A DNA stretch of 64,000 nt, from the NCBI RefSeq assembly GCF_009914755.1, contig NC_060930.1, one strand, 5' to 3'. The translations under genes and the position numbers were made by a program. Below the pieces are notes generated by a model. The model did no database searches. It was not told the DNA's origin and saw nothing but the letters and a program-made list of their open reading frames with translations. The DNA comes from the human T2T-CHM13v2.0 reference genome, Homo sapiens. This document shows, one piece after another, positions 1 to 64,000 of this stretch. Numbering within the stretch: the first letter of the stretch is position 1; every line of letters begins with the position of its first letter.

Positions 1-1094
1 TACATATCCTATTTCGTTGCTTGTTTTTTTTTTTAAAATAAGACTGGCCACCTATAATTTCATTGTGTGGATAGCATAATTAATGTATATTATATATATT
101 TAAACATTTCTCTATTTAGAGAATATATACACATATATTATTTATATCCATTATTTATAGCTAAATTGCTTATTATTTTCCCTGTTACAAACAACACTAA
201 AGTAAACATTTTTATTCTTAAATCACTGATGTTAGTATTTGTATACAGTAGATCCTTACAAGTAGGATTCCTGATCTTTTTGAATTTTGGGCGTTGCTCT
301 CCTCCAAATTTGAAAAAGTTCATACTCCCAGTATTGAGATTTCGTCACACTCTTGACAATATTAAGTGTTACCAAATTTTTAAAATTTTCACTGAGGACA
401 TCTGCTTCCAGGAAACTGAAGTAGATGTATTTTTCTCTATTCTGACGGCTAAGTACCACTAAAAACCCTGGACATAATATATATTAAGCAAACATAAGAC
501 TCTGAAACCAGCCAGGGACTTTGGAATCTGAGGAACACATGGAATGATTCCATTTCAGTGTCAGTGAAGACCAAGTGAGGAAACTGAACTCCCATCCAGC
601 AGTAATAAGGTGGCCCTTCCTCTCCCGGCTAGGGTGGTATTAAATGAGGTCTAAGGGAGAGTCAAGACCATCACCTAGCAGTAACAAGGCCCCCTTCACT
701 GCACTGTCAGTGGAGACGATACAGAAAACAGAATTCCTACCCTTGTCTACCCCACCCTCAGGTGTCACTGGAGGACAAGCAGGGCACCTGGACTTTTACC
801 TCGGCCTGGAAGTAATAAGGTGGCTACCACTGGACCCTGCCAGAGGAGTGTTTGAGAAAGCTAGCTAAAACAGAAGTTTTAAATAGAACACACCATATCA
901 TGATACAAAAATGTTCAGGTTAAAATTAAAAATTATACCAAGAAACAAGAAGATCTCAAAGTGAATGAAAAAAGACAATCAATAGATGCCAACACTCACA
1001 TGACAGAGCTGCTCTAATTGTCTAACAAATATTTGAAAGCAGCCGTGATGAAAATGCTTCACTGAGGAGCTACAAATATGATTGAAACAAATGA

Positions 1095-1529
<435 letters not shown>

Positions 1530-2220
1530 TAAATAGTAATTTTAGAACTGAAACATATAATAACCAAAATATTAAGCTCAGTCGATGGGCTCAGTGGCAG
1601 AATGGAAGGGACAGAGAAAAGAATCTGTGAAGTAAAAGATAGGACAATATAAATTACCTATTCTAAAAAACAGAGAGAAAGTACACTGAAAAAAAAAATT
1701 AGAGCCTCAGAAATCTGTGGAATTATAACAAAAGACCTGTGGTTTGTGTCATCAGAGTCCCATAAAGAGAGAAAAAGAGGGCAGGAATACAAAAGTACTC
1801 AAAGATATAATGGCTGAAAACTTCCTAAATTTTCCAAGAAACATAAAACTACAGACTCAAGAATGTGAGTGAACCCAAAACAGAATAAACTCAAAGAAAT
1901 ACAAGCTGAGATATATTATTATTAAAATTCTGAAAACGAAAGACAATAAAAAATCTTTTTTTAACTATGCTTTTCCTTATGTGGGTAAACAACTTGAATA
2001 ACAATGTATTTCTCATCAGAAACAATGGAAACCAGAAAGAAGTCACATGATAATTTCTAGATGCTGCAAGAAAGAATTGTCAAGGCAGCATACTACACCC
2101 ATAAAACATTTCTTTCAGGAAAGAAAGGAGAAATAAAGACAATCCCAGATGAAGGAAAACTAGGAGAATTAAGTTTTAATTAGTAGTTTCCAGCAGACAT
2201 ACCCTTAAAAAATGGCGAAA

Positions 2221-2546
<326 letters not shown>

Positions 2547-3019
2547 TTAAGTAGAAAGAAAAATGACAAAAGAAGAAACTTTGGAACCTCGGGGAGAAAG
2601 AAAGAACAAGATAAGGAAAAATATAGATGAATACAATAGACTTTTATTCTCCTCTTGAGTTTTCTAAGTTATGTTTGAGTGTTGAATCAAAAATTTCTAA
2701 AACACTGTCAGATGTAATTCTAAATATATGTAGAGGAAATATTTAAGACTGACAATCATATTGCAGATGAAAAAGGGGAAATGCACATAAAGAGCAGTGA
2801 GATTTTTATACTTCACTTGAACTGGTGAAATAATACCAGTAGACAGTAACATGTAAGGTAATGCCTAGAGAAACCACCAATAAAATGATACAAAGAGATG
2901 CACCAAAAAGCACTATAGATAATAAAATAGAATTCTAAAAATATTCAAGTAAGCTACAGGAAGGCAGGGAAAAAAAACAAAAACAAAAAACTAGAATAAA
3001 CAAAAAAGTAAAATGACAA

Positions 3020-3175
3020 GTTGGGCATGGTGGCGTATGCCTCTAGTCCCAGCTATAATACTTGGGAGGCTGAGGCCGAATGATTGCTTGAGCCCAGGAG
3101 TTGGAGGTTTCAGTGAGACATGTTCATACAACTGCACTCCAGCCTGGGCAATAGAGTGAGACCCCATCTCTAAGA
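3020..3175 (+). mobile_element. Alu monomer (FAM/FRAM-like)
   Basis: Single diverged arm. Confidence 0.8.
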
Positions 3176-5474
3176 AATATTAAAAATTGAAAAACAAAAT
3201 GGCAGACTTAAGTTTGTTACATGCCAGTAATTACATTAATGTAAATAGTCTAAATATGTCAATTAAAAGACAGAGACTGCCACAGTGGATTTGAAAACAT
3301 GATCCAACTACATGCTGTCTACATGAAAATTTAAATAAAACAATACAGATAGGCTAAAAGTAAAAGGATGAAAAAAGACATAACTTGCGAATATTAATCA
3401 AAAAAGCAGAAGTGACTATAATTAATATATTAAAAATAGATTTTAGAGCAAAGAAATTCACCAGAGACAGAGAAGGATATTATATAATGATAAAATGGCA
3501 ATCCATCCAGAAAACATAGCTTAATCTTAAATGTATATAAACCAAAAAACAGGTCTAGAAAATATGTGAAGCAAAAACTGATAGAGCTGAAAGGATAAAT
3601 AGGCAATCTTTAATTACAGTTAAAGAATTCAACACTCCTCACTCAATAATTGACAGAAAAACTAGACAGAAAATAAGCAACGATATAGAAGAACCTCAAT
3701 AATAGGATGTATTCCACATTTATAAAATGCTCCACTCAACAACAGCAGAATACATGTGCTTTACAAGTGCGTATAAACATATACCAAGAAAGACCATATC
3801 CTGGATCTTATGACAAGTCTCTCAACATATTTAAAAGAGTTAAAATTATGTAGGTTATGTTCTTTGACCGCAACAGAATAAATAGAAATTAATAAATGAA
3901 AGATAACAGGAAAGTCATCAAACACTTGGAAATAAAATGAATGACTCTCTTCCAAATAACCTATAAGTCAAAGAGGAAGGAAAATAAAAAATACATTAAA
4001 CTGAATAAAAATAAGAATACAACATATGAATATTTGTGAAACACAGCTAAAACAGTGAGAAGAATATTTGTGCACTAAATTCATATTTTAGAAAATAGGA
4101 ATGGTCTGAAATCAATAACCTAAGCTCCTCCTCAAGAACCTAGGAAAAGAAGAACAAAATAAACTGACTGCAAGCAGAAAGAAGACAGTAATAAAGATAA
4201 AAGCAGAACTCAATAAAATTTAAATCAGAAAAATAAGCAAAAATCAATGAAACAAGGAGTTGATTCTTTGAAACAATACAATGAACAAACTTCTAGCAAG
4301 ACTGACAAAGTAAAAAAGAGAGAAGACACATTAAATAGAGAATACACCTATACCTGCAGAGCTCAAGGGGATAAAAAGGGGTTACTGGACACAACTCTAC
4401 AGACACATACATTTGACAACTTAGATGAAATGGTGAAAGACTGAATGATTTCCCTCCTATTATCAAAAACAAGGCAAGGATGTTAGTCATCACCACTTTC
4501 GTTCAATATTGGGCTAAAAGTTCTAGGCAGTGCAATAAGGCAAGAAAAAGAAATAAAAGTCATGCAGATTGGAAAAAAGTAAAACTGTCCCTTTTTACAT
4601 ATGACATGATTGTCTATGTAGAAAATCCCAATCTATAAACAAACAAAATCTCATAGAACAGAACTCATAAGAGAGTTCAGCAAGGTCACAGGATACAAAA
4701 TAAACACACAAAAGCCAATTATATTTCCATTTACTAGCAATAAACATGTAGACACTAAAATCAAAAATACAATATTTACAATTACTTATAAAAAATTAAG
4801 TGTAACTAACAGAACATGCACAGGACTTGTATGCCAAAAATTACAAAATGTTGATAAAAGAAATCAAAGATCTAAATAAATACAGAGACATACCACGTTC
4901 ATGGATTGGAAGATTCAATATCATATAGTAAAGATGTCAATTCTCTTCCAATTAATATATAGGCTTAAAACAAGTACTCTCAAAATACCAGCAAGATTTT
5001 GATAGATGTAGGCAAGATAATTTTAAAATTTACATGGAAAGGTACAGGATTAGAATAGCTAAAATCATTTTGAAATACATGAACAAAATGAGTGGAAGCA
5101 GTCTACCTGATTTTACAACCTACTTTACAGCTATGGCAATCAAGGCAGCATGGTACTAGCAGAGGGACAGACACATAAATCAATGGAGCTGGAATAGAGA
5201 ATCCCAAAATATACTAACACAAACATGTTCAACTGTTTTTTGACAATGGAGGAAAGATAGTCTTTTCAATGAAGGATGCTGGAGAAAATGGACGTTCACA
5301 GGCAGAAAGAAAAAAAAAGAACCTAGACTGAAGTTTTCTACTTTATACAAATTTAACTTAAAATGGATCATGTACTTAAATGTAAAATATAAGACCATAA
5401 CACTTTTTGAAAAAATAAAATAGGAGAAAAACTTTGTGATCTAAAGCCAGACAAAGAATTCTTAGACTTACATC

Positions 5475-5822
5475 TACTATAGACTGAATGTTTATGTCTT
5501 CTTAACATTTTTGTCTTGAAACCTAATCATCAGTGTTAAGAGGTGAGGCCTTTGGAAGGTGATTATGTCATAAGGGCAGAGCCCTTGTGAATAGAATTAG
5601 TGCATTTATAAAAGAAACCTCAGAGAGCATCCTCTTCCTTTCCAATATGTGAAAGCTCAGGGAAAAGACAACATCTACAAACCAGGAAGTGAGCCCTCAC
5701 CAGACACCAGATCTGCCAGTGACATGAAATTGGACTTCCCAGCTTCAAGAACTGCGAGAAATAAGTTTCTGTTAAGCCACCCAGTCTATGGTATTTTTGT
5801 TATAGCAACCTGAACAAAGATA
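5475..5822 (+). mobile_element. MaLR solo LTR (MST/MLT1A-like)
   Basis: tactatagactgaatgtt...ggtatttttgttatagcaacc termini. Confidence 0.8.
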
Positions 5823-5947
5823 ACACCAAAAGCATGAGCCATAAAAGGAAAAAATAATAAATTGGGCTTTATCAAAATTAAAACTTTTACCTTTTGAATG
5901 ACGCTGTGAAAAGGAAGAAAAGACATGCTATTGAGTGGAAGAGAATA

Positions 5948-6217
5948 AAGTTGATCCTTGAATAACAGGTTTGAACTACATGAGTCCACTCATACACATT
6001 TTTTTTTCAGTAAATACCACCAGCCCTCCATATCCACAACTAAACACAGTTAAAAAACACAATATTTGCAGGATGCCAAATCCTCAGATATGGAGGGTTG
6101 ATTTTTCATATCCAAGAGGTAGGTTCTGCAGGGCTACTGGGGGATTTGAGTATGCATGGACTTTTGGTATTGGGGATGGTCCTGGAACCAATCCCCACTA
6201 ATACTGATGGACAAATG
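5948..6217. mobile_element. Tigger2-family MITE (MER8-like)
   Basis: Degenerate TIRs aagttgatcc / ggacaaatg with TA flanks; cctggaaccaatcccc motif. Confidence 0.7.
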
Positions 6218-7108
6218 TACTTTCAGACCATATATCCAACAAAAGACTAGTATCTAGGATTTATAAAGAACTCTCAAATCTAAATAGTAAACAAACAATT
6301 CAATTCAAACACAGACATGAAGAGACATTTAACCAAAGAAGATATACAGATGGTAAATACGCACAAGAAGAGATATTCAACATTATTAGTCATTTGGGAA
6401 ATGCAAATTAAAACCACAATAAGGTGTCACTGCCTACCTCTCAGAATAGCTAAAGCATTATTTAAAAAAAAAAAAAGTAACATCAAATGCTGGTGAATAT
6501 GCAGAGAAATGGATCACTCACACATTGTTTTGGGGAATGTAAAATGGCACAGCCATTCTGGAAAAGTTTGGTAGCTTCCTCTAAAACTAAATATGCAATT
6601 ACCACGCACTGCCAGTCATTTATTTCAGAAGACAAAGACTTGTGTTCACACGAAAACCTGTACATGAATGCTTATGGAAGTTTTACTAATAATAGCTCCA
6701 AAAATGAAAATGCTACAACTATTTCAAAATTTAAAGTTTGTTTTTTAAAAGAGCGAAAAGGAGGTTCAGAAGTATTAAATAATTCATCTGAGGCTGCCCC
6801 ACTAACAGGATTAGAATTCAAACCTCATGGCTAAACAAACTGGCACATCTATTACTCCGCAGTAAAAAGGAATGAGCTATTAGTTCGCATAACGATCTGG
6901 ATGAATCTATAGAGAATTATCTAAGTGAAAAAGCCAATCCCAAAAGTTTACATAATGTATGATTCCATTACATAACATTCACAGACAAAGAAAGGGATGC
7001 TGTATTGGCTGAAGTAATTTGTCCTGATTATCAAGGGGAAATTGGGTTGCTACTATGCATAAAAGTAAAGAAGAATGTACAAGAGATACCCTAGTGCCAT
7101 CTCTTAGT

Positions 7109-7600
7109 ACAGCCAATTCTTGTTATTTGTGGTAGTTATGTTCCAAAACGCAGCTGCAAACACTGAATTAGCAAATACTGAACCATTGCTCCTAGGATGT
7201 GTGCTCATTCATATATGTTTCATATTTACGCAAGCATATCTCACATAGATTATAATCTTAACTCCTCAAAACAGTTGATCCTTGTAGATTCTATTTTCTT
7301 TATTTTACAAAGGTGAAAATGCTATTCAAAATTAAAATTTTGTTTTTTAAAAGAGTGAAAAAAAGGTTCAGAAGTGTAAAATAACTTGCATGAGGCTGCC
7401 CCACTATCAAGGTCGGACTTCAAACCTCATCTGACTGACCCTAAAGCTGGAGCTTCTTGCACTACACTGCACTGCCCCCTACTGGCTGCATCCTCCGGTC
7501 ATCGCTGTTTGAAAGCTGAGACAGGAAAGCAGAGCATTGTCTTGTTAATAACCTCAGCGGGAGACGTGCTCTGAATGTAGTTGACTCAATTTTTTCTCTG
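7109..7600 (+). mobile_element. MER47B/Tigger5-like DNA transposon
   Basis: cagccaattcttgttatttgtggtagttatgttc...gaacactgaattagcaaatactgaaccattgctcctagg start. Confidence 0.75.
7470..7487 (-). promoter_or_regulatory. Candidate CTCF site in MER47B
   Basis: Minus strand GCCAGTAGGGGGCAGT. Confidence 0.55.
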
Positions 7601-7629
7601 CTCTGTGTATGTCCCTTGAATGACCAAGA

Positions 7630-8145
7630 AACCCTGCATTTCAGACTTGCCTAGCCAGCACCCACAATCACATAAGCCGATTCCTCGCAGTAAATTTCTT
7701 AAAATATGTATTTCTCCTACTGGTTCTGCTTCTCTGGTTGAAACGTGACTGATATACAATGGAAAAGGGAAGTAAAGCTCCAGATGGAACTTACTAATTA
7801 GCTGTAGCTGACTTGAAGACAGTGCAATTGTCATTGATTGTCCAGGTGGGCCCAATTCAATCACAAGGGTCTTTCACTGTGGAAGAGGCAGGCAGAAGAG
7901 TCTTTAAAGATAGAAAGAGACCCCAGGCCAAAATGCTGGTAGCCTGTAGTATGTGGAAAAGACAAGGAAATAGATTCTTTGTTAGAGCTGTCAGGAAGAA
8001 TGCAATCCTGCTGTATCTTGATTTTAGCCCAAGGAAACCAATTTAAAACTTCTGACCTCCAAAACTGTAAAATAATAAATTTGTGTTCTTTTAAGCTACT
8101 TAATTTGTGGGAATTGGTTAGAGCAGCAATGGAACTAATAAACCA
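7630..8145 (+). mobile_element. MLT2 LTR 3' end followed by MLT1-type LTR
   Basis: cctactggttctgcttctctgg...ctgataca end; aactgtaaaataataaatttgtgttc...gcagcaat end. Confidence 0.65.
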
Positions 8146-8759
8146 AAGCTATGAAAGCTGTCTTAAAATTTTCTTAGAATAAAAGAGTGAAAAAAACCCA
8201 TAAATCTAATGTATTAATATATATAAATGATTTATGTGTTTACATGAATATATGTTTCATTTACAAAAACATGTAAACATATAAATTTTGACACAAAAAT
8301 TATAACTAGTTTATGTTTTATAAAAGAAATTCAGAAAAAAATTACCATTGGGATTAGGCTTTATGTAAGAGAATGTTCACACTGAAGTTTTTGTTGTGAT
8401 AGTACACTATAACAGATGTAAGATTCAAGACAGAACCCCTTATGAATAATTTGTAAAGAAACTGGTCCAAAAATGGCTTCATGACCCTTGAACTCCTCAA
8501 CCAAATCAAGAATAAAAAGGGAGAGGTAAGTGTGGGGAGAAAGAAGATTTTTGTGAGAAGAATATCTTTGAAAGAAGATATTGTATGTGGTATGGCGCTG
8601 AGCTGCGAGCCCCATTTCACTCCTATCTCAAGGGGGAAGGAGAGACCTGCCATTTCCTGGGGTGGGAGAGATTTCCCAGGGATGATTCCTGCCTGAGGCC
8701 ACAGAGGCTCAATTCCTTTGTAGCAGAGCCAGGAGAGGAAAACTGTGCTGGGATCTATG

Positions 8760-9090
8760 GTCATGTGCCAAATAGCGACGTTTCAGTCAATGATACACCA
8801 CATATATAACAGTGATCCCTCAAGATTATAATACCATATATTTATGGTAACTTTTCTATGTTTACATACACAAATATATAAAATATATAAATCATGTTAC
8901 ATTTACATCATGTTACAATTGCCTACAGAATTCAGTACAGTAACATGCCATACAGGTTTGTGGCCTAGGAGCAATATATACCATATAGCCTAGGTGTGTA
9001 GTAGGCTATACCATCTAGGTTTGTGTAAGTACACCCTATGATGTTAACACAATGGCAAAATCACCTAACAACACATTTCTCAGAAGCTGT
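8760..9090. mobile_element. Tigger3a/MER7-like DNA transposon
   Basis: cagtacagtaacatgc...gcctaggtgtgtagtaggctatacc motif. Confidence 0.8.
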
Positions 9091-9720
9091 CATCCACAAG
9101 AGAGCAAGCTGGCACCAGGTCGGCTTGGCCCCAGTCCAAGCAGAACACTTGGGGAGGCAGAAGAACCCAAGCAGAAAGTTAAAGCCCACAGACAGAGTCT
9201 CAGGGGGCCACATGAAGTGGAGATGCATCTGTCTGGGGCAAGGGACAGTTCCCATAAGGAAAAGGTTGGCTCTAAACATCTGCAGATCCAGAATACATGG
9301 AGCCAAATAATAATGATACCCTGTTCTAGTAAGATACTTCCTTTCCCCTTACGAGTCTCCAAACTCACCCCTTCCTGTTTCAACTTTTGGTGGTCAGAAA
9401 CTGGCAAGATTAGTGGTAGAGGAAGAGAAAAAAAAGGAGAGAGACTAAGATGAAGCCAGCTAATGCCCTTTTCCCACTTCCAGCCTCAGGCAAATCTGTG
9501 CTGGCAAGCTGAGGTTTAACACAAATAGTTCAGAGTTTCTATTAATATCTTGAATTGGACTTCATAATTACTGAATTGAAACTCTATGACACTTAGAATT
9601 GTCTACTAAGAATTAGCACAAAAAGTATGGGACCTGCCAAATTTTCATTCAGGGGAATAATAATAACTTCCCCCACTGAACCCTTTTTAAAGAGGCAATA
9701 GGAGAATAGATAAATAAATA

Positions 9721-9875
9721 GGACTGGGCATGATGGTCCATGCCAGTAATCCAAGCATTGTGAGAGGCTGAGATGGGAGGATTGCTTGAGCCCGGGAGTT
9801 CAAGACCAGCCTGGGCAACATAGTGAGACCTCCACCCCCGTCTCTACCAAAAAACAAAATTAGCTAGGTGTGTTT
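9721..9875 (+). mobile_element. Alu left arm (AluJ/FLAM)
   Basis: Monomer with gagttcaagaccagcctgggcaacatag. Confidence 0.85.
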
Positions 9876-10885
9876 CTAAATAAATAGATAAATAAAGTTT
9901 TGGGATTACATCATCCTAGCAGTTATATTTATTACAGGGACTTTCCATTCCTCACAGCACATTTCTGTCAGATTGGAAAATCAGCACTAACATGTTTCCC
10001 CTATGATCCCTGTTTCTGTTGCCACAAACTGGATACCACTTCAGTTATCAAAGTCTCCTCTCTTACATCCACCCATTCAGGATCTCACGTATTTTTCCTT
10101 TGCATTGTTTTGTACAACTATTCCTTCCTTTCCATTTCCTATCCTCGTGGCTCTATAGGTCCAAATTGCCTCATATCTTGGCTACTATAATAATTTTCTC
10201 ATTCGTGAATTTGGTTAGGTCTCAGAATCATGCCCCAATCCAATCTATTCTACACTGAAGCCAAATCTTCATGAAAACATGATACTCCTCGATATTTCTT
10301 TGCCTGGCATTCGAGGCCTTCCATGCTCTGACTTTACCTTCATCTCAATGTTATTCCTACTTTTTCCCCATCAAATATGTTCGTTGGATAAATGCTTAAA
10401 CCTCTGCATCTTTTCCTTCTGCCTGGAATATACCCATGATTGTGGCTATATTTCAGTTTTGTAAAATTCCATCCTTCCTTCAAGGTCCAACTCAAATGCC
10501 ATCTCCTCCATGAAGGCTCTCCCAATCACCTTACCAAGAAGGTGTAAGCTGCCGTGTGAGTGAGATGGATTCTAGGATGGTACAGAATCAGTTCATTAAA
10601 CCAACTCATAACTGGAAGAGGCATAACATTTGCAGGCTCCTATCAATATTGATTTGACCATTCACTGAAATTTATACATCTGAGCCAAGGATAGATTAAT
10701 AAAAGGGACGTGACTCACACAAAGAACCAAAATCTCCATTATGTATTCAAAATTTCCCAGAAAGATATGAGGGACAAAGGAAATTTGGTCACAAGAAAGC
10801 AGAATAGAGTTCTACCCTATTAATGGTAGACTAGAGTTCATTGGGTTTTTACAGAGGTTGGATGAATGACCCACCTTTGCAGTCA

Positions 10886-11278
<393 letters not shown>

Positions 11279-11763
11279 TTAACTATAAAGGGAGAACCCT
11301 AGGGATGAGTGAATATACCCAGCGAGGGAACAAAGTTGGAAAAGAGGGCCCCTTCCCAAAGGTAGGATTCAGACCTCACTGGAGAAGTTCACTGGAGAGA
11401 GGAGAGGTTCCTGAGTTGATTGAGGCCATAACTGTCCCACAGCTGGTCTGAGCAAAGGCTGGCAAACTAGAATTTCAGCTAGAGCTCGCAAGCAGGAAAC
11501 TGCCTATTGGGGTGCAGGCTGGCAGAGGCTGGCAAGCTGGGAACCATGGCTGGGAATTACTGGGAAACTGCCCTCTAGGGTTTAAGGGGAAAGCCACCCA
11601 CAAAAGGTGCCACACCTAGGAAGTCGCTGTAAAGCCACCTGAGGAGACGATGGATGGAGATCTCCACAAGGGAGTGGCTGTGTTCTGGCCACCAGATGCT
11701 GCTGGAGGCCACACCTGCTGCAGGAGCATGGTCTGCAGGAGCCTGCTAGGAGGAGCACAGTGG

Positions 11764-12098
11764 GTGAGGCGGTGGCTCATGCCTGTAATCCCAGCACTCT
11801 GGGAGGTCGAGGCAGGCGGATCACTTGTGGTCAGGAGTTCGAGACCAGCCTGGCCAACATGGTGAAATGCTGTCTGTATTAAAAATACAAAAATTACCCG
11901 GGCATGGTGGCAGGCATCTGTAGTCCCAGCTACTCGGGAGGCAGAGGCACTAGAATCACTTGAACCCGGGAGGTGGAGGTTGCGGGGGGCCGGGATTGCA
12001 CCACTGTTCTCCAGCCCTGGGGACAGAGCCAGACTCTGTCTCGAAAATATAAAATAAAATAAAATATAAAATAAAATAAAATAATAGAAAAGTAAAAT
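11764..12098 (+). mobile_element. Alu (AluS) with (AAAAT)n tail
   Basis: Full dimer flanked by a 22-bp direct repeat. Confidence 0.95.
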
Positions 12099-12162
12099 CC
12101 TGCTAGGAGGGGCACAGTGGATGAATTCGAAAGAGGAAACACTTCTCCTTACAGTGTCCCTC

Positions 12163-12178
12163 CAGCGCCCTCTACTGA
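12163..12178 (-). promoter_or_regulatory. Candidate CTCF site in LTR41
   Basis: Minus strand TCAGTAGAGGGCGCTG. Confidence 0.55.
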
Positions 12179-12509
12179 TAAAGTTTAGCATCGTGCCAGC
12201 TGCAAAGGAGAGATGCTGGTAGAGACTGGCTCCAGAACAGTGGGTTTCCAGCTGAACAGGCAACCAGGAGTGGATTTGGAGCTGAGAGACAACAAATTGA
12301 TAACTGGAACACTGCCAAATCATTTCCTCCTATATTCTTCTTTTTCCATTCATAAGTCAAAATGGATTTGTTAGTCCATTCCCAAATTCCTAAATCCCAG
12401 GGTTTCTCTAGACACCACCATCAAAGAATTCCAAGGTAATAAAATAAACTTATTGAGGCTTGCTCTAGGATAGGTGTTTACATACATTATCTCCCTGCTG
12501 CAGTGGTAA

Positions 12510-12858
<349 letters not shown>

Positions 12859-13459
12859 GTTATTCTTACTTTACAATATGAGAAAACTGAAGTTCAAGAA
12901 CTCACAACTAGTAAGTGATGAATCTAAAACTCTGAATGTAAGATCATTTGACTAGAATATTGGTGCTCTAGTCACTAACTCAGGACGAACTTTTCACAAA
13001 GGGACTAATTTTTTGATGTGATGTGCTAAGAAATTCCAAGTTCTAAGCTGAAAATGTGGTGCCTCAACTAAGGTCCTGCCTTTGAGAAATCCTGCAGGCA
13101 TTCAACTATTGCTTTTTGGATGACACATATTTTTTGTAAATGTCTAAAAAATGCAATAGAAGTTAAGCTTTTCTCTTTAACTTTCATTGTGAGTGTGCTC
13201 AGAATCTAGCTGTATTCACATCTCTAGTTCTGGGTGATTCTATTAGCCTAGCATTTATGGAGTGCTGAGTAAATGCTAGACACTGTGCTAAGTGCTCTGC
13301 ATGGCTTTACCTCTATAATCCTTGCCACAACCCAGAGGACAGGCTATTTTCCAGATGAGGAAACTGAAGACGGGAGGGGTTCAATAACTTCACCAAAGTC
13401 ATCATCTAAGCGGTGACACTGGTATTTTAGTCCAAATAAGTCTTACTCCAGGACTCAAC

Positions 13460-13846
<387 letters not shown>

Positions 13847-16800
13847 TAGATATTTAAGCTTTAAAAATATAAAATGAGGCTAATATATTTTTCAGCTGCT
13901 TTCAATTAATAAAGGAAATTGCTCCTTTGAGATTATTAGGCTGTTTTAAGAATGTCAGGCAATTTTATAGGGAGCAGCCTATTTCTAATTCTTTTAGATT
14001 AGCAGAGGAAGAGCCGCTGATATGTTGCCCCCTGCCCGTTCTCACTGATTCTGGGTGAAGTAGTGCAGATATGTGGGTACATGCCATGAGCAATTTGTGA
14101 TTGTCTAGGACAAGGATAGCAGCTGCTACAGTATTTTTGGTGGATTGATCTTTCATTGCCTTGCTTCTTACCCTGGGTCAGCTTGCTGGGAGCATCACAT
14201 CTACAGAGTGGCTTTTATGAAACTCGAGCAGTGAGTTCACTTGTGCTTCCCTCTTATGTTTAACAAAAATATATCTCATGCCCATTTCTGTGACACTCAA
14301 ACTAGAATACAACTTATGTAACTACTGAAAGCAAAACCTATTTAAATATTGACTTCTTAAATACTTGCTTCACTTAGCATTTTTTAAATTCGATTTAATT
14401 AAATAATCTCATGTATAGAATATGACTATCATGCCAAAGCTATCTGATGGTAAAAAAGATGGGAACACAAAAAAAAGAAGGTTAATAGTGTAATATCCCA
14501 TAATATTGGTTTACTTAATTTGATTTTATAAAATAAAATTAAACATATGTAGGTCTACTTTTAGATAAAAAATATTCCTAAGGGCCTTCTATAGACCTCT
14601 CAATCCATGGACATCTGTCAATTATAAAATCTTCCTAAGTTTTAAGGCAGCTGCATGGCTAGGTCTAATGGCTGTCCAGGAGTTCCTGATGTACCATAAG
14701 GAGGATTTCAGAAACTTGTAGATCTCACCGAGTCATGACAGCAATTATAAACGGTTGACAATTACTGTTCTAATGAATGGACATTCACCTTTCATAAGCT
14801 TCCCAATTCTTATGCTTCTCTGTATAAACCCCTCCTTCCTGTTCACCTGTTACACCACATGGTGGCAGCCTTGTCTCTCATTTCCTTTTCTGTATGTTCA
14901 CAATAGGGATCTTGACTGCTGCTGTAGGTATCCAGTTAGGGAAAAAAGGAAAGGAGAATCCTCAGAAACCAAATAGGCAGAACCATGCCCTGGAGGAAAC
15001 TAGTAGAAAAAGTGGTATTTTCCTTATTTGTAAAACTGAATTAGGTGATTTGTAAAGTTCCGTCTAGCTTTAATTCATGATTCAAAGCTGAATTGATAGC
15101 AAAGTTGAACCTGCTAAGATTGGGCTTACACGTGAGAAGAGGCTGGTGGGCCAAAAACTTCATGGGCAAGCTCAGCAGGCACATTCCAGAGAGTGGTGAA
15201 ATAGTAAGAGAAAGTGCAGGCTGAGGACGCTTCCAGCATTTTCCAAATGAAAGGTATGAAAATAACGACCTCATCAAAACTCTTTGAAAGTATGAAGGTC
15301 TCCAGGACAAAAAAAAATTAAGAAAGATTATGATGGAATTTATGAATGAGCTAGAAAACACTGGTTCTGTGTTTAATTTCCATACCCTAGAAAATGTGCT
15401 AAAACCAACTCTTACGCATAAAACTGCCATCTCAGAAGAAAATTAGCATCAACTTCTAGTGTAAGCAACTCTGCTTAGAGGAGAAATATACTACCACCCC
15501 CATCCAACTAAGGCATAGTTTCAGGGGGAAAAAATTACTGATCAACAATATTGTAACTCCTCTGGAGAAAAAAATAAGTTAAAAGAAAGGTAGCCATCTG
15601 CATAATGTCTAAAAAAAGGGGGAGATGGAGAAGAATTTTGTCTTCTGCAATATTGTTCAGGAGAGAAAGTCATGTTCACTTTGCCTACAGATTTTGTCCA
15701 TTTGAGATCTGTGTACTTTTAAATAAGATACTATCCTTGTTTGATAATGCTTGCCACTGAAAATATTCAAGTATTTTTCCACGGATGAATTTCCTGATCA
15801 CTGATGATTTTTGTGATGGAGAAAATATCTTAGCTTCAGTATTTATTTGGGACGATGTAATCAAGTGTTTCAGAGCAGAAGTTTTAGAATCAGACAAAGC
15901 AAGTTCAAATTGTTGTCCTGACACTTGCCCAAGTTACTCAACCTAAAACTTTTCCTCATCTTTGTGGAGATACAAATGTAACACATAGGGTTGCTTCTGA
16001 GACAATGAATATAAAGTGCTGAGCCCAGTTGCTGGCACGTGGTAGATATATGACAAATGGCAGATAGTGATACTAATGACCAATTATTTCATTGAAGTTT
16101 TATTAGTTTTGATGGATATTTTTAATTGATTTCATTGTGTTTTTCAGACAATACCATCATGTACTAATAAAAATCACTTAACTCTGCTTTTATTAGTTAG
16201 TAATCTATCAGTTTTTTTTCTTATCTTACTGTATTGGCTAGAACTTCTAGAACAAACAAGGAGAAATAATGGTGATCAGAGAAATCTTTGTCTTAGCTTT
16301 ACTTTAACGAATGTGCTGCATTGACAAATAATACAACAGGAAAGACATCACAAATGACCCAAAGTCTCACTTTTCACCTATCCCATCCCCCTGCATCACA
16401 TCAAAAGAAAACACTATCCTGAATTGGGTGTTTATATCTTACTTTCTGAAAATTTATTTTTCTGAGGGTTTTTTTGCATTGCTTCAAAAGAGCTTTTGCA
16501 TATATGTTCAGTTTTGCTTGTCTTTGAGCTAGTATCATACTCTATGTAGTTTTTCCCAGTTACTCATCACTCTCAATATTAAATTGCTAATATTAATCCA
16601 TGTAATTGCTTCCAGCATTCATTTATTAATTTTTACTGCTATATTACATTCCTTTGTATAAACACACCACAATTTATGCATTCTACTTTCAAGAGACTTT
16701 TGGGTTGCTTATACTTTTTGCTGTTAACAACGTGGCTGTGAACATTTTTGTATATTGTCTCCTGGTGAATGGGTTATTCTGATTATTTCTAATAACATGA

Positions 16801-17919
16801 AATTGAGCATGTTTCCTTACTTTTTCTTTACATGTTTATCATATTATTGTGTTTCTCCTATATAATGCCTCTTAATGTCTTTTGCCCATTTTTCTACTGG
16901 GTCTTCTGTCTTTTTCTTATTCATTTATGGTAGTTTTTCATAGAAACTGGACACTACACCAACACTTTGGCATTTATGTAAGTTAGAAATACATTCTTCC
17001 AGTTTGTGGCTTGTCTTTTCACTTTATCTAAGGCGGGTTATTTTTTTTTCATGGATTAAGGATACTAATGTTGTATAATATAACTGTTTGATGATTGATA
17101 CTTTTTGTATCTTATATAAGAAATACGTCCCAATCCTGAGATCATATTCTTTCATATTTTCTCTAAAAAGTTTTAAATTTTTTCCTTCTTACTTGTCTTT
17201 AATTCACCTGAAATTAATTTTTCTATCTGATGTAAAGTAAGTGTCCTATTTTACTTTCTATATAGATAACCAATTTTCCTAGCACTGTTTGTGGAATAAT
17301 CTACCCATTCCCCACTGGAATCACCGTATAACCTCTGACATACACCAAGTTTCTATATGTAAGTGAGTCTGATTTTTGGCTTTCGATTCTGTTTTACTAG
17401 TCAATGTATTTATTTAATCCTACACCAGTGGCTCATCCTGCAGTCATATAGCTTTTAATGAATTCCGCTCATCGAAAGAGCAAGTCTTTCTTCCCAACCT
17501 TTCTTCCCAACCTTGATCTTCTTCAGGAGTGTTTGTCAAGTTCCTCTAAAAATCTTGTTGGGATCTAGACTGGAATTTGTACTGAATGTATAGATCAATT
17601 TGAGAAGAAATTACTTTTCTTTAAATATTGAGTTTTCCTATCTATTGAAATAGTGTATCTCTGAATTTATCTAAATCTCCTTTAATGTAACATAATTATC
17701 TTATTACATGTATTCCTAAGTACTTTGTTTGTTTTGTGGATTCTGTCAATATCATCCATTTTTGTAGTATATTCTCTCAACTATTTGTTGCTAGTTGAAG
17801 TAGACATAGTGAATTGACCCTCAGTTTTATTACCAGCCTTTTCCAGAGTCACCACCTGATTGCCATTGTCATTCCCAGAAGAGGATGGACAGCTAAAATC
17901 TACATCTTGCAGATTCTCA

Positions 17920-18311
<392 letters not shown>

Positions 18312-18495
18312 GTAAGGCAGAAATCACCTTTCTGTTGCTTCGGTGGTTTTCGGCAAATAGGCAAGGTCACTGAGGTATGAAATTTGTCTGCAGCTCTGTT
18401 CTAGGATCCAGTCATATTTCACAGGTGCTGAGTTTGAAAGGCAACTGAAGAAGTGGTTTTCTGATTTCAGAGTCCTGAACTGCAGCTTTAGAGAT

Positions 18496-18816
18496 TGCTA
18501 GGGTCTGAACGTTTGTGTCCTCCCTACATTAGTAAGTTGAAACCTAATCGGCAATGCGGTGGTATTAGGAGATGCGGTCTTTGGGAGATGATTAGTTCAT
18601 GAGGGTGGAGCCCTCATGAGTTGGATTAATGTCATTATAAAAGGGCTACCAGAGAGCTTCCCTGCCTTTTCCACCACATGAGGATGCAGGGCCCTCACCA
18701 GGCACTGGATCTGCTGGAGCCTTGATCTTGGACTTCCCAGCCTGTGAGACAGACATTTCTGTTGTTTATAAGCAGTTTGTAGTATTTTGTTATGGCAGCC
18801 TGAGCAGACTAAGACA
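18496..18816 (+). mobile_element. MaLR solo LTR (MST-like)
   Basis: tgctagggtctgaacgtttgtgtcc...gactaagaca. Confidence 0.8.
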
Positions 18817-20288
18817 GTGCTATATTCCTAAATGACAGTGGCAGTCTTCTGATTCTCTAAGTTACTTACTGTTGTCTTCTTTGAAGGGTAATTTCTGTTT
18901 TTCTGAGATTCACGCTGAAAAGCCCAGATCTTCTAATGATTTCATAAGCATCTAATCTCCTCTATTAAATCTGTTTCTATTTAAATAACTTAGAGTGGTT
19001 TCTATTTCCTGGTTGTTAACTAATATATAGGAATACAACTGATTTTTATATTTACATATTCATTTTTTAAAATGTAACAACCTTGCTGGACTCCTTTTTT
19101 TTTTAAGTGCTAGAATTACAGGCATGAGTTACCACAACCAGCCCTCTTTTTAAAAATTTTAATTGTTTACCTATAATTCTTTTGAATTTTCTATGTACAT
19201 GACCACAGCATCTGCTAGCATTGACTATTTTTTAAAATTTTTGTGTCTTTAATCTATTTTTCTTGCCATACTGAACTGGCTAGTACTCCAGCAGAGAGCT
19301 GGTTGAAATAAAATAGAAGTTTATTTGCAAATGTCTATTTTAATCTCATTCTTAAAAGGAAAGTTTTTGGCATTTCACCATTAGGTGTGATATTTGCAGT
19401 AAAGTTGTTATTATTATTTGAGAATAATCTTTATCAGTTTATGAAAGTTTGGTTTTATTTCTGATTTTGTAAGAGTTATGTTTTAAATTATAGATGCATA
19501 TTAAAATTCATTAAATGCTTTCTGTGTATCCATTGAAATATTCATCTAATTTTCTTCTTTAATCTATTCATTTAGTAGATTACAATTATTTATTTCTCAT
19601 ATGAAAGCAACCTTACATTCCTGGGATAAACTCACTCGATCATGGTGTATTCACTTGTTTATATATTGGCTAATATGTTAGGAGCTTTTCTGAGGTATAA
19701 TTAGCATAATAAACTGCACATTTATTATTTAAATGTGCAATTTGATAAATTTTGATGTGTGCATACACTCATGAAACCATCATCACAAGCAAGATAATGG
19801 ACATATTCATCACTCCAAAAAGTTTCCTTATGCCCCTTTATAATCTCTTTCTCCCACCCTTCTTTTTTATCCCTAAGGATACACTGATTTGCTTTCTGTC
19901 ACTATATATGGGTTTGAATTTCCTGGAATTTCACATAAATGAAATGATACAATATGTGCTCAGTTTTGCGTGACTTCTTTCCCTCAGCATAATTATAATT
20001 ATTTACAGATTCGTCTATGTTTTATTGCCTGTATCAATAGTACATTCCTTCTTATTTTTGAATAGTATTCCGTTTCATGGTGATACCACCATTTGTTTAA
20101 CCATTCACCTGTTGATGGATATTTGGATTGTTTCTTCATTTTGGCTGTTACAAATAAAGCTTCTTGAATATTTGTGTACAGTCTTTGAATAAACATGTTT
20201 TCTTGTGTTTTCTTTTTTATGGGATATCCAGATAAACATATGTATTCATTTCTAGAAGTAGAATGACTGAATCATATGGTTGGTATAG

Positions 20289-20694
<406 letters not shown>

Positions 20695-21344
20695 TAAAAG
20701 ATCCAGTTCTTTCTCATCTTTGTTAACACTTGATATGATCAGTTTTTTAAAAACTTTATCTATTTGAATAGCTATGTAGCAATATCTCGTTGTTGTATTT
20801 GCATTTCTCTAATGACTAATGACAGTTATCTTTTCATGTGCTTATTTGCTTTCTGTATATCTTCTTTGGCAAAATGTCTATTAAAATCTTTTGCTCCTTA
20901 TATTATTGAATTTTTCTTTATATTTGAGTTTTTAGAATCCTTTATAAGACATATGATTTGCAAATATTTTCTCCCAGTCTGTGACTTATCTTTTCATTCT
21001 CTTCACAATGTCTTCTGAAGAATAGAACATTTTAATTTTGAATAAGCTCAGTGAATTAGTCTATTCTTTAATGGACAGACTTTTGACGTCATATATAAGA
21101 AATAGTTGTCTAACCAGAGGCCATAAAGGTTTTTCCCTATCCTTCCTTCTAGAAATTTCATAGTTTTAGGTGTAGGATCCGTTTTGAATTAATTTTACAT
21201 ATGATACAAGGTACGGATTGGATTGAAGTTTTGTTTGTGTTTTTGCATGTGGCTACCAAATGATTCCGGTGCTATTGTTGAGAAGATTATCATTGTTCCA
21301 CTGTTTTATTCAAGAATTTTGCATTATGATTAAAACTGGCTGGT

Positions 21345-21386
21345 GGCCGGGCTCGGTGGCTCATGCTTGTAATCCCTGCACTCTGG
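21345..21386 (+). mobile_element. Alu 5' stub (about 40 bp) fused to L1 5'UTR
   Basis: ggccgggctcggtggctcatgcttgtaatccctgcactctgg then L1 sequence. Confidence 0.85.
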
Positions 21387-22458
21387 CCCAGATACTACGC
21401 TTTTCCCATGGTCTTCACAACCTACAGACCAGGAGATTCCCTCCAGGCCTACCCCACCAGGGCCCTGGGTTTCAAGCACAAAACTTGGCAGCCATTTGGG
21501 CAGACACCAAGCTAGCTGCAGGAGTTTTTTTTCATACCCCAGTGGCGCCTAGAATGCCAGTGAGACAGAACCGTTCACTCCCCTGGAAAGGGGGCTGAAG
21601 CCAGGGAGCCAAGTGGTCTAGCTCAGCAGAACCCACCTCCACGGAGCCCAGCAAGCTAAGATCCACTGGCTTGAAATTCTTGCTGCCAGCACAGCAGTCT
21701 GAATTCGACCTGGCATGCTAGAGCTTGATGTGGGGAGGGGTGTCTGCCATTACTGAGGCTGCAAGAGGCGGTTTTCCCCTCACAGTGTAAACAAAACTGC
21801 TGGGAAGTTCAAACTGGGCAGAGCCCATCACAGCTCAGCAAAGCCGCTGTAACCAGACTGCCTCTCTAGATTCCTCCTCTCTGGGCAGGGCATCTCTGAA
21901 GGAAAGGCAGCAGCCCCAGTCAGGGGCTTATAGATCAACCTCCCATCTCCCTGAGACAGAGCACCTGGGGGAAGGGATGACTGTGGGCACAGCTTCGGCA
22001 GACTTAAACATTCCTGCCTGCCAGCTCTAAGGAGAGCAGCGGGTCTCCCAACACAGCACTCAAGAGCTCTGCTAAGGGACAGACTGCCTCCTCAAGTGGG
22101 TCCCTGACCCCCGTGCCTCCTGACTGGAAGACACTTCCCAGCAGGGGTCGACAGACACCTCACATAGGAGAGCTCCGGCTGGCATCTGGCTGGTGCCCCT
22201 CTGGGACGAAGTTTCCAGAGGAAGGAACAGGCAGCAATCTTTGCTGTTCTGCAGCCTCAGCTGGTGAAAGAGGCAAACAGAGTCTGGAGTGGACCTCCAG
22301 CAAACTCCAGCAGACCTGCAGCAGAGGGGCCTGACTGTTAGAAGGAAAACTAACAAACAGAAAGGAATAGCATCAACATCAGCCAAAAGGACGTCCACAC
22401 AGAAACTCCATCTGAAACTCACCATCATCAAAGACCAAAGGTAGATAAATCCATGAAG

Positions 22459-23487
22459 ATGAGGAGAAACCAGTGCAAAAAGGCTGAAAATTCCAAAAAC
22501 CAGAAAGCCTCTTCTCCTCCAAAGGAACACAACTCCTGGAGAGCAAGGGAACAAAACTGGACAGAGAATGAGTTTGACAAATTGACGGAAGTAGGCTTCA
22601 GAAGGTGGGTAATAACAAACTCCTCTGAGCTAAAGGAGCATATTCTAACCCAATGCAAGGAAGCTAAGAACCTTGAAAAAACATTAGAGGAATTGCTAAC
22701 TAGAATAACCAGTTTAGAGAAGAACATAAATGACCTGATGAAGCTGAAAAACACAGCATGAGAACTTCACGAAGCATACACAAGTATCAATCAATAGCCA
22801 AATCAATCAAGTGGCAGAAAGGATGTCAGAGATTGAAGATCAACTTAATGAAATAAAACGAGAAGAAAAGATTAGAGAAAAAAGATGAAAACGAACAAAC
22901 AAAGCCTCCAAGAAATATAGGATTACGTAAAAAGACCAAACCTATGTTTGATTGGTGTACCTGAAAGTGATGAGGAGCATGGAACCAAGTTGGAAAACAC
23001 ACTTCAGGCTATTATCCAAGAGAACTTCCCCAACCTAGCAGGACAGACCAACATTCAAATTCAGGAAATACAGAGAACACCACAAAGATACTCCTTGAGA
23101 AGAGGAATCCCAAGACACATAATCATCAGATTCACCAAAGTTGAAATGAAGGAAAAAATGTTAAGGGCAGCCAGAGAGAAAGGTAGGGTTACCCACAAAG
23201 GGAAGCCCATCAGACTAACAGCTGATCTCGCTGGAGAAGCTCTACAAGCCAGAAGAGAGTGGGAGCCAAAATTCAACATTCTTAAAGAAAATAATTTTCA
23301 ATCCAGAATTTCATATCCAGGCAAACTAAGCTTCATAAGTGAAGGAGAAATAAAATCCTTCACAGACAAGCAAATGCTGAGAGACTTTGTCACCACCAGG
23401 CCTGCCTTACAAGAGCTCCTGAAGGAAGCACTAAACATGGAAAGGAACAACCGGTACCAGCCACTGCAAAAACTTACCAAATTGTAA
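22459..23487 (+). pseudogene. L1 ORF1p, disrupted
   Basis: Stop at 22759-22761, a tcaa duplication frameshift, further stop; C-terminal YPGKLSF/RPALQELL motifs. Confidence 0.9.
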
Positions 23488-23550
23488 AGACCGTCGACAC
23501 TGTGAACAAACTGCATCAACTAACAGGCAAAATAACCAGCTAGCATCATA

Positions 23551-26500
23551 ATGACAGGATCAAATTCACAGATAACAATATTAACCTTAAATGTAAATGG
23601 GCTAAACGCCCCTAATTAAAAGACACAGACAGGCAAATTGGATAAAGATTCAAGAGCCATCGCTGTGCTGTATTCAGGAGATCCATCTCATCTGCAAAGA
23701 CACACATAGGCTCAAAATAAGCAGAGGGAGGAATATTTACCAAGCAAATGGAAAGCAAGAAAAAGCAGGGTTTGCAATCCTAGTCTCTGATAAAACAGAC
23801 TTTAAACCAACAACGATCAAAAAAGACAAGGAAGGGCATTACATAATGGTAAAGGGATCAATGCAACAAGAAGAGCTAACTATCCTAAATATATATTCAC
23901 CCAATATAGGAGCACCCAGATTCATAAAGCAAGTTCTTAGAGACCTACAAAGAGACTTAGACCCCCAAACAATAATAGTAGGAAACTTTAATACCCCACT
24001 GTCAATATTAGATCCACAAGAAAAAAAATTAACAAGGATATTCAGGACTTGATCTCAGCTCTGGACCTAGCAGACCTAATAGAAATCTACAGAACTCTCC
24101 ACCCCAAATAAACAGAATATACATTCTTCTCAGCACAACATGACACTTATTCTAAACTTGACCACATAATTAGAAGTAAAACACTCCTCAGCAAATGCAA
24201 AAGAACGGAAATCATAACAGTTTCTCAGTCCACAGTGCAATCAAATTAGAACTCAGGATTAAGAAACTCACTCAAAACTGCACAACTACGTGGAAACTGA
24301 ACAACCTGCTCCTGAATGACTACTGGGTAAATAATGAAATTAAGGCAGAAACAAATAAGTTCTTTGAAACCAATGAGAACAAAGACATAATGTACGAGAA
24401 TCTCTGGGACACAGCCAAAGCAGTGTTCAGAGGGAAATTTATAGCACTAAATCCCCACAGGAGAAAGCAGTAAAGATCTAAAATCAACACCCTAACATCA
24501 CAATTATAAGAACTAGAGAAAAAAGAGCAAACAAATTCAAAAGCTAGCAGAAGACAAGAAATAACTAAGGTAAGAGCAGAAGTGAAGGAGATAGAGACCT
24601 GAAAGACCCTTTAAAAAATCAATGAATCCAGGAGCTGGTTTTTTGAAAAGATCAACAAAATAGACTACTAGGCAGACTAATAAAGAAGAAAAGAGAGAGG
24701 AATCAAATAGACACAGTAAAAAATGGTAAAGGGGATATCACCACTGATCCCACAGATATACAAAGTACCATCTGAGAATACTATAAACACCTCTATGCAA
24801 ATAAACTAGAAAATCTAGAAGAAATGGGTAAATCCCTGGACACATATATCCTCCCAAGACTAAATCAGGAAGAAGCTGAATCCCTGAATAGACCAATAAC
24901 AAGTTCTGAAATTGAGGCAGTAATTAATAGCCTACCAACCAAAAAAAGCCCAAGTCCAGACAGAGTCACAGCTGAATTCTACCAGAGGTACAAGGAGGTG
25001 CTGGTACCATTCCGTCTGAAACTATACCAAACAATAGAAAAAGAGGAACTCCTCCCTAACTCATTTTATGAGGCCGGCATCATCCTGATACCAAAACCTG
25101 GCAGAGACACAACAAGAAAAGAAAATTTCAGGCCAATATTCCTGATGAACATCGATGTGAAAATCTTCAATAAAATACTGGAAAACCGAATCCAGCAGCA
25201 CATCAAAAAGCTTATCAACCACGATCAAGTCAGCTTCATCCCTCGGATGCAAGGCTGGTTCAACATATGCAAATCAATAAATGTAATTCACATAAACAGA
25301 ACCAATGACAAAAACCACATGATTATCTCAATAGATGCAGAAAAGGCCTTCAATAAAATTCAACACCCCTTCATGATAAAAACTCTCAATAAACTAGGTA
25401 CTGATGGAACATATCTCAAAATAATAAGAGCTATTTATGACAAACTGGCGGCCAATATCATACTAAATGGGCAAAACCTGGAAGCATTCCCTTTGAAAAC
25501 CAGCACAAGACAAGGATGCCATCTCTCACCACTCCTATTCAAAATAATATTGGAAGTTCTGGCCAGGGCAATCAGGAAAGAAAAAGAAATAAAGGGTATT
25601 CAAATAGGAGGAGAGGAAGTCAAATTGTCTCTGTTTGCAGAGGACATGATTGTCTATTTAGAAATCCCCATCATCTCAACCCCAAATCTCCTTAACCTGA
25701 TAAGCAACTTCAGCAAAGTCTCAGGATACAAAAATCAATGCGCACAAATCACAAGCGTTCCTATACACCAATAATAGACAAACAGAAAGCCAAATCATGA
25801 GTGAACTCCCATTCACAATTGCTACAAAGAGAATAAAATACCTAGGAATACAACTTACAAGGAATGTGAAGGACCTCTTCAAGGAGAACTACAAACCACT
25901 GCTCAAGGAAATAAGAGAGGACACAAATGAATGGATAAACATGCCATCCTCATGGATAGGAAGAATGAATATCGTGAAAATGGCCATACTGCCGAAAGTA
26001 ATTTATAGATTCAATGTTATCCCCACCAAGCTACCATTGACTTTCTTCATAGAATTAGAAAAAACTACTTTAAATTTCATATGGAACCAAAAAAGAGCCC
26101 ATATAGCCAAGACAATCCTAAGCAAAAAGAACAAAGCTGGAGGCATCACACTACCTGACTTCAAACTATACTACAAGGCTACAGTAACCAAAACAGCATG
26201 GTACTGGTACCAAAACAGATATATAGACCAATGAAACAGAACAGAGGCCTCAGAAATAACACCACACATCTACAACCATCTGATCTTTGACAAACCTGAC
26301 AAAAACAAGCAATGGGGAAAGGATTCCCTATTTAATAAATGGTGTTGGGAAGACTGGCAAGCCATATGCAGAAAACTGAAAGTGGACCCCTTCCTTACAC
26401 CTTATACAAAAATTAACTCAAGATGGATTAAAGACTTAAACGTAAAACTTAAGCCATAAAAACCCTAGAAGAAAACCTAAGCAATACCATTCAGGATGTA

Positions 26501-27395
26501 GGCATGAGCAAAGACTTCATGACTAAAATGCCAAAAGCAATGGCAACAAAAGCCAGAATTGACCTAATTGAACTAAATGGACCTAAAATGGAACTAAAAT
26601 GGGACCTAATTGAACTAAACAGCCTCTGCACAGCAAAAGAAACCACCATCTGCATGAACAGGCAACCTACAGAATGGGAGAAAATCTATCCATCTGACAA
26701 GTGGCTAATATCAAGAATCTGCAAAGAACTTAAACAAATCTACAAGAAAAAAACAACCCCATCAAAAAGTGGGCAAAGGATATGAACAGACATGTCTCAA
26801 AAGAAGACATTTATGTGGCTAACACACACATGAAAAAAAACTCATCATCACTGGTCATTAGAGAAATGCAAATCAAAACCACAATGAGATACCATCTCAT
26901 GCCAGTTAGAATGGCCGTCATTAAAAAGTCAGGAAACAACAGATGTTGGAGAGGATGTAGAGAAATAGGAACGCTTTTGCACTGTTGGTGAGAGTGTAAA
27001 TTAGTTCAACCATTGTAGAAGACAGTGTGGCAACTCCTTAAGGATCTAGAACCAGAAATACCATTTGACCCAGCAATCCCATTACTGGGTATATACCCAA
27101 AGGGTTATAAATCATTCTGCTATAAAGACACGTGCACACGTATGTTTATTGCAGCACTGTTCACAATAGCAAAGACTTGGAACCCATCCAAATGCCCATC
27201 AATGTTAGACTGGATAAAGAAAATGTGGCACATATACACCATGGAATACTATGCAGCCACAAAAAAGGATGAGTTCACGTCCTTTGCACAGACATGGATG
27301 AAGCTGGAAACCATCATTCTCAGCAAACTAACACAGGAATAGAAAACCAAGCACTGCATGTTCTTATGCATGTTCTCACTCATAAGTGGGAGCTG
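23551..27395 (+). pseudogene. L1 ORF2p (EN/RT), disrupted
   Basis: Starts MTGSNS; fragmented into multiple frames; RT FADD motif reads FAED near 25634-25645. Confidence 0.9.
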
Positions 27396-27620
27396 AACAA
27401 TGAGAACACATGGACACAGGGAGGGGATCATCACACACTGGGGCCTGTCAGGGAGTGTGGGGCTAGGGGAAGGATAGCATTAGGAGAAATACCTAATGTA
27501 GATGATGGGTTGATGGGTGCAGCAAACCACCATGGCACGTGTATACCTACGTAATAAACCTGCATGCTCTGCACATGTATCTCAGAACTAAAAGTATAAT
27601 AATAATTTTTTTTTAAAAAA

Positions 27621-28215
27621 GGAAACAAAGGGCTTTAGTACTTTCCCCACCTGTGAAGTCTACAAGCCGAATTCTTGCTCTCTCTGAGTTCTGGCCAGGA
27701 GGCTTCTCACCTAGTTCAAATTGTTACAAAGTTCAGCTAGAGAATTCCTTTTCCCCCTGGAGTTTTACCCCCTGCTCCTCTGGCCACCCTCCTGATGGAT
27801 CCCTGTGGTGCCAGGCAGGAATGGGCTGCTTGGGGACCCAGATTGCTCCCAGGGCCTTTCTGCTGCTACCTCTACCCCTGTATTTCACTCCACTCAGCTC
27901 TGTAACTTGCATCAGCTCCAGGTAAAGTTGGAAACTTCTCCCGCAAACAGACTGTCAGCTTCTCCAGTAGGGGTGTGTGTTTAGGAGAGGAGGGTCTCCC
28001 TTTCCCACTTCTGCAGTTGGGGCACTCACAGTATTTGGGGTATCTCCTGGGTCCTGCAGGAGCAGTCTGCTTCTTTCAGATGGTCTGTGGGTCCTCTCAG
28101 GATTGCTGGTTTGTTCTTGCAGTCAGTCTGGAGCTAAAATTCATAATGCAAGCCTCCGCATGCTGCCCTGACCAGAGCTGCAATCTAGTCCTGCCTTGTG
28201 TCCACCATGATCCCA
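27621..28215 (-). mobile_element. L1PB-type 5'UTR only
   Basis: Reverse complement starts gggatcatggtggacacaaggcaggactagattgcagctc, recalled as the L1PBa/L1PB1 5' end. Confidence 0.75.
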
Positions 28216-28258
28216 AAATGCCCTAGATGGGTCTCTCTTGTAAGCTGCATATAGTTAG

Positions 28259-28627
<369 letters not shown>

Positions 28628-29860
28628 TAACTGGAGTATTTAGTTCATATACATTTAATGTAATTGTCTACATATTTGGGTTTTAATTTACCATCTTATG
28701 GTGTGCTATTTGTTCTACCTATTCAGTATATACTTTTCTCTTTTTTCTTGCTTCTTTCAACAAATTGTTTCTTATCATCCAATTTTTTCCCTTTACTGCT
28801 GGGAGATTGTGTAATTTGTTTCTATTCTTTTAGTAATTATCCTAGAATTACAACATGCATACTTAACCTTTACCCTTCATACAAGCTGCTTAGGATATTT
28901 GATTCCATTTGACCCTCTTCAACATATGTGATACTTGTAATTGCATTTTTTTCTATTTTTTAGATGCTATATTGTTGTTCTTTTACTCTTTCAGTGTATA
29001 TTGACTTATTTATTCACCACTTTCTTTGTTCTTTATACCTTTTTATAGCTTACATTTTTTTTATCTGCCTAACGCACTTTTTTTATAACTTTCTTTAGTA
29101 TGATTCTGCTTAGGAAAAACTACTAGTCTTCATTAGCCTGAAAATGTCTTTATTTCAGCCTCACTATTAAAATATTTTTCACTAGACATTAAGACTAGAT
29201 AGTAATTTTCTCTCAGTAAGTGGAAGATCCCCCTCCATTGTCTTCTGATGTCTCTTGCTGCTGCTGAGCAGTCATGTCAGTTTCATATTTACTCCTTTGA
29301 AAGCAATTCATCACTTTTCTCTGATTGTTTTCACTATTTTCTTTTCTTTTTCTATTTTTTTTAGCTTTGCTCTTCAGCTGTTTCATTATGACAATTTTAG
29401 ATATAGGTTTCTTCTTGTTTATTTTGCTTGAGACTCACTGGGTTGTCTTAACCTGTACATTAGTGTCTTTCATGTACATTAGTGTCTTTCATCACTTCCG
29501 TAAAATTCTCAGCCATTATCTCTTCAGATATTACCTTTGCCCCATTTCTCTCTCCTCTCCTTCCTAGATTCTGATGAGATGTATATTAATCTATTCTCCT
29601 CTGTTGTTTATTTCTTTTAATTCTTATTCTGTGTTTTCTTTTTGTCTCTCTGTTTCACTTTTAAATTATTGTTTTTCTGACCTAGCTCCTAGTTCACCAA
29701 TTCTCTTTTCAACTGTATTTAGTCTGCCGTTAAAGTCATCAACTGGCTTTCAAGGTGGCCTAAAATGCATATTTACCTCCTTGCCCTTTCAAAATGCAAT
29801 TAAATTGAAGAAATGTAAAAATAAAAATTATGTAAAAACATAAACATAAAAATTAATTCA

Positions 29861-30214
<354 letters not shown>

Positions 30215-31560
30215 CTAAAACAGTGGAGAATTTCTGAACCATATAAATTTATTTTATTCTTTGGTCCTTTTTTAAATATCCGCAACGTAATTTTTCCCGA
30301 AGATATTTCAAATTTATCTTTTATTTCATTAAATAATAACTATAGTTTTATTACCTGTTTTATAACCTGCTAAATCCAAATATTAAGTATTTGTGGTTCT
30401 ATGGCCTTTGTTATTTCTGTTTGTTCTTGCTTATGTTGTCTTCTTTCCTCATGTGTCTGTTTAAACTTGACTACACATGTTCTGGTAATAGTACTTTAAA
30501 ATGTATTTGTGGGAACTATCCTAGCCTAACAGGAATCCACCTTCCTATAGAGAGATATCTTTGTTTCTGCTAGGCACCTAAGGACACCATCAGTCTGAGA
30601 CTACCTTAATCTAAGTTCAAAGCTTGAAATTCCCGGGACCGTCACCATGATGGAAACAACCAAAAGAGGATTTGTTTATTTCAGGTATATTCTTGCCCTA
30701 AGGACACAGCCCTTTCATTTCCTACCTCACTGTCAGGAGGATCTCCTTCCTGTTCAGCTTCCTGCTTTGTGCAATCCCTGGGCAATTGCCATACCTTTCA
30801 CTCAGTGGGGACATCAAAACGAAAGTTCAAGTTGTCATTACCCCTACAAAGCATAAACACCTTCTACTGCTTATTTATCTCTCTTGGTTCTTTTTCGTTC
30901 CTAATTTTGGTCTTACAGTATCTTATTCTCTGTTCAGTATTTGCTTTTAAAAAGGATTTTAGATTTTTTCCCCAGCATTTTTAATAGTTTTCTTCAGAAT
31001 GTTTGGTCAATTACCAAAATCCAGAGGTTCATTTCTTTCTTCCTGTGTTATATTTGCTATACGTTTTTTTTTTATTTTTAAGAAGTTATCCATTTCTTCA
31101 AAATGTTCAATTTATTGGTACAAAGTTGTTTATGGTGTTCTCCCTTTTATTGTTTTAGGCTTCATTATATCTGAAGTTAGGACTCCCTTTTTCATTCTTA
31201 GTTGTTTTTATTTGGGCTTTATCTCATTCTTCTTGGCCAGACTCACCCAATGGTTATTTTACGTTTTTTTTTTTTAATCAATAGAATCATCTCTGTTTTC
31301 TGTTTTTCTATTTCATGAGTTTCTGTCTTTATCTTCGTCGTTAATTTTTTCTTTCTTGCAGTTTCTTCTGCCTTTCTTTCTACACTCTCAAGTGGATAAC
31401 TTTCAGGCTTTCTTCCTTAAAGCAAATAACAAGCTTATATCTCTACTTTTATCTGCCTTATTCAGAAAGGCTTATTATTGGCATATTCATTGCAATATAA
31501 ATTTGTCAATTTCTCATTGTGAAATCAACCCAATACTCACATAGATAGATTTTTTGTTTT

Positions 31561-31981
31561 TGTGTTTATATAAACATAGAAATTAATCCTCCTGATCTTC
31601 TTAAAGCTTGAAACTTAAATTTGTTTTATCTGAGTTCCTTCCTCTAGAAAGGACCCTCAGGCCTCTCAAAAAGTATCAAAGAACTGAAACTCAGCAATTG
31701 TTTGCATCCAGACAATGACACAACAGGCCCCTCAATCATCATGTTTGATTCCTTAGGCTTCCTAAGTTCCTGTTTTTCTATGCATTGTTACATTTCTTCC
31801 CTGCTATATTAATCCCTAATTTTAGTCTGTCAGGGAGATGGATTTGAGATGGAGCTCCCATCTTCTTGGCTGCACCACCCAATTAAAGCCTTCTTCCTTG
31901 GCAATACTTGCCCTCTCAGTGATTGGCTTTCCATGCAGTAAGCAGCAGGACCTAGATGAACCCCTTGGCATTTTGGTAACA
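31561..31981 (+). mobile_element. ERV1 LTR (MER39/MER34-group-like)
   Basis: tgt...aaagcttgaaactta...cagcaggacctagatgaacccc...ggtaaca. Confidence 0.65.
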
Positions 31982-32756
31982 ATTGTGTATCTATTAATTT
32001 TTGCTTATCTCCTGGGTAGATGTGATTTTTGTGTAAGCAAAATATCAGCAAAACATTTGTCTGATATTAACATGGCTACTAGATTTTCTGGTTAGTATTT
32101 TTCTGAAATTCTTTTTAGTTTCTAGCTTTCCATTCTTTAAATATAAAGAATCTTGTGGAGACAATAGAGGGGTTTTTTTGTTTACTTTTTTAGTCCACCA
32201 GAACAATCTCTGTTTTTATTTTAGCTCAATATATTTGTACAAAAAAATTCTTGAATTATTTTCATCCATTACTATGTTGTTCCATTGTTATTATATTTCT
32301 GTATTTTTAAGGGTAAATTTAATCTATTTACACATATTATGGTTACTACATTTAGAACTTGCTTGCTTCTACTCTGTTTCTTTGTGCTTTCTATTTGTTC
32401 TACTTTTTCTGTTTCTTTTTTCTCCTCTCTTGATTTTCTTTATACAGTATTTGTTTAATCACCTGTTTTCTTATTTCATTTTTGCCTTTTATTAGATGAA
32501 AACTTACATACTCTAGTTTTATGCTCTAGTTTGATTCTCTTGTGATAGTAATAGTCTTAGTACTCTACTTAACACCAAGATCTGAAATTTAATCATATCT
32601 TAACTCCTCTTTCAAACAATACAAGTTTTAAGGACATTCCTCTTGCATTGACCTCCACTTTCTTCCCCCAACTTAATAGAGTTAAGTATGCATGATAAAG
32701 TTTCTAGAGTGGAAATAAAGTGGGTAACTTTCTCACCACTACATAGTGGAATGCAT

Positions 32757-33401
<645 letters not shown>

Positions 33402-33914
33402 TGAAATGCATTTTCAAAATAACTTTTGATTTTATATACTTCAAAATAGTGTTAATATTTATTAGTTTTATATTAGTTGCAAAATGAATTAGTTTTGAAA
33501 TAACCAACTGAACTTTTGTTTCAAGAAGGTTACTTAAATGATAAATGATGATAGATTTGCTAAGTGCCCTGATTTAATTACTATACAATGTAATTTGATA
33601 CATACAATGTATCAAAACATGACTATGTACTCCATATGTACAATTATTGTCAATTTAAAAAGTACATATTTATCTCCATACTTTCAAAACTCCATATTTT
33701 ACTTTCAAAACTAGAAATACATATTTATCTCCATACTCTTTCAAAATTTAATTAAATTAACAAGAAATAGAAACATAAAAATTAATTCATAGCAGCACTA
33801 AAAACCAGAAGACTGGCACAATGGATAATTTCTGGATTATTTAAAGTAGATATCATATCAAGTGTTAATTTTGAGGAGGAAAGTAGAATGGCAGGAGTAA
33901 GAAGACTAAAGGAA

Positions 33915-33916
<2 letters not shown>

Positions 33917-33951
<35 letters not shown>
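33917..33951. repeat. (TG)n microsatellite
   Basis: About 17 perfect TG units. Confidence 0.95.
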
Positions 33952-33954
<3 letters not shown>

Positions 33955-34388
33955 GAATTTCTACAAAGAAAATGTATTTATGTATAATCATTTATAAATA
34001 AACTGTAAGGATACTGGATCCGGATTTGACAATAAAACCTAACAGAGCTGAGGATTTTTAAAACCTATACATTTGGCACATCTCATTAAAAACACCTCCA
34101 AAAGTGGCCTAAGATCAGAGATAGTGGGAACCCATGTGGAATTTATTTTTGTTATGAAATAAAGATCTTATCATATATATTTTTTAAAATAACCAATTGA
34201 CATAATAACATTTATTAGTAGTTTATCCTTTTCCAACAGAGTTGAAATGCCACCTTTATTATTTACTAGATTCCTTAAATACATGGATCTGTTTTTTCTA
34301 TTATTTTCCACTCATATTTTTGTCCATCCCTGTCCCAATACTACACTATATTAATTATTATTGCTTTTCAGTGTGTTTTTGTATCTAG

Positions 34389-35010
<622 letters not shown>

Positions 35011-35200
35011 CCTGGCAGTCTTAATGTATTTTTTTTTCCCAAAATTTTCTGTTGTGCTCTTGCATTTTCTTTTCCAGATGAAATTTAGAATCCGATTAAT
35101 TTTATAAAAATTATCATTGGCTGTGGACTGGGATAACATTAAATTTGTAGCACATTTGAGGAGAATTGATATCTTCATACTACTGAGCTTTTCATTAAGT

Positions 35201-35427
35201 CAGGAGGTGTCCAATCTTTTGGCTTTCCTGGGCCACATTGGAAGAATTGTTTTGGGCCACATGTGAAATATACTACCACTAATGATAGCTAATGAGCAAA
35301 AAAAAAAAAAAAAAATTCACAAAAAACTCTCATAGTGTTTTAAGAAAGTTTACAAATTATTGTTGGGCCACATTCAAAGCTGTCCTGGGCCACATGTGAA
35401 CTGCAGGCCTCAAGTTGGACAAGCTTG
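35201..35427. mobile_element. MER30 (hAT-Charlie)
   Basis: caggaggtgtccaatcttttggc...gttggacaagcttg. Confidence 0.85.
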
Positions 35428-35704
35428 GTGAAGTAGTATTACACTTGCTTTCCTTTTCTCTCCACCTTTTGTCTCTGCTGCTCTCTGCATGTCAGCTTTG
35501 TTATCTGCTAGTGCATATCATCTTCCTATTCACAGAAGATATGTCAGCCTATTGCTTTCAGTTCACATCCTCCCAGTTTTACTACCAGAAAAGGAAATTG
35601 CTCTTTTTCCTAGCTGCACTTCAGTTAATCCTGGGTAGGATACTCTTTGGTCTGGATTGGTCATATACCTTCTTCCCACCAATCACAGTGGTGAGGAAGG
35701 TGGG

Positions 35705-36200
35705 GTAATGAGTCCAGTCAGGGGAGATAAACCATACAGTAATTTGAATAGAGACAATAATATAAAGAATTTTAAACTATAGCAGGGGATTGGAGTATTG
35801 AGCAAATATCTAGGAAGAAGGCAAGAAAACTCTAAATACATAAATAGTATGTATAAGGTGCAGGTACTACTCCTAGGGCTGAGATGGGGCACCCAAAGAG
35901 CTTCCCTTCATGTCCTCCTAGCCCCTCAACCTCCCCCCAACCCCCGCTCCCCCTCATCATGGCTGAGCTCCAGCCCTTATTGGAGAGGGCATGGCCAGGG
36001 CTCACTGAATGCCTTGGAAACTATGATGCTTCACAGACTGGAAATCCACCCTCTAGGTGCTGGGGAAGCAGTTCACTGGAGGCACCCGACAGGGCAGAGG
36101 TGGGGGTGTTGTTGCAGGAACTGGGCACTGGAGGAGCTGCATGTGTTGCAAGAATCAGATGCCAGAGAAGCTGCTCACATTGCAGCAGCCACATGCACTT
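35705..36200. mobile_element. LTR41-like LTR fragment
   Basis: gtccagtcaggggagataaaccatacagtaatttgaa start, similar to 10880-10930. Confidence 0.5.
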
Positions 36201-36444
36201 CAGAAACCCGCCTGACTACTCAGCTTCCATATGCACCTTTCTGCAACAAACAATGCTATCTTTCTATGTAATAAGATACAGCTATCTTCTTACCAGTGAA
36301 GTTTATGCTTTCCCCAAAATGAGGAAAGGCCGTCCTGGGAGTAATTGTATCCATCACTGGCTATATTATTAATCCTCATAATCAATTCCACCAAATATGG
36401 TTACCTAAAGACAAATTGTGAAGTTAACTTCTGTGGAAAGTTGC

Positions 36445-37200
<756 letters not shown>

Positions 37201-37299
37201 AAGTGCCAAGAGTTTGAATAAAAAATTAAAATGGGGAAGGAGTGAAAAGAAAATGGTTAGTAAATACAAATCAACACATATATATATAATAAGCCAACA

Positions 37300-38660
37300 G
37301 AAAATATGTAAAGTTACTGCATTTCTATAATTCCTCGTTTCTATAATTGTTCACAAGACTATAAGTCCTCATTTCTATAATTGTTCACAAGGCTATAATT
37401 GATATCTACAGCTTTCCCCCCACCTCTACCCATTCTGTATTTCCTCTGCCCTCAGCCAGAAACTCAGCTGGTCAGGATTCTTGATGGAGTAATCTAAACC
37501 TTCATTTCCAAAAGTTCTAAGTCCTCAAACACCCTACCTTTTATTTTCAGTTGCTGTGTTTTTTATTTATCTTAATATTGGACACGGAAGTACTGAGAGG
37601 ATCCCTAGAGGATCCCCTGGGTTCTAGACTGTACTCCTTGCTCCCATTGTCTAGAAGCTAGCCAATTTCCTCTTAGTTATCAGGATCCATCGCTCCAGCC
37701 AGTGGACTACCTCCTGTTTTTGCCTTTTGCTTCAGTGGTGTAAGGAAATGGCCAAGTGGTAGTCTCATAGTCTATTACGGCAAAACCATTGTTGCATCTC
37801 CTGATGGAAGCACTCTTCCCTTGGAGGCTGAGGTCTCTAACCCAGCAGAAGACAGAGTTTCCAGGTAAGGAAGAAAAAATTCTGAGAGTAGGTGATACTA
37901 TAAGAAGAGCTACTCTTACTGCCATAACTAGATTCAAATGTATCTTGGCTATGAGAAAGACAGCAACATATAATGGTCTCTGACTCAAAACATATCATTT
38001 AAGACAGAAACTCATTTTCCAGGGTATTGTCTTCCAGCTAAGATCATAATTGAGTCTTCAGTAAGCCATTTCACCATTCAGTTATGCCAGCTGCTTCCAA
38101 ATGATGGTATATATGGTAAGCCTCGTTAATTCTATTGGCATGATCCATTGCTGCACTTCCTTTGCTGTAAAATGAGTTCCCTAATCAAATGCAATGTTGA
38201 GTAGAAAGCACTGATGGTAGATAGGGCATTTTGTGAGTTCATAGATAGTAGTGCTGGCAGAAGCATTATAAGCAGTAAAGGCAAATCCATTTCCAAAATA
38301 TGTGATTATTCCAATTAAGATGAATCTTTGCTCCCTCTATGATGGAAGAAGTCCAATGTAATCAACCTGCCACCAGATGGCTGGTTCATTACCCCTGGGA
38401 ATGGTGCCATATCAGGTACTGAATGTTGTTCTCTGCTCTTGAAAGATTAACCAATTGGCAGTAGTGCTGGCAAGGTAAACTTTGGAAAGGGGAATTCCAT
38501 GTTGTTGAGCACATGCATAGTCTCCATCCCTACCACTGTGGCCACTTTGTTCATAAGCCCACTGAGCAAGCACTGGTTGGTTGGGCAAAGATGCTGACTG
38601 ATATCCACAGAGAGGAGTTCTGGGCTAACAAAACAAAAATGTTCCCTACACTTCACCCTT
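37300..38660 (-). mobile_element. ERVL internal remnant with integrase
   Basis: Minus strand translates WWQVDYIGLLP (38345-38375) and AQWAYEQSGHSGRDG, ERVL integrase core and zinc-finger motifs, with stops. Confidence 0.8.
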
Positions 38661-38681
38661 TGACTGCTCAGTGCATGCATG

Positions 38682-38682
<1 letters not shown>

Positions 38683-38711
<29 letters not shown>
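38683..38711. repeat. (CA)n microsatellite
   Basis: About 14-15 units. Confidence 0.95.
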
Positions 38712-38715
<4 letters not shown>

Positions 38716-40252
38716 GGTTTCTCCATACCCAGTCCCTCCCTAGTGAGAGGAGAAAACTCAGTCACATCCCGATATTGAATCCAGCCTCAAATTCAGGATC
38801 TTTGAGTACTGTCAATCTTGATGAGGTCCAGATGTAGCTAAATAATGAATAATGAATGTATCCCTAGAGTACAAATGTATGTTAAAGGTGTAGGGGGTGG
38901 GGGGCACTAGATAACAAAAACTAATGAGAAAACAGAAAAAGGAAAAGCAACATACAATGGTTGTGAGCATATACCATATCCTGCTGGACAAGAGTAAGAA
39001 GAGTAAGACAGACTTCGCTTCTACGGCAAAGAATCAAGATCTCTGTCAGCCAAGCAACGTGTCAAGATTTTCCTTCTCAAAGATCCTGCCTCAGAGATGT
39101 AGTGAAAGGAATCCTGGCAGCCATTAGGTAGCCATCTTTCTATCAGGAATGGAGACTGGGACGTTGCCTTTAAGACAGCACAACAGTAGGTACCTTTTGC
39201 CAGGCTGAGGAGGAATTTCTAGCGATACCTTAAAACTTGACTTGGCTGCCAGTCAGTGTCATTTGGCGAAATCCATTAGCTTGTTATCAGAAATCTCACT
39301 AAGACTTCAGGTTCAAATATGGACACTACCCTTCCTGTTTTGATCTCTTGAAAACTAGCCTGGCAGCTCCATGAAATCTCCCTGGATATCTTAGTTCAAT
39401 GGCTTTTGTCATAGGCTCTCCAAGGGTGAGGAAGAGAACAGGCTGGGATTATGAAGCTAGGTTATCGTATTGGATGCCAGCCCTTAAGTTGTATACCACT
39501 CAACTGGTATAATGGGAGGACTTACCTTTTTCCATTGATAAGGAAGCATAGCAGAAGATATTTGGGAAGAGTTCTGAGGAATGAAGCATCCATGACTCCA
39601 TTGCTAATTCCTACTTAGTGTATTAACTTATAGACGGCAGAAATTTTCGTTATTTCACTTGGCAGAGTAGATATTATCTGATCCTTAGGAATACAGGATA
39701 ACTAAACCACTAGAAAAAGAGCTCCTCAACAATGCTTTGTAATTTACATCTCACTATTGCTGGTTTCTTTCAGAAAGGCCATGCTGAGCTAGTTTGTCTC
39801 TCTCATGGCACTGAAGCAAGAAGTAGCCAACATATTCCAATAGCCCGTTTGTTTGTTTGTTTTGTTTTGTTTTTGCCAATTTCCCTAAAGTTAGAGCCTT
39901 ACTGGACATAACAAATAATCTACCAGTGTTTTTCAAAGTCTCTAGGGTGAAGAATCAATTTTTGGATTATTTTTAATTACCAGCCCATTGCAGACAAATA
40001 TTTTCATAAATACAAAACTGCATGCTTAGATAGCCCTGTGATGTCAAATTATTAAACGTTTCCAAATCCTCCTCTCACTTTCCATATCGCTTTCATTGTT
40101 GACTAGTAGAGCTTGCAGACTGGCTTTGGTCTGTACATCACATTTTTAGTAGCACTGATAAAACCAATAAAACTTGCTACTTTCCAAGCCTGGGATGGAT
40201 GACTCCTCACTGTCCCCACTTCCTTTACTAGGCCAGTTCTACATTTTAGGGT

Positions 40253-40766
40253 TGTGATGGTTAATACTGAGTGTCAACTTGATTGGATTGAAGGATGCAA
40301 AGTATTGATTCCGGATGTGTCTGTGAGGGTGTTGCCAAAGGAGATTAACATTTGAATCAGTGGGATGGGAAAGGTAGACCCACCTTTAATTTGAGTGGGC
40401 ACCATCTAATCAGCTGCCAGTATGGCCAGGATATAAAAAGCAGGCAGAAAAACCTGAAAAGGCTAGACTGTCTTACAGTCTACATCTCCCAGCCTACATC
40501 TTTCTCCCATGCTGGATGCTTCCTTGAACATCGAACTCCAAGTTCTTCAGCTTTGGGTCTCAGACTGGCTTCCTTGCTCCTCAGCTTGCAGACAGCCTAT
40601 TGTGGGACCTTGTGATCATGTGAGTTAACTACTACTTAATAAACTCCCATATATATATTTTATTAAGTAGTAGTTATATACATACATAACAGGATATATA
40701 TGTCTATCCTAATAGGATAGACATATATATCCTATTAGTTCTGTCCTTCTAGAAAACCCTAATACA
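40253..40766 (+). mobile_element. MLT2A1 (HERV-L) solo LTR
   Basis: TGTGATGGTTAATACTGAGTGTCAAC...CCCTAATACA with perfect 5-bp TSD AGGGT (40248-40252 / 40767-40771). Confidence 0.9.
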
Positions 40767-42149
40767 AGGGTCAGCAATCACAATTCCTATTTCTAGGTTA
40801 TCAATTTCTGTACTGATCAATAGTCTTGGATGAGAACATATACTGCATATTCTAACTTTACAATGCATTGTCTCCTAGCTGGCACCTGAATAATGGGTCA
40901 CATTATAAGAGCAGTGAAGCCCATGGCCTTTGGTTAGAGGAATGGTGTATGGGATAAAGTGATAGGTCTATTATTATTATTATTATTTTGTATAAATTTG
41001 GAAGTACAAGTACAGTTTTGATGCATTGATATGTTGCATAGTGGTTGAAATCTGGGCTTTTAGTGTTAACCATCACCGGAATAGTATAATAGGTCTATAA
41101 TTAATAGGGAATAGTGCTTGCAGCAAAACCAAATCCCATTCCAGAATGTGGAACTAATGTAGGGAAGCAAACTATTGGCTGATCCATGACAAAAGGGAGT
41201 CTAAAGTAATTGACATTCCTGCTTCTAGGTATTTGGCTGGTCCCCTTGAAGGAGAATGCCTCGTAAGGACCTTAGAACTTGTCGCCATTGCTGTAACGTT
41301 GACTTTTCAGGAGTGGCAGTAGCCACTGGAATAGAGAGTCTCCCCTGCCGTTTCCTTGGCAAATCATGTTATTTTCCAGGCTAAAACTCCACTTTCCCTA
41401 GCACTTGGAAGAAAGTCCAAACTCCTTCTATGGTCTACAAGGCACTGAAAGTTCAAGACCTTAATTTCCCTCCAATTTCAATGACTGTCATTCTTCCTTT
41501 GCACTGTTTCCTGATGCCCTAGCCACACTAATACCCCAGCACAGCAAGTACTCAGCATATCTTGTTCCCTCTGACTGGAACACTCTACATACATTCTTCC
41601 CACTCCCATCCCTTTTAGAAATTGGCTGAGATGTTACCTCCTAAAAGTCCTCTCCCCACCACCACACAGACATTACTTTCTAACCCAGCTTCTTGTTCAC
41701 TTTCTTTATTAAACCTGACCCAACTATAATCACTATCCCTTGAAAAATAAATTAGTACAGAAATGAAAACAAACTCCATCATTCTACGGAGCTTTCAAAT
41801 GCTCGAATATGTTTCTGAACACTCAGAGGGGAAAGCAAAAAATCAAGAGGCATCCTTGGAGATCTCGTAAATAATAAAATACCTAAATGGTTGCCTACTG
41901 TCAAAACCCCAAGAATTCAGCCCACGTCTTCTCTTTTAAAAAGGCAGTGGCATTTTCATTTTTTTCATCTGATTCCCACCAATCAGAGGCCAGGTACCCA
42001 TGAACCCGGCTCGGCGTGGTCTTTTAATAATTAAATCAGGGCTGCCATTGACCTCAACTAACGCCAGGGGCTTCTGACTGCAGCCGAGCTCTGGTGGAAA
42101 GGCCGATGCCGGCCTGAGAGTGGGAAACGTGGGGCCGGGAGCCGGGGGC

Positions 42150-42754
42150 TTCCGCGCGGCGTGGCGTGGCGTGGCGTGGCGTGGCGCCCTCAGGGCCGTT
42201 ACGCGATTTTCGCTCCCGCGGGCAGCGCCTCTCAGGCCACTCCCGAGGGACCCCGAGGACGCACTCGGGCCCCAGGGCGACGGTTCAAACGGGCCATTGT
42301 GCGCCCCCGGGGTCCCCCGGCCCCTGCAGGGCTACTTGGGCGCAGAGCCGCGGAGGGTCTCCGTTCCTAGAGGTCCTCCTATCCCGGGCTGCCTGAGTCC
42401 TCGCCAGCATCCGCCCTCTCCCACTCCCATCCTTCCTGGATCCGCCTCTCGGTTCCCGAGGGACAGTCCCGACCGCAAACCCACGTAGAGTAAGGAATGT
42501 GGGACAGGCGACAGAAGTGGCATACGGTCCTGCGTTATCCCTCCGTCTCGCCACACCTTGTGTCTCCATCTCTCCCCACTTCCTTCCCTCCGTCTGTCAT
42601 CTGTCATCCCCGGTCGCTCTAAGACCAGGATTCCAATTCGCCTAGTGAGGAATCTCACTAGGGGAATTTATCGCGACATCATAAATTAACGGGTTCATTT
42701 TGACTGAAAAAGCGAAGGACTTTTTTCAGGCAGAAAACAAGTCTCGTCTGGACG
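42150..42754 (+). other. TBPL1: Alternative upstream first exon 1A of the same gene; TSS approximate
   Basis: Strong donor ACG|GTAAGG at 42754/42755 in the 5' half of the CpG island; upstream CCAAT box at 41979-41983. Confidence 0.55.
42158..42186. repeat. (GGCGT)n pentamer repeat in promoter
   Basis: Five full units plus GGCG. Confidence 0.95.
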
Positions 42755-43129
42755 GTAAGGACTAGCTTTAGCAATTATATAATGGGGGGTGGGGAGGACC
42801 TTTTGTATAAATTTAATGAGCTGATGAGAAAGTTCTACGGTTTTGACAAAAAAGTCCACCTAAATATTCGACTGTATGCCAGAAATTACTACACGTTTAG
42901 ATATCAACTAAAAATATACAAGGGATACACGGTGTTTTCAGAACCCTTTCAAGCGGTTCTTAAACAAAAAAGTCTAGTCCGATGCCCATTAGCGCCGCCC
43001 CCATCCCACCTCTTACCTCCCACCGAGCCCAGCGGGTGGGCAGGAGGGGCCTGATTTGGGGACCAGGAAGGAGGAAGGAAGGGTGGGGGCGGGGGACGGG
43101 GAAAGTGACGGGAGCAGTGAGAGCCGGAA

Positions 43130-43449
43130 ATGAGTGGCTAGCGAGGCACCCAGGAGCGCCCTGTCCGGCGGCGCTCTAGCCCTCGCGCACTGTCTCTATG
43201 CTCCCCAGCGTCTAGTCTATTTATTGTCGCGGGGAAGCTGCGGCCGCCTCGCACCCGGAACAACAAAGCAAGGAAGACGGAGTCCGAGCCTCGGGGGCTC
43301 CTAGCAACGGGCCGGGGCGGGAGTTCCATGGAGACTGGGGAGCGCGCCCGTCTCATCCTCATCCTTGTCCTCCAGCTTCTCCTTCGCATCCGACGCAACC
43401 GGCAGCAGCGCTGCCGCCGCGTCCTCAGCCACCGCTCCCTCTTCCCACG
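43130..43449 (+). other. TBPL1: First exon 1B (5' UTR with uORF) of TBPL1; TSS approximate
   Basis: GC-rich exon after GC boxes and an ETS motif; 5' splice site ACG|GTAACC at 43449/43450. Sequence recalled as the TBPL1 mRNA leader. A long first intron and gene-poor upstream region fit that locus. Confidence 0.75.
43328..43449 (+). CDS. Upstream ORF (microprotein) in the TBPL1 5' leader: METGERARLILILVLQLLLRIRRNRQQRCRRVLSHRSLFP + CG, continuing across the splice donor
   Basis: ATG at 43328 (ttccATGg), 40 sense codons plus 2 nt to donor cacg|gtaacc. Unspliced, it reads CGG TAA (41 aa). Peptide recalled as the TBPL1 uORF. Confidence 0.75.
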
Positions 43450-46400
43450 GTAACCCCCTAGGCGACCCTGGGCACAGGGAGCGCGGGCGGCTGAGCGGCC
43501 TGAGCACCGGGTGCGGGGCGTCTGGGCGCGGGGTGGGCATGTGCGGAGCCCGGGCCAGACTTGGGGTGGGATGTGTGGGGGCGGGCGACTGGAGGGCAGC
43601 CGCTGAGGTGGGGGAAACCGGTCCGGTGGCCGAGGGAGGGCTCAGTTCTGAAGAGGACCGGGCGATATTTGGGGATCTCTTTAGGGATAACGGGTTGGGG
43701 GTGGGGCGTCCGTACCTGGGAGCGTTACCGAGCCTGGTGTAGGATAAGAAAAGAAGGGTTATCTTTCGTTTAAGCCACCACTGGGAAAGACGGGGAAAAG
43801 AGATTCCTCATCTGTCTCGGAGCCATCACCCAGGGGAAGAGGGACCGTGCAAAGATGCTAGGGGTCCGTTGCTTCTCAGAAAACTTACAGCGGCTTCTCT
43901 AATAGCTCCCAAAAAGCGGCTTCGTCGGTTTCTGATTCTGGCAATGCCGGCAGCCTCGCTTTATTTTATTATTATTTTTGACCAAAATTAGGATTGATGG
44001 AGAAGGATCTAGAACTGAAGAAGAGAAAATGAATTGTGGGTAGGGCTAAGCAGGGATGAGAGTCGGGATAAGTGATAAAAATAGCCAATAAAAGCCCTAA
44101 AAGTAAATCTAATAGGGCATGAGGGCTTAAAAAGAAAATCTCTCCTGCCGAGATGTGCATCTGCAGGCTCTGTCAATGTGCTCATTGCAATAAGACTCAA
44201 ACTGCAGTCAATCCACATCTGTGAGCTCTCTGACTGCATCTGTCACCTGCAGTTCCAAAGCGACACTGGCAGTAAGTGCATGAGCTTCTGTATTTAGGGT
44301 TTAGAACAGTGCCTTAAAACTGTGACTTAAGAAAAGGGAGCAGGTTTGCGTGTGTGTGTGTAAGCAATGTGGATTCTCTGGGAAAATATAAAAAGAGACA
44401 TAAGAAGGTTCAGCCATCCTGGCATAATTTCGCAGTCTCTTTGAGAAAATGGCAGTTCCTTCCTATTGAGAAGTGACTGTTAGCACTATCTGGTTGAAAG
44501 GATTATTCACAGTTTGGTATGCCCAGTGAAATATCAGTTTATGTTACCTCTTTAGTCTTACATCACAAGCTGCTTAATGGTTTTATACTTTACAAAATCA
44601 TTTTGGGTGAGTAAATGAGGTTTTCCTGTAGCACAATGAAAAGGCCACATATACATACAAAGTTCTTTATGTAAAGTTGAAGATTAAAGATGAAAATAAA
44701 ATTGATAAATCATAGGAGCAATTAGGTCAACCACAGCTTCTGTTTGTTCCCCACCCCTTTTGTTAAACCTGACTTCTCCTAAGCAAAAAGGTGTCATCCT
44801 TTCCCCAGCCTCCTCTTTACGTACCCTCTGCCCTCAAAATCAGTATCAGAAACTCTAGTGACCTATTACTATGTGCCCTTGATTGGGCTGGCTTGTTCCT
44901 GAATGAGGGCTAGCCAGAATATAGCTTCAACTCAGGCGTTTTCATCTTAAGCTTTTAATATGGAATTGAGGTCCAGTGTCTGTTAAAGGAATTTCATTCA
45001 TGTGTAAAGAAGTGGACAGGATGCAAAGTGTGAACATTGGGAAACTTAAGTTGCATTTTAAGACATTAAGAAGAAAAAGATAGATTAATGAATCAAAGAC
45101 TGTTGCTTAATCTTTGTAGCAGTTCTGTGAAGGATATACTGGGATAGCCATACTTGAGGCTGTGGATGTTGAGTCCTGGGGTTATCTTTGTGCATATGAG
45201 ACTTGACGAAGTGTCCCTCAACCTCAGGGCTGCCATCAGACTCACTTGACCCAGATCTAGTTTGCCGTTGTCTGTCTCTTCATTGTTTGAGTGAGGGTCA
45301 AGCCCTAGCTTCCACCTTTATTAACAATGCAGTGTCTGCTTTCCCTGCTCTCCTCCGCCCCAATACTCCCAACTTTGGTGGTAGTTTAGTTACTGTCTTT
45401 TCTTAATCATGTCCCAATCAAAAATGATTTTTTATGCTGTATCATTTCCGTTTCTTACAGCATTTTCAACATGTGTCCTTCGCCTGCATGTGCATTTCAT
45501 TAATGTGATTTTATCTGTTGCATTTTCCTTCTGTACCCTCCTCTTTATTTGGAAAATTGGAGTGGTCATGTTAGATGTTCTGTATTCATTCTGAGTAACT
45601 GTTGGTTGTGAATACAACAGGTTAAGAGCCTCTGCTGAAACTCAAGAGCTTCTATTAAAATAAGGTATATTAAAATTTTTGAACTTAGCAGAATGAAAGA
45701 CGTTAGAAGTCCAAATGGTAATACTGTAATTGTAGACGGTCACTTTTTAAAAAAGTATTGTAGAGCCTGTTCTGTGTTTTAAATTGAACCTTAGATTTTC
45801 ATGATTCTTATTCTAAAAAAATTATTCTTAAAATCAATCTTGACTGAAATTATATTCTGCCAAATTTGAGGGAACTACTTATAGTAATTTCCCCAAGTTA
45901 TTCTTAACATAGAAAATTGTCACATCAGCATTTGTGTGGATGAACACATATAAAATGCAGAATTTGCTATGAAGTAGAACAAATATTTATGAAACATATA
46001 GCTGAATGTTTTTGGAGAGAGTTATTTCTTCTCATGGACATGGCACACTATTTAAAAAAATCAGAAAATACTGTATAATCTAGTTGAGTGAACATGAGGA
46101 CTGTTTTTAGATGAAGGATACCAGTAATAACCTAGGTGATTGATTTCCTTCTGTTTCATCATAGACCATGTGATGAAATTATTGCTATAAAATATGAACG
46201 TTGCAGTTGATTTTTAGAAGAATTTATAGTAGAATGTTTCCACATTGTCTCTGAGTTAAAATCTCTGGTGTTTTCAAATTTTAGCTGTATTGTGACATTC
46301 GAACTAATAAAGATTCCCTGAAACTTAAATCCATTTTGTTGTGCCTTCTGTATGTCTGGTGCCGTGTCAGGTGTGCAAAGCTGGATGAGAGAGGTATTTC

Positions 46401-47639
46401 CCTTCAGGTGCTTTTTGTGCACTTGTAGGTAGCAGAGAAATGACATGTGTGTAATAAAACATGACAGACACAAATATGAAATTTAAATTCTTTATTACAT
46501 ACTGCCTGGTACTGTCACTATTGGTGAATGGACTTCATCATGCCTGCTAAACTAGAAGTTTCTTGAGGATCAGGAGTATGAGTAGCCATCATCATATTGT
46601 ATGTCCCTGCCCTGTGTGTGTATTTTGAAGATTACGTTGTTAATAGAAGGAGATACATGTTTGTTTATTTCACTTCAAGAGCTTAGCTAGTGGATGAAGG
46701 AAACCTTTTTGAAATCTGATTCTTGATGCCTAAAATTTCAACTTTGTATTCTGGCTGTGGGCATGCAAATTACAAGCAGTGACACTTTCTCAAGCATGAT
46801 TACAGCTTCTAACCAATTCAAACAATAAAGATAATGGTGGACTGCCTTCACTTGAGTAGACACGATATTTGCTCTTGTCACATGACTACCACTTTGGGAA
46901 ATTTCAAAAGGATGAGAGACTGTATACGTATCTGAGGTTTTTCCAGGCTACATAGACAAATTTGATTTTTGTATTATTAACCAGTCAATCTTTTCTTTAG
47001 AAGACAGATGGAGTTTGTGTATTTGTGTAGTTGTGAAAAAGCAAGATTCTGGAAGTATGTCTTTAGTGGAAAGGAATCAGGTCACATCAGAAATTCTACT
47101 TGTCTGTGACTAAAGGGTGATAAAATAGAGAATTTGGTTTAAATGGCTGGTTTTGTGGGTTGAAGCATGCTATGGATCCCATTAAATGTTTTTAAAAAAA
47201 AACTCAATAGGGTGATTTCTGGGGTAGTGGAGATGTGCCTTTGTGTGGGAGTCAATAATGAAAATGTTTAAAATTTCACCAAAAAGTACAGCACAGAAGT
47301 TTGGCTGTTGGTTACTTTCACCATCCATTAATAAAAAATACTGAAAACCAGACGGTGTGTTAAGGACAGAGTTTTCTTAGGACATATGTGGATGATTTCA
47401 GCATTGAATTGTGCTTAGCACAAGATAGACATCTGTGTGTAGACATTGGCCCATGGTATGTTTTTGTTTTTTAACTCACTAGGTGAGAACTTAAGTCTTA
47501 CTTAAAAGCAGTAAAAAAATTTGTTTCCATTAATAAAATGGTTCCAAAGAATCAGGTGTTAACGTTCCCGCTCCTGATAAATTACAAGTATTTTCACTGT
47601 GAGACAGAAGAGTTTTGATCAGAATCAGTTACGTTTTCT

Positions 47640-47860
47640 TGAGATTGGGATTGGTACAACACTTAAAGAGTACGGACTCTGGATGCAGGCAGCCTGTGTT
47701 CAGCATCATGGCTGTGCTTTTAATTAATGGCATGGCCTTAAATATTAAATAGCTTTCTCACTGCCCTGAGCCCCAGTTTCCTCATCTGTACTAGGGAGTT
47801 AATACTACTACTACGTTACAGGGTTGCTGTGAGAATTAGCATAAAGCACTTAGAACTTTA
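47640..47860. mobile_element. MIR
   Basis: cagtttcctcatctgta core. Confidence 0.75.
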
Positions 47861-49013
47861 GTTAAAAGCTTTAAAAAGTATTAGCAGGTGCTAGTAGCAG
47901 TGGCACTGGATATTATTTTAAAGGTGAACTGTTGGACCACTTGGATGCTTTGTTTCTTTGGTTGGGAGGCTTTCTACTAGAGCATTGAAATTCTTTCTTT
48001 CTTTCTGTTCACTGACTATTGGACTCATCTCTGCTGTTAGGCTTTAGGAGGGGGAAGTACTTTTTTTAAGTTTTGAATTGTCACACAGGCATCTGGTTAT
48101 CACTGATGGCAGATGGACTAAGTAAAGAGAGACATCTCTGTTTCTTGGAAAAGGAAGGCCGACAAAGCCTGGGCTGGCACCATGTTGCAGCTATTGAAAT
48201 ACTATTTCCCTGTGGACTTGACTTGTTTAGCTGTATGATACTTCTGAATAAAAGGAATAAACCCCAATGGTTTCATTTAACAGAATTAGGCTTTCGTTAG
48301 AAGGCACTATTTTTTACTTGTATAACCTTAGTTGATGGTAAACTTGAAGCTTGTTAGTATCAGTGTAAAGCCATGTGTTGTGAGCTTTCTGTGCCACTAT
48401 GAATGTTCTAATAGTAGCTTTTTTTTGTAATTTTAGAAGTAGCTAAAATTGCTGCTCTGCCCCAGTAATTCAAGTGGCTCAAGAATGACTTCGTAGGATA
48501 GCAAAATTATTTGTTTATGGTAAAGCTAAAAACAAATACTGAAGCTACCTAATCAGGAAAATAATTTGATAATTATAGTTTTGTTTAGGCTGCTGCTGAA
48601 ATAATAGCTAACTTTAAAAAGTTAAGTCCAAATGTTTTAGTTTAGTTGTGTGGACATTGGAAACTGCTGACTAAAAATAAATGTTTCTGCCTAAACAAAG
48701 TGAATTGCAGACTGTTCTTTCCTATTCTGGCTAATAACCAGGTCTTAGTTTTTAGTTGAAATCCATTTTTATAAAATATATACTATAGAGGTTTATATAA
48801 AATATATTATTAAAAGCATATTTTGCTTTAAATGTGCAGGGTAAAGTGTTATAATTCCTTCTTCCATGTTGTGCTGGTTTTGTTTATTTGTTTCAGCTGG
48901 TTTTTATAAGCTTCCACACACTAAGGAGGTTGGCAAATATGCTTGTATTTAGAGGTGTGACTTTTGTTTTCCTGTTTAAGAGAGGAAATGATCATGACTG
49001 TTGCACCAAATAG

Positions 49014-49370
<357 letters not shown>

Positions 49371-49464
49371 TGTGTTAGGAAATTTTTAGGAAAACAGGTT
49401 GCCATGGTATCAGTACTATAGTCCACAATAAAACTTGCCTGTTTTGAGACAAAGTTCTGTCTAA

Positions 49465-49806
<342 letters not shown>

Positions 49807-51480
49807 ACCTAGTGTTCTTTCTATCACACTCTTTTTCAGGGACAGATGTTGCTGTCTTTCAGATATGAACATAATAAAGTCAATGTGTAACCCAAAAGTG
49901 CAAATATGAAGATGGAGATTTGATTTATGACTGTGGACAACATTTATAGGGCCTGTTACTGTTTGAAACTCAGTTAATGAACTTGAAGCTTTTGTGGAAC
50001 AAGAACCACCCCATCCTTTTTAATTTGTCAGATGCTTCTGGTGAGCCGCAAGCGTTTTTCCTCTCACCTACTTATGGCTGCAGTGTGTTCCTTGGGCATT
50101 TCCAGTGACTTGTGTACATGTACAACCTAGGAAAGTTGTAATGAGCATACCTTAATTGCTTGTGGGTTGACCTCCTTCCAGGATCTTTGCTCGTTACAGA
50201 TTAGGGTGGTTGCAGGGATCACAGACAACCATATTGAAGGCACAATGACTAATTCATTAGACCTTCCTCAACAGAAATTAGTGTGCTAATCTTAAAGGTA
50301 CTCTGTTCTTTACTCTTCTTTTGTACTGAGGGGGGAGGCCCTCAGTAAGGGATGCTGAGTGGCTCAACAGATTAAAAAGCTATATTGCTAATGGAAATCT
50401 GTAGGTCTCAGTATAGCAGAGAAAGCCTTTGGCTGACCAGCCTTTTTTTTTTTTTTTTTTAATTTTAAGAAATTCAACACTACTCCTTGGCTGTGGCCAG
50501 TAATCTTGAAACTTCCACTTCAGTGCGCAGTACAAAACAACTTGGATAATTATTTAATTTGTCTGTACATTTAGAATGCATGCCTCTTGATTTACTCTTT
50601 CTAGGCTTTTGGTTTTGGCCTATTAAAATTAGAAGAGTTTCAAATGCCTGAAACAATATTCTGAATTTGTTTGTCTTGGTTATATATTTTTGCTGTCTCT
50701 TTGGGTATAGAGGAAAAATGGCTTCATCATCACACCCTGTTTAACTTTAACTGAATGGTTGATATCTTGGAAGTGACTGACAGGGTGGCCATTCTCTGAT
50801 GACCGGCTATAGTGGAATTAGCTGTAGGCTATAGAACATGGGTGAGTTAGAACCCTTGGGGATGAAGAAAAGGAGACAGTAACTTTCAGAGGATGAGAAA
50901 AGGGAATATAAAAAATGCTGAAGGTCAGTAGGTGTGTTTTAATTAAAATAATTCTTTTCTTACATCAGAAATATATTTTTGTATTTGTAAAAGCTCCTGG
51001 AACACAGTTGCTCTTCAGGATTTGGGGGTCTGACCTAAAACCATTAGTAACTTGTTAGGTGTAGGAGCACTAAGTAGTATAATATACCAGAAAGTGAAGT
51101 AAGGGAAGAGTTGGATACTGTTGGAGAACTTGAGTCAGTTGAGGCTACTCAGATTCTTATTGCTATCGTGAAAGATATCTACTGTTTACACTTACCTGCC
51201 CCCAACCCCACAAACCATTTTCTCAGTTGTTCTTAAGGTATTCATTTAATTCATCAACTTTTTATTGAGTTTAGGACCAAATGCCAGCAATTCAGCCAAG
51301 TTCTAAAGACACACATTTAAATTAAACAGTTATCTTCAAGGAGCTTGGTGTCTGCAGTTCAGTAGACACTTATAACACCAACAGTACCATTCATTTGCTG
51401 TGCCCTCTGCCGGGTTGCTCTTCTCCCAGTGTTTCATATGGCTGGCTACTTCTTATCCTTTAAGATCTCTTTTTAAGATT

Positions 51481-51786
51481 CTTTCTTTCTTTTTTTTTTT
51501 TTTTTTTTTGAGACGGAGTCGTGCTCTGTCACCCATGCTAGAGTGCAGTGGTGCAATCTCGGCTCATTGCAACCTCCGCCTCCCGAGTTCAAGCATTCTT
51601 CTGCCTCAGCCTCCTGGGTAGCTGGGATTACAGGTGCACATCACCATGCCCGACTAGTTTTTGTATTTAGTAGAGATGGGGTTTCACCATGTTAATCGGG
51701 CTGGTCTTGAATCCCTGACCTCGTGATCCATGCGCCTTGGCCTCCCAAAGTGCTGGGATTACAGGTGTGACCCACCGCACTTGGCC
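51481..51786 (-). mobile_element. Alu (AluS)
   Basis: Full dimer within L2-like flanks. Confidence 0.95.
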
Positions 51787-53449
51787 AAGAATTATTTCTT
51801 ACCTCTTAAGAAAGTTGAAAGACCTTCCCTGGATCATTGCTCCTGAAGTTTCTCTTTCATTATCTCGTTTCCTTTATAACATAGATCACATTCTCTTGAT
51901 TATTTTGTCAGCCTATTTGTTGTCTTTTTCTTCCACTGAAATACAACTGCCATGAGAGTTGCTTGCCTGACCATTTTGTTCTGAGCTGTATTCCCAGTGT
52001 CTACCCGCAGAGCTTGGTTCACATGAGTTGCATACTAAATATGCAATTATGCGTAAAAGTTTCCTAGTTGAAGGAGTGGGGAAAGGACGATTTAGGCAGC
52101 TATAAAACCGCGAAACAGTCTGTTATTGGAAGAGGAATGGTGTAAAGCTGAGAATGTTAAGGTGTGTTGGAAGTGGAAGATTAGGTTATATAAGGAAGAT
52201 CGGGGGTGGGAAGTCCACTGCATTCCAAGGCAAGCAGATGAGATTCTGTTTTTCATTCTAAGAGAGCCAAGAGATGCTTCTTCAGATAGGGAGACAATTA
52301 GGAAGATAATCCTGGTAGCTATTTGGTAGATGGATTAGAGCATGGAGAATGCAAGCAGAGAGTTCTATTAGAAGCCTGTAGCCATAATGACATGTGAGCT
52401 GGCCTAAAATAAAACGTTGCTTTGGATGCAGAAAAGAAGCTAGATTAAAAGTTAACTGAGCAGAGGAGAAGAATGAGAGATGAAGGATGATTCTGAAATT
52501 TCTGGTTGAAGTGAGCGAGTGTTAATTGTGACTCACTCCATTCACAGAATTACAAGGAGATAGAGCAAGATTTCTTGAGGTGCTTAATGAGTTTTGTTTG
52601 TATGTGTCGATTTTAATAGATATGCCTAATAGATGATTGGGAATATGGATTCAGATATCTGATAGGTCAGGATAGATGTAGGAGCCAGCCATAAGCTCAT
52701 AGATAGCAACTGAGGCCTGAAAAGTTTAAAGAGGAAAAGGATTTCAGGCAGTGGTTTATAACCTTTAGGGATCTTAAACCTATTGGTAATATGAAAAAAA
52801 CAATGGCCTTCTCAGGTACAGATTAGTGTGTATACAATTTCAGGGGGTTCCTAACCTGTGGAACCTATTGTTGAGCTTTTCAGGGTCTGGCATGGATTTC
52901 AGTTAAGAACTTCTGATTTAAGGAACAGACAGAGAAGTATATGAGATGGGGAGAGAATTCAAGAAAGCTTCTTCAGAATCCAGGGATAGGACATGGCAAG
53001 GGAGCAGTTGGAGAATCAGAAGTTCCCAGTGCTTTATGCTCTAGAGTAGGAGGGAGTTTAAAGTGTGCCATTGAATTCAGCAATGAGCCATTCATTTGTA
53101 ACATTTTGTACTGTGTAGAGGCAGAAGACAGATTATGCTGGTTTAAAAGCATGAAGTGGAGTTTGGGAAACAAGGGATGGTAAACAGAATGTAGAAGTCT
53201 TGATGTTCTCTGATAAACAGTACTGATAGAAGAATAGAGCCCTTTTTAAGGATTTATGGAGAGGGAAATTCCATTATTTTAATTACCCTATGATGGTGTT
53301 TCAACCCAGTCGTTCTCAACTGACTACCCATTAGAAACATCTTGGAAATATTTTCAAAATTAGGGCCCTATCAAGGTCAATTAAATCTGTATTTGTGGGA
53401 TTTGAGCATCTTCATAGTTATTATCTTGTTTCTGTTGTTTTGTCTTTTG

Positions 53450-53741
53450 GTCTTTTTATTTGTTTAAGACATAGTCTCACTCTATAGCCCAGACTGGAGT
53501 GCAGTGGTGTGATCATAACTCACTGCAGCCTTGACCTCCCAGGCTCAATCCTCTTGCCTCAGCCTCCTGAGTAGCTGGGCCTATAGGCACACACCACCAC
53601 ATCTGGCTAATTTTTGTATTTTTTTGTCGAGACAGAGTCTCACCATGTTGCTCAGTCTGGTCTGTAACTCCTGGCTCAAGCAACCTGCCCACCTTGGCCT
53701 CCCAAAGTGCTGGGATTACAGGCATGAGTCCACCAGGCCTG
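53450..53741 (-). mobile_element. Alu (AluJ)
   Basis: Diverged dimer. Confidence 0.9.
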
Positions 53742-53771
53742 TCCTTGTCTTTTTCTTAATCGTTAAGAACC

Positions 53772-54099
<328 letters not shown>

Positions 54100-54432
54100 T
54101 TATCACTCTTGTGTGTTCTGTGTAAGAACCCATTCTTTTACTTGTATATTATCATTAAATTACTCACCCTACTGTTGTGGTAGTGTTCTTGACTTTCTCA
54201 CAGACCATAATTTCAGGTTTTAAAAATGTATGGCTTTCTTCTGATCTCTAGCCAAGTTCTCTGTGTTTATCCTTTTTGAGTGACGCACCCTTCAACCAGT
54301 TACTCAGATCTGACAAGCTCTGAGTAAAATAAGAAATTCCTAATGGTGCTTACATGTGGAAAGAGTGTTCATTATGTAATCATGTTTGTTTTAAGTATAT
54401 TTTGTACTGTTTTTTAAACCAGAAATGTTTGA

Positions 54433-54770
<338 letters not shown>

Positions 54771-57480
54771 GAACTCTGTTTTATTTTCCCAAGTAACTAA
54801 TTTCATAATCTGACCTTCCTTTTCTTAAAATGGCATTTGTGCATGACATAGACCTTAAACAGGTTGTCTATGCTAGAGCATTTTATATGAGGGGTAACTC
54901 TATAAAAACAGTCGAAACTATGAAAATAGGAAGTTTCACCCGTTGTATTTTCCCCATGCAGTACTTTCTCTTGATTAAATTCTTGATGAGTTATCAGTGC
55001 TTCAAGTTTGAGCCCTGCATTCACACCCTTGAAATAAATCAGAATATAGAGAGGCTTGATCTTGATGCATGCCAATTCTGACACCAACTTATGAGAAGAT
55101 TTATTCAGTCTTTTAGCTACCCTAGTGAATTAACATTTACACTTGTAAATGAAACTAATAATCTTTTAAAAATTATGCTGTTTTGTTAGCATTAATTTAA
55201 TGGCTAAATTAGTCTTACAAATTATAGTCACTTACAGTAGCTTAGGACAAATATCAAACTTCTCAGTAAAGAGATGAAACTTTTTAGCTTTTAAAATTAT
55301 AGTCCGTAATATGGGAAGTAGGGGCACATATAAGACCTGCTCAAGAAAACAAATACCTTACAATTTAAATGAAATGAACATCATAAACTTGTATCACAAT
55401 TTAATATCCAAACCCATTATGCTTCTAATTTTCCTGCTTTTTTGCAGGTACCTAATGAAGTAAAATCTAGCATAATACCTATTTCGTAACATGTAGTAGA
55501 TTTGGTCAGTCTTTTCCTGTTTCATTTGCCACCTTCCCTGTCCCCACTCCCCTCAGCACCACCAAAAAAGAACCCCATGATCAACAACTATTTGCTTTGA
55601 TTTGATGGTTTTGTTATTGTTGGAGTTTTGTGGGTTTTTTTTTTTAATTCACTGTTAAATTTAGTGCTTTTTTCAGTACTCATTTCACTTAACAGATACA
55701 TCAAAGTTGTATTCTTTATTTTTACCACTTACTTTTAAACTTGAAGGAATATGATTTGCTTTTGTGTTCCAAAGCTTGAGGACTACAGTGAGTAACTAGA
55801 AATCCTTTCCATTTTTGAACATTTCTCCATCCATATGAAGAAAGGAGATATAATAATAGTAACAATAAGAACAGCTACATTTGAATGCTTGTCATGTGCA
55901 AGTACTGTGCCAAGCGCTTTATATGAAATTTAATTTTCACAACACTATGATGGGTTCTGTTTATCTGCCTTATTTTACAGAGGAGGATATTGAGGCACAA
56001 AGGTGTTAACTTACCCACAGTCATATGGCTAATAAGTGGTAGAGTCTAGATTTAACCCAAGCATTCTGCTGAGCTCTTCAACTTCAGAGACAGAGAGAGA
56101 CAGAAAGAAACAGAGAGAGAGTGTGTGTGCATGTGTGTGTGTGTCGTGTGGGTGTGTAAGTAAACATTGCTTTTTAATAACCTCAAGCTTACAGTTAAAC
56201 TCTGCAGACATTTTATTGAATGTGTATGGCGCATTGGGAACTACGCCAAGGCTGGGGTACAGAAATAAAGAAGATTTGATCATGCTTCTGAGGAGCTTAT
56301 TGTCTACCAAGGAGACTATAAATAGGAAACATTTTACCATAGTTTGTAGTGTGGAAAACTGTGATATAAGTATGTATAGTAACATTACCATTGACCAAAT
56401 GGGACTCAGAATAGGGACACTCTGGCTTAATATTGAGGATCAGATTTCTGAGTTCCTTTGATTTTTAAATTTCACCCATGATGGTTTTAATTACCTTCTG
56501 TACTAGGATTTCCAAATTTTCATTTCCAGTCTTAACCTAGACCTGTCCTGAGCAATGGACTTTTAGCTGATTAACTGCTCCGTATCTCCTCTTGGATGTC
56601 TCACAAGTTCCTTCAGTTCAAAATGTCCAAAACCGAATTGTTAACCCCTCCTACCTTTCTCATCTGCCCTGCAAACCTGCCCTTTCTCCAGTGTTTCCTA
56701 TCTTAGTAAATAGTATCTTAGGCCACAAACCTGCAGTCATTCTCCATCTCCCTTTTTTCCATCCCCATATCAATCAGAAAATTCTGTTCACTCTATCTCT
56801 TAAAACTGCCTGTCTTGTGTCTACTACTTTGCATTTTCAAACAGTACTACCACTGTGGTCCGTCCTGTCATCTTGCCTGGACTGCTGTGCTACCCATTCT
56901 TCTCTTTCAGTCCATCCTCCCATTGCAGAGTGGTGGTGATACATTTTTATAATGCAAATACGTGATGTCAGTTCTTGCTGCTTTTTTAGCTAACCACTAC
57001 TTTTGAGATAAACATGAAAATTCTGAACGTGGCATAGAAGGCATGATTTGACCCCTCCCTGCATTTCTAGCCTAGTCTTATGCCACTTTCCTTTTCACTT
57101 TTCTCACCGTAGCCATGCTGATTCTTCCTTCAGGCCTGAGCAGTTCCTACTCTTAGCTGAGAACATCTGCTGTTTCCTGAACCGAGTCTGTTCACTACCA
57201 GGTCCCTATCCCCTAGTATGGGTCTTAATGCTTAGATTTCCAGTTCATTGTTATAGAATTGATTGAATGAAGGTGATGCTCAGCTGTAGAACAAGTGGGA
57301 GTGGATCACATGTAGAAGTGGGCATAAATCATTTTCAGCAGAATGAATTAGATTAAGCGGGCAAAAGGTTAATATTCTTTATATATTAGAGCTTCCATAA
57401 ATCAATAAGAAATCTTAGAAGGAAAATGAACAGAAGATAGGAGGCAGCTAACTTTAAAGAAATACAAATGGTTAGTAATA

Positions 57481-57785
57481 TAGTCATGCATCGCTTAATG
57501 ACAAGGATGTGTCCTGAGAAGTGAGTTTGTCATCACGTGAACGTCATAGAGTATAATTATATAAACCCAGACGGTAGAATCTACTACACACCTGGGCTAT
57601 GTAGTATAGCCTATTGCTTGTAGGCAGTGAACCTATACAGCATGTTTCTTTACTGAGTACTGTAGGCAGTTGTAACATAATCATAAGTATTTGGGTATCT
57701 AAACATAGGAAAGGTGTAGTAGAACTACGGTATTATAATATTATGGACCCCTGGACCAAAACATTGTTAGGCAGCACATGACTGT
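57481..57785. mobile_element. Tigger3a/MER7-like DNA transposon (opposite orientation to 8760-9090)
   Basis: tagtcatgcatcgcttaatgac...gcagcacatgactg TIRs. Confidence 0.8.
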
Positions 57786-58023
57786 GTTTGAAAAGTTCAC
57801 CCTCATTAGTATTCAAGGAAAATCAATTAATTCAGTATTGCTGCTTTTCATATCTCAGGTTGTCCAAGATTTTTATAAAATCCTTTGCTGACTAGGTAAG
57901 ACAGCATGTGCGATCCCAATCTTGTTTCATGTGCACAGACAAATATATGGATTTAGAGCCTAGGACCATGTGCTTATATGAGCACAGGAAAAAAGCAGTT
58001 ATCACTGTTAGGATTATGGGTGA

Positions 58024-58257
<234 letters not shown>

Positions 58258-58685
58258 AGGTGACTATTTGAGTATTTCTTATATAATCAGAAAATGACAT
58301 GCTATCTTCCTTAAATCTTGTATACTTAGACAGTTTATCTGAAATATTAAGAAATCTATCCAAAATAAAACTTGCTTTTATATAGTAAGGAATCATATGC
58401 CAAATTTCTCATCTTTGCGTTTGAATTTCCAAATGTAAGGTTGTAGTCAGTAAAATACACTTTTTTCCTTTATCCACAATAGTATATTAGTTAATATTAT
58501 TGTTAGCATTCACTAATACATTGCTTTAATAGAGCATATCAAAATTTGTGAGTTTTTTTATTCTTCAAAACAATCATGAGAGGTAAATGGTATTGTGTTT
58601 TACAAATGAGAACAGGAGCAGTTCAGAACTAGTCCACTGTCGTGTAGCTTCCATTACAATTGATGTCTACTGTCTTAGCATCCAA

Positions 58686-58980
58686 GTTTTTTGTTTTGTT
58701 TTGTTTCTTTTGAGATGGAGTCCGCTCTCGCCCACGCTGGAGTGCAGTGGCACAATCTCTGCTCACTGCAGCCTCTGCCCTTGGGTTCAAGCAGTTCTCT
58801 TGCCTCAGCCTCCGCAGTAGCTGGGACTACAGGCGCCCACTGCCATGCCTGGCTAATTTTTGTATTTTTGGTAGGAGCGAGGTTTCACCAGGCTGGTCTC
58901 CAACTCCTGACCTCAAATGATCCACCCATCTTGGCCTCCCAGAGTGCTGAGATTACAGGCGTGAGGCACCACTCCTGGTC
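58686..58980 (-). mobile_element. Alu (AluS)
   Basis: TSD atccaagtttt. Confidence 0.95.
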
Positions 58981-60611
58981 AGTATCCAAGTTTTCTTACT
59001 TTATAGATATATTTTAGTATTCGTCGAAACAGTGAGAATCTTAACTAGGTTACTGTTTAAACATTATTAAGATGAGACAGGTTTTCAATTATATCTTCTT
59101 ATATTGCAAAATATTTCATTTTTTCAACCAGAATTTTTGCATGAGAATGTAAACCATTGAACTTATCTTTTCTTAAGCAGTCATTCAGAAAATCAGTATC
59201 ATTTAAATCTTTCCCCATCACCTTTTAGACACCATTACAAATAATGTCATTGACTGAACCATAAAATACACTTTTTTTTTTTTTTTTTTTTTTTAGTAAA
59301 TAGATGCTGGCAACCTCAGAGTTGTTGACTAATTTCCATTAAAAAATAGTACCTTGTAGCTTTCTTAATATAGATTTTTTTAACCATAATTCACTTTGAT
59401 ACAAAATTATTCACATGAATGCTACCTGCTTAACAGTCTTCAGACTGAATATCTAGATTGAGTCTCATAGATAGTAGGTAGTCATATGTAATGAAGATAG
59501 TTTAACTTTCTGTTTAACTGAATGTAATGATGCTTTTTGTACATCAAATACTTTTGCTTTCACTTAAGCATTTGTTAAATGTTTTACGGGTGGTAAAATA
59601 TACAGTCTTTTTCTTTGGAAGATTCAAGGTTTTTTATGGCCAGGCAAACTTGGTAAAATTTTCTTCATGTGGCTAGACTATAAAAATGCCAACCCTGTGG
59701 ACTGACTCCTAAAATGTCCTCATGATAGAATGTCACCCTGCCAAACAAGTTCAAGGTTTTCAACTGTTAGACCTTAGTGCATCTAACTCTCTCCCATTAC
59801 TGCCCCTTTGAACACAAATGCATGCTGAAGGGGAAGTGGTGAGTTCAGAATTGATGATAATTTATCTAAACTAACAGAATAATTCTAGAATTAAAATGGA
59901 AATTTACTGTATAATTCCTACATTTGTCTAGAATGTATCTTCATCTAATATGTTAGGCTCCTGGGATTTTAGAATTAGATGGGAATCTTAAAAACCATCA
60001 GTCTAGTCTCATCTTTCACCTAATAGAAGACTTGTTTTGTGCCACTCCTAACTGTTGGTTAATTATCTAGCTCTGCCTTCCCTTTTTGGACACGAATCTT
60101 CTGGGGAGCCCACCACTTTGCAGTGTTAAGTATCTGGTTTTTTGTGTGGCTTCATGAGATCTTTCATGTGACCTCAATTGACTCTGTCAATTTTCTTTTT
60201 TATTCAGTTGAGAACAACTACTCTTTTTCCATTCTTATGCTAAATGTCCTAAGATTTTCTTCACACAGCTCACTGTTTTTATATCTCACACCATCGTACT
60301 TTGCTTTGGATATTTGGAAATAATATCTTTAGTATCTTTAAATAATAATTTGATAAATTCTGGATACTGTAGATATTTCAATAGCAAAGGCTATTACTCT
60401 CTTTGGTCTGGACATTCTTATCTAACCTAAGTTTATGTGTATATGTGTTTGTTTAAGTAATACAGTACATTTTGAACCCCATGTTGTCTTAATATAACCT
60501 ATTATTAAATAAAGTCCTAATCTTAAACAGCTGTTAGAAATTATTATGGAAACTTTTAGGCAGAAATGTGGAGAGAGTAGCATAATGAACACTCATATAT
60601 CTGTCACCAAG

Positions 60612-60838
60612 GTTTGTTTTTGTTTTGTTTTTGCTTTTTTTTTTTTGAGACAGGGTCTCACTCTGTCACCCAGGCTGGAATGCCGTGGTGCCATGATAGC
60701 TCATTGCAGCCTCAACCTCCCAGGTTCAGTGCACCTCAGCCTCCCAAGTAGCTGGAACCACAGGCATGCACCACCATACCTGGCTAATTTTAAAATTTGT
60801 TGTAGAAATTGAGTCTATCTGTGTTGCCCAGGCTGGTT
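60612..60838 (-). mobile_element. Alu (AluJ), truncated
   Basis: Partial dimer abutting L1. Confidence 0.85.
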
Positions 60839-61955
60839 TTTTATTTTTTAATTGACACATGATTGTACATATTATACATATTTATGAGGTACAGATTTGT
60901 TGTATAGTGATCAAATCAGGGTAGGGCATCTGTCACCTCATGAATTTATCATTTCTTTGTGGTAAGAACAGTCAAAAGCCTCTCTTCTAGCTATTTTATG
61001 ATATACTTTACTGTTCACCATGGTCACCCTACTGTGCAACAGAACACCATAACTTATTCCTCCAATCCAATTGTAATTTTAAATCAATTGACCAACCTCC
61101 GTTCATTCTCATCCTCTTCTCCTCAGTCTCTGTTAATCACTCTTCTTTCTGCTTCGATGATAACACTTTTTTTTTTTTTTAAGATTCCACATACAAGTGA
61201 GATCATGAGGAATTTGTCTTTCTGTGTCTGGCTTGGTTTATTTAACATGATGTCCTCCAGGTTCACTAACGTCACAAATGACAAGATTTCTTACAGCTGA
61301 ATAATATTCACATTTTCTTTATCCATTCTTCCACTGTTGGACACTTAGATTGATTCCATATCTTGGCTATTATAAATAGTGCTGCAGTAAATAGCGAAGT
61401 ATAGAAATCTCTTCAACATCCTGATTTCATTTTCTTTGGATATGTATTCAGCAGTGGGATTGCTGGATCATGTGGTAGTTCTATTTTTAATTTTTTGAGG
61501 AACTTCTATACTGTTTTCTATAATGGCTATGTGAGTTTACTATCCTACCAACAGTGTGTAAAGTATTCCCTTTCCTTCACATCCTCACCAATACATAGGT
61601 GTTGTTGTTGTTGTTGTTTGTTTTTTTATAATAGCCATTCTACCTGGAGTGAGGTGGTATCTCATTGTGGTTTTGATTTGCATTTTCCTTATGATACGTG
61701 ATGTTGAACATTTTTTCATATACCTGTTGGCCATTGGTATGTCTTCTTTTGAGAAGTGTCTGTTAAGGTGTTTTGCTTATTTTTTAATCAGATTATTTCT
61801 TTTGCTGAGTTGGTTGAATTTCATATATATATTCTGGATATTAATCTCTTATCAGATATATAATTTGCACATATTTTCTCCTGTTCTGTGGGTTGGCTTT
61901 TCACCCTGTTAATAGTTTCCTGGGCTGTGCAAAAGCTTTTTAGTTGGATGTAATC
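60839..61955 (-). mobile_element. L1MA-type 3' end
   Basis: Antisense L1 3'UTR (attgtacatat, gtgagatcatg, gggattgctggatcat, ctcattgtggttttgatttgcattt). Confidence 0.85.
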
Positions 61956-62482
61956 TCTGTCATCTTGATCTAATAATCGTTAAAAGGTAAAGCAGTAATA
62001 CAGCATTTTTTGGTGCTAAAATACTGTGATAACTACTATACAAGTCTGTGCTTTATCTTAGAATAGATTATCCAAATTTGTTTGGTGGCAAGATTCCAGA
62101 CATCAAGAGTCATCTGAAATTGTATCTCAATGTATTTGTTACTGAGTTCAAACAGTGAAAGATTTTAAAGTTAAATTGCAGACAAGACATTCCCCCAAGT
62201 ATTTGAGTCTACATCTCTAAAAAAAGTCTGTCTACATAACCACTCTATTTTCTCTTCTAACAAAATTAACAGTAATTTCATAATTTCATGTCACTCAGAT
62301 CTATTCAGATCCACTCAAATCACTCAAATTTCTCTCAAATATCTTTTATACTGATTTGTTAAAACCGGGATCTAATCAAGGACCATGTTATACAGACATT
62401 TTGTCATTTTAATTAAAAATAAGGGCCTTACATTTATCAGTGATAAATTTTATTTTGTTGGTAGTGCCTCTTTGGGCTTGTC

Positions 62483-62671
62483 CAGTAATCAGCAAACTTT
62501 TTCTTAAAGGGCCAGAGAGTAAATATTTTAGGCTTGTGGTTCATTTGGTTCTTGTCACAACTACTCAGTTGTGCTGCGTAGTCATTATGGAAACACACGG
62601 GCATGGCTGTGTTCCAATAAAACTTTTGCAAAACAGGCACTGGCCCATTGGCTGTAGTGTGCTGACCCTTG
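62483..62671. mobile_element. MER58A-like (hAT-Charlie)
   Basis: cagcaaactttttcttaaagggccag...tgttccaataaaacttt...gctgacccttg. Confidence 0.8.
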
Positions 62672-62814
62672 CCTAACCTATTATGATCTTGGTGTTTGTT
62701 TGTTTGTTTGTTTGTTTTTTTCCCCTCATCTGTAACTGTTCTCAAGTTTTGCATCAATTCATTAAATAATACAATTAATATTCAACTATTGGTGAATCCA
62801 TCTGTCAGTAATAG

Positions 62815-62995
62815 CCACCATTTAATGAACACATACTGTATGCTATATACTTGGCATGGATAATAATATTTAATCCTTAAAAGCACCCTGTGAGGTACAG
62901 GTGGTATTATCACCAATTTATAGATGAGAAAATGAGGATTTAGAGAGCGGTTAGGTAAGTGGCCCAGTGTCACATAGCTAAATGGGAACACTAGG
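62815..62995. mobile_element. MIR
   Basis: tagatgagaaaatgagg...ggcccagtgtcacatagcta. Confidence 0.75.
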
Positions 62996-63557
62996 TCAGA
63001 GCCCCCTTTTATAAGGCTTATTTTATACTATCAAACAGATACGAAAGAACATCGTTCTAAAAGGCAAATGTTAGCTTTTCTTCATCCTGATTCTAGGCAT
63101 GTGTTGAGAGACTGTCAAGTAATGTGTTGGGATTGGGACACAAAATGTCTATTTCCTAATCTACTATTTGGGGAGCTTTATAAAGGATGTGAGGTTACTT
63201 TGAATGGCGTGTCTTTCTTTTAGAAAAGAGCTATCTCTAGGAGACCATGTGGGTTCCTATTGTGTTTGCAAATCGGTCTATTATCAGTCCTCCCCTGCTT
63301 CTGCCATTTCTTAGATCATAGATGGTAATTTTGTGGTTAGAACCTTAAGGCCCATTCCCCTGTATCCTCAGCTTCAACTTGAGTATACTTTAAGTAGCTA
63401 GATTCTTCTTTTCTGTATTCTCAGGTTTATTTATTCTCTTGGCTTTCAATTAGATTTTAGATTTATTTTTGCTTCGTTTTTATGACAGGGTTTATTGTGG
63501 CCTTTCAGTTTAAATATCTTTCCTGGTGTGGAAAATTTTAAATGCAGTAGTCTTTGA

Positions 63558-63590
63558 TGCAATTTGTCGTAAAAGCCAGAAGGTGGCGAT
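63558..63590 (+). promoter_or_regulatory. Candidate bipartite CTCF site
   Basis: Core GCCAGAAGGTGGCG at 63575-63588 with upstream TGCAAT at 63558. Confidence 0.6.
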
Positions 63591-64000
63591 GTTTTCCATT
63601 TAAGGTTTCAATTCATTGTAGTTGCTGGAGTAATGTTTTTGAATACCACTAGAAAGAGGACCAAAAATACAGATGATGTGTTCTTGTACACAAAATCTTT
63701 GAGTGAGGAAGAATGTGCTTTAACTTCTATGATGTATTTTAATAGAAAGCTAGAAATATGCCACTTCCTGAAGGGCTACAGTTTTGAAGTTTGCTTTTTT
63801 TATGAGAAGATATTTGACAAATCACACTAAGCCATTTCCTTGAGAAACAGGACAAAACACCTGATCAAGCTATGTCTTAATATTAGGCCTTGGGCAGTGG
63901 GCAAATAATTGGTATTTGTATTTAAATCAGAATGGGAACAACTATTTTTCTTATATTAAACCTAACATATATATATATATTTGTTTTTTTATTTTAAAGC

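What the first reader, a model, noticed from the sequence alone, without database searches (positions are those of the whole stretch)
43328..43452. Hidden microprotein ORF in the TBPL1 5' leader (bicistronic-like mRNA)
Seen: an ATG-led frame below the ORF track cut-off, METGERAR-LILILVLQLLL-RIRRNRQQRCRRVLSHRSLFP(R). It has an 11-residue aliphatic core followed by an Arg-rich tail, which resembles a signal anchor or membrane-targeting peptide rather than random GC-rich leader translation. The context (T at -3, G at +4) is intermediate, so leaky scanning to the main CDS is possible. The donor GT sits so that the unspliced RNA reads CGG TAA, giving nearly the same 41-aa product. Recalled, not verifiable here: exon 2 adds G-ATG-TGA (42 aa, ...FPRM*), and a TBPL1 uORF has appeared in ribosome-profiling and CRISPR surveys, so translation may be known while its mechanism is not. 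Inference: one mRNA makes both the TBP paralogue and an independent membrane-associated peptide, and also tunes TBPL1 dose.
Basis: partly seen in the sequence, partly recalled or inferred. Interest (0 to 1): 0.85.

Follow-up and report, generated by a model that had tools for sequence, protein, structure and literature searches.

The report
Known TBPL1 upstream-ORF microprotein
The small reading frame in the TBPL1 leader is real, conserved in placental mammals and translated, but it is already an annotated human gene and a published microprotein, so it is not a new discovery.

Summary
ATG 43328 is the only ATG of TBPL1 exon 1. It opens 40 codons plus 2 bases up to the exon end at 43449. The unspliced RNA stops at CGG-TAA. 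In the window's own assembly, exon 2 begins G-ATG-TGA, and the spliced product equals the 42-aa database protein P0001.

It is not hidden. RefSeq annotates it as protein-coding LOC128092253 (hub table). It is the published "TBPL1 uORF": 42 aa, an HLA ligand, localised apart from TBPL1 and reported as functionally independent (both citing Chen 2020, which I could not read). The mouse orthologue is Ribo-seq-translated, has PhyloCSF 122 and is SignalP-positive, with weak evidence of secretion.

The open frame alone is not beyond chance: 4287 of 5000 shuffles stay open. Conservation is the real evidence. All nine orthologous segments keep the frame and 8 of 9 keep the ATG in frame, while the leader just upstream changes frame between human and rodents.

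The hydrophobic core has only 11 residues, too few for a membrane span.

New details found here:
- A 37-nt spacer separates the uORF stop from the TBPL1 ATG.
- The uORF ends in AUG-UGA.
- Gene models in four species fuse the uORF to TBPL1 through an internal acceptor.

Novelty: already known.

The parts
43218..43225 (+). TATA-like element (TATTTATT) about 30 nt upstream of the annotated start of exon 1
   Evidence: Read. The stretch around it is kept in the upstream in-frame translations of P0004, P0005 and P0008. Function inferred, not tested.
43248..43327 (+). 80-nt 5' leader of TBPL1 exon 1 (NM_004865.4), without any ATG
   Evidence: Hub annotation gives the exon start. One search shows the only ATG of the exon is at 43328. 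One search shows this leader changes reading frame between human and rodents, which serves as the control for the ORF.
43328..43330 (+). uORF start codon, first AUG of the mRNA, context AGTTCCATGG (T at -3, G at +4)
   Evidence: The published 'TBPL1 uORF' start-codon base-edit target maps uniquely to 43312-43337.
43328..43449 (+). First coding block of the uORF / LOC128092253: 122 nt, 40 codons plus 2 bases. The parts that complete it lie OUTSIDE the window, so they are listed here by window coordinate. (a) 70093-70099 is the start of exon 2, G ATG TGA, which completes Arg41 and adds Met42 and the stop. (b) 70137-70139 is the TBPL1 main ATG, 37 nt after the stop, in the context ACCCCAATGG. (c) 70199 is the first base after an internal acceptor-like ...tgtgtttttag| inside exon 2, and joining exon 1 there keeps the uORF frame open into TBPL1 from codon 22.
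   Evidence: and the hub annotation (coding 43328-43449, CDS end 70099). The mouse orthologue has the same 122 + 7 nt block structure. The outside parts were read in the window's own assembly as L007:1397-1403, 1441 and 1503. The spliced product equals P0001. The junction at 70199 appears in gene models of Rattus, Thomomys and Rangifer; its use in human is not shown.
43352..43384 (+). CT-rich tract encoding the aliphatic core, residues 9-19
   Evidence: Across nine orthologous segments, changes here stay within L/I/V/F except Q16R in Rhynchocyon.
43385..43449 (+). Arg-rich tail, residues 20-41 (net charge +9), with two R-X-R-R motifs at residues 20-23 and 28-31
   Evidence: Both motifs are kept in all 9 segments.
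43450..43453 (+). GT splice donor. In unspliced RNA, G completes CGG and TAA (43451-43453) stops the frame, giving 41 aa

Best explanation
This is the known TBPL1 upstream ORF (RefSeq LOC128092253, NM_001414965.1). It is a single-copy, placental-conserved, two-exon frame of 42 codons that starts at the first AUG of the main TBPL1 mRNA.

How it most likely works:
1. Scanning ribosomes reach AUG 43328 after an 80-nt AUG-free leader. The context has no purine at -3 but has G at +4, so some ribosomes initiate and the rest scan on. The sequence is shown; the split of ribosomes is inferred.
2. Initiating ribosomes make a 42-aa peptide and stop 7 nt into exon 2. That is 37 nt before the TBPL1 AUG and about 170 nt before the next exon junction (shown in sequence). 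This spacer is short for re-initiation after 42 codons. TBPL1 is therefore probably made mostly by ribosomes that skipped the uORF AUG, and uORF use lowers TBPL1 output and may expose the mRNA to nonsense-mediated decay (inferred from established scanning and NMD rules).
3. The peptide itself is under selection. It is one long helix with an aliphatic N-half and a very basic C-half (pI 12). According to published work, which I saw only second-hand, it acts in trans and apart from TBPL1.

My commitment on its cell biology: it is a soluble or peripherally bound basic helix whose aliphatic face buries in a partner or at a membrane surface. It is not a membrane-spanning anchor and probably not a cleaved secretory signal.

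Odds:
- Identity and translation: about 0.97.
- Selection on the peptide: about 0.8.
- A trans function: about 0.55.
- The cytosolic or peripheral reading against the secretory one: about 2 to 1.
For: Anatomy:
- Exon 1 features.
- Exon 2, the stop, the 37-nt spacer and the main AUG context.
- Single copy in the assembly: 1 match at E<=1.
- Annotation: the hub table gives the CDS 43328-43449 joined to 70099.

Published identity:
- A review table lists TBPL1 uORF, 42 aa, hg38 chr6:133953303-133980088, as an HLA ligand with localisation distinct from the main protein (passage only).
- A 2026 preprint states that Chen 2020 co-IP data pointed to independent functions for the TBPL1 and ARL5A uORF peptides (passage only).
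- The start-codon base-edit target for 'TBPL1 uORF' maps uniquely to 43312-43337.

Mouse (ORFLine paper, passages and Table S3):
- Ribo-seq-called uORF of 42 aa with blocks of 122 + 7 nt.
- PhyloCSF 122.07.
- Translation efficiency 6.92 against 1.31 for the CDS in one setting, and 3.01 against 1.16 in the other.
- For scale, a 2026 Nature paper says only 74 of 2,915 human uORFs score PhyloCSF >10 (passage; a different pipeline).

Conservation tested here:
- Searches of 5.8 billion proteins and 1.84 billion representatives returned only orthologues.
- Nine segments come from human, Phodopus, Rhynchocyon (Afrotheria), a mouse-like record, Rattus, Thomomys, Cervus, Rangifer and one unnamed record. 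They are 29-35 of 41 identical to human.
- 26 of 41 columns are invariant.
- 9 of 9 segments are open to the end.
- 8 of 9 have the ATG in frame.
- Internal control: the roughly 80-nt leader upstream switches between all three human frames in both rodent records, so it holds at least two frame-changing indels. The 122-nt ORF holds none.

Peptide properties:
- AlphaFold2 on the single sequence gives one helix, residues 3-36, mean pLDDT 78.7.
- The core is 11 residues, and the best 19-residue window sums to +8.2 kcal/mol.
Against: - The open frame is not beyond chance: 4287 of 5000 shuffles stay open.
- The orthologue set is biased. Only species in which a predictor called this frame are in the databases, so 8 of 9 says nothing about how often the frame is broken elsewhere.
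- One record (P0005, unnamed source) has two compensating 1-nt changes in G-runs that put the ATG out of frame with the conserved body. This may be a read error or a real loss.
- No nucleotide alignments were available, so dN/dS was not computed here. The PhyloCSF value is taken from a supplement.
- The primary paper (Chen 2020) is not held, so what is said about HLA detection, localisation and independence is second-hand.
- 'TBPL1' gave 0 hits in the five held supplement files of Sandmann 2023. Those files may name ORFs by other ids.
- The TBPL1 uORF base-edit outcome is not reported in the preprint's main text.
- Against my non-secretory reading: SignalP called the mouse peptide positive, and a FLAG-tagged form 'showed evidence of secretion' in HEK293T.
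Confidence: 0.72

Rival explanations
1. Conserved-peptide uORF that acts only in cis. The amino-acid sequence is conserved because the nascent chain slows or stalls its own ribosome, for instance while the Arg-rich stretch sits in the exit tunnel or at the terminal AUG-UGA. That stalled ribosome blocks scanning ribosomes and so sets TBPL1 translation. The released peptide has no function of its own.
For: - There is amino-acid-level conservation with no recognisable domain.
- Mouse ribosome density on the uORF is 2.6- to 5.3-fold that on the CDS, which stalling would also produce.
- The spacer to the TBPL1 AUG is only 37 nt.
- Known precedents exist, such as the polyamine-sensing uORF peptide listed in the review table.
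Against: - Secondary sources report a detected peptide (HLA ligand), a defined localisation and an independent function.
- The FLAG-tagged mouse peptide accumulates in cells.
- Conservation covers the N-terminal 10 residues as well as the C-terminal part. Arrest peptides usually constrain mainly the last 10-20 residues (recalled).
Confidence: 0.2
2. Secretory pre-peptide, which is the reader's membrane-targeting idea in the form already published for mouse. The aliphatic run serves as a signal sequence for post-translational entry into the ER. The basic remainder is then released or processed at the two conserved R-X-R-R sites.
For: - The mouse orthologue is SignalP-positive, and a FLAG-tagged form was seen in culture supernatant.
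- An 11-residue hydrophobic run fits the h-region length of signal peptides.
- Both R-X-R-R motifs are kept in 9 of 9 segments.
Against: - By the sequence, the flank after the core is net +9 against 0 before it. The charge-difference rule (recalled) then keeps the C-side in the cytosol.
- No small residues follow the core to make a -3/-1 cleavage site.
- The Met-Glu start is a typical N-acetylation substrate, which disfavours ER targeting (recalled).
- Rhynchocyon has Arg in the middle of the core.
- Expression and secretion were described as weak, and the protein was tagged and over-expressed.
Confidence: 0.2
3. By-product of nucleotide-level constraint. The exon is conserved as promoter-proximal or 5'UTR DNA/RNA, the frame is open because the sequence is GC- and CT-rich, and its translation is incidental.
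For: - Openness is expected by chance.
- Antisense ORFs of 83 and 79 aa overlap the frame.
- The hydrophobic core is simply a CT-rich tract.
- The exon RNA shows no unusual folding (z = 0.17), so this rival would have to act through DNA or primary sequence.
Against: - The adjacent leader is also conserved in pieces but changes frame between human and rodents, while the ORF never does.
- Start, splice phase, Met42 and stop are kept in human, mouse, Phodopus (with one extra Gly) and Rhynchocyon.
- Substitutions in the core are conservative.
- PhyloCSF is 122.
Confidence: 0.05

Closest known systems
Functional uORF-encoded microproteins on 'bicistronic' human mRNAs (the Chen et al. 2020 set: MIEF1, HAUS6, ARL5A and TBPL1 itself)
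   Same: It is one of them by name. A review table and a 2026 preprint list the TBPL1 uORF peptide (42 aa) from that study. It starts at the first AUG of the mRNA, does not overlap the main CDS, and the peptide has been detected.
   Different: The MIEF1 and HAUS6 peptides bind or co-localise with the main protein. The TBPL1 peptide is reported to localise differently and act independently. Its actual function and partners were not available to me.
Mouse Tbpl1 uORF micropeptide (ORFLine, Hu et al. 2021)
   Same: It is the orthologue: 42 aa, the same 122 + 7 nt two-block structure, and 32 of 41 residues identical with no indel (P0004 and P0009 carry the same 41 residues).
   Different: It was proposed there as a signal-sequence-bearing secreted micropeptide. 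My sequence reading of the human peptide does not meet the cleavage-site and charge criteria.
Conserved-peptide uORFs that act in cis through the nascent chain (for example the polyamine-responsive uORF peptide listed)
   Same: Amino-acid-level conservation of a uORF, and a position close upstream of the main AUG.
   Different: Those uORFs are usually shorter, and no free peptide function is claimed for them. Here a peptide product is reported.
Start-stop (AUG-stop) leader elements
   Same: The uORF ends in AUG-UGA at the first bases of exon 2. Ribosomes that skipped the first AUG meet this as the next AUG; its UGA stop ends 37 nt before the TBPL1 AUG.
   Different: It is in frame with, and part of, a longer ORF. 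Its context is weak (C at -3, T at +4, read). No evidence was found that it is used as a start.

Membership tests
Translated, non-overlapping upstream ORF of a protein-coding mRNA | The AUG lies in the mature 5' leader, upstream of and on the same transcript as the main CDS | tested here: met
   Exon 1 is 43248-43449 (hub table). The only ATG is at 43328. The main ATG is in exon 2 at window coordinate 70137.
Translated, non-overlapping upstream ORF of a protein-coding mRNA | The stop codon lies before the main start codon | tested here: met
   TGA ends at 70099 and the main ATG starts at 70137, leaving a 37-nt spacer.
Translated, non-overlapping upstream ORF of a protein-coding mRNA | Ribosome footprints in frame, or peptide detection | not testable with these tools
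   Literature only: mouse Ribo-seq call and human HLA ligand as summarised in a review. The primary human paper is not held.
Protein-coding microprotein gene (selection on the peptide) | Frame, start and stop preserved across distant species, with conservative substitutions | tested here: met
   9 of 9 segments are open, 8 of 9 have the ATG in frame, and 26 of 41 columns are invariant. The leader control changes frame. PhyloCSF 122 comes from the supplement. The sample is biased towards intact frames, and dN/dS was not computed.
Single-pass membrane anchor / signal anchor | Hydrophobic segment long enough to span a bilayer (about 17-20 residues or more) | tested here: not met
   The core is 11 residues. 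The best 15-residue window sums to +1.7 kcal/mol and the best 19-residue window to +8.2 kcal/mol on the Hessa scale.
Cleavable ER signal peptide | h-region of 7-15 hydrophobic residues | tested here: met
   Residues 9-19 have mean Kyte-Doolittle hydropathy 3.3.
Cleavable ER signal peptide | n-region more positive than the flank after the core, and small residues at -3/-1 of a cleavage site | tested here: not met
   Net charge is 0 for residues 1-8 against +9 for residues 20-41. Residues 20-28 hold no Ala, Gly, Ser or Thr.
Any curated protein family (Pfam) or solved structure | Significant profile or sequence match | tested here: not met
   Pfam returned 0 families at E<=10. PDB returned only two designed helical-repeat proteins, a compositional match with 0 stretches passing. 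The ESM Atlas gave no usable hit.

The most novel reading that the evidence does not exclude
Dual use of the same AUG and 41 codons. With the normal acceptor they end in a stand-alone 42-aa microprotein. With an acceptor-like site inside exon 2 (...tgtgtttttag|, window coordinate 70199) exon 1 joins in frame to TBPL1 codon 22. That gives a 206-aa TBPL1 form whose own first 21 residues are replaced by the aliphatic and Arg-rich peptide.

This junction is written into gene models of Rattus, Thomomys and Rangifer. A related junction further downstream appears in Cervus. The human sequence has the site, and the frame is open.

If real, part of the peptide's conservation would reflect an alternative TBPL1 N-terminus, and splice choice would switch one start codon between two products.
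Probability: 0.1. Interest if true: 0.5.

Novelty: already known. Interest (0 to 1): 0.15.

Why it matters
The finding adds nothing new. The frame is a curated RefSeq gene and was characterised in a 2020 Science paper and in later screens.

It remains a good example of a rare class: a uORF with amino-acid-level constraint across placental mammals, sitting 37 nt in front of a basal transcription factor's start codon. What the peptide does, and how much it sets TBPL1 dose, is still open as far as I could read.

The fused gene models in other species raise a small, cheaply testable question: can the uORF AUG also start a TBPL1 isoform?

Tried and rejected
- The search of earlier findings was not open.
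- Chen 2020 could not be fetched by DOI or by PMC id.
- 'LOC128092253' occurs in 0 papers of the library.
- 'TBPL1' gave 0 hits in the five held supplement files of Sandmann 2023.
- A UPR review and the circTBPL1 paper (the circle is exons 2-6) say nothing about the uORF.
- The STRIPE-seq paper says only that K562 cells prefer a start region giving a 'short form' of the 5'UTR. I could not see the figure, so it neither supports nor refutes a start site upstream of 43328.
- Searches for a paper on a uORF-TBPL1 fused isoform found nothing relevant. 'TBPL1' + 'exon 2' + 'isoform' gave 4 papers, none on this. 'TBPL1' + 'ribosome profiling' gave 8 papers.
- Folding exon 1 as RNA gave z = 0.17, with 109 of 200 shuffles folding at least as well, so there is no special structure near the AUG.
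- Pfam, PDB and the ESM Atlas gave nothing usable.
- I considered a transmembrane-helix reading and rejected it on length.
- I considered a complex prediction with TBPL1 or of peptide copies and did not run it, because I make no binding claim.
Full report
**1. The observation**

- ATG 43328 sits in AGTTCCATGG, with T at -3 and G at +4. It is the only ATG in TBPL1 exon 1 (43248-43449), after an 80-nt leader.
- The frame runs 40 codons plus CG to the exon end.
- The donor GT follows at 43450. Unspliced RNA reads CGG TAA and gives a 41-aa product.
- Residues 9-19 are aliphatic with one Gln. Residues 20-41 carry net charge +9. The peptide has 11 Arg in 41 residues and pI 12.0.

**2. The part outside the window**

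The window's own assembly is held, so I located TBPL1's exons with a related protein and read exon 2.
- The acceptor reads ...ttctcag|GATGTGA, so exon 2 starts at window coordinate 70093 with G ATG TGA.
- A script that joined the two pieces from the files gave a 42-aa product identical to database protein P0001.
- The next ATG is the TBPL1 start at 70137, 37 nt after the stop. Its context is ACCCCAATGG (C at -3, G at +4), and it lies in another frame.
- The peptide is single-copy in the genome: 1 match at E<=1.

**3. Is it more than chance?**

The open frame alone is not.
- The frame stays open in 4287 of 5000 dinucleotide shuffles of the body.
- 796 of 5000 shuffled exons hold an ATG followed by 40 or more open codons.
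- All three frames of the exon are nearly open.
- Antisense ORFs of 83 and 79 aa overlap it.
- The alternative first exon carries its own unannotated 41-aa ATG ORF.
- The aliphatic core is the translation of a CT-rich tract. Its hydropathy is the top of 188 window ORFs, but only narrowly.

**4. What it is**

The hub annotation lists exactly this CDS as protein-coding LOC128092253 (NM_001414965.1).

The literature names it the TBPL1 uORF.
- A review table gives 42 aa and hg38 chr6:133953303-133980088. It describes an 'HLA uLigand' with localisation distinct from the main protein, citing Chen et al. 2020 (passage).
- A 2026 preprint says Chen's co-IP data pointed to independent functions for the TBPL1 and ARL5A uORF peptides (passage).
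- A medulloblastoma preprint designed a base edit of the 'TBPL1 uORF' start codon. Its target context maps uniquely to 43312-43337. The main text reports base-edit results only for CPNE1 and FAXC.
- I could not read Chen 2020 itself.

**5. The mouse orthologue**

The ORFLine paper (passages; Table S3) reports the following.
- It lists a Ribo-seq-called Tbpl1 uORF of 42 aa with blocks of 122 + 7 nt.
- PhyloCSF is 122.07.
- Translation efficiency is 6.92 against 1.31 for the CDS in one setting, and 3.01 against 1.16 in the other.
- The peptide was SignalP-positive. [quoted passage not shown]
- For scale, a 2026 Nature paper states that 74 of 2,915 catalogued human uORFs have PhyloCSF >10 (passage; a different pipeline).

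**6. Conservation tested here**

Three searches found orthologous sequences.
- A word-indexed search of 5.8 billion proteins found 3 proteins among 3 candidates: the human one, Phodopus roborovskii (43 aa) and the afrotherian Rhynchocyon petersi (42 aa).
- A profile search of 1.84 billion representatives found 3 proteins at E<=0.001: the human one and two longer genomic ORFs, P0004 and P0005.
- A search among longer proteins found 6 of 14 candidates.

Across the nine segments:
- Identity to human is 29-35 of 41.
- 26 of 41 columns are invariant.
- All nine segments are open to the end, and eight have the ATG in frame.
- Changes in the core stay within L/I/V/F, except Q16R in Rhynchocyon.
- Both R-X-R-R motifs are kept in all nine.

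As an internal control, I aligned the upstream parts of P0004, P0005 and P0008 to the three human frames. In both rodent records the roughly 80-nt leader switches between all three human frames, so it holds at least two frame-changing indels. The 122-nt ORF holds none.

Caveats:
- The sample holds only species in which a predictor called this frame.
- P0005 (unnamed source) has two compensating single-base changes in G-runs that put the ATG out of frame.
- I had no nucleotide alignments.

**7. How it most likely works**

- The first AUG in a weak context captures part of the scanning ribosomes.
- The 42-codon length and the 37-nt spacer make re-initiation at the TBPL1 AUG unlikely. TBPL1 probably depends on leaky scanning, and the uORF acts as a gate. 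This is inferred from established scanning rules, and the mouse efficiency ratios fit it.
- Termination lies about 170 nt before the exon 2/3 junction. That would allow nonsense-mediated decay (inferred).

The peptide is predicted as one helix, residues 3-36, with mean pLDDT 78.7 from a single sequence.

It is not a membrane span. The core is 11 residues, and the best 19-residue window sums to +8.2 kcal/mol.

Several features argue against a cleavable signal:
- The Arg-rich flank follows the core rather than preceding it.
- No small residues follow the core.
- The Met-Glu start is a typical acetylation substrate. This point and the charge rule are recalled knowledge.
- Rhynchocyon has an Arg inside the core.

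The published SignalP call and the weak secretion of the tagged mouse peptide argue the other way. I therefore keep the secretory reading as a rival at 0.2. I put a purely cis-acting conserved-peptide uORF at 0.2 as well.

**8. Seen on the way**

Four gene models fuse the peptide to the TBP domain (PF00352):
- Rattus norvegicus 'isoform X2';
- Thomomys bottae;
- Rangifer tarandus, a cluster with 35 members;
- Cervus hanglu, with a junction further downstream.

In human, an acceptor-like ...tgtgtttttag| lies inside exon 2 at 70199. Joining exon 1 there keeps the frame open, and the next 24 residues match the Rangifer model. That junction would replace TBPL1's first 21 codons. By the known TBP fold (recalled), those codons hold the first beta-strand, so the product may not fold.

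I found no paper on such an isoform. Human RefSeq lists none (hub table). These may be prediction artefacts.

The uORF's last two codons form AUG-UGA, which is the next AUG that leaky-scanning ribosomes would meet.

**9. Verdict**

- The feature is already known and annotated.
- Interest is low. What remains open is the peptide's function, the size of its effect on TBPL1 dose, and whether the fused junction is ever used.

Noticed in passing
Outside the window: L007:1503 (window coordinate 70199); proteins P0006-P0009: Gene models in Rattus, Thomomys and Rangifer join the uORF peptide in frame to TBPL1 from codon 22. Cervus has a junction further downstream. The human sequence has an acceptor-like ...tgtgtttttag| at the matching place, and the frame is open. 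No paper on such an isoform was found.
   Followed up: partly
Outside the window: L007:1398-1403 (window coordinate 70094-70099): The last sense codon and the stop of the uORF form AUG-UGA, a 'start-stop'-like pair 37 nt before the TBPL1 AUG. Met42 is kept in human, mouse, Phodopus and Rhynchocyon.
   Followed up: no
window 43218-43225: A TATA-like TATTTATT lies about 30 nt upstream of the annotated exon 1 start of a gene that encodes a TBP paralogue. The surrounding stretch is kept in the upstream translations of P0004, P0005 and P0008.
   Followed up: no
window 42497-42622: The alternative TBPL1 first exon (42198-42754) holds its own ATG ORF of exactly 41 aa. It has no hydrophobic run and no annotation, so it is a handy same-length negative control.
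   Followed up: no
window 42160-42184: Five tandem copies of CGTGG lie just upstream of the start of the alternative first exon at 42198.
   Followed up: no
protein P0005 (unnamed source), residues 130-145: Two compensating single-base changes in G-runs on either side of the ATG put the start codon out of frame with the otherwise conserved peptide body. This is either a read error or a lineage that has lost this start.
   Followed up: partly
L001 (own assembly, contig 3, 175307299-175307517): An intron-less stretch is 88% identical to the last 73 residues of the TBPL1 model, with no stop. It is probably a processed copy of TBPL1.
   Followed up: no
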